Shown here: one piece after another, positions 1-64,000 of the stretch
Layout of the letters: the number at the start of each line of letters is the position of its first letter
How positions within the stretch are numbered: the stretch's first letter is position 1
Source: Podarcis muralis
Lineage: Eukaryota
Reading direction: 5' to 3'
Length of the DNA: 64,000 nt
Assembly: GCF_964188315.1 (NCBI RefSeq)
Contig: NC_135672.1
Coordinates: 13,640,001-13,704,000, forward strand
Made by a program: the position numbers and the translations under genes
The notes under the pieces: generated by a model
What the model saw: the letters and a program-made list of their open reading frames with translations, nothing else
What the model was told of the DNA's origin: nothing
Database searches by the model: none

Positions 1-13029: not shown

Positions 13030-14186
13030 GTTGTTGTTGTTATTATTATTATTATATTAACAATGTATTTTTTTATTGTGCAATGTCTCTTTTTTTCCAA
13101 GTTACATTTTCTACACCTGACAAATGATAGGGGGACCCACAAGCTTCCTCAAGCCTGGAGTCAACCTCAGATTCATTCCTATGGTGGGATGTGTGCACAC
13201 GGACCCTTGTGAACGCAATGACTCTGGAGTCACTCTGAATTGACCCCGGAGCCAGAAGGCGGCTAGTCCAGAGCCCCCCCATCGAACCCAGCAGCCAGCC
13301 AGCCAGCCAGCGGGACCTCGATTGCTGCAAACAGGACTAATCTGCAGCCTGTGTTAACGCAGCTCATTCGTTACTATTATCAACTTTAATTACTTTCAAG
13401 TTTATACGCCCTTTAAAGTGACCCTGGATTATGTTTAAGTTTATATATGGCCTTCAAATTGGCCCTGGATAAGGACTGCGCCCAAAGGCAAGCAGGGGCT
13501 CTCATCCGGCACCAAAACGGCAGAATCCAGAGTCACTCCGAATTGACCCAAGGATTTGTCCGGGGGGGGGGGGGTTGCCCTTCCTCACATCACCCCCCCC
13601 CCCCGATGCATCGCACAGCATGAACAGAGCCTCTGGTCCCTCTCAGGGCAAAACCTGGTCCCCACCCCCAAACGCGCTTCGGTTGGTGTGAACCGGGCTA
13701 ATCTGGAGTCACTCCGAATTGACCCAAGGATTTGTGCTCTCTGTGTGTGTGTGTGTGTGTGTGTGTGTTGGGGGTCCTTCACCACATTGCCCAGCGTGAA
13801 CAGAGCCTCTCGTCTGACTCGGGGCAAAAGCTGACCCAACCCCCCACTCCCACTGGCGTGAATGGGGCTAATCCGGAGTCACTCCGAATTGACACCCCTC
13901 CCCCTCCATGCGTGCGCTTCGCGGGGTTCTTTCTCTCCCCTCCGCCTTCATCGAGGGCCCATTTGCTGTCTCGGGGCCAAACTCGCTCCGCTTCGTGTGA
14001 ACGCGGCTAATCCGGAGTGACTCCGGAGTCGCTCCGGGAGGGGGGCGAGCGGCTCCCCGCCCTCCGGCGCCTCCCCCCGTCCGCCCGAGCCGCCGCCTCC
14101 TCACCGAGAATGGCCCCGAGGCGCGTCGTGAGCCAAGTTTTCCGGCCGCAGTCGGTGCCCTCAGGGATGTCCCAGTAGTCAGCCAT
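9368..14186 (-). CDS. NDUFA11: NADH:ubiquinone oxidoreductase subunit A11 (136 aa, 4 exons)
   Basis: Exons 14105-14186, 12349-12441, 11613-11735, 9368-9480, all GT-AG and phase-consistent (411 nt). Translation MADYWDIPEGTDCGRKTWLTT...[53 protein letters not shown]...KIGKKEGWRWLGPPEL* matches the known family; head-to-head with VMAC as in human. Confidence 0.95.
9585..10080. mobile_element. Cluster of short palindromic non-autonomous elements (GGGACTACAACTCCCATCATCCC...GGGATGATGGGAATTGTAGTCCC)
   Basis: About 4-5 tandem hairpin units in NDUFA11 intron 3; related pieces at ~24060-24110 and ~59350-59610. Confidence 0.6.
13226..14035. repeat. Degenerate ~140-175 bp tandem repeat in NDUFA11 intron 1 with core GGAGTCACTCC(GAATTGAC)
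   Basis: Core at 13226, 13529, 13705, 13875, 14014 and 14025. Confidence 0.8.
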
Positions 14187-14503
14187 CTTGGCGGCGGCCG
14201 GTCTCGCGAGACTCCGGCGGGCTCACTTCTCGCAGCGGGGCGGGACCAATGTCCGCTGCGGAAAGCGGGACGGATGCAGGGGCCGGCCAATGAAAGGCGG
14301 CGGGTGGGCGGAAGACGCTTCCGCCCTTCTGATTGGGAGGTCGACGCTCCAGTTCCTCCCCCTCGGCGGAAGGCCATTGGCTGCGCCTCCGAGCGGCTCC
14401 CTCGCTTCCGCCCGGGACGTGGCTTCTTCTCCATTGGGCTCCCCGAGGCCGGGGGCGAGGCGCCATTGGGCGAGGGCGGGGCGGGGGCGGGTCTTCCGGG
14501 GCG
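14187..14503. promoter_or_regulatory. Bidirectional CpG-island promoter NDUFA11/VMAC
   Basis: 317 bp between divergent ATGs; palindrome GTCTCGCGAGAC 14201-14212; YY1-type AAGATGGC over the NDUFA11 ATG; several CCAAT/ATTGG boxes and GC boxes. Confidence 0.85.
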
Positions 14504-15790
14504 ATGGCGGCCTCCTCTCCTGCCGCTTGGGCTCCTCCGACGCCGGTGCAGATCCGGGAGGCCAACGCGCACCTGGCGGCGCTGCACGGGCGCGTGGCCG
14601 AGCTGGAGGCGCGCCTGGCCGCCGCCGAGGAGACCGTGCGGGGCCAGGCCGGCAGCCTCATCCGGAAGGACGCCGAGACCCGCCGGGCCCTGGAGGAGGC
14701 CGGGCGACAGAAGGGGAGGTAGGAGGGGGAGAGGGAGGGAGAGGGGGGGGGGACCTTGAGGACTAGCGCCTGGGCGGGTCAGGGAGGAGAAGGGCAGGGA
14801 GATGGATGGTGAGGACCAGCGCCTTGGGAAGTAAAGAAGCCAAGGGTCAGGGCTGTGAGGACTAGCACCTTGCGGGGTAGAAGACCAGAGTTGAAGGGCC
14901 ATGAGGACTAGCGCCTTGGCAGGGAGACGGACCTGGAGGGAGGACTAGTGCTTTGGGTGGAGAAGAAGAAAAGGCAAAGGAGCAGGGAGATGGATGGTGA
15001 GGACTAGCGCCTTGGGGAGTCAAGAAGACAATGGGAAGGGTTCTAGCGCCTTGGGCTGCGAAGGAGGAAAGAGGCAGGGCAGGTAGGCAGCCATGAGGAC
15101 TAGCACATTGGCGGGGGAAGGAGAAGGGCAGGGAGATGCCTCATGAGGACTAGCGCCTTGGGGAGTAAAGGAGCCAAGCCGAAGGGCCGTTAGGACTAGT
15201 GCCTTTCGCAGAGGAGGAGGGCAGGAGCGTCCCTTCCTTCCTTCCTCTTCTCCCTCCCCACAAAAATGGGGGGCTGTCAGAAGGCTCCCCTTTGGGAAAC
15301 ATTTGCCCCCTTTTTCGAGAGAGAGGCAGGGTGGGAAGAAAGAGGACCGGCAGCCGGAGCCTCTTGCGTTTTGAAGACGAAACGTTGAGGACTAGCGCCT
15401 TCATCCCCGCACCGTCCAACCTCACTGCCGCTTTCTCTCCTCTTTTCTCCCCCTGCACGAAAAAGGGAGATCGCCGCCCTGGAGGAGCAGCTCCGCTCGT
15501 CCGAAGAGCGTGTGCAGGAGCTCCTGGGCCTCATCCGGGAGAAGGACGGCCTGATCCTGCGCCTCCGCCACCGCAGCCGCCTGCTGGGCGAGATCTGCCG
15601 CTGCCGGCCCGTGCTGGACACCCTCCTGGCCCAGATGTCCGAAGGGGAGAGGCTGGGGCCCGACAGCGGAGACGACTCCCCGGACGGCCTCTTGCCGGAC
15701 TCAAACTGCGTCCCGGACGGCGCCAGGGACTTCTCCCTGGGCAGCGACCCCCAGGATTCGGACATGGCGCTTTTTGGGACGACGGTCTGA
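14504..15790 (+). CDS. VMAC: Vimentin-type intermediate filament-associated coiled-coil protein (179 aa, 2 exons)
   Basis: Exons 14504-14718 and 15466-15790. [24 protein letters not shown] and C-terminal FGTTV* match VMAC; located between NDUFA11 and CAPS. Confidence 0.92.
14758..15207 (+). repeat. Spaced motif array GAGGACTAGCGCCTTGG (~10 copies) in the VMAC intron
   Basis: Copies at about 14758, 14811, 14857, 14903, 14940, 14999, 15042, 15095, 15145 and 15191; outliers at ~15387 and ~15915. Confidence 0.8.
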
Positions 15791-17904
15791 GCGTGGGTGC
15801 AAGTCGCTGTTGGGGGTCCGGAGTTGGCGGCGGCGGCCCCTGTTGAAGGCGGACATTTTGGAATTCTTTGCCCCCTCCTGGCATCACCAGTTCGCCCTCA
15901 GGACAATTTGCTTGAGGACTAGCGACTTGACTTCTCTCTTTGACGGCAGCTGAATGAGCGTTCCTGGAAAGCGGGGGGTTTGGGGAAGCCTGCAGGATCA
16001 GGCCAAGCAGGGGGCCCATCTTGCAGCCTGTTCTCACAGGATGTGGGGCGGTTGGGAAGCCCGGATCCGAGTGCGAATGCTGGCGATTCAGAAGCGTCGC
16101 CGCCTCTGTCCCCGGAAGCAGAGCAGAGTCGTTCCTGGCTTAGGAGCCATATAGATAGCCCTCTTCTCCCCTTCCAGGGATTTGCCCTGTCCTCTGTTTG
16201 AAGCCATCCAGACTGCGGGGTCTCTCCTGTGGCAGCGAGTTCCGCAGGTTAACCGGGCTGCTTTTGTGTATTTCTCAGCAGCCGCGACTCACGAGGGGCA
16301 GAGCGCAATAATTCTGGGGTGCTCTGGATGGAGATAGGGAGAATTTCAGTGGGTGGGGGGCCTGATTCTGCACCACCAACACCAAATATTTTAAAGGGAA
16401 GCTGCCTTTCGTGGAATTTAATCTGGGACTGACTGTGACTTCCCCTCTCTGCATCTAGAGGAACCTTGCCGTTCTGCGGGTCGGAAGGGAGCCCTTGGTG
16501 GGGTCATCTAGTCCAACCCCCTGCGACGCAGGGATCGTTTGCTCGAACTCGCAACCCCGAGAGTCTCATGAGCCAGAAATACAGGAATCTGATCTTGCTG
16601 TGCGCCAATTTTCCTGGCCTGGGTGGGGGGCCGTTACAGTCCCTGCGGCAGCTCTCCCCCCCCCCCCCCTCTACCTCAGATAAGTGCAGGCCACAAGGTC
16701 AGAACACCTGCCTGGCATGCAGAAGGAGCCCAGGGCGCCTGTTTAAAAAGGACTGGAGAAAGCTAGTTCCTTAGGTTCCTCTCGCAGCCTTCATTGGGAA
16801 CCATGAGGTCTGGAAGCTTGGTTTTAGTTTTAAAAAGAGGCTGCTGGGAGCGCGTGCCCTGCATGCAGAACGTCCCAGGCTCAGCCCCTTCCAACTCGAT
16901 GCAAGGCCATTTCACGTGTCCCGATTTGAACCAGCGAGACCATGAGATCTGGAAACTTGTTTTTCAAGTTTGTGCCAGGCGTCTGGCATCAGTGCAGCAT
17001 TCTAGATTCCTATTCACATTAATGGGAGATAATGTTCCTTTTTCCCCAACGACGTGTCTTAACAGGAAAGAAGGGCCTCCAATTGGCCCTTCGCTTCCGA
17101 ACAATGAAGACTAGCCTCCTGCTTCGTTTTTTTAAGGACGTGAAGGGCTCCCGGCCTCCTGCTGCCGGTCCGTGCTGGCAATACTGACTTGGATGGTAGT
17201 GGCTTCTCTTCCCTTGGCCATCTGTCAGGGATTCTTTCACTTCCATTCCTGCAATGCCCAGGGGGTTGGGCTAGATGACCACTGGGTGCAACCTTCCAAC
17301 TTCCTTCCTTTGATGCCTCCATTTCTGTTTTTTGTACCCATTTCCTTGACTTACTCCTCAACCCAGAGCTTGAGAGACAGACTGTGTTCTTAAGGAATTA
17401 TGAGCGCAGAATCAGTCCCATTTCCGCTCCACGACTGTTACCACATTGACAGGTCAACCTTTAGCCTGGCTTCACCTTCAAGTGCCTATAATTGGGGGAT
17501 TTTGTTACACCAGAAACCTCTATTTAAAACCGTTCTTCTCTTAGAGCCAAATAATAAACCTATTTTGCTATACTCAGAATCTGTGTGCTTTGTGAGTCTT
17601 TGTTCCTTGCCGATTTCAGCCTCGTTTTCAGGAGCGAAGTTGGGTTTTTTCCTCTAGCAAAAAGCACCCAGCTGTTTGGGGGTGTCTGTGCCGCTGGTCA
17701 ACTGGGGGGGGGGCTTCTTTTGCCACAGTCCCCGAGTGCCGCCCCCAAATTGTGGGTCTGGAAAGCAAGCCTGATGAGGAACAGTTGAAGGAGCTGGGAG
17801 GAGATAGGAGAGCCATCTTCAAATATATCGCATGACACCTTTGGTCAAGGCTGTTCTCCAGCTGGAGTGCTCGCAGGCCAGTGTTTCCCAATTGTCGGTG
17901 TTTA

Positions 17905-18425
17905 TACTACATTTTAAAAGATTTGCCTTGAGAGAGTCTTTGAACCTCTTTTGTTGACCACCAGCATTACGCTTTCCATTTTTAAGTTCAGAATAGAGTA
18001 GTCACTTTGGAAGACGATCATCAGGCATCCGCACAACATGACCAGTCCAGCAAAGTTGATGTTGACGAATCGTCGCTTCGACACTGGGGATCTTTGCTTC
18101 TTCCAGTACATTGATATTAGTTCACCTGTCTTCCCAAGTGATGTGTACAATTTTTTCGGAGACACCATTGATGGAATCTTTCGAGAAGATGGAGATGGCC
18201 TTTATAAGTGGTCCATGTTTCACAAGCGTACAGTAATGTTGGTAGTACAATAGCTTTGCAAACAAGCATTTTGGTTTCCCTGTGCCGGTCCTCAAACACT
18301 CTGCGCTTCAATTGGGAGAAAGCTGCACTCGCAGAGCTCAGGCCGTGCTGGATTTTGGCATCAATGTCGGCCCTTGTAGAAAGATAACTGCCCAGGTAGG
18401 AGACGTGACCAACACTTTCCAACGT
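17905..18425 (-). mobile_element. RTE-clade LINE fragment (C-terminal region of the RT ORF, frameshifted)
   Basis: ORF 18117-18422 reads YLGSYLS...ASAAFSQLKRRVF...KAIVLPTLLYACETWT...LERFHQWCLRK, typical of the RTE ORF tail. Confidence 0.8.
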
Positions 18426-18722
18426 TACACCACTGAGTTGAATGCCCCCCTAGGGGTCATCTAGATCAACCCCCTGCAATGCCTGGGGCTCAGCGTGGCC
18501 ACCTTGAAATTGCACGTCGCCCCTTCTGTGCCACCCCACAAATTATTATTTTTCCCTGGCCCTGCAAGAGCCACCAGGATCCTCGAGGGCTCCCAACCCA
18601 ACGTGGCACACTCTCATTTTATTTTTTTACGTGGCAGGCTGGACTCCCTTGCTCTGCCAATTGCCGTGCCTGCCTGCCAGGCCTTCCCTTGGGCTGCCAG
18701 CCCGGCCCCGAAGGCGCCTCCT

Positions 18723-18849
18723 GGCAACCGGGGGATATTGCTATGGAGACGTCTGCCAGCAAACTCAGGATCGCCGCCAGCTCTGTGCAAGGAAGTTTGC
18801 CAGGCAGAGCTCAGACGCCACCAGGAAGCAGAAGACGAAACACACCCAG
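18723..18849 (+). promoter_or_regulatory. CAPS: Putative CAPS first exon with RFX X-box-like site
   Basis: ATTGCTATGGAGAC at 18737-18750 plus GGCAAC half-site at 18723-18728; donor CAG|GTAGGT after 18849; next acceptor at 19823. Confidence 0.5.
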
Positions 18850-19844
18850 GTAGGTTTGGCAAAGAAACAATAATAATGTCCTTTTAACGGCTTTCTCTAA
18901 ACTGCTCCCAATAGTCCCGTGGAAATTAAAGGGGTTTTAGTACTTCACCCTGCATGTTAGAAGCAGGGTTTTGCCTCATCCTGGCAGCAAAGTCCAGGAG
19001 AGCACTCTGTACGAGGCCAGAGGCCTTTTGCAACGTCCTCCCGTCTCCCCTGGGTCTTGGGATGCTGTGGCCGGTTCAATCTCAGCCGAGGGAAGTCTGG
19101 AATTTAATTCCCCAAAGAGCCAAGGAGGGAGGTTTAAGTGGAGGCTGCAAAACCAAGGCGAGGTTGAGCCCCGTCCAAGAGGCAATTCCGGGTCGTGGTC
19201 CAAGACGGATTTCGGAGGAGCGGCGAAGGAAGGCGGACGTGGTTTGGGAAGGAGGGAGCTGGCGGACGGGAGTTTCCCAACATCCTGGAGGCTCCAGAGG
19301 GGGGCCAAATTCTCTTTTAATTTTTATCTACAATACTGCCTTGTTTATAGTGCAGCACATTGATTCCTGCTTCCGTTTTATGGATCGATGGTCTCGTTAG
19401 ATAGTAAAATTCACGCTAAATTGCAGTTTTAGGGGTTGCTTTTAAGAGTCTGGAACGGATTAATCCGTTTTGCATTCCTGTCCATGGGAAAGCAGCGCGC
19501 CTCGGTTTTGGAATGGACTTCTGGAACGGATTAAGTCTGAAAACCAAGGGACCACGGTATTCTTAAATACTCAGGCCTCCTAGACAGCACCTTAACCACA
19601 GCTGATGGCAGCGAAGGTGTTTTGGGGACCATTTGCTCCCGAGCAATGCAGAGGGTTGGGCTGGATGACCCTTAGGGTCCCCTCCCAACTGATTATGCCA
19701 GAAAATTTGGTGGGCCCACAATGACTGAACATGGGGTTCATTCATTACAACACATTTGAGCAGGGCGACAGGGAAGAGGGCGAGGGGCCCGATCCACCCT
19801 GGGTGTCTTTTTCCCTCCGCAGATTCCCCGGCGCAGAGGTCAAA

Positions 19845-23171
<3,327 letters not shown>

Positions 23172-25882
23172 CGAGAAGGGAAGAAAAACCCAGCCAAGCA
23201 AGCAAGGACTTATCGTTACAAGTTTTGTCTCTTTTTTTTAATGTAATTTCCAAATACATCTGATATGACAATTGTACAGAATTCTTCCAAAACACAGGGG
23301 GCGTTGTCTGAGTCTTTTGCTTTTTTTGGGGGGGGGGGAATCGTATTTTGCTTTTTTCCCAACTAGTTGGGCTCGAAGTGGGCAGGCGCCGGGGGGAGCG
23401 TTGAAAACGGGGGGGAAAGGAAGGGAAAAGTTTCAACGCAGCAGCCTTGTCTCTGGCCCAGCCAACCTTCCTCCATCCCTGGGGAGAGGAATAAGGGGGC
23501 CATAATAAAACGCAGGGCCAGGGAGGGGGGACAGAAAAGGGGGGGGGGGAAAACGGGTGTTTTCTGACCGGCTATAGTATGCACAGGAAACGAGAGACGA
23601 GAAATTATTTTAAAAATTCCATCTTCCCGTCCACCCTCTCCTCTTCTTTCGCCACAAGTGACCTGTGTCCGGCTCCAAACCACATCCATAAATAGCTGCC
23701 AGATATATATATATATGTGTATAATTTCTTTCCGCCCCCCCCTGAAAGGATGAACTCTGCGGGAGGAAAACTGTTTAAACACATTCAATGCAACGTTAAC
23801 CATTGGAACCATTCGAGCTCTGCCCTCTTGCGAACCTTTTCGCACATGCGGGACCCAAACGGGGGAGCCCTCAGCCCCATTGCCACGCCTGCGTAAACGC
23901 ACATTTTGCGAGTCTCTCTCTTTCTCATGTTGTCGCTCTTCGGAGAGGCAGAAACGGCCTGCGCTGGAGGAGCCGTCCTGCCATGGGGGACAGGAGCTGG
24001 GGCTGCCTCGGCTTGAGGGGCAAGAGCGCCCTTTGGCCTTCTGGGCATTGCTGAACTAGAACTCCCGCCTTCCCGGACTAGCTGGGAGTCGTAGTTCAGC
24101 CGCACCAAGGCTGCCCACCAGACACGGCCCTGTTGGTTTGGGAACTGTGGGCCCAGCAGAGGTAGGGGCTTGCTTTTCCAACCGTTCTCCGTGGATCGGT
24201 GTGTCTCCCCCCCCCCCCCGTCTTCTTGCCAGGCGTTTCATAGGGAGCAAGGGGGCGTCCCCACAAAGCCCGCTTGCGCCCCCGTCCAGAACCTGAAGGG
24301 TGCGATGTCTGGTTCCCGGCCACATACACTTTGAGGCTGCCTTTGTTTTACCCCGGAGGCATCTTCGCTACCCACTAGAAATCCAGAAAATGACAGAGCG
24401 GCCCTTCTTTGGCTGGCAAAAAACCACAGGGGCAGGGAATACGACCCCACCCCCTGCCCCGTCCTAAAGATGGCGATTCCAGGGCACGTTCCGATTTTTA
24501 AAGTAATAATAATTATAATAATAATAACACACAGCAGAAGGTTTTTACCAAGCCAGAAAAGAAATAAACACACAGACCCAAAACCCCAGGTCGGCTGATC
24601 GAGGGGAAAGGCGCTTGGGGCGGGTATCTCTTTTCTCTCTTTGCGTGCCCAGCAGATATTCCCGGATCAGGCGGGGCGGGGGGAGCAAATCAAAGCCCCC
24701 TTCTCACCCTCCAAATCGGCTGTTTGGCGCCGTGACAAGACCAGGAGGAAATTTGGGGGGGGTGGGGGAATTTGCTAGGAAGGAAAAACCAACACACACA
24801 CTCAAGCCGACAGACACATTGGCGCCAGTTATATATATATGTGTGTGTGCTAATATATATATATGGCTTTGCTTGTCTTAAATAAGAACAGAAAAGAAGG
24901 CCCCCCCCCCAATTTGCTCAACGCACAAGAGAGATGGAGGATCTGGTTCAAAACTGGGGGGCTGCCTTTCAAGGAGAAGTTTCTGCCACGACTGACGCCA
25001 GGCAAACCAGTAGTAATAACAACAACAACAAACCGGAGGCAGGAATCGGCCTGGTGAGATGTAACTGGGGGGAAAGGGAGTTTAAAAAGAACACCCCCCC
25101 CCCAAAAAATTAGCAAAGCGTCTCTGCGCATCAGCCACGATTGGGTGGATGTTTGGGGCGAGGCGAGGAAGGAGAAAACACGACAAGAGATGTCCGTCGG
25201 ACGAGAGACGGGAGCAAAAGGTTCTTCTGCTGGGGCGAGTGTTTTTTTTCTAAAAAAAAGAGGAAAAATGGCAAATTGGGGTGGGGGAGAAGAGAGTCTT
25301 CCGTGTGGAATCCGGCAGGGATGGCGGTCGGAGGAGGGATTCGTCTGCGGCGCAGGCCTGGAGGGCTACCGGAGAGGAGAATCGGGAGGTATCCCCGTGG
25401 GCAAGTCGTGGCAAGTCTCAAGGTGCCTCCCCCCCCCCTCAAATATTCGCCAAGTGTGGAGAGAGGGGGGGCAGAGAGAGGAAGGGAGGAAAAGGGGATT
25501 CCTCTCTTCCCGGGGCTCATCAATATGATGAGCATTTTATTTCTCTTTTTGTACATGTCCCAAAACCACATTCAGCCTGTTTTGTCCAAAGTCCGCTGCG
25601 TTTTCTCGTTTTAATATGGAATCGACAGATCAGCCCCCCTGCCCCGCCCCCCCAAAAGTCCAACGCACGATGGGGGAGGAAGGGGGGAAAGAAAAAAAAG
25701 AACAAAAAACCAGAACTGGGATGTGCAGAGTTCGTCAATCTCGAGCGCTTCCGTCGCTGCCCGAAGCAAGAGCTGGTCGGAGGGAGGGCGTCCCTCCCCG
25801 CCCCGCAAGAGGGGGGTCTGCAAAGAGGGCGGTGGTGTCGGCGGGGGGCGGCGGCTCTTGCCGGCGGCGCGGATCGCGGCTG

Positions 25883-28800
25883 CTATGTGCCGCCCGTCGT
25901 CTGGCCGTCCCCTTCGTTGGTGGGACCTGCGGGTGGGGGGGGAGAGAAGGAGGCGCTGCTAAACCGGCCGCTGGGCTCACCTAGGGAGACCAGAGCGCGG
26001 CTCCAGGCGACTAATTTCCCCCGCCAAATAAATCCAAATGACATGCAAATAAAAAAATAAAACCCATGAAATATGACAATGGACAACCCCCCATATAAGC
26101 GCCCCCAAGGGCTCGCTGCGAAGCCGGCACACAAAGCGGCAAAAATGGTCTTAAGAGAACATGAAAATGGAACAAAAACCGCAACAGAAAAGCCTTGCAC
26201 AGATCTTTGAGGGTTGTGGAAAATTGGTAGGTGGAGCAAGGTTGGGAGGGAGCAATTATGGTGGATGTTTGGCTTTTTAAAAAGTAATAATAATAATAGT
26301 ATTATAATAATTTTAGGGACGCGGGTGGCGCTGTGGGTAAAAGCCTCAGCGCCTGGGGCTTGCCGATCGAAAGGCCGGCGGTTCGAATCCCCACGGTGGG
26401 GTGCGCTCCCATTGCTCGGTCCCAGCGCCTGCCAACCTAGCAGTTCGAAAGCACCTCCAGGTGCAAGTAGATAAATAGGGACCGCTTACTGGCGGGAAGG
26501 TAAACGGCGTTTCCGTGTGCTGCGCTGGCTCGCCAGAGCAGCGATGTCACGCTGGCCACGTGACCCGGAAGTGTCTCCGGACAGCGCTGGCCCCCGGCCT
26601 CTTGAGTGAGATGGGTGCACAACCCTAGAGTCTGTCAAGACTGGCCCGTACGGGCAGGGGTACCTTTACCTTTACCTATTATAATAATTTATTCTTTATA
26701 CCCTGCCCATCTGGCTGGTTTCCCCAGCCACTCTGGGCGGCTTCCAACAAAGGGTTGAAAAGACATTAAAACATCAGCCAGATTGGCAGGGTAGAAATAA
26801 TAAAAAATAATAATAACATTCCCACACACTCCCTTTGATTATCTCCCTTTCAACCGCACCGCCCCCCAAACCCCATTCCTTGCAAATCCTCAAACCTCCT
26901 CTGCCGTTAGTAAAGCCCCTGGTCTAGGAAACTGAAAATGCAACGCCGAAAAACGTGGGAGATTGTTAAGGCCCCTGGAAAGGGGAGCCCTCGCTCACCA
27001 CTTCCGGGCGACCCCGAGGGGGCGAGGACGTCGTCGTCGCTGTCTTCCTCGTTGGACTGGGTCACTTCGGGCTCCGGCGCCGTGCTGCTTGCTTCCTGCT
27101 CCTGCTCCACCCGACTCCGCAAGGCCAGGATCCGGTGGTGCAAGGCCGCGTAGAGCTGCCCCGTGTCTTTGGAGCTGGCCTGCGGGGCAAAGAAGGGCTC
27201 GCTCTCAAAAGCGGGTGGGGGGACCCCTTCACTCTTCCCCCCTGCTTCTTCTTCCTAATGTAACCCTAATGCAGGAGTAGGCAAACGTAAGGCCCGGGGG
27301 CCGGATCTGACCCAGTCGCCTTCTCAATCTGGCCCTCGGACGGTCCTGGAATCAGCGTGTTTTTACATGTGTGCTTTTATTTAAAATGCATCCCTGGGTT
27401 GTGGGGCATAGGAAAATTGGGCGTATATATTTTAAAGAATTTCAATTTTTGCACGATTTAGGCTAATGCAATTTCTGCGTCAGTTTAGGGGGGAAAGTAT
27501 GAGACATGCGTATATCCCGCCTCCTTACCGATATAAGGAAGACCTTGACTCCTTGGTCCTCTGTGTCCATCGCTGTGATTCGGATGCTTTTTTCGCTGGC
27601 TTTGTCAATCTGCATCTGAGCCCACAGTTTGGTGTTCAGGATTAGCCGAAGGCTGCCTTGCGTTCTCATCACTGAGGAGAGAGAGAGAGAGATTTCAAAA
27701 GAGCAGCAAGCATTTTATTTTGGATCACTGCGTCTCCAGCCCCATCAGCCCGGACACCGGGGTCCTCCTCCCAAGGGCCTTCTGGCGGTTCCCTCCCTGA
27801 GAGAAGCGAGGTTACAGAGAACCAGGCAGAGGGCCTTCTCGGTGGTGGCGCCCTCCCATCAGATGTCAAGGAAATAAACAACTACCTGACTTTTAGAAGA
27901 CATCTGAAGGCGGCCCTGTTTAGGGAAGATTTTAATGTTTGGTGTTTAATTCTGTTTTTAATCTGTTGGGAGCCGCCCAGAGTGGCTGGGCGAACCCAGC
28001 TGGATGGGCAGGGTATAAATAATAAATTATTATTACCATTATTAACAACAAAATGACTTTCAGAAGACATCTGAAGGCAGCCCTGTTTAGGGAGGTTTTT
28101 AATGTTTGATGTTTTATCGTGTTTTTAATGTTCTGTTGGGAGCCGCCCAGAGTGTCTGGGGAAACCCAGCCAGATGGGTGGGGTATAAACTTTATTATCC
28201 TTATCATTACTGCATCATCTTGCTGTCAGAAAGCTCCTCCTCGTTTCCGTCGGAATCAGTGGCATATGAATATCTTTCTAAGGAAGTGGTCTATCTCCTC
28301 TGAGGGTCCTGCTCAGCCCCAACGACCGGCTTGCCTTTGCAACGCATCCCCTGGCAGACCCTTCCCCGGCTGCGGCCCCCAGTTCCCGGGCTCTTCCTCT
28401 TTGCCCCTGCTCTTACCAAGGCGCGACTGTAGCGTCCCGTCGTCTGTGGAAGCCATGTCGTTGAGCCTCAGGAGTCCCCGGCCTCTTTCGACCCAAGACT
28501 GGGAGTTCTTATCAAAGACAAACAACTTGCATTGTATCTGCAACAGAGGAAAGGGGCTGAAGGACGTTAGCAGCGAAGGCAGCAGAGATCGAAAGCTGAA
28601 GGAGGAAAGACCGCCGTTCCCTGCAAAGCCCTGCGAACAGGAACTCCAGGACGGGCCCAGCGCAGAAGGCGGAGGTGGCAGCAAGGAGCGTCTGCGGGAA
28701 AAGGAAACTGGAGCATGCGCAGAGCGCCGGGACTGGCGTGAAGGAGGCTGCGGGGGGAACTGGGGCCGCCAGTCAACAAGGTGCAAACCAAGAATGACAA

Positions 28801-31800
28801 ACCAAGTCGACGGACTATGCCAAACTGGCAAAACTAACTGGGAAGCTCAGAAATCAAGAAGACAAGAACTGCAGCCAGTCGGAAGCTGCGCCTTGGCTTT
28901 TGAACGGTTTCGGGAGTCAGATGGACTTCTGGAACGGATTCCATTTGAGAACCAAGGTACGACTGTATATTATTTTATATTTAGTATAGTATATCATATA
29001 ATGCTTGTATAGTATAGCCCGCTCCTTCTCCCAAATCAGGATTCAAGTCCACTTCTGACCAATCCAACTGTCTTAAATGTTGCAAATGTCCCTGCAGAGA
29101 TGGCGCATGGGATGCTGCCACTGCCCGCTTCTCCTGCTTACCTGTAGGACGTTGCTCTCGGCCTCTTCCCCCGTGATCACCTCCACCTTCTCCAGAAGAC
29201 ACCTCCTGGCCGTCGCCTTCGTGTAGGCTGCGGCAGACTCGGCCAGCGACTCTGAAATGTTGTTGGCTGGAGAACGGATAGGCCACATCATCATTATTAT
29301 TAAAATTAAAATTCAATCTTTACTGGTTTAAAAATGAGACAGGCACACAAATAATAATAATAAAAACACAGCACATAACTCAAAGAAAACAGTACAACAC
29401 GAAAACGCAAAAACATTTCAGCCATCGACTTCTGACCTCCCTGCTGATGATTATTTGCTTCCTTGCTACTTGCCTCTATTTTTCAAGAAACTTAGCCTGT
29501 ACTACATCTTATTTGTGTTCTTTATACCGTATGCAATTCCGAGAGTTACTCAAAGCCTTCCAAAGTTTTACTATGGGGACAATGTTCTTTTAAATACTGC
29601 CTACGAATCTCCCGTTCCTTTTAAAACTTTTGGGTCGACCGAAACGGAAACACGGTTTACCTTCCTGCCGGAGCGGTACCTATTTATCTACTTGAACTGG
29701 TATGCTTTCGAACTGCTAGGTAGGCAGGAGCTGGGATAGAACAATGGGAGCTCACCCCGTTGCGGGGATTCGAACCGCCGACCTTCTGATCGGCAAGCAC
29801 AAGAGGCTCAGTGGTTTAGACCACAGCTCCACCTGCACTTACCTTAAAATAAAATAAAATAAAATAAAATAAGCCGCATTATTGGTGGCGGGGTGGAGAG
29901 GGGCTCTGAAACGTCACAGCACGAACGGTTCCTCCCCTCCCTGAATTGACACCCGGGTCAAGGAAGAGCACAGCTGCCAAAACCCACCGGACTTTGGCGC
30001 ATGCGACTCTTGAGTCGATGGAGAGACGGGGAGAAGAGGGAGCCCGGCGGCCGTACCTTTCTCGGGAGTGGCTTCTTGCGACGAGGACTCCGAGCCCGAA
30101 TCTCCGCCAGCATTCTCCTTGACGCTGTCCGTGCTGGCTTCGCTCGACTTGGGGGGGCTCTGCCGGAAAGGAGCGGCGGTCAGAAAACAGGGGCGCTACC
30201 GAGGAAACGCTCCAGGCCGGCTTCCAGGGGGATGGGCGACCTGGCAGCTGTCCTGGGGCTGCATCCCGCTGGGAAGTTGAGCTGGATATAAGTTCCCAGC
30301 GGGGTGGGACTTGCCCACAAGTCTTTGAATTCTGGAATGGACTCCCCAGGGCGGTTGTGGCCTCTTCTTCCTGGGAGGCTTTTAAGCAGAGGTTGGGGTC
30401 CCTTTCCCTTTCTGATTCTATGAAACCAGGACACTCAAGCACCCCGTTCTATCTTTGCTGTCTAAATCTACAGAACTGAAAGCTCTCAGGAGCAATGGAC
30501 ATGGCTGCCAGAACCTTGTAAAAAGGTAAAGGTAAAGGGACCCCTGACCATTAGGTCCTGTTGCGGATGACTCTGGGGTTGCGGCGCTCATCTCGCTTTA
30601 CTGGCCAAGGGAGCCGGCGTCCAGCTTCCGGGTCATGTGGCCAGCAGGACTAAGCCGCTTCTAGCGAACCAGAGTAGCACACGGAAACGCCGTTTACCTT
30701 CCTGCCTGAGCGGTACCTCTTTATCTACTTGCACTTTGATGTGCTTTCGAACTGCTAGGTTGGCAGGAGCAGGGACTGAGCAACAGGAGCTCACCCAGTC
30801 GCGGGGATTCGAACCACTGACCTTCTGATCGGCAAGCCCTAGGCTCTGTGGTTTAGACCACAGCGCCACCCACGTCCCTTGCCAGAACCTCAATTGCCCC
30901 CCAAATGGAGAGGGGGGAAAACCTAGATTTGTTTTCACTTTGCTATTCAAAGAATTCATTGAGTGACTGAATTTGCAACCCACCTTTCTACTGCCGGGAG
31001 CTCAGGCGATGTGCACGGTTCCCCGCACTTCCTCCTCCTATCCCCAAAACAATCCTGCGAGGCGGGCTAGGCTTAGAGGCGGCCCCCAGCCCCAAAGGAA
31101 CCTTCACAAGTCACTGGAGGGGGAGAAGCGTGCAGGCCGCCTCCAGCTCCCGGGAAGCAAAAAGCGACATATAGAAATGCAACGAAGAGGAAGGCAAACA
31201 GACAGTCAGTGGCCTCGCAGGGATGTTGTTCTCTGTCTCTGGACTCGGGAAGAAGGGAGGCGGACTCACCAAGACTCTCTCGCTCATGTTCTGGCCAAAC
31301 ACAAACTTGTTACTGGGGGCCTCCGCGCTGTGCGTCGAGTTTTCTATGCTGCAGGGAAAAGAGGAACACTCTGTTTTCCCCCTGCAACAGCGACACGGCG
31401 GACTCGCTGCCCTCTCGGCGCAGAGGAAGGAGGGAAGGCCTGGGGTTCGAGGCTGCTGCAGAACCCAAGGAGAGGGAGGGGAAGGGGAGGGGGGGTCGCC
31501 GGCGCTCTCTTCCCCACCTGGAGCTGATGTACTGGAGGAAGTAGTTTGTGGCCAGAGGTGCCTCCGAGTTGGGGAGCCGGGAGTTCTGCGCGTCGACGGC
31601 GCCGTCGGCCTCGTCCCCTAGCTGGGATGGAGACGGGAAGCAGTGAGACGCACCGAGATTTGGGGGGCGGGGAGGGCTGAGGAAGGCCGGCGCCTCTCTC
31701 TAGCTCAGTTTATTACAGGAAAGCAGTTTCTACATGTGCCGTAGGGGGAAGTGGGGGGGGGCAGCTGGGAAGGGAGCCCGTCGAGGAAAACACTGACCCG

Positions 31801-34800
31801 AAACTTTGTGGGACATCTTTGGGAGAAAAAAAGGCTCTGGAATAAACCCGACACAAATCTGGAGTCCCCAAGGATGACGTCTTGTAAACCTCCTTCCGGC
31901 AGCCAAGCGGGTGCCAAAAATGTCTTGCTCTCCTTTCCTTTGACCCACATCAGCGAGGGGCTTCTTGTCATCTGGGCAGCCCAGGACCCCCAGACCCACT
32001 GCCCAGGCTTGCAACCCCAGGAGGTCACTTCAATGCCTCTCACACAGCTATTTGGCTTTACTCGCTTGTCTCTCAGGACAGACGGGCACCAACAATATTC
32101 CCACCCTGCCTATCGCATCAGCTATCAAGTTTACACGTACCTTCACACGGTCCCTTAGGTTCTGCCCAAATACGAAGGACTGTGGCGTGTTCTGGTCTGC
32201 CTTCTCTGTCTCCGAGGTGCTGTTGGACTCCTTAAGCAACGCACAAAAACACATGGTTGGAAAGCACCACCGAAACAGCTAAAAGCAGACGTTCCGGGCA
32301 GATACTGGCCTAAAAAGTGTCTTTGGGAGCCAGGGAATGCCTGGACTGAGGGCGCCCCCCGTATTCCTGCAGCGAGGGTGCCCCCCAACACCACAAGCCA
32401 ATCATCAAATTGCAGAATAAAAACCCAGGACCGGCAGACGAGACGCCGGCCCACGTCCTCCCCTCTGCCAACACCTCAGGGCTCCCGACAGACTCACCTT
32501 CTCCTCTGTGTCGGGACTTTTGGGCACGGCGTTAGTTGTGGATTCCGACACGGCGGCCACGGGGTCCGGAGGGATGCTTACGCCGTTGGTCCCGCTGCTT
32601 GGAACTGCGGAGGAGAAAACGCCCCGTTTAAAAGCACGCAAGGAGCGCCGCCTTCGTTCTTGCAAGAGCCCTTATTTCTCGGCGGCGGTTTTGTTGGTTT
32701 TTAAAAGCAGGGCAGAATCGCAAGGGCTCAAGCAGAGCCCAGCTGCGGGATCAGGCCCATCTCGGCCAGCGTCCTGGTGCCCCAAGGGGAAGTCAAAAAG
32801 AGGGACCTACATCCATGACCCATTTTTACCACAAAGCGAAATCAATACAGTCGTACCTTGGATTCCAAACACCTTGTAAGTTGAACATTTCGGCTCCTGA
32901 ATACCACAAACCCAGAAGTGACTGTTCCGGTTTGCGCACTCTTTTCAGAAGCCGAACATCCAGAGCTTCCTGCAGCCAATCGGAAGCTGCGCTTTGGTTT
33001 GCAAATGTTTTGGAAGTTGAACGGATTTTCAGAACGAATTCCGTTCGACTTCCGAGGTACGACTGTACTTGGATGGGTTTGGTTCCATTAGCACAAGGAG
33101 TTCGGCTTGTGCGACAGAAATCTCCCTTTGCCCTGGAGGGTTGGGGGAAACCCCAGAATACATTTTGGGTGTATGTGGTGGCATTGATTGAGTTCCTTTG
33201 AGCTAACAGAGTGGGCCCCTGCTTCGGGGGCTTCCCTTTGGGGATCTCTGTTTGGGTAAAAAGTCAAGGACCCCTGGACGGTTAAGACCAGTCCAAGGTG
33301 AATATGGGGTTGCAGCACTCATCTCGCTTCAGGCTGAGGGAGCCGGCATTTGTCTGAAGACAGCTTTCCGTGTCATGTGGCCAGCAGGACTAAACCACTT
33401 AATGGGACACCGTGACGGAAGCCAGAGCTCATGGAAACGCCGTTTACCTTCCCGCTGGAGTGGTACCTATTTATCTACTTGCACTTTGATGTGCTTTCGA
33501 ACTGCTAGGTTGGCAGGAGCTGGGACAGAGCAGCGGGAGCTCACCCCGTCATTGCGGGGATTCCAACCGCCGACCTTCTGATCGGCAAGTCCTAGGCTCA
33601 GTGGTTTAGACCCCAGCGCCATCCCGGTTGGACAGGATGCTGGGCTGTGATGGGGACCCTTTGCCAGAAACAAGGCTGCTCACGGCCCCGGGAAGCAAGT
33701 CTGGCTGCTCCCTCCCGTGCCCAGGGGAGTCACTTGCCTGTTTGGGAGAAAGCCTTGGGCTGGGGAGCTTGTAATACTGCCGGGCGCAGGACGCTTCTCT
33801 GCTGTTCCTTCGGTTTCTGGCTGGGGACCCCTGGGGGGGGGGGAGGAGAGAAGAAAGGATTCCCTTGGGCCTTGCGCAGAGATGGAGGAGGGGATTCCCC
33901 CCCCCCCAGCCCGGTCCAAACCTCACCAGCAGCCCCTAACCTGGACGCCCTCCTAATGTTTTGGACGGCAACTTCTTATAAGACATCCCCTATTTTGGGG
34001 GACTCCGATTTAAGAAAATGGAGGAAAGGTGGAATATTAACATCATACTAGCAGCAAATACGCCCCCCTGTTTTCCCAGTGCCCTCGGGTTAAAAACTTG
34101 TTCCTTACCTGCGCTGGGCGCCTGGCCATGGATGAGAGTGGGAGGCTTCAACCTGAATCCAGTGCTTTTTTCCTCTGGAATGCAAAATGGAAAAACATTG
34201 CTCTTTCTCTCTCCCACTTCCAAAATTGGGAGGGGGACAGGGAGGCAGAGGCGGGGGGGGCAGCCCAGCCGAGACCCTCACCTGGCTCAGAGTCGGAGTT
34301 CCCCGCCGAAGGCTCGCATAAGCTCGATGGCATGAAGACATTGTTCTTTGTCACTGGAAGAGGAGAGAGGGTGAGAGAGGATGCTCAGAGCCTGGGGGAA
34401 AGTGCCCACCCCCATTTTGCTCCCTGCCCCCAGAGAATCAGCATAAGGGGGCAGTAAGTGTGGAAGCTAGGAGAGAGCGGAGTTCGAATCCCCACCCCAA
34501 CTTCTTTTTTAAAGAGTATGTTTCCTTTTTTGAATGCTTTATTGATTGAAAACTTTATAACAGAAATGTACAATAGACGTTATAGGCAAAATGAGAAACA
34601 AAAAATACACAATTATTAATTTTTAAACTAATACTTGCTTTGTACATCGATTTGCGATTAAATTTGACAAAACCTCCGATCTTCCCCTGCGTTCCTGAAT
34701 TGAATTCCTTAAATGCGTGCTTAAACTTTACTTTCTCCATGTTATTTAACTATAAATTTTATTTTGTAAAATCATCCTATTTACACACCAAAGCACCATC

Positions 34801-37800
34801 AAAACCTGCCAACGGATTGATCTTTTGACAATGTTCTTTTGCATATCCCACACTCTGATAAATTTTTCATCTGTAATGTTCTCTTAGCCTTGCTCAGCTC
34901 AGCATACCCTCTTATTTTATTTTGCCAGTCTAATTTGGATGGGATATCCTCTCCCTTCCAGCCTTTTGCGATTAGAATTCCGGCAGCGATACATAAAGAC
35001 TCTCCTGAACTTTTTGGGTATTTCATTACCCGTAATTCCTAGCAGGAAGGCTTCAGGTTTTTAAGGGAAAGAGCATTTAGATTATGTTTCCAACTGTCCC
35101 TGGAAAGGTTAGAGGACAAGACACGCAGCTTCTTTCTAAGCAATTTCTACGTATTTTCCCTGGCGCTGAGGAACGACCCCCTGTTGCAGTTAAGAGAGAA
35201 ACAGCTTGTGTGTGTGAAATCAATACTGAGTTGTATCCCCAACCAGGACACCACTGGCTCCCCCCAACAAGCATCCGTAAAAACAGAAGACAAGTTTTGC
35301 TGGATGAGACCACCAGCCCATCTGCCCCAGAGCCGTTTCATTTCACACTTAAGTTGCTCACACCCTTTCTCCATTGCTGGACAGTGAATGGGCAATTTAT
35401 GTCACAGCTGTCCTTTCCGATATCAGCCCAGCACCAAATCTGGAGCCCAGAGCGGTGTTTCCTGGCAGCCGGTCCCATTCCCAGATCTACCTCCCCTTCC
35501 GGCTCCTAGCTGAAGCGCATTGAGAAAACACACATCCCCCTCTCCTCCAGAGAAAGGACGAGAGGAACTGTCCCTCTTTACCTGACTGCGAAGGCGGGAA
35601 CTGTGTGAGGGAAGAGGTCCTTTCGCGCTTGACGGGGGGGCAGTAGCTCCCATCCTCTCGGTCGGACTCTGTGGGGAAGGAGAGAGAGAGAGAGAGGGTG
35701 AAAGGGAAGCCCACTTTGTGTCGTCTCAGCCTTTGGGGTTGCAACCCAGCTAGCAGGAGGGACCACCTGGAAGCAGGCTTTGAAAACAGATGGGCACTCC
35801 TCTGATGGCTGTGTCTTCCATGCCGGCCCTGCCATGAGAAAGAGTGGGGCAGCTGCCTCAGGCGGCAGAAGCTGAGGGGCGAGGAGTGGCCAGGGTTGTC
35901 ACTGCCATGCGGCCTGCCCTATGCCTGCTAGGGTGTCTTCCCATCAGTTTCCGAGTAAGATTCAACTACTAGTCCTGGGAGAGGGTGCCTTCTGGTCCTC
36001 AGGCGGCAAAACATCTTGAGTGGGCCCGAAGGAAAGGGCGTCTGTGGTCCCCCAAGTGCTGCTGGCCTCTGACCCCCAGTAGCCTCTGCCGGCCAGCGTG
36101 GCTGTCGCTCACAGCTCTCTCTCTCTGATCCCTTGTCTGGCCCTCCCCTGGAAGCCACCACCTCCCTCTCATGCCCAACGTGAGAGCCGGCCCCACCAAC
36201 TGCCAGGAGTTTTTTTTACTTGCGGGAGCAAAACCCTTGGCCGGAACGGCGGGAGTGAAATAAGCCCCTGCACCCTGGCCGGCGACGCAAACATGTCGGC
36301 CTTCCACACAACCCATCCCGACTCTTTCTGGCACAGGGGGATCATCACCCCGAGAATGGGAATTCGGGGCGCCTCTGGACTGTCTCTAGGCAGCGGACAC
36401 GAAGTCTCCCTCACCTTCCCCGTCTTCTGGACTTGACCCATCTGCTGACCTCTGTAACAAATATATATACACGCGTGTAAGAGTTAGATTGCATCGCCCC
36501 CCCCCTCTCTCTCACACACACACAAAATTTTTGGGAATCCAAGCCTTGGCCCACCTTGAAAACAACTCACGTGAGTGAAAAGGACCCAGGGGTCAAAGTG
36601 CCTAAGACAACTTTGTTGCCGTTTGGTCAATTTTAGTTTACAGTGGTGCCTTGGTTCCCGAACAAGTAGACTCCCGAATGCGGCAAACCCAGAAGCAAGT
36701 GTTCTGGTTTGCAAACATTTTTCGGAAGCCAAACGTCCGATGTGGCTTCCGATTGGCTGCAGGACGGAAGCCGCGCCTCGGTTTCCGAACGGTTCCAGGA
36801 GTCGAACGGACTCCCAGAACAGATTAAGTTCGAGAGCCAAGGTAGCACTTTGTATGCGGATATGGCAGCTAAGAAGGTCCCACAGGTCTATGCGAGTGTC
36901 TGGATTTAGCACACTCCAAGCTTACTTTTCAATTGTTTAAGTTAAAAAGAAAAGGATAGAAGCAACTGTTTTAATTCAGGGCGCGGGACTCTTTGTGATG
37001 TCAGACGCAGGCATTCTTTCCCTCTTGGAATAATTTCCTAAGGACTCGGGAAGTCATAGAATTGTCCTCTCCAACTCTGCAATTCTACGATTCTTTGACC
37101 CAAAGGATCCTCTGCTCCAACCTTCTGCAAGCTGAAAAGCCCATCGCCTTCCACTGCCAAAGAAGACCTGTTACTGCCAGGGAGTTCTTCCTAATGTTTA
37201 GCACAGCTGGACAACTGTGAAAACTTTTTTTAAAAAAAAAAAAAATTCTGTATTCACCCCCCGAAAGCTATTCGATGCTATTAAAAATTCAATTAAAATA
37301 TAAGTAAAAATTGGCCAAAATCACAGAACAGGAGAACAAGTTTGGGAGCTGCACCCAAGAATGGAACAGGAGGAGGAAGGAGGGAGTCGGAGGGAAGGAG
37401 AACTTCAGACCAACAAATGGGAAATCGGTGGCCCTCCAAAGGTTGCTGCGTTCCCAGTTCTCGTTCTCGGCTTCTGGAGCTGCTAGGTGCCCTGAGCCCC
37501 AGCGGCATCTGGGAGGGCCAGCCTGGGGGGCGGATTGATTTTAAAACACTGCCAAGGCTGCTGCGCTGCCCCAGATTAAGCGGCGAGGGTGCTGTCTTCG
37601 CTCCATTTTCCAAATCCCGACACTTCCAAAAACGGCAGGCGTCCCCTGCCAACCCCCAGCCCAAAGATATGCTGCTGAGACATAACCCTGAAGCGCCCTC
37701 CTCTCCCTCGCCACCCCGTCCAAGAACTGCTATTTCCCTTCCATTGAAGGGCACTGGCTCAGGGGCACAAAGGGCGCCCAAGGCCCTGGCGGCATATCCA

Positions 37801-40800
37801 GCAAACGAAGACCCCCGCCTGAAACCCTGGAATGCCACCAGATGCCAGTCAGAGTGGGCAATGCAGAGCTAGGCTTCAAATCCCCACTTGGTCATGAAGT
37901 CAAGTTTCAGCCTCTTCACCTCCTTTGCAAGGCTGTTGTAGGGAGAACGGAGGAGGGGGGTGTGAACTACGTACTCCTTGGAGAAAGAGGTGGGAGATGA
38001 ACGCAGCAAATGAGCTCTTCCTCCGCTGACCTGCTTAAGAAAGCCGGAGAGCCCAGCCAGAGGGAGGTGCCCGCTGCCAGCCTGGCACCCAGAGATCTCC
38101 ACGCGGTTGCAATCGGACTCATACCAGTCGCAAAACGGGGCCTGGCACCTGGGGGGTTTCGAACACTGGGCAGGACCGCCATTCCTGCCCTGGAAACATC
38201 CCATGCCCCCGCTCACCCCCCAAAGTATGGGTTCCCGCATCACTTTGGGCCCTTCGGACAAAGGGCAGAATAAAAATAAAAAATAATACCACCCCTTTTG
38301 CACAGTGGTACCTCGGGTTAAGTACTTAATCCGTTCCGGAGGTCCGTTCTTAACTTGAAACTGTTCTCAACCTGAAGCACCACTTTAGCTAATGGGTTCT
38401 CCCGTCGCCACCGCATGATTTCTGTTCTCATCCTGAAGCAAAGTTCTTAACCTGAGGTACTACTTCTGGGTTAGTGGAGTCTGTAATCTGAAGCGTCTGT
38501 AACCCGAGGTACCACTGTATTTCTATCCACCCCCCTTGCCTTGGAGCGCGTGGGGCATCTGCTAGCCGTGTGAAACCTCTAAAAACAGGACTGCGTCCTT
38601 GGCACTCTCAAAGACGACACCCTGTTTCGTTCCCTCCCTTACCAAGCACACCTTCGCCCGCCCCCGTCCCAGAATTTCCACTTATTGGACACCCAGCCGC
38701 CGTCGGAACTCCTGTTCCAGCCTGCACTCGAACCTCCCAAGGCCCACACAGCGGCCGGCCACCCTCACCCCCTGGTACAGGGCAAAGGAGGCCTGTTTCC
38801 ATGTCTCCAGGCCGGGCTGGCCACGCTTGTGCCCTCCGGGCACTCCTGGAGCACCAACTCCCAGCAGCCAGCAGGGCCAATGGTCAGGCCCAAGAGTGGA
38901 TGGAGAGTCAGAGGCTTTGGGAGGGCATCCGATTCCTCGGCCGGAATGGAGACGGGTGTGGGGATCGCGGCTCTCTCTGGGACGGCTTCCTGTCTCCATC
39001 AAGCACCCTGAACTGTGGCGATTTGGCCAGCCTACTGTACAAGGAACCACACTGATTGCACGGCCCCCTTTTTTGCCTCCGTCCCTCCAAAAGCTGCACC
39101 CTTGGGGGAGCGGGGTCCTCGGGCTGCGGAAACTAGGAGAAACCGTGTCCTCTTCTCTCAGCGCTGCTGAAATTTGGGAGGGAGAAACCAAAGCTCAGGG
39201 AAGGCATTTTGTGCCGCTGCAGGCAAGTTAAACTGCAAGGCTGGGTCTTGTGCAGAAAAAATGTATATTTTGGGGAAGGGGGAGAAACAGAACTCAAGAG
39301 AGAGTTTCCGTGGAAGGCCTTTCCGGCCAGCTTTTCCAAGACTTACCCTCGCCAGTCCGGGCCGAACCGGAAGAATGCGGGACTCGGCCCCTGGGGGGGC
39401 GGGAGCCTCAAGGTTGCAGCCCCCTGGTGACTTGGGGTGACCCGCGGGCCGGCGAGGAGGCTCTGCTTCTCCCGGGGGGTCCTCGCCTGAGTCCGACACC
39501 CCTTTTTGCTCTGCAAGGGACTGGGGGGCAAAGGAGAAGAAGAGCCCTTCAGTGCCAGGCAATGGAAGGAGGGAGGAGGGCACGGAGGGGGGGGTCCATT
39601 GGGAGCCGGGCATCACCGCCAGCATCACGGTCCCGCAGCGTCAAGGCCCCACGGCGTCTCCTGTGTTTGGGGCGCTGGGTTTGGTTCTTGGGGCAAGTGG
39701 TTCCTGAGGTCCTGCTGTCTCCCATCAATGACCCCCCCCCTTGAAAAAGAGAGATGAGACCCCAAGGAATCTTTCAGGCCTTATTTACGGGTATCGGCAG
39801 CAGGGTGCTCTGGCTAGTTGTGCTTCCACTACCGACTGTCGCATTTAAGCTGCGGTTCCTGCATGACACGGGTTGGACTGGATGACCCCTGGGGTCCCCT
39901 CAGAGCAGTTTACAAAACAACAACAACAAACCAGTACAGTGGTACCTCGGTTCTCAAACATAATCTGTTCCGGAAGACCATTTGACTTCCGAAACGTTCA
40001 AAAACTGAGGCACAAAGGGCTGTCTGCACACTCAGTCTGCACACAGAAGCTGTTCGAAAATAGAAGCATTTACTTCTGGGTTTTTGGCATTCGGGTTCCA
40101 AAACGTTCGTCAACAGAGACGTTCGAGAACAGAGGGACCGCTGTACTAAGAAACAATAATTGGCAGGAAAGCAAAAAGTCCTTAAACTGCCACTGATCTC
40201 TTTGCAAGGCTGCAGCAACAGACACGGGCCTTTCCAATGTGCTTTCACGGGTCTAGGTTGGGACTGTTTTCCCAGGCACCTCCTCCCCTGAACTATACGG
40301 CCTGAACATGCAGGTCTCTTCCTAGGTCCTTCGGAAAGGCAGAGTATGCGGAATTCACACTTTACTATCCTCCTGCCACGAGCAACGACCCTGCAGAGCA
40401 GGCTTCGTCTCTGGCATGAATAACACCCATGCGCTGGATATATTATCATGGCTACTTCACACATCCAGAGCGCCTAAAGAAAATGATATAGCCAGGCACT
40501 TATAAGAAGATCAGACTGTCCCTGCCTGTGGGCTCACAATCAAACACGGGGAAAACAGAACTGCACAAGGCGAACTGCAGCAAAGGTTGGTGGCTTCAAA
40601 ACTGAACACCCCTTCCGATAAAACACCACATTGCCAAGCTATTCAAAACACAACTTTTCTGTAGGAGTGGCTCAGCCTTAAAACCGCCTTAGGCGAAAAC
40701 ACACAGACAAAATAATAATAGTAAGACTCAGCTCTATGGGCCAGGTACATTTCCACTCCAATTTGACAGAGAAAACACGCAATTCTCAAGTCCAGCAGAA

Positions 40801-43800
40801 GCCAGCGGATTCTCAGGGCAGCAGAGGCCACCGTGTTTCAACAAACGCCACGGGGCGAGAAACCCAATGGCAAAAAGGAGTTGCAAAGAAATCAGGGCCG
40901 CCGCCCAAACAATTTTTAATCCACCCATCTTATGAGTTTCTCAAGTCGCCGACTTGCCTACAACTAAATCAGCGCATGGGTAAAATGAATGGTGGCTCGC
41001 AAAACAAGGGGGATGGGCCGCTTTGGGCTTTAAGATCCGGGCCAAGGTAGTTCCCTCGGCCTGAGGGCTGCCTTCCCTTCCCAGGGGCTAGAGGCAAAAT
41101 CAGGCAGCAGAGCGACTGGCACAAGCAGCGGTTACCTTTGTACAGTAGGCTAGAATTTACGCACCTTTGTGCATGTCTGCCCGCGATCCGGACGGCTAAG
41201 AGGCGCCGTCAGAGTCTAAAGACACACCCCAGCCAGCCCCCCACCAAATAAAAAGGTGCAAAGGGTGAGGAGGGGTGTGTGGTTTGGGGACAGCACCAAA
41301 GGCCACACTCTCCCTCACTCCTGCTTAAGATATGGGGTGGTCTCCGGAGTCAGGCTCGCTGGCAGCCTTCCTTACATCACTTTGGGTGCCAGGCAACACC
41401 GTCTCTCTATAGCTGGGCCTTCGTATTTCTGCGGCCTTCTCACGGCTTTGGCAGGACGGGGGGTTATTGGTTTCCTTTTTGTTCCGTTATGTATTTTGCA
41501 TTTTTTCGTTGTGCACCGCCCTGGGATCTCCGGAGGAAGGGCGGTGGGCAAATTGAGCAAGCAAATAAAACACCACATTTTTCGCTCTATAAGACGCACC
41601 AGACCACAAGACGCACCTAGTTTTTGGAGGAGGAAAACAAGAAAAGAAATATTCTGAATCTCAGAAGCCAGAACAGCAAGAGGGATCGCTGCGCAGCGAA
41701 AGCAGCAATCCCTCTTGCTGTTCTGGCTTCTGGGATAGCTGCGCAGCCTGCATTCGCTCCATAAGACGCACACACATTTCCCCTTACTTTTTAGGAGGGA
41801 AAAAGTGAGTCTCATAGAGCAAAAAATACAGTAAAAACAAATGAGATGGTACGCACACAGAGGTGTTGCGGCAGACGTAAATTGTACAAGGCGCGCCACC
41901 CTCCCCTTTTTGCAAGGCAAGGAGCTTTTTATCAAAGGTCTGCATTAATCTACGTCAAACTTTTATTCGTTCTAATGAAAAGAAACCTGCCTCCCCATTT
42001 AAGGAGGACCTTTCTAATTGATTGAGGAAAGGCCCAAATTCCAGCTCTGTCGTCTCCCGGTAGGACCCCCCCCCCCAACAGTCCCCCCCTCAGTCACACT
42101 GGGGCTGAAGCCCAACCAAGTCTGGAGAGCACAGACAACACTGACCCTCTCAAATTTGCAGTCGATTCTTAGGCTGAGTCAAAGTGGGGGCGTTTTGTTC
42201 TTCCCGACTGAACTAACTGATCCAACCGAGTCCTAACTCTCTCACCATCAACCGCACTCCCCCCAAGAGACCTTTCGGGTCCAGTCAAGAGCTCCCAGCC
42301 TCCCTTGCAGGGGCCTTGGCAAGAAAAGAGTGGAAAGGGGAAGGAAAAACAGGCATGCCACTTTGAGCTCCTTGGGCCAAAGGTGGGATATAACTCAGGG
42401 GAATAAATAAGGGAGCCATGCCCAGTGTTTGACTAACATGGGATGCACACACCCCACTGTTGTCATATGACTTTCTGCCCTGCAGGATGTAAACGTGAAG
42501 ACGTTAGCAGGGGGAGACTTGCAAACCTTTCCTTTTCTGCACAGAAACCTTGCTGTCCTGCACCTTCCCAAAGCAGGGATTTCTGAATGTGGGCGTAAGG
42601 ACCCTTTAGTCCCCCAGAGGCTGAGGAACTACAGCCACCAGCAGCCAGCCCTGTCACTGTCCAGGGACGATGGCAGCTGTCGTTCAGCGGCAAGCGGAGA
42701 GCCAAAGGTTCCCCGAACCCTGCTTCACAAAAAGGGGTGCCTGTCCCTCTCAGCCCCCTCGCCAAGCCCCGGGTCCTTACCTTCTGGGCTTTTTCCTTCT
42801 GAAACACAAAGACAGGAGGGGCGATGGCTGGCTTTTCTGCAGAGAGACCAAAAGCGGAAAGGCACTCGGGTTAACTCAGAACGCACAGCCCGCTGCTGCC
42901 TTCACAAATGCACAAGAAGGCCCCACCCATGCTCAGAGGCACTCTTGCCTCCCGGAATTTATTCTGCCTGAACCAGGCTTGCTTTCCCCTTTCCCTACCT
43001 GGCTCCGTTCTCTCTGCCTCTGCTGATCCTCTCCTTCCCAGCCCAAAATACCTACCTGCACCATTATGCGCTATACACAAATATATATATATATATGGGA
43101 GCAGGAGGGGGTGGCTGTTCTTAATCTGGTCTGCTCCTCAGCCCAAGCACCCTCTGCCTATGCTCAGAGGCACTGCTACCTCTCAACATCTATCATGCAA
43201 TAGGTATTTATGTGAACCGCCCTGAGACCTTCGGGTTTAGGGCAGTATAGAAATTTAATAATAATAATAATAATAATAATAATATCATTCCCTTGCCGTT
43301 TATCTCCATGAGGAAACAGAGGGCAGGCTCCTCCTCCTCCCAACAAGCCCAGGTGCTCTGCCCATGCTCAGAGGTCCTAAAGCGAGAGTCCACTTGCTGG
43401 TGCCCCTCTGCCCATGCTCAGAGGCACGGCTCCCCTTTTGCAGCCCTCCCTCCGCCGTTTAACCCTTGGCCTGCCTCCCCTGGGGCAAGCACTCTGCCTA
43501 TGCGCAGAGGCACTGCTGCCTCTCAACACCCATCACTCCCTTATTTCACGAGGAAACAGAGGGGCGGGCCAGAGGTGGCGACATGCCAGGCTCCTCCTCC
43601 TCCAAACAAGCCCAGGTGCTGCTCCACCCAGGCACTCTGCCCATGCGCAGAGGCACTGCTGCCTCTCAACATCCACCATTCCCTTCTTTCACGAGGAAAC
43701 GGAGGGGCGGGCCAGAGGTGGCGACACGCCAGGCTCCTCCTTCTCCTCCTCCTCCAAACAAACCCAGGGCCCTTCGGCTATGCTCAGAGGCACGGCTCCC

Positions 43801-44267
43801 CTTCTGCAGCCCTCCCTCCGCCGTTTAACCCTTGGCCCGCCTCCCCGGGGGCAAGCACTCTGCCTATGCTCAGAGGCACGGCTGCCTCCACCATTCACGA
43901 GGAAACGGAGGGGGGGCGGGCCACACGCCAGGCTCCTCCACCCAACAAGCCCCGGCGCTCTGCCCATGCCCAGAGGCCCCTCAGCGTACCTCCGCCCCTG
44001 CTGCCCTCCGCCCGCAGCGCTCCCTGGCCGCCAGCCCTCTGCCCATGCTCAGAGGCGCCCTCTCCCCGCTCCCTTTGTCCGGCCTGGCCGCGCCCTCCCG
44101 GGCCGGGCCTGGCGGGGCGGGCGGCGCCTCCTCCTCCTCCTCGGGGCCGGGCGGGCGGCGCCTCCCTCCTGGGCCTCCCCTCCGCCGGGCCCCGCCGCCC
44201 CTCGCCCGCCGCCGCCGCCCGCCTCCCCCCCCCCCGGCCGCCTACCTTCGTTAGCCAGGTCCGCCAT
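25883..44267 (-). CDS. RANBP3: Ran-binding protein 3 (~543 aa, 17 exons)
   Basis: Exons 44246-44267, 42781-42836, 39347-39520, 36415-36451, 35582-35668, 34109-34174, 33738-33830, 32498-32604, 32141-32230 (acceptor less certain), 31518-31621, 31270-31348, 30057-30159, 29142-29266, 28417-28537, 27529-27671, 26999-27179, 25883-25926; phases consistent (1632 nt). MADLANEEKPAIAPPVFVFQK, NLS PPVKRERTSS, two FVFGQN motifs, RanBD (KVEVITGEEAESNVLQ...SWVERGRGLLRLND...LILNTKLW), C-terminus EGDGQTTGGT*. Confidence 0.96.
26316..26677 (+). mobile_element. Sauria SINE, full length
   Basis: tRNA-like head GGGACGCGGGTGGCGCTGTGG...GGTTCGAATCC and (ACCTTT)n tail. Confidence 0.9.
27720..28190 (+). mobile_element. 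L2 3' end with tandemly duplicated tail
   Basis: The block GACTTT(T/C)AGAAGACATCTGAAGG...GAGCCGCCCAGAGT occurs twice (~27885 and ~28055); a similar fragment lies at ~11075-11310. Confidence 0.75.
29643..29838 (-). mobile_element. Sauria SINE, 5' half
   Basis: Reverse complement of the SINE head and body. Confidence 0.8.
30523..30878 (-). mobile_element. Sauria SINE with 11-bp target-site duplication
   Basis: Full element reversed; TGCCAGAACCT at 30506-30516 and 30880-30890. Confidence 0.9.
32848..33065. mobile_element. Tc1/mariner-type MITE
   Basis: TIRs CAGTCGTACCT...AGGTACGACTG with TA on both sides; relatives at ~10610-10820, ~36640-36850 and ~28880-28965. Confidence 0.8.
33255..33625 (-). 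mobile_element. Sauria SINE
   Basis: Reverse-complement SINE body and head. Confidence 0.85.
38303..38517. mobile_element. Tc1/mariner-type MITE
   Basis: Perfect 18-bp TIR CAGTGGTACCTCGGGTTA / TAACCCGAGGTACCACTG; TA on the right flank. Confidence 0.85.
39937..40143. mobile_element. Tc1/mariner-type MITE
   Basis: TA-CAGTGGTACCTCGG ... AGAGGGACCGCTG-TA. Confidence 0.75.
42924..44054. repeat. Degenerate tandem array in RANBP3 intron 1, ~10 copies of core CTCTGCCYATGCBCAGAG
   Basis: Core at about 42926, 43152, 43346, 43406, 43492, 43635, 43772, 43858, 43958 and 44037. Confidence 0.85.
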
Positions 44268-44460
44268 TTTACTTCCTCAGCCACTCCCCACAATGCCCCG
44301 CGCCCAGCCCGGGCAAAAGAGCCGCTCTGCCCGGCCGGGGAGGCGCACGGGGAGCGGGGGCGCATGCGCGGCGTGCGGGGAGGAGTCGCCGGGGCAACGG
44401 CCCGCCTCCTCAGGGGCGCAGGCGCAGAAAGGCCTCATAGAGGCGGCGCCCCCTAGCGAC
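44268..44460 (-). promoter_or_regulatory. RANBP3 CpG-island promoter with NRF1 and CTCF-like sites
   Basis: GCGCATGCGC at 44360-44369; TCGCTAGGGGGCGC on minus at 44446-44459; ETS-like ACTTCC at ~44271. Confidence 0.65.
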
Positions 44461-44632
44461 CAAAAGGCGGTACTACTGGCGCTTGGGTCTGAATTCAAAT
44501 ACTGCGCCAGACCAGGTTGTTAGATATTAATGCCGCTAGTCCGTATGATAAAGACTCATGGTACCCAACCCCAAAAAACTGTGTTGTTAAAAATTTGTAA
44601 ATGGAGTTTAATTGATGTTTAATAAAGTTAAT

Positions 44633-45238
44633 GTGAGAGGCAGTGAGAGATTTTACTTTCTTGGGCTCCATGATCACTGCAGATGGTGACAGCAGTCACA
44701 AAATTAAGAGATGCCTGCTCCTTGGGAGAAGGGCAATGACAGGCCTTGACAGCATCTTGAGAAGTAGAGACATCACCTTGCCAACAAAGGTCCGTATAGT
44801 TCAGGCTCTGGTTTTCCCAGTAGTGATGTATGGAAGTGAGAGCTGGACCATCCAGAAGGCTGATCTCCAAAGAATGGATGCTTTTGAATTATGGTGCTGG
44901 AGGAGACTCTTGAGAGTCCCATGGACTGCAAGAAGATCCAACCTCTCCATTCTGAAGGAAATCAGCCCTGAGGGCTCACTGGAAGAACAGATCCTGAAGC
45001 TGAGGCTCCAATACTTTGGCCACCTCATGAGAAGAGAAGACTCCCTGGAAAAGCCCCTGATGTTGTGAAAGATGGAGGGCGCAAGGAGAAGGGGACGACA
45101 GAGGATGAGATGGTGGGACAGTGTTCTCGAAGCTACCAGCATGAGTCTGACCAAACTGCGGGAGGCAGTGGAAGACAGGAGGGCCTGGCGTGCTCTGGTC
45201 CAGGGGGTCACGGAGAGGCGGACACGACTAAACAACAA
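44633..45238 (+). mobile_element. BovB (RTE) LINE 3' fragment
   Basis: DFTFLGSMITADGDSSHKIKRCLLLGRRAM...VFPVVMYGSESWTI...DAFELWCWRRLLRVPWTARRSN...LQYFGHLMRREDSLEK, followed by the characteristic BovB 3' tail ending GACTAAACAACAA. Confidence 0.92.
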
Positions 45239-46319
45239 AGTCCTTATGATAAAGACTAATGGCACCGAACCCCCCAAAACTGCAAAAAACTGTGTTATTT
45301 ACAATTTGTAAATGGAGTTTAATGGATGTTTAATAAAGTTAATTTGAATTAAAAGAAAGAAATGTTCAGCCTCTCATCTACCTCCCCAGCCAGGGAACCA
45401 CTTCACTGCGTCCGGAAACATCTCGATCACAATCCGCAGTGTGCAATAATAATAATAATAATAATAATTCATTAATTAAATTCCTATAAACCTGCCAGCT
45501 TTTAATAATCCTCACCTACCTCCCCAGCCAGCGACCCACTTCACTGTTTCCCAAAACATCCAGGGGGCTGCCCCTCTCCTCAAGCACAGCGCCTCCAGCT
45601 CATCCCCCTCCTCTGGGCGTCTGGGGCAGGGGAAACCCCCCACCCAGCCCACCCTTGAGTCCCCCTTTATGATGGCGGCGATGACAGTCCCTCTGCCCCC
45701 TTGGGAGGAGGGGGAGTCTGGCTGCCGAGCTGGGGCTGCTCTCATCCTTCCCCTCCCCGGTTTCAAGAGCTCCTCTGACTCTGTAGCGTTGGAAGGGGCT
45801 CCCAGGGTCATCTAGCCCAACCCGCAGGCAAAGGTCCCCTGGCAGAACACCACGCCGCCTCTCTTTATTCATTTCTTTATTTCATTTTTAAAAAATTCAT
45901 TACATTTCATTTATTTTAGTTTCAAAAAAATATGACTTCCTTCCCCCTTTCTGCGGTTCCTTAAATTAATTTTTTTATAAAAATATATTCTGCGTATCCG
46001 AATTCATTTCATCTGCTTAAAATATATACTCCTATGAAACTGCAGGTCATTACAACTATCCTGCCAGTGTCCTTGTCTGTTGGCAATTTATCTTTCAGTA
46101 TTCAATATTCTTTTATATATATAACAAGTTGGGTTATCTTCGATTTCTTAATCTCCCGGCAGGTTTCGCCTTTTCTGCAAAATCCCCTTTTTCCAGCAGC
46201 CGCGACGCTCTAGCCAATTCGCTCTTTCCCCCCTCCAGGAGCCGCGACGCTCTAGCCGGCTCTCTCAATGCCTCTTTCCCCCTCCCCTTCCGGGACCCGC
46301 GTTTCCGGCCGCGCCAGGC

Positions 46320-46343
46320 GGTTGCCGCGGCAACCAGGAAGTG
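46320..46343 (+). promoter_or_regulatory. Perfect palindromic RFX X-box with adjacent ETS site
   Basis: GGTTGCCGCGGCAACC (46320-46335) is its own reverse complement and fits GTTGCCnnGGCAAC; CAGGAAGTG at 46335-46343; ~75 bp upstream of ATG 46409. Confidence 0.7.
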
Positions 46344-46408
46344 CTGCCCGGCGGGCCTTCCGGTCCGCCGGTCAAAGCGTTCCCCCGGGGGAGGTTTCTT
46401 CTTCCGCC

Positions 46409-48703
46409 ATGGCCGACTCCTTCAAGGCGAGGAAGCTGCCCAGGGGGAAGCGGCGCTCCCCGGAGCCCCACGCCTACGACCCGTGGGGCTGGGGGGACGC
46501 CGAGTGGGACTGGGAGCTGCCGCCGCCGCCCCGGGTCTGCTGGGAGTCGGAGAGGCTGGCGGAGAGGGAGCCCCGCGCCCCCGTCGAGACGGCGCCCCGG
46601 GGGAGGGGCAAAGGGCGGGGTTCCTGGGGGGCCCGCGAGGAGCCCCCGAGCTGGGCGGGGCCCTGGAGGGGGAGGGGGGCTCGTGGAGGGGGGAGGGGGC
46701 GGGATCGGTGGGGGGGAGGGAGCCCCCCCAAGGAGGAGGAGGAGGAGGAAGAGGAAGAAAAACACTGGAGGGGCTCTCGCAGAGGGGGGCGGGGTTTTCG
46801 CAGAGGGGGGCGGGGTTTTCGCAGAGGGGGGAGGGGCCGGGATTCGTGGGGGGGAGGGAGCCCCCCCAAGGAGGAGGAGGAAGAGTCCTGGAGGGGGAGG
46901 GGCCGGGATCCGTGGGGGGGAGGGAGCCCCCCCAAGGAGGAGGAGGAAGAGCCCTGGAGGGGGAGGGGCCGGGATCCGTGGGGGGGAGGGAGCCCCCCCA
47001 AGGAGGAGGAGGAAGAGCCCTGGAGGGGGAGGGGCCGGGATCCGTGGGGGGGAGGGAGCCCCCCCAAGGAGGAGGAGGAAGAGCCCTGGAGGGGGAGGGG
47101 CCGGGATCCGTGGGGGGGAGGGAGCCCCCCCAAGGAGGAGGAGGAAGAGCCCTGGAGGGAAAGGGGTCCTCGCAGAGGGGGGAGGGGCTGGGATCCGTGG
47201 GAGGGAGGGAGGCCCCCCAAGGAGGAAGCGGAAGAAGAGCCCCCCCAGCAGCAGCATCAGGAGGAGGACCCCTTTAGCAGGAGGAGCCGGTGGGGCAGCC
47301 GGGAGAGGGAGCCCCCCTCGTGGGAGCAGCCGCCTCCGGCCAAAGCCCCCCGGAAATCCCACTGGGGGGGCAGCCCCAAGAGGGAAGCGGGGACGCGGGT
47401 GCTGCTGACGCCGCCAAGGCAGAGCAGCCCCGAGCAGGGGCCCCCCCACAGGCCGCGGGGCTGGGGGGAGTGGGACTCGGCCAGGCACGGGGTCCGCTCC
47501 CCCGGCAGCCCCCCTCGGGGTGGGAGCTGGTGGGGCGAGGCTGAGAGGAGGCGTGGGGAGAGCCCCGGCCGAGAGGAAAGGGGGCGCGGGAGGCAGGCCG
47601 AGGAGGGACCCCGGGACGAGGCGCCCTGGGGCAGCTCGGAGCACGGGGGCGTTTTGGGCAGCCTCGAGCGGCTGGCATGGGAGCAGGGTGGGGACCAGTG
47701 GAGGAACCCCGACTGGGCCAAGGACCAACCCGCCATCGTCACCAGGGGCGGAAGCCCCACAAGGTCCGACCGGCAGCACAGCCAGAGCAGAGACCTCGAC
47801 GGCTGGGGCAGCTCCGCCAGTTTCCAGAGCAGGTGGGCGGCCGACGGAACCGAGGAGGGGACCCCCGAGATGGAGGAGGAGCTGGGGTGGGACGCTGCCG
47901 GAGAGGACGGCGTGCCAGCAGGCTCAGACGGCGCCCACCCCACCCCGCAGGAGTGGACGCCGTGCCAGGAGGTGGTGGACTACTGGACGAGGGCGTGCCG
48001 CACCTGCCTGAGCTTCCGCCAGAGGAGGAGGCTCATGTTGTCCTGCCCGCGCCCCACCTTGCCCGACCGGAGCCACGAGACGCCCGCCCTCAACGCCGAC
48101 ATTGCCAGCCTGGGCGTTGCGCCGCAGCAGAGGGCAGAGCTGGTCGATGCCCAGAAACTGGGCTGGCTCCAGGACGAGGTTCTGGACACGCTGGCCCCGG
48201 CCATGAGCGTCTACGAGATGGCCGAAGAGGCCCTGGAGAAGCGGGCGCCTGTGGACCCCCTGGAATTGCGGGAGTGCGCCCAGCGCCTCCTCCGCCTCCT
48301 GGGCAGCCTGAGCGCCCGGCTGACCCTCCAACGCCGCGTCAAGGCCCTGCGCGCCATCAACCCCCGCCTGCAGTCCATCTGCTCAAAGATGACCAGCCGC
48401 AATTGCAACGGGATGCTCTTTGGCGAGGACAAAGTCCAGCTCCTGAAGGAGCTGCTGGCCAGATTCCCCCAGCTCACCCAGAACAACACCACCTACAAGC
48501 GGACCCGCACTCAGCGCCGGAAGAGCAAGGTGTACAGTGGCCAGCCACCCCAAGGCGCAGGTAAGGCCGCCTTTGCCCGCACCCAAGCCGGTGCCCAACC
48601 TCGCCTGACATTTTGGGGCCAACGGGGGTTCAAAAGGTTGGGGGGCGCCAGCTTGGGGATGCCCTGGGCAGCTCCAAAGTTGCGTTGCCTTTTAGCTGTT
48701 TAG
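46409..48703 (+). CDS. DIRS1-type retrotransposon ORF1/Gag-derived protein with WG/RGG-rich N-terminus (764 aa unspliced; 719 aa if spliced 48560 to 51309)
   Basis: Uninterrupted ORF with Kozak GCCATGG at 46409. 47951-48480 encodes EWTPC.EV..Y...R...R..L...CPRP.L...TP.L...QD.VLD...P...E.A..A...P.DP...E.AQR...LLG......RR...L..I.P.L...G.LFGE, the pattern I recall for vertebrate DIRS1 ORF1. No RT, RNase H or YR ORF nearby. Confidence 0.75.
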   Translation: MADSFKARKLPRGKRRSPEPHAYDPWGWGDAEWDWELPPPPRVCWESERLAEREPRAPVETAPRGRGKGRGSWGAREEPPSWAGPWRGRGARGGGRGRDRWGGGSPPKEEEEEEEEEKHWRGSRRGGRGFRRGGRGFRRGGRGRDSWGGGSPPKEEEEESWRGRGRDPWGGGSPPKEEEEEPWRGRGRDPWGGGSPPKEEEEEPWRGRGRDPWGGGSPPKEEEEEPWRGRGRDPWGGGSPPKEEEEEPWRERGPRRGGRGWDPWEGGRPPKEEAEEEPPQQQHQEEDPFSRRSRWGSREREPPSWEQPPPAKAPRKSHWGGSPKREAGTRVLLTPPRQSSPEQGPPHRPRGWGEWDSARHGVRSPGSPPRGGSWWGEAERRRGESPGREERGRGRQAEEGPRDEAPWGSSEHGGVLGSLERLAWEQGGDQWRNPDWAKDQPAIVTRGGSPTRSDRQHSQSRDLDGWGSSASFQSRWAADGTEEGTPEMEEELGWDAAGEDGVPAGSDGAHPTPQEWTPCQEVVDYWTRACRTCLSFRQRRRLMLSCPRPTLPDRSHETPALNADIASLGVAPQQRAELVDAQKLGWLQDEVLDTLAPAMSVYEMAEEALEKRAPVDPLELRECAQRLLRLLGSLSARLTLQRRVKALRAINPRLQSICSKMTSRNCNGMLFGEDKVQLLKELLARFPQLTQNNTTYKRTRTQRRKSKVYSGQPPQGAGKAAFARTQAGAQPRLTFWGQRGFKRLGGASLGMPWAAPKLRCLLAV
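46889..47152 (+). repeat. Coding minisatellite, 4 x 66 bp (WRGRGRDPWGGGSPPKEEEEEP) plus 3 degenerate flanking units
   Basis: TGG at 46889 recurs every 66 nt up to 47153; the frame is preserved. Confidence 0.95.
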
Positions 48704-48809
48704 CACGTGTCCGTCAGCCTCCAAGTCTCCCCGGATGTGGTTGGGCTACAACTTCCAACACCCTGGAGACCCGGCAGGAGGGAAATGCTGGGAGCAGAAA
48801 CACGTTTTA

Positions 48810-49179
48810 GTCGGGTGGCGCTGTGGTCTAAACCACTGAGCCTCTTGGGCTTGCTGATCGAAAGGTTGGCGGTTCCAATCCCCGTGACAGGGTGAGCTCC
48901 TGTTGCTCTGCCCCAACTCCTGCCAACATACCAGTTTGAAAGCATGCCAGGGCAAGTAGATAAAGAGGTACTGCTCTGGTGGGAAGGTAAACGGTGTTTC
49001 CATGCGCTCTGGTTTCCGCCATGCGCCAGAAGCGGTTTAGTCCTGCTGGCCACACGACCCGGAAAGCTGTCTGTGGACAAACACCGGCTCCCTCGGCCCG
49101 AAAGTGAGACGAGCGCCGCAATCCCATAGCCGCCTTGGACTGGACTTAACCGTCCAGGGGTCCTTTGCTTTTACCTTTT
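48810..49179 (+). mobile_element. Sauria SINE
   Basis: SINE head, body and ACCTTT tail. Confidence 0.85.
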
Positions 49180-49636
49180 AAACGCCGAATAGCATATATA
49201 AGTTTGAAAACCCACTTTGACAAGAAGCGAAGAAGAGCGTGCCAGCTGTGTGGAAGAGCTCTGTGGATTTCCAGTAGGCCTCCCTCACCCCAGAGTGCCT
49301 GGGGCTCCTTTCTTTAAGTCGCCTTGGCTAGCAGTAGCCAAAGGCACTGAGCCCTGTGGCCCGTTCCATGGCGGTGCTGCTCCTTGTGTCTTAACTGGAG
49401 TCCTTCTTCGTTGCTAAGCCTTCTTCCACAGGTGGCTTAGCTGGCCACTGAGAGGACCAGCTGTTTTTAATTTTTTCAGAGAGGAAGGGGCATGTTGCCT
49501 CCCGCTGAACAGCCAGGGGAACTTTATTTTTTTGCCCCACAGCTTTGGGGAGACAAGCATCTCCTCAGTTATCAGGAAGACCAAAACAGGGTCTTTCCTG
49601 GAATCAAATTCCAAGCCGTATTATTATTATTATTAA

Positions 49637-50003
49637 GGGACGCAGGTGGCGCAGTGGTCTAAACCACTGAGCCTCTTGAGCTTGCTGATTGGAAGGTTGG
49701 CAGTTCGAATCCCTGCGATGGGCTGAGCTCCCATTGCTCTGTCCCAGCTCCTGCCAACCTAGCAGTTCAAAAGCATACCAGTGCAAGTAGATAAATAGGT
49801 ACCGCTGCGGCGGGAAGGTAAACAGCATTTCCGTGCGCTCTGGTTTCCATCACGGTGTCCTGTTGTGGCAGAAGTGGTTTAGTCCTGCTGGCCACGTCCG
49901 GGAAAAAGCTGTCTGCGGACAAAGGCCGGCTCCCTTGGCCTGAAAGCAGAGATGAGCAGCGTGACCACAGAGTTGCCTTGGACTGGGTCCTTTACCTTTT
50001 ACC
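49637..50003 (+). mobile_element. Sauria SINE
   Basis: GGGACGCAGGTGGCGCAGTGG head through CCTTTACCTTTTACC tail. Confidence 0.88.
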
Positions 50004-50011
50004 TACCATTA

Positions 50012-50044
<33 letters not shown>

Positions 50045-50323
50045 TACATCTCTACCCGACCTTTTTCGCCAAGGAACTCAAGGTGGTGGAATGCTTTGCT
50101 TCAAGGAGGAGTTCCAGCAGACGGACACCGTCTCACAAGGTGAGCTGCAACCCACACAAATGTATTAGGTGCTAGGAGCTGAGATATATGAACTAGGCAC
50201 CAAACGGCTCCTTAAACCAAGTTGCCAAAAGGGAACGTGCAGTTGCTCTTTTTTTATGCCAGATGGCTCCAAAGTCTTAATTTTCAAATGATGGCCTGGC
50301 ACTGATTGATCCAGTTAAACATT

Positions 50324-50684
50324 GTGCTGTGGTCTAAACCACTGAGCCTCTTGGGCTTGCCAACCGTAAGGTCAGTGGTTCGAATCCCCGCGATGACGGG
50401 CTGAGCTCCCATTGCTCTGTCCCAGATTCTGCCAGCCTAGCAGTTCGGAAGCACACCAGCGCAAGTAGATAAACTGCGGTGTTGGGAAGGTAAACGGTGT
50501 TTCCATGCGCTGGTTTCTGTCACGGTGTCCTGTTGCGCCAGAAGCAGTTTAGTCCTGCTGGCCACATGACCCGGAAAGTTGTCTGCGGACAAAGGCCAGG
50601 TCCCTCGGCCTGAAAGCGAGATGAGCACCTCAACCCCAAAGTTACCTTGGACTGGACTTAACCGTCCAGGGTCCTTGACCTTTT
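50324..50684 (+). mobile_element. Sauria SINE, slightly 5'-truncated
   Basis: Same SINE body as the other copies. Confidence 0.85.
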
Positions 50685-52337
50685 TCCGTACTTCTTTTTC
50701 TTAATGGTGACACAGACCACTAATAACGTAGGAATATTCTTCACAACGGTGAGCAGGGGGAAGCGAAGGCAACAATGCGCTCTAACGCCATTTGCCGCTC
50801 CTGCTCAGGCTGCCCAGAAAAAGCATTTTGGTTCCAGAAATTCAAAATCTAACTGATAAAATTCTACAGGATCTGGGTGTTAGCGTGTGAAAGCGGTCCA
50901 GATCCGGGGATCCCCAGATGACTCTCGCAGGCGGCAAAATGCACATGGTGAATTTCGAACGCCAATCAGGGATAGCGAGTTCGTGATTTGCCGACACAAA
51001 GTCTGGGGGTTCAATCCCAGGTTTGGGGTTTCCTTTTGAGGTGGCCGACTATCCTTCACCCCAGGGTCTTAGGCAGAGGTCGGAGGGCTGTCTGCCAGGG
51101 GCTGGGCTAGATGACCGCTGGTGCCCCTTCCCCCTCTACAGCTCTGTGATTCTGTTATTCTAGGTATCTGGGCCGGCACAGAATCCCTGCCTGAGACCCA
51201 GCAGGACCATGCGCTGAACTGGTCCGACTTCGGTTCCTGATCGGTCGGGGACGGGGCAGCGGAAAAACCAATGGTGCCCGCTTGCCAAACTCCCCCCCCT
51301 TTTCTCAGGGGCTTAACTGGCCCCACAGACACCCAGAAGGAACCCCCCTCTTACCAAGGGCAGAGGGAACTATTTTTGCAACAGAGAGGGGGAGCAGAGG
51401 GGCCAGGAAGCCGGAAGCGGACCGTTCCTCTCGACGGAAGAGACTCCCCCCCCACTTGCCCCCCCCTGCCTGCTCAAGAGTCTGTCCCTTGGCGAGCCAA
51501 GCAGGGCCACCATTGAGCAGTTGGGGGGCCACAGGGCAGAATGGAGCCAAGAAGACAACACTTTTAAACACGACTCTCCCAATCCTCTCTTGACTCTGCA
51601 GCGAGACTGTCTGCCCCCCACCTGGGGGGGCAAGCTCAAGCAGGGGCGTTTTATTGCAAGCCCCCCCCCCCCTTTGTGTGAAAGGCCTCTTGGTTTTCAG
51701 AGAGAAGACATAGCTTCCTTCTAGTGCAAGAAGAGTTTTTCTCTCCCAACGGTGCAAAACTGTTTCTGTTTGAACTTGATTTTGTTGTTGAATATTTTCT
51801 GTGGCGGGGGCTGCTTGCTGGCAGCAGGAAAACCCAGACCCCTCCTTTTTAAAGGCCTTTTGCCTCGCAACAGAAGGGGGCACCCTTTACAACTCTTGGG
51901 CTTTCCTGCATTTTCGTTTCCTGACGGAGGCGTCTTGTGGCAGGGAGTTCCAGCTGGGCTCATATATTTTTTTGCCTACTTCCCCCCTCAAAAAAAAGTT
52001 TTCGCCTGGGGGCAGGAAGCAGACCCTCCATGGGACTTTTTTCTATTTTGGCCGATGGTTTTCCCGTGTCGGATCTCTGGCGGACTCTCTTTTTTTCCTC
52101 CTCCACCCGAAATCGGCTGCTTGGCTGAAGAAACCACATCCCGACGGCTGAGGTCCGAGAGGAGACCCCCCCAGGTTAAGAGGACCACGTTTGCTCTGTT
52201 CCCTGAAGGACGTTTGATGGATTCCTGCAAAGAGGGTCTGGGGGAACCGACCGATTCCTTATTGGTTTGCAACCGAAGCAGCGATCGGAACTGGAGCAAG
52301 AGCTTGGAAGTCTGTTTCTGGGGACCTTCTCTAGTTG

Positions 52338-52343
52338 AATAAA
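52338..52343 (+). terminator. Candidate polyadenylation signal for the Gag-derived gene
   Basis: AATAAA followed by GU/U-rich TGTTCTTTTGTC...TGTGTCTTTT. Confidence 0.4.
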
Positions 52344-53154
52344 TGTTCTTTTGTCTTCACAAGCTGTGTCTTTTCAGTTAATGCTTCCCCATCGCACCAG
52401 GAAACATGCCTCCCCCCAATTAAGATAGAAACATAATCAAAAACGCAGAATGGAATCAGGGCTGTCGTTTTGGGATGTTGGAAGAAGGATGAGGGGAAAG
52501 GGGGCGCTTGCCTACGAAACGGTTAAGCGTCTCGCCTGGAATTGGCCTACGTGTCTCTGAGCTTCCCTGTATTTTCTTTTCTTTCTGTTTTGAAATAAAT
52601 TCTTCTTGGTTTTACAAATGCAAAATATATACAAACGCAAACTGCAAAAACAAATCGGTATAAAAGGGATTCTCCCCATCTCCTCTTCCTCGCCATGGGG
52701 TCCCATTTTAAGCATCTAAAACTGCATATTCATCCAGACGCCAATTCTTATACCAGGCCATATTATCCACAATAATTTTGGCACTACAAGGGAGTCAAAA
52801 TCCTGCTCTTGTTTCCATCTGCTTTCAGTGGCCTCCTAAAAGCCTTATAAATTATTTTATAAAGTTTTTATCCTCTTTGTCTCATGAGGTTTCCAGTCAG
52901 TTTTGCCATCTTGGCATAGTCTCTGGTAGGGACTTTTATCTTCTTTCCAGTTCTGGGTTAATAACATCTGGGCGGCTGTTGTTCTGTACACGAAAAGTCT
53001 CTTCTGCTCCTTTGGGATGTCGGTACCTGTAATTCCGAATAAAAAAAACACCTTCTGGTTTCTTAACAAAAGTTACATTAAACAGAGCTTCCCTGTATTT
53101 TCAAGCCATAAAAGCCCCTTTTGTGGAATGCCCGAAAGATTCCTATTGGGACCC

Positions 53155-53700
53155 GAAAGAGAGAAGGGGAGGGAGGAAGAAAGGAGTATAAAAAGAGAGA
53201 AAGAGGGAAGGGAAAGGAAAGGAAAGGAGGAAGGAAGGAAAAAAGATAAGAGAAGGAAATAGAAAGAAGGAAAGGGGAGGAAGGGAAAAAGAGAAAGAAA
53301 GAGTGAGAGAAAGAAGGAAAGGGGAGGGAGGGAGGAAGATAAAAAGAGAAAAAAAGAAAAAGAAGGAAAGGGGAGGTCGGGAGGAAGAGAAAGAAGGAAA
53401 GGGCAGGACGATAGGAAGATAAAAAAAATAGAGTGAGGGAAAGGAGGGATGAAGGAAGGAAAGAAGACAGAAGGAAAGGAGGGAGGAAGATAAAAAGAGA
53501 TAAATAGAGAAGGAAAGGGGAGGGAGGGAGGAAGGAAGAGAGAGAGAAGGAAAGGGCAGGGAGGAAGAGAAGGAAAAGAGGAAGGGAGATAAAAAGAGAA
53601 ATAGAATGAGAAAGGAAAGGGGAGGAAGGAGGGAAGATAAAAAGAAAAGAGGACGAAACAAAGAGATAAAGGGAGAGAAAGAGAAGGAAAGGCAAGCAAT
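53155..53700 (+). repeat. ~545 bp polypurine (GA-rich) low-complexity tract
   Basis: Almost exclusively A/G on the plus strand, with degenerate GGAAGATAAAAAGAGA / GAAGGAAAGGG units. Confidence 0.9.
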
Positions 53701-53704
53701 TTGG

Positions 53705-53939
53705 CCCTGAGCGGCGGCGTGGGCTCTGGGCAGGGACCTGCCTTTCCCTCTGGCGCCGCCGGGGGCGCCCTCCTCCCGGCCTCCCGATCTCGCGACAGTT
53801 GCCTCAAGATGGCTACAAGGTAGCAGCTGGGCCGCCTTGGATGCTGCGAGAGGAGGAGGAGGAGGAGGAGGAGGAAGCGGCGGCGGCAGCTGGAAATCCG
53901 GCCCCTAGGAAAGGACCAGCGGGATCCCCGGCCCCCGAG
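53705..53939 (+). promoter_or_regulatory. ZNF414 CpG-island promoter and 5' UTR
   Basis: TCTCGCGA at 53788-53795, YY1-type CAAGATGGCT at 53805-53814, CpG-rich. Confidence 0.6.
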
Positions 53940-54496
53940 ATGGTAAGGCTCTTTGTGTCCCCCTTGGCAAGGTCGGGGGGGGGGGGAAGGTCCCCTTTGA
54001 ACCCCCTCCTCTCCTGGAGGGGCTGCAGCGATTGCATAATAACAATGCCCAGAGCCAGACACGCGAGTGGGGCCCGTTCACACGTGCACAGGGGGAGAGT
54101 GGAGCCGGTCAGGGAAAGGGGGGCGTCGCTGCACAGAATATACAAAACCGGCTTGCAATGTTAGGCCCATGCTGTCTGCACTGGCCGGCAGCCGTGCCCG
54201 GGATCCGAACCCAGGGCCTTCTGCATGCCAAGCACCCGCTCAGAATAAACCCAGGTTTCCAGGGGTGGGAAGAAAGGGCTGGTTTGAATTCGGAGATGCC
54301 CCCCGAGCGGCTTCACTGCGCAAGGCAGGTGCTCTAACCACTGAGGATCACAGCCCTTGCCTGAATTTCAACAGCTGATCTATACAACTTTTTACTGGGG
54401 TGTTTCAGCTATAAATATGGTGTGCATGTGGGATTATTGTTTTGTTGTTTTGGTTTAACTATTTACTTTTGTTTGAAGGTTGGTCTATAAATGTTC

Positions 54497-54549
<53 letters not shown>

Positions 54550-57500
54550 TTATTATTTATACCCCACTCATCTGGCTGGGTTCCCCCAGCCGCTCTGGGC
54601 GGCTTCCAGCAAAATATTAAAATATAATAATCAAAGGTTAAAAGCTTCCCAACTTGTTTTGTTGTTTTCGTTTATTTACTTTTGTTTGAAGGTCGGTGTA
54701 TAAATTTTCGTAATAATAATAAGAATAGCAATAGTAACATAAGGTAATATTTTGACTGAACACAACTGCCAGCAATATTTGAGCGCAGAGCATGTTCTGT
54801 AGACAAAAGCCCACCAAATCTTGGCTCGTCTTCCTCCAGCAAAGGGGCTTTTGGGATGCCCTACCTTGCAAAGCTGTTGTGGACTTTAAATATATATATA
54901 TATATATATATATTCAAATGTAAAAAAAAAAGGCCTGCATGTTGGTTAGCGGACATCAGTGCTGATGATTGAAGGCTGCCAGGGGAAAATTAAAATGAAA
55001 GCAGCTTTTTGAGACAAATTTTGGCTTCTCATTTGCCGCCAAAGAGTTCCTGTTTCTGCAGTTTTGCAAAACAACCCGCTTTTGAGAGGTAGATTCTGAT
55101 TTTGGTTGCATGTTCCCCTCAATCCTCTAAAGGCCCATCATCATTTTGTTGGCACTGTCTCTTCCCCCAGATAAGAGCCCAAGATCAAGAGCAAAACCCC
55201 CGCCTGTCTGAATAGGGAATCGGGTCAGCCAGAAAAACCCGCTGCCTGCTTGATGTCCAAAAATCAAACCCGGCCCAACTTCTTCAAATATCCCTTTAGC
55301 CCAGAAAGGCTCTTTAGATGGTTTATCAATCTGCTATTTTATAATGGCTTTGCTCTTCATGATTTGATCTCACCACCGCTTCCCCGCAAGAGTTGCAAAA
55401 AGTGGATTAAAAAACCCCAACGGCCAATTTTTAAAAACCCAAATAAAGGAATATATTGTGACTGTAATGAATTCACTGTAAGGGGGGGGGGATTCACTCT
55501 CAATCAATTGAAGAATGCAAAGAAGCAATCTTCCCTCTCCTATTTGGGATAATAATAATAACCAGCTGCCCCCCTTCACCCCCTCCGGCCAGGAGAAGAT
55601 GCCGCCACCTGATGCCCCACTCGCACCCCAAGACCTCCTGTCGTCCCCCCCCAGCCGCGTCAGGAGCAAAGTGGAGAAGGAAGAGGGGCCCCCGCCACTG
55701 GTGACCTCTCCTGTGGCCTCTTTGGGGGGTGAGTAGGGGCGGAAAATCAGGCCTATTCCCCCCCCAAAAAAAACACAAAGCCAGCTTTCTAGTCCTCATG
55801 AAGGCGCAAGGAAGTGGCCTTGGTCCATGTTGCTCTGTACTGCATGCTCGGACCGGCAGCAATTCATATGGGGAAGGGGGGGATGTGGAGCTGGGGGGGG
55901 GGGCCTTCGCAAGCCCAGCAGGGACCCTGCCGCGATCCCCAGCCCGGAGGGAGCCACCAGTGACGTCTCTTCTTCCCAGGCCCAGCCAATTCGGGGGTTT
56001 CGGCGACCCACAGCCACCCCACGCCGAGCGGCGGGGGGCGGAAGCAGGACCTGCGGCTGCCCAAGAGGAGACCCCCAGGTGAGCTGGAGGCCGGGGCGGC
56101 CCTTTTTAGCAGGGGGCTGAGGAACGGGGCGCACGGGGCCTAGTTTGGGGGTGGCCCCCTCTCCTTTCTCCCCAAAGGTGGGGCCGAGAACCTTGCCCCT
56201 CCTCCCCGGCTCTGCTGCACGACATCCACATTTTCCCAGGCTGAGAGCTTTGCCTACGTTTTCCTCCGGCCCCCCACCACTGCCAAGAGGCCCTTGGAAG
56301 ATTATCCAGGGAGGGGAACACGGCCCTCACGCCGAACAGGATTCCCAGTTTCCTATGGATCCTTTCGGTCGATGTGTCTTTTGCCCTAGAGAGGACGTGT
56401 GTCGGTTGTTCCCATTTCACAGAAGGGGAAAATAGAGGCACGGGGCTGCGAGCTGCTCCAGGCGGGGCTGCCAAGGCCTCTTGAATCATAGAATAATGGA
56501 ACTGTATTGTTGGAAGGGGCCCCCCAGGGGTCATCCAGCCCAGCCCCCTTCAGCTAATTCTCTCGCCTCGCCCTAGGGAGACGCTACCAGTGCTCTGGGG
56601 ACGGCTGCCGCTTGGCCTGCCGCAGCATGAAGGAGCTGCTGGATCACATTCGGGTTCATTATCGGCCCACACAGTCGGTGGAGGGTAAGCCCGGTTTTGG
56701 GGGGGGGGGAAGAGGGTTGGCGAGATCTCGAATCTGACTCCGAGCTGCCTTTGCTCCCTCGCACTTTCCATCGGAGTAACTATTTTTGGGGTGTGTGTAA
56801 AGTTTTTCCATTTTTTAAATGTAAATACAACAGAGAAAAATTTGTAAGGTGAAAAGCAAGGCTATTGAAATGGGCTTGTAGAAGGAATGAGCCCAGCTGC
56901 CTCTCCTGTTTCCCAGGGAAGATTTTCCGCTGTTCCTCCCCGGGCTGCGTGGAATCGTTCCCCAACATGCAAGTTCTCATGGAACACATCAAGGTGCACT
57001 ACAAGCCCAACCGCTACTTCAAGTAAGGCCATATTCTTATTCTGATGATGATGATGATCTAGAGGGGGCCAAGTAAATCTACTCCCAAAGCTCAGGGGGT
57101 TTTTCCGGTATTTTATGCATTGTGATTTGCTATTTCTATCCATCACAGAAGAGTCATTCTTTATTATAATACATGTATACTGTCTAATTAATTACTTGCT
57201 GGCGTTTGATTTTGGCGTTTACTATGGGATTCTAATGCATTATTGCACATAGCTTTATTTGGTATAAGCTGTTTATTTTAAAGTCGTTGTGGCTTTTTAT
57301 ATAGGATCCGATTGTTGTTGTTAATGTTTGAAGTTTTATTATTAATTTTGTGTGTGTTGGAAGCCGCCCAGAGTGGCTGTGGCAATTTAGCCACATGGGC
57401 GATGAAGTAGTAGTAATAATAATAATGATGATGATGATAAAAACAAAAAAATTCCTTCCAGTAGCACCTTAAAGACCAACTAAGTTAGTTCTTGGTATGA

Positions 57501-59873
57501 GCTTTCGTGTGCATGCACACTTCTTCAGATACCAATCTGAAGAAGTATCTGAAGTATCTGAAGAAGTGTGCATGCACACGAAAGCTCATACCAAGAACTA
57601 ACTTAGTTGGTCTTTAAGGTGCTACTGGAAGGAATTTTTTTGTTTTGACTATGGCAGACCAACACGGCTACCTATCTGTAACTGGATGATGATGATGATG
57701 ATGTCAGGAGCTGCCCGAAGGCGTGGGCGATGGAGGCCCCCCCCCCCCGTTTCTCAATCCTGTTTGGAGCAGCTGGGATTGAGCCGCCAACCTCCAGACT
57801 CAAAAGATGGGTGTAGCGTGTGGGAACGGGCCCTCCAGAGGTCCTCCATCCCAACCCCCTGCAACCTGTCCCCCCCCCTCCAGGTGTGAGAACTGCATGA
57901 CGCGTTTCCGGACATACCGGTCCCTCTTCAAGCACCTCCACAGTTGCTCCTCCGCCGGAACCGCCGCCGGTGCTGCCGCTGCCACCGCCGACACCCCACC
58001 CCTGGCGCCGGAGAAGCCCCTCCCGGAAAAGGAGCCCCCCGGGAAGCTGCTGGAGGTCCTCCCCAAACTGGAGACGGTCATACAGCAGCTCAGGAAGGAA
58101 GCCATCCTCCCCGGCGAGATGGAGGTCTCGCCGCCGGCCCCCGACCCGCTCCCTGCCGGCCCCCTGGGGCCCCTGCCCGCCCTGCCCCCGGGGCCCCACG
58201 CCTTCCCTCTGCTGGAGCCCTCCCTCTTTGGACCCCCGCCGCCCCTGGCCAGGTTTCCAGGGCCGGCTCCCCACACGCTCCCGGGACCCTTCCTGCCTTA
58301 CGTCCATCCGGGGAGCTACGCCTTGCCTCCCGCCGCCGTCCAGAGCCGCCTCCGTCCCTTCCTGCCAGGACAGGGACTCCCCATCTCCAACGCCGTCTGG
58401 AAGAAAAGCCAGGGTGAGCGGAAGACCTTCCCCCCCCCTCGCCCCAGGAGGGTCTCTCTGCCCCCCCCCACATCGTTACCTGTCTGCCAGTCCAACGATT
58501 GCGCCCAATTTACTCAGATTTGAGATGGCCCTAATCCAGGTTTCTAGTCCTCCTGACTGCAACAGGGGGCGGGAATACTCAAGAGGTTTGGGAACTGCCC
58601 TTAAATGTTTCACTCTGACGGCAGGGCGCTCTCTGGAAGGCTCCGCTTGATTCAGAAGCTGCAGCCAGGCAAGATGCTGCAGAGAAAGTGCTTTAAGCAT
58701 TAACAGGCCAACACGTGGCTCATAATGTTCTAACAAAATATATGTCATCTGTATTATTTCACAATTCTTAAACCATGGGTAGGGAAACTAAGGCCGGATC
58801 CAACCCAATCACCTTCTCAATTACATAAGAAGAATGTGTCCTTTTATTGCAAATGCATCTCTGGGTTATTTGTGGGGCACAGGAATTCATTTTTTTCCTG
58901 GCCCCCCACACGGTCTGAGGGACAGTGGGCCAGGCCCCTGCTGAAAAAGTTTGCTGACCCCTGATTTAAATCAATTTGATTTAAATCAAATCCACCCTGG
59001 AGAGAAACCTCCCCAGATATTTAGGAAGCTGGCGCAGGTCTCCATCTCCTCTTAAGCGTATTTGTCCGCTTGCTCCGGGGCTGACCCTTCTCTTTTTTGG
59101 CGCCCCGCAGGGCACTCCTCCAACAGCCGCATCGTGTGGGAGCACACGCGAGGGCGCTACAACTGCCTGCAGTGCTCCTACTCGACGGCGTCGCGGGAGG
59201 AGGTCACCCAGCACGTCGAGGACCACCGCAAGAACCCCTCCCCGCCCGGGCGCCTGGACGGAGAAATGGGTGAGTGGGGGGCTGGCGGGGGACCTCCCCT
59301 TCGTCCCCGGCGGCTGGGTTGGCTGGCAGGCGCGGGGGACCCCCGCTCAGGACTACAGCTCCCGTTGCCCCAGGAGTTGTAGTTTGGCAGCACCCGGTTT
59401 CCCCAAATCCTACTCAGAGCAGAGCCCAGGGGTCTACTTGAGTTTGGCCAATGCTGGGATGTAACGTTGGACACCGAGAAGGTTGGGCTACAACTCCTAC
59501 CAGGTGGAGGTGAGGAGAACTGTAGTTTGGCAGCGGCCGGAGGGGCAAAGGTTCCCCAACGGCTTCTCACTGACCTGGCTAGGCGCACTGGGAGTTGTAG
59601 TCCAACCATCTCTAGCTGGGGAGCGCCCAGTTTAGCCGAGGCGGTTTGACTCCACCTGTTGGGGTTTTTTTTGCAGTTTTTATCAGTTCTGCGTTTCTGC
59701 AACAGACAAGTTTTGCTTTGTGATGGATTTTGAATGTCCCTTAAAAACAACTACTGATGCCTCCCCCCCCCCCCGTTTTCCTCTTTCCTCCACCAGACTT
59801 TGGGGTGGGGCTCCCCTCGTTCCACCCCAGACTGACGCCGGAAGTGGAGAACACCCTCTTCTCCCCGCTGTGA
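53940..59873 (+). CDS. ZNF414: Zinc finger protein 414 (405 aa, 8 exons)
   Basis: Exons 53940-53942 (ATG only), 55593-55728, 55980-56078, 56577-56684, 56917-57022, 57884-58413, 59111-59269, 59797-59873; phases consistent (1218 nt). HYKPNRYFKCENCMTRFRTYRSLFKHLH and AVWKKSQGHSSNSRIVWEHTRGRYNCLQC are characteristic of ZNF414. Exons 1-3 and 8 are less certain. Confidence 0.9.
54501..54549. repeat. (TAA)n microsatellite
   Basis: Direct reading. Confidence 0.95.
57440..57682. mobile_element. Penelope-like element terminal (pLTR) remnant in head-to-head inverted arrangement
   Basis: Perfect 93-bp arms at 57440-57532 and 57554-57646 with a 21-nt spacer; the sequence resembles squamate Penelope-like termini as I recall them. 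Confidence 0.7.
57554..57591 (+). ncRNA. Minimal type I hammerhead ribozyme-like motif (mirror copy on minus at 57494-57533)
   Basis: GUAU-CUGAAGA-A-GUGUG(CAUG)CACAC-GAA-AGCU-C-AUAC: core nucleotides, stem II hairpin, palindromic AGCU helix III, stem I GUAU/AUAC. Confidence 0.55.
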
Positions 59874-61815
59874 GGCTTCCACGGTGCTGACCCCCCCTCG
59901 TTTTGTCACCATCTTCATCCCCCCTTTTAAGGTGCAGTAAGGATGGGGGGGGTCCTGGCTCCTCCCCACCCCCCCAAAAAGGGGGAAGAGGGTGCAGACA
60001 CCCCCAGGAGGTCTTTCCTCTCCAACCCCCCACAGAATGCGTGCGCATAAATGGATGGTGTTTGATGGGAAGGGGGTTGAAATTTAATTATTGTTGATAT
60101 TAATTTAATCTAGAACTTTTTCCGGTGCATTCTTCTTCCCTCTTTTTTCTCCCCCCCCCAAAAAAATGGTTTATCTTGCTTTAAAGGCAAAATGCTCATC
60201 TCCCCCCCCCCCCCCGTTCTCTTGGTGAGGACACCTCCAGCCCCTCCTTCCCTAAAGCCGATGATCAGGTTTGCTCAGGTTTGTTATAGTGGGCTATTTG
60301 CTGCTTTTGCAAAAAAACACAAAAATCCAGAAATAAAATGGGAATTGTACAGAAAACGTGAGCGAGCCTTCTTGTCTTGAGGTGTGTCTTTTGAGTCCTA
60401 TTTTCAAGGGGGGGGGGGCAGTGACAAAGGCAAACAAATACACCTACCTCTTGCCGGTGGGGGTGTCAAGGAACATTCTTTGTTTTTAAAACCCCCCGTT
60501 TTGTTAGATTTAAGCAACCCTCCCCACCCCTCTACTCACACACAGAGAGAGAAACTGCTCAGGATTCAAGGCAACTTCCGCCAGCAAAAACACAAGCAGG
60601 ATTTTGGGGTGGTGTGGAACTGCGGAGTGAGGTCTGCAGTGGGCAGCGCCCTACTCTCTGCTCCTGCAGGCATGAAGGCGGGAGCCCACAAGTGCCCCCC
60701 ACAGCCTTGGCCAACTCCCAGAGTTCAGGGAGGCGCCTCCGTCCCGCTGCCAAGAACGACTCGGACTCCCTTCTCCTCTCTCAAAAAAGTGCACGGTTTT
60801 AATATGAACAACGATGCATCTCGTCTTCTTTTTGGTCTCTGTTCAAAGCGTTATTACAAAAACAACAACAAAACACAAACCCAACAGTTCTTGTAAACCA
60901 CTTGGAAAGTCGTCAGACAGGACGGAGGAAGGGGATGCGAAATGGAAAGGGGGGGGCGTCTCTCTGCCCCCAGACTCCCCTCCGAGGGGTCCGGTCGGAG
61001 TCTGTCGGGAGAAAGGGTGGGCAAGGCACCATGGACTGGGGAAGAGGAGGAGAAGTGCTAAGGCCGTTTTCCGAGGACGGGACTCATCCGTAGGCAGAGG
61101 GGCAGCAGAACTTTCCTTGTGGGGCAGCTCTGGAGCCAGGCTTGCCAGAGACCTGCTGGTGACCCAGAGAATCAGGAGGGTGGAGGAGATGTCCAGTCAG
61201 ACCCCGGGTCCTGGGGTCCAGGGCTGCAGAGAAGCGGCTGGAGCTTGGCAGTTCACAGCAGTGGCCCTTCCTGGAGCAGCAACAGCAGCAGCAGCGGAGG
61301 AGGCGGCAGCTCCCGCCCGGAGGCAGAAGGGGCGGGGGGCAGTCTTGCCCCGGCGGGGAAGACCAGGGTGCTTGGCGATCCGGCCGCATCTTTGGCAGGT
61401 GGGGGGAGGCACCGGGCGCAAGGGGCTCACCGCTTCCTTCAAAGAGAGAACGGGGGGACAAGGGGCTGTGAGCAGCCGGCGCCATCCAAGAAATATCTCA
61501 GAAACGACGGGCAGGGTGGCACAGCACCGCCCAGTGGGTGGCTGGAGGGGGTCTCGGTGGCAGGACCTGAGAACGCCCCCTGCCTAAAATCCCAGCCAGT
61601 GTGGACACCACTGGTGCACCAGAAGGCATGAGGACCAGAATTGTGTTCCTGTTTGAAGGGGAGGCGGTCAGGGAACGTCCCAGCTCCAAACCCGGGGCAG
61701 CGCCATGTTGGTGATGGGAAGGGCTCCTCCTGCCTTCGGACGTCTGCTGCCAGCGCTGGGCCAAGGGGGTGGGCTCAGTCGGAGGCAGGTTCCCCGGAAA
61801 GCAGAAGCAGGCACC

Positions 61816-64000
61816 TTAATACTGGCTGTCGGGGTCCGGGCGCCCCCCTCGCTCCTCCAGCAGGCTCTCGGTGCTGGCCGACGTCTCCGAGTCCAGGTTC
61901 TCCTCATCGGAGCCCCTCTGGTCCAGCTCTGGCAATCGGTAGGTGATGTCTTCCCTGTGGAAAAAAGTTCCCCTCTCTCATGCTAGATCTTGTGGGATGC
62001 CCAGATTGCTGCCCCTGAAATGCCAGGGCAACTTGCAGGGAAACTGCTCCTCTGGACTCCCAGCCAACCCCCCCTCCTCTCCCCCCTTGGGTGTCCCCCC
62101 CACTCACTTCTCCTCCTTGATCGACTGGATCCTCTCGATCAACAGCTCTTTCTCCCGGTTGTCCGTCTCCTCTCCCTCCGGGATAGCGCCCAGTTTCGGC
62201 GCAGTGCCATCGTCTGACCCAGCCTCTGGGGAGCCTTTGCTCTGGAAGGAATTGGGGGGGGGGGGAGAGATATCAAGGTCTGGTGTCTGTTCTGGGCCAG
62301 GAAGGAGGCAAAGGGGCCTTCAAAGCCCGTCCAACCGAAAAGCCTCCTCCAGGGTTGCAATGAGACACGAAGCAGCACCCTTTGGGTGGGCAATTTGACG
62401 CTTGCCGGCTTTTCCCAGGTGGCAAAACCAACCGGTGCAGTGCGGAAAGGGTGCTGAGGAGGGAGGAGGATTCGGGGGCAGCGCAGGTAGACAGGCCACT
62501 CTTGGGTCTACCTCACAGGGCTGTGGTGAGGCTGAACTGGGAGGAGAACCCCAAAGGTTTCAGTAGCCTCACAGCCTGCTCCAAGCTTCCCATGTATCCA
62601 GGAATGTTTGTTTTTACACACCGTGAGATGGGGGGACGGGACGCCCGACACACCATTAAAGGCCGCTTCTGCCCATGTGCAAAGAACCTTCTTCCCTTGC
62701 CACCAAGCAGACACAAGCCAGCCAGCGTATGCTACTTTAATTATAATAAAAGGCACATATATATGACTATATATATGAATAGAGCGTCAGGTGTTAGTGT
62801 GAAATCCTTTTTTTAAAAGAAGGAAAGAGTGGGGGTGACTTCCAAGGCAGCCCTGAGAAAACTTGCAGCAGTTTCTATTTTCTGAAAGAGAAGCATAGCT
62901 TTACAACCTCCCCACAAACCACAATTGGGACACGACTGTTGTAACTCGGGATACGTGCAGCCACGCAGCATGCGGCGGAGTTTGGAAGGGTACAGGTTAA
63001 AAAACAAAACGGCTCTGAAAAGTCGCCTTTTCTGGCTTTGGGGGTCATGCTGTGTGGCCGTCCAAGAGAAAGCGGGGGACACACACCAATTGTCATGCAC
63101 TGAGAGAGTGTCTACCTACCGGCACTCCCTTGCGGGGAGAGGAAAACCCAAGTTTTACAGGCCATAGCTAGAAAAAGGGAGAAAGAGACGATGGCCACAC
63201 TCAAACACGTCAGAGGCGCACACTTTCTTTCCGGACTCTCCTTGAATCAATTGCAAAATTCTCGGCGTGGTCTTGGTGGCCTGCCTGCTGCAGCAATTGC
63301 AACGTGCTGTGCTAGACGCAGGACGATTTCCAAATCTATTTCCGTGGCTCCTTTCGTTTCTTTCCCCGCAGAATTCAAATTGCAACAGGCGCACACAAAG
63401 ATGTGATATTGGGAATGAAAGAAACATTCTTACTTTGTTTACTCCCAATGTTGTTGTTGCAATCTGAATCCCAGAGAACTGAAACAGGAGCGCAACAAAT
63501 TACAAAAAGGAGCAATAGAAACCCAATGAAAAACTAGTCATGGCGCAGGTGTACTGCAGAGCAGGGACCCCTGGGGTGGGGAACACCTGCCCTGATCCAA
63601 CCAATCCATGTTGTATTCCAATCAGTTACACTCCGAGTAAACCCACTGACATGAATGGAGCTAAGTTTGTCACGTCCATTTATTTTAATGGGTCTCTTCT
63701 AGGGATGTCACACTAGGAAGTGCGTTATCTTAATAAGCTTTTGGCAGGGTTTTCTATTTGTAAATTTGGGCCTGACTCTGCTGAGGGCTCTTTGGATGTT
63801 CTGAACTCCTGGAGGGGGCCAGTGGACGTGCCCGCTCAGACCAGCAGCTCCTTTTTGGGACTGGCAGCGGCTCACACTTCACAGGCCACTTCCCCACCCC
63901 GCCAGGCAATCCACAACTTACCGAGTTCTGCCTCAGCAAGGAGAGCCGTCGGAAGGCGATGCTCTCGGCAGCCTCCAGCTGGCAGATCTCATCCATCTTC
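61816..64000 (-). CDS. MYO9B: Unconventional myosin-IXb, last four coding exons (5'-partial)
   Basis: Exons >64000-63922, 63120-63167, 62108-62241, 61816-61954; phases consistent. [37 protein letters not shown].../...[50 protein letters not shown]...QY*. Confidence 0.93.

Follow-up and report, generated by a model that had tools for sequence, protein, structure and literature searches.

Argonaute-binding domains consist of tryptophan repeats placed within hypervariable, disordered and charged sequence of low hydropathy, where nothing but the W motifs endures (PMC4615383, PMC2910046), and the composition of validated hooks favors W, G, N, S, A and D and avoids L, I, M, Y and C (PMC2910046). 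According to the literature, metazoan AGO-clade proteins conserve the Trp-binding pockets that receive such motifs, whereas these pockets vary in the PIWI clade (PMC12477606). A second group of relevant proteins derives from DIRS1-like retrotransposons, a family defined by RT, methyltransferase and tyrosine recombinase domains (PMC3266345). The only host uses of a DIRS1-like ORF1 that we found described in the literature are LAP2alpha (TMPO) and ZNF451-L2a, both mammalian, in which one large exon encodes the ORF1-derived domain (PMC4495291). Here we analyze a gene, contained in a 64,000-nucleotide stretch of Podarcis muralis DNA (the window), that joins a Trp-rich N-terminal tail to a domain of this second kind, likewise in one large exon.

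The gene corresponds to the Podarcis RefSeq locus LOC114588709, of which no account was found in our literature searches; it is spliced and expressed, and it encodes 764 residues here. The open reading frame extends from 46409 to 48703 on the plus strand of the window, as do all features given below, and its first 514 codons (46409-47950) fall within exon 1. The 5′ UTR spans 46316-46408; its 46316 limit, where the RNA-derived contig X1 starts, sets a lower bound on the 5′ end of the mRNA, and stranded reads cover 46368-46551. The start codon (Kozak gccATGg) opens a conserved N-terminal segment (residues 1-61, 46409-46591) that contains DPWGWGD.EWDWE and is defined by conservation, a dN/dS of 0.30-0.40 and RNA coverage. 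It is followed by a lacertid repeat block (residues 62-262, 46592-47194), made of RG/RGG-rich units and a 22-aa unit and delimited from its tandem repeats and from lacertid genomes, and by a distal, non-repetitive, Trp-rich disordered tail (residues 263-514, 47195-47950), marked by RNA coverage and a dN/dS of 0.45-0.50. The helical domain derived from a DIRS1-like ORF1 (“putative GAG”; residues 515-697, 47951-48499) was recognized by profile search and an AlphaFold2 model, and a basic linker leads to the end of exon 1 (48500-48560), where junction reads locate the splice donor CAG/gtaagg. Exon 2 (22 codons, 50074-50139) is bounded by GT..AG junctions in RNA reads, in agreement with tblastn of the P. 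raffonei and P. muralis models, and the coding part of exon 3, including the stop codon, lies at 51164-51240 according to RNA, tblastn and translation, with a 3′ UTR that reaches past 51500. The junction from 48560 to 50074 was present in four of four RNA runs, the second one connects 50139 to 51164, and a single RNA contig links the three exons. The gene lies between a Ran_BP1-domain gene and ZNF414 in both Podarcis and Lacerta; at the locus of the gecko Eublepharis the downstream ZNF414 is also listed, the upstream neighbor being matched in the two lacertids only.

The first-pass annotation of this DNA had described the N-terminal region as fused to a Gag domain. The fusion, within one exon, to a retrotransposon-derived domain was borne out, and the “Gag” proved to be a DIRS1-like ORF1, which is called GAG by position only (PMC4495291), with no capsid fold detected. 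A profile of the squamate orthologues yielded 225 hits, in which the C-terminal 183-aa domain was homologous to multi-copy anuran proteins at E values from 1e-32 to 1e-8, and in the long anuran matches RVT_1, Dam-type methyltransferase and phage-integrase domains are present as well. Anuran elements are the nearest transposon relatives, and orthologues of the lizard gene were found only in squamates. Unlike DIRS1 elements, the lizard gene is single-copy, syntenic and spliced, lacks pol/YR and bears a Trp-rich tail of 400-600 aa; it is also intact, expressed and constrained (dN/dS 0.35-0.51). To judge from these sequence relationships, it is a single-copy squamate gene domesticated from the ORF1 of a DIRS1-like retrotransposon, and the domestication is an independent event in Squamata, common to geckos and lacertids.

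When modeled with AlphaFold2 from a 13-sequence alignment, the domain gave a poor prediction (pLDDT 52), while an alignment of 54 sequences raised the pLDDT to 91.7, and the resulting model was all-helical. Comparison of this model with the PDB by Foldseek and VIA-align produced no significant match, only generic helical ones, the best VIA Z (7.5) being against generic helical hairpins. A retroviral CA fold was not detected (Foldseek match only at E 4, TM 0.16), and the match to LAP2alpha (2v0x_A) was not significant either (rank 18, E 3.1, TM 0.30); as the crystal is a dimer and the model a monomer, a distant relation is still conceivable. At the sequence level, the reading frame matched no Gag or zf-CCHC Pfam families, the 54 aligned domains matched no Pfam family at E ≤ 1, including LAP2alpha PF11560, and domain profiles gave no meaningful match among PDB sequences; an ESM Atlas feature search with the domain returned bacterial rows only, all of them below threshold. 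The likeness to the mammalian cases extends beyond the ORF1 origin: a zinc-finger gene adjoins in both and is joined in RefSeq models (ZNF414 in the lizard, ZNF451 in the mammal), and both are under purifying selection, with dN/dS of 0.35-0.5 in the lizard vs. 0.16-0.38 in mammals (PMC4495291). In contrast to LAP2alpha and ZNF451-L2a, the lizard domain stands C-terminal to a new Trp-rich tail and belongs to a separate upstream gene, not to an alternative 3′ exon. The lizard gene would represent a third, independent domestication of a DIRS1-like ORF1.

The tail comprises 514 residues on recounting (about 510 had been reported), and it contains 36 Trp (7%), 17 of them beside Gly, as had been claimed. 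The RG/RGG, SP and poly-Glu elements listed with them were also found (32 RG, 7 RGG, 13 SP, poly-Glu blocks and three RRGGRGF units). The distal part shows motifs such as RSRWGS, SHWGGSPKRE, GWGEW, SWWGE, PWGS and DGWGS. The excess of W-G adjacency is modest (17 vs. 11.5 ± 2.8 in shuffles), and part of the W count is due to tandem repeats, one of 66 bp (5.2 copies at 46827-47166, 98% identity) and one of 21 bp (3.2 copies at 46770-46836): the 22-aa repeat unit carries two Trp, one WGGGSPPK site and one Glu run, and merging its four near-identical copies leaves 8 W and 4 WG fewer. Disorder fits the tail because its hydropathy is low (0.30, the Uversky boundary being 0.42), 38% of its residues are charged and only 5% are ILVFMYC. 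Pfam recognized no family at E ≤ 1 on the whole reading frame, and comparison of the tail with PDB sequences gave nothing meaningful. A sequence search with the distal tail (residues 263-514) matched lacertid orthologues only, so nothing indicates an origin of the tail by capture from a known host gene.

The tryptophans are the feature that persists among species. In 13 squamate orthologues, from Gekkota to Lacertidae, the tail has a W content of 3.7-7.0%, and low hydropathy, a disorder-like composition and multiple Trp recur in all of them, with a median W-W spacing of 8.5-23 aa. Over the whole tail (residues 1-514), 24 of 25 aligned W are kept between Podarcis and Lacerta, vs. 73% for other residues. 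Three independent clade alignments gave a W identity of 0.59-0.66, compared with a shuffled baseline of 0.33-0.40, and other residues stayed near their own baseline; MAFFT prefers W-W matches, a bias for which the shuffling controls without removing it. Around 268 W sites the context is directional, with enrichment of G at +1 (2.3-fold), S at +2 (2.1-fold), P at +3 (2.8-fold) and E at +4 (2.0-fold). On the aligned sequences, Trp is thus the best-conserved residue of the tail, in a W-G-S-P context, over a squamate divergence of about 200 My. Two other motif readings were set aside: DPW (AP-2-binding) is limited to the lacertid repeat unit, and a W-acidic (kinesin light chain) motif lacks an acidic context around W-[DE] on reading the sequences. 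Transposon-borne ORF1 proteins have a tail of another kind, about 200 aa long and Ser/Pro-rich, and the means over 29 such tails are 0.75% for W, 5% for G and 22% for hydrophobic residues. Since they lack a Trp-rich tail, that of the lizard gene arose after domestication.

Judged by its composition and conservation, the tail forms a highly charged and intrinsically disordered array of Trp short linear motifs with the core W-[G/D]-S-P. In carrying many Trp in a long, disordered, low-hydropathy, charged and hypervariable region, it resembles GW182/TNRC6, NRPE1, SPT5L, Tas3 and viral suppressors. As in Ago hooks, W-G is the commonest context, the W are kept and the spacers are not, and W spacing is mostly 8-25 aa. 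However, there is no homology to GW182/TNRC6, and the lizard protein lacks their UBA, RRM, PAM2 and Q-rich parts (Pfam, whole ORF, E ≤ 1). Moreover, the tail differs from canonical Ago hooks in being R/E/P-rich, which the score matrix penalizes, and nearly Asn-free, and its motif is a directional W-G-S-P, unlike their general GW/WG. The hook predictor that had been proposed was run as the “dos” composition score of Karlowski 2010, re-implemented from Table 1 of PMC2910046, with a threshold of 6.99 and a “medium” class from 25. The best tail domains exceeded the threshold in every orthologue, at 21-71 half-bits (“medium”, a few just below 25); however, similar values came from shuffled tails (37 ± 9.5) and from the +1 frame of the same DNA (66), so that the score is mainly a reflection of glycine richness. 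The mean over the whole tail was about 0, owing to R/E/P.

These features can be accommodated in a model that we favor tentatively, in which a Trp-motif docking tail has been placed on a domesticated ORF1 domain. That the tail is a functional, Trp-dependent module we regard as very probable. Its tryptophans have been retained by selection amid turnover of the spacers, and the tail would serve as a multivalent docking platform; that it docks proteins with Trp-binding pockets is plausible from its sequence, if short of probable. The attached helical ORF1 domain would probably self-associate, an assumption taken from the LAP2alpha precedent, to which no link was detected, and the protein might thereby bridge or cluster several partners. 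By analogy with GW182/TNRC6, the leading candidate partners are AGO-clade Argonautes, followed by CCR4-NOT, although a partner that is specifically an Argonaute, while a plausible lead, seems rather unlikely. The PIWI/nuage part of the first-pass annotation is weakened by the variability of the PIWI-clade Trp pockets (PMC12477606). Control by proline-directed kinases is suggested because Ser-Pro, often as S-P-x-R/K, trails many of the W-G motifs and might be phosphorylated there. In its most elaborate form, which we consider improbable, the gene would encode a squamate GW-type adaptor of transposon origin, whose Trp tail recruits AGO-clade Argonautes (or CCR4-NOT) and whose ORF1 domain recognizes or co-assembles with retroelement ORF1/RNP particles, so that small-RNA effectors would be linked to the restriction of retrotransposons or to an RNP granule peculiar to the lineage, with proline-directed phosphorylation beside each Trp as the control.

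What makes the case unusual is the gain of a long tail that has preserved essentially nothing but its tryptophans, which is the hallmark pattern of GW182-type scaffolds. Should Argonaute or CCR4-NOT bind the tail, this would add to vertebrates a new GW protein, derived from a transposon, and give a clean natural case of de novo evolution of a short-linear-motif array. Otherwise, the gene would offer a tractable system for the function of conserved W-G-S-P arrays, with at least 13 orthologues and a variable repeat number; Anolis is CRISPR-amenable.

Much of this pattern could also be produced by a tail without any dedicated Trp-pocket partner, in which Trp and Arg act as cation-π stickers within a Gly/Pro/Glu spacer, leading to self-association or non-specific RNA binding, with the ORF1 domain adding valency. 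Indeed, all orthologue tails contain about 15% R, 15-18% G and about 4-7% W at very low hydropathy; their spacers evolve freely while W and the overall composition persist; and lacertids have gained repeats of RGG type, a motif classically linked to RNA binding and condensates. However, the two- to three-fold enrichment of a directional W-G-S-P-E context is more typical of a recognized linear motif than of generic stickers, and the usual aromatic stickers, Tyr and Phe, are nearly absent from the tail. We consider this explanation a serious one, but somewhat unlikely.

A different role had been attributed to the RG/RGG units, namely binding of Tudor domains once methylated, for which SMN or TDRDs would be candidate partners. 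The window does contain GRGRG, five RGRGRD and three RRGGRGF, and the genomes of P. raffonei and L. agilis contain related units, with fewer repeat copies in the former and three diverged ones in the latter, all in frame; the idea, derived from protein models, that the block is Podarcis-specific was consequently rejected, as L. agilis has it too. Beyond lacertids, most squamate tails hold 4-14 RG and 0-3 RGG, approximately what chance gives for 15% R and 15% G, and the 7 RGG of the Elgaria tail come with internal repeats of its own. Hence, of the motif conservation that was to be looked for in orthologues, the W enrichment and positions hold across Squamata, while RG/RGG is at chance in most non-lacertids. 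The repeat block is also the least constrained part of the tail (dN/dS up to 0.8) and is not confirmed in RNA; at best, Tudor binding would be an add-on specific to lacertids. Because the RG/RGG enrichment is limited to this block, Tudor binding cannot be the ancestral function, and the Tudor platform was not sustained; we regard it as very unlikely. In the docking model, the block would be a later, lineage-specific addition.

It is equally doubtful that the tail is a neutral by-product, that is, low-complexity sequence tolerated from GC-rich, purine-rich DNA and replication slippage, next to an ORF1 domain that alone is functional. The tail DNA has 75% G+C and 7% T, all three sense frames are almost stop-free, repeat copy number shifts fast between Podarcis species, and tail similarity is lost outside Lacertidae. 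In addition, the dN/dS near 0.5 denotes only moderate constraint. Nevertheless, W exceeds its expectation from base composition four-fold (36 vs. about 9, or 1.7%, at T = 7.3%), and this excess is confined to one frame, the remaining two sense frames having only 4-6 W each. Trp is, moreover, the best-conserved residue over squamate divergence. Three lacertid genomes and one gecko genome preserve an intact exon-1 ORF, and Podarcis, Lacerta and Zootoca have in common the MADS/MAGS start and the WGWG block, with MADSG in Rhineura. In frame-blind nucleotide alignments, gaps were divisible by three in 14 of 14, 7 of 7 and 9 of 12 cases, and the tail dN/dS was 0.45-0.51 in the coding frame vs. 0.9-1.5 in the other two.

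Stranded RNA-seq gave sense coverage over 46368-46590, the start codon included, and 47104-48560, unbroken from the distal tail into the ORF1 domain. The kept frame, the gaps in threes, the frame-specific dN/dS and the RNA over the start codon together demonstrate that the tail is coding, and 46409-47950 is a translated N-terminal tail beginning at the ATG at 46409, so that a downstream start, raised earlier as a possible refutation, was not upheld. No RNA reads or contigs fell on 46591-47187, the GC-extreme repeat block, whose presence in the mature mRNA accordingly rests on comparative evidence. The idea that 46409-47950 lies outside the protein, as 5′ UTR or intron, with translation starting downstream as in the RefSeq P. 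muralis isoforms X2/X3, could draw on this RNA gap and on the RefSeq P. raffonei model, which omits part of the block that the genome contains, but it is scarcely credible and is largely refuted for residues 1-61 and 263-514, given that the RNA-covered ATG, the frame and the constraint are conserved, and that the X2/X3 start, in another frame near 47320, is explained by a G run one base shorter together with a G>A change at 47320 that is silent in the main frame, with no indel there in RNA reads. An upstream in-frame ATG at 46268 is not kept in P. raffonei or L. agilis. Within the 5′ UTR, the sequence also reads as a 16-bp palindrome (46320-46335) followed by GGAA.

The plus-strand open reading frame that holds the tail (the Trp-rich N-terminal 514 codons of exon 1) starts at 46268 or 46409 and ends at 48703; the ATG at 46409 lies in a gccATGg context, and codon 514 from there ends at 47950. 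The first-pass annotation had described 46409-47950 as rich in WG/GW, RG/RGG and SP motifs and Glu runs, and this description was accurate: the tail contains 36 Trp (7.0%), 17 of them adjacent to Gly, together with 32 RG, 7 RGG, 13 SP and long Glu runs. It is composed of 18% Gly, 15% Glu, 15% Arg and 13% Pro, with just 5% ILVFMYC; its normalised hydropathy is 0.30 versus the Uversky boundary of 0.42, and 38% of its residues are charged. The motif counts are inflated by two tandem DNA repeats, one encoding RRGGRGF units (46770-46836, 21 bp x 3.2) and the other a 22-residue unit that combines a WGGGSPPK site with two Trp and a run of Glu (46827-47166, 66 bp x 5.2, 98% identity). The length of the ORF is no proof of coding here, since the DNA of the tail (G 47.5%, C 27%, A 18%, T 7.3%) is so poor in T that its sense frames are nearly stop-free, and each of the three plus-strand frames runs over 350 codons without a stop across 46129-47400 (ORFs 46129-47277, 46268-48703 and 46341-47408). 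The Trp enrichment is frame-specific: base composition predicts 1.7% Trp, about 9 residues; the main frame has 36, with 4 and 6 in the remaining two sense frames, and about one third of all T in this DNA falls in main-frame TGG codons. The excess of W-G adjacency over composition is modest (17 versus 11.5 +/- 2.8 in shuffles).

The coding status of the tail follows from comparative evidence. The exon-1 ORF, including the repeat block (lacertid RG/RGG-rich tandem repeats, 46592-47194, residues 62-262), is intact in the P. raffonei and L. agilis genomes, and its equivalent is intact in Eublepharis. The start is conserved (MADS in Podarcis and Zootoca, MAGS in Lacerta, MADSG in Rhineura) and the upstream ATG at 46268 is not; gap lengths in frame-blind nucleotide alignments of the tail are divisible by three in 14/14, 7/7 and 9/12 cases; and dN/dS (Nei-Gojobori) is 0.45-0.51 in the main frame versus 0.88-1.53 when the identical aligned DNA is read in either of the two other frames, the C-terminal domain (47951-48499) giving 0.35-0.51. 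Sense-strand RNA covers 46368-46551. These observations show a tail that is translated, from 46409 rather than from a start downstream of it, and under a constraint that is real, yet moderate. An untranslated stretch and a neutral by-product are both poorly supported readings, although the open frames and the moderate constraint might speak for the latter.

A search with the C-terminal part led to the P. muralis gene LOC114588709, annotated as 'uncharacterized', and to orthologues in Lacerta, Zootoca, Sceloporus, Pogona, Anolis, Gekko, Eublepharis, Paroedura, Sphaerodactylus, Hemicordylus, Tiliqua, Rhineura, Elgaria and Varanus, whose NCBI names ('collagen-like', 'filaggrin-2-like', 'SRRM-like', 'eIF3A-like') mirror low complexity only. 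All nameable matches above 200 bits were squamate, and there were no snakes among the nameable matches of this search. The neighbours of the gene in P. raffonei and L. agilis are a minus-strand Ran_BP1-domain gene on one side and, on the gene's own strand, ZNF414 on the other; the Eublepharis listing gives downstream ZNF414 only. In the window, ZNF414 exons occupy 55592-59870 (+), separated by about 4.3 kb from the last coding exon upstream of them. In Pogona vitticeps, a second model with the domain (LOC110072575, 258 bits), on the contig of the Pogona orthologue, fuses it to an SH3-like domain and the core of a retroviral integrase, and may be a tandem paralogue or a model mis-joined to a neighbouring endogenous retrovirus.

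The gene model was examined with RNA data under the same species label, comprising two stranded RNA-seq runs and two small contig sets, mapped to 46000-51500. One contig begins at 46316, coverage is unbroken over 47104-48560, the GT..AG junctions 48560/50074 and 50139/51164 are present in all four data sets, and exons 1, 2 and 3 are joined within one contig. The spliced product, of 764 residues with a stop ending at 51240, agrees with the P. raffonei model and not with the RefSeq P. muralis isoform models X2 and X3, which continue into ZNF414; the RNA favours termination in exon 3 (51164 onward) rather than this fusion. The GC-extreme repeat block (46591-47187) has zero coverage, contigs stop at its edges and no junction is reported, so that its presence in the mRNA is supported by the genome comparison and not by RNA. 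X2 and X3 begin in a different frame ('MGAAASS...') and lack the Trp-rich N-terminus, a start that appears to arise from a G run near 47345-47351 that is one base shorter, together with a G>A at 47320 that creates an ATG and is silent in the main frame. Since RNA reads carry the G>A and no indel in the G run, the animals sampled have an intact main frame, and the truncation in these models looks like an artefact of assembly or annotation. One Varanus model, like X2 and X3, also fuses the gene to ZNF414, and this proximity and these fused models recall the mammalian ZNF451/LAP2alpha arrangement.

The first-pass annotation had called the C-terminal domain "Gag", a label supported as to its retrotransposon origin and not as to a capsid fold. 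A profile of the squamate domains, searched against 1.84 billion representatives, retrieved beyond the squamate orthologues about 200 proteins at E 1e-32 to 1e-8, the nameable ones being multi-copy anuran genes (Bufo, Hyla, Pelobates, Pelodytes, Rana, Spea) and the long ones bearing RVT_1, Dam-type methyltransferase and phage-integrase (tyrosine recombinase) domains. DIRS1-like retrotransposons are defined by these three domains, and their first ORF is a 'putative GAG' (PMC3266345), so called by position only and without clear homology to retroviral Gag (Abascal et al., PMC4495291). The AlphaFold2 model from a 54-sequence alignment is confident and all-helical (pLDDT 91.7, pTM 0.84); Foldseek gave no match at E <= 0.001, with LAP2alpha (2v0x_A) at rank 18 (E 3.1, TM 0.30) and retroviral capsid only at E 4, TM 0.16, and VIA-align gave generic helical hairpins (Z <= 7.5). 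Searches for a Pfam LAP2alpha match and a PDB sequence match were negative. By its profile matches the domain is DIRS1-ORF1-derived, a capsid fold is not supported by the predicted structure, and a LAP2alpha link is not demonstrated. The gene is squamate-restricted, expressed, spliced and derived from DIRS1 ORF1. A DIRS1-ORF1-like segment also ends an MDM1 model of the frog Rhinophrynus dorsalis (residues 557-675, E 6e-11), possibly one more DIRS1 insertion that was exonised or mis-annotated.

Transposon ORF1 proteins carry N-terminal sequence of a different kind: in 29 of them, the 100-420 residues preceding the domain average 0.75% Trp (maximum 2.4%), ~5% Gly, 5% Arg and ~22% hydrophobic residues. 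A search with the non-repetitive part of the tail found lacertid orthologues only, Pfam and PDB searches with the tail gave no match, and none of these searches revealed a known host gene as its source. The tail was therefore not inherited from the element, and is either a post-domestication novelty or diverged past recognition.

What is conserved in the tail is its Trp. P. muralis and L. agilis share 24 of 25 aligned Trp versus 250/343 (73%) of other residues (binomial estimate, p ~0.004), and Trp content is 3.7-7.0% in 13 squamates. In alignments of geckos, of iguanians and of a mixed set (scincoid, anguid, amphisbaenian, lacertid), Trp was the best-conserved residue type in all three (identity 0.59-0.66; other residues 0.29-0.48). 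Because the aligner itself prefers W-W matches, shuffled tails were aligned as a control, and gave 0.33-0.40 for Trp and 0.25-0.27 for the rest; in iguanians and the mixed set the Trp are kept and the spacers essentially randomised. The context of 268 Trp sites is directional, with G (34%, x2.3) or D (x2.8) at +1, S (x2.1) at +2, P (x2.8) at +3 and E (x2.0) at +4, and weak upstream preference. A recurrent form is WGSP-x-R/K-E, which places a Ser-Pro-x-Arg/Lys site immediately after W-G; we take this site to resemble a proline-directed (CDK/MAPK-type) kinase consensus. The alignments thus show the conserved feature to be a Trp array in W-G-S-P context.

The RG/RGG motifs, proposed earlier as Tudor-binding, fared differently. 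Podarcis has 32 RG and 7 RGG, versus 4-14 and 0-3 per tail in most other squamates, about chance level for 15% Arg and 15% Gly; Elgaria is an exception (7 RGG, with its own internal repeats). The clusters lie in the repeat block, shared in diverged form by L. agilis, varying in copy number even among Podarcis species and under the weakest constraint (dN/dS 0.46-0.81). The Tudor/methyl-arginine idea could therefore apply to lacertids only, at most as an add-on.

The Argonaute-hook proposal was examined with the 'dos' domain score of Karlowski et al. 2010, re-implemented from Table 1 (PMC2910046), with a P = 0.01 threshold of 6.99 half-bits and a 'medium' class of 25-150. Every orthologue has WG/GW domains above threshold, the best at 21-71 half-bits (most 'medium', few just below 25), while validated NRPE1 and SPT5L exceed 150 (PMC2910046) and 7/10 transposon ORF1 controls lack a scoring domain. 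Shuffled tails, however, score 37 +/- 9.5, and the tail DNA read in its +1 frame scores 66, so the score here is glycine-driven and not discriminating, a weakness acknowledged by its authors (PMC2910046). Unlike validated hooks in the 'dos' matrix, the tail is rich in the penalised R, E and P and almost without Asn. It fits qualitatively the published description of Argonaute-binding regions, in which Trp act as short linear motifs within hypervariable, disordered, low-hydropathy, charged sequence (PMC4615383). A recent survey found the three Trp pockets to be strongly conserved in metazoan AGO-clade proteins, with variation in the PIWI clade (PMC12477606), which favours a partner from the AGO clade over one from the PIWI clade.

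The tail is probably a functional Trp-dependent module. Tentatively, it could dock Trp-pocket proteins, the Trp array offering a multivalent surface on a helical, probably self-associating domain, possibly tuned by phosphorylation of the Ser-Pro beside W-G; candidate partners would be AGO-clade Argonautes first and CCR4-NOT second, Argonaute binding as such being a plausible lead, though less likely than docking in general. The main rival, only slightly less likely than docking, is a Trp/Arg sticker tail of a generic kind that would serve condensation or RNA binding; the directional Trp context speaks against it. Two mammalian domestications of DIRS1 ORF1 have been shown, LAP2alpha and ZNF451-L2a (Abascal et al., PMC4495291); the lizard gene, of which literature searches found no description, would be a third, independent case, and unlike those two it carries a GW-protein-like Trp array on its DIRS1-ORF1 domain.

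Some further elements were observed around the gene. A perfect 16-bp, X-box-like palindrome of the GGTTGCC GC GGCAACC type (within 46320-46343), followed by CAGGAAGT, lies at the 5' end of the RNA contig starting at 46316, and could confer RFX/ETS control. Introns 1 and 2 hold interspersed repeats resembling tRNA-derived SINEs (48760-49130, 49680-49860 and 50416-50600). In the RNA reads and contigs these repeats have very high depth and numerous chimeric 'joints', and they account for most non-canonical RNA joints. Upstream of the gene, the ORF at 44643-45068 (+) resembles the C-terminal portion of the reverse transcriptase of a BovB/RTE-type LINE.
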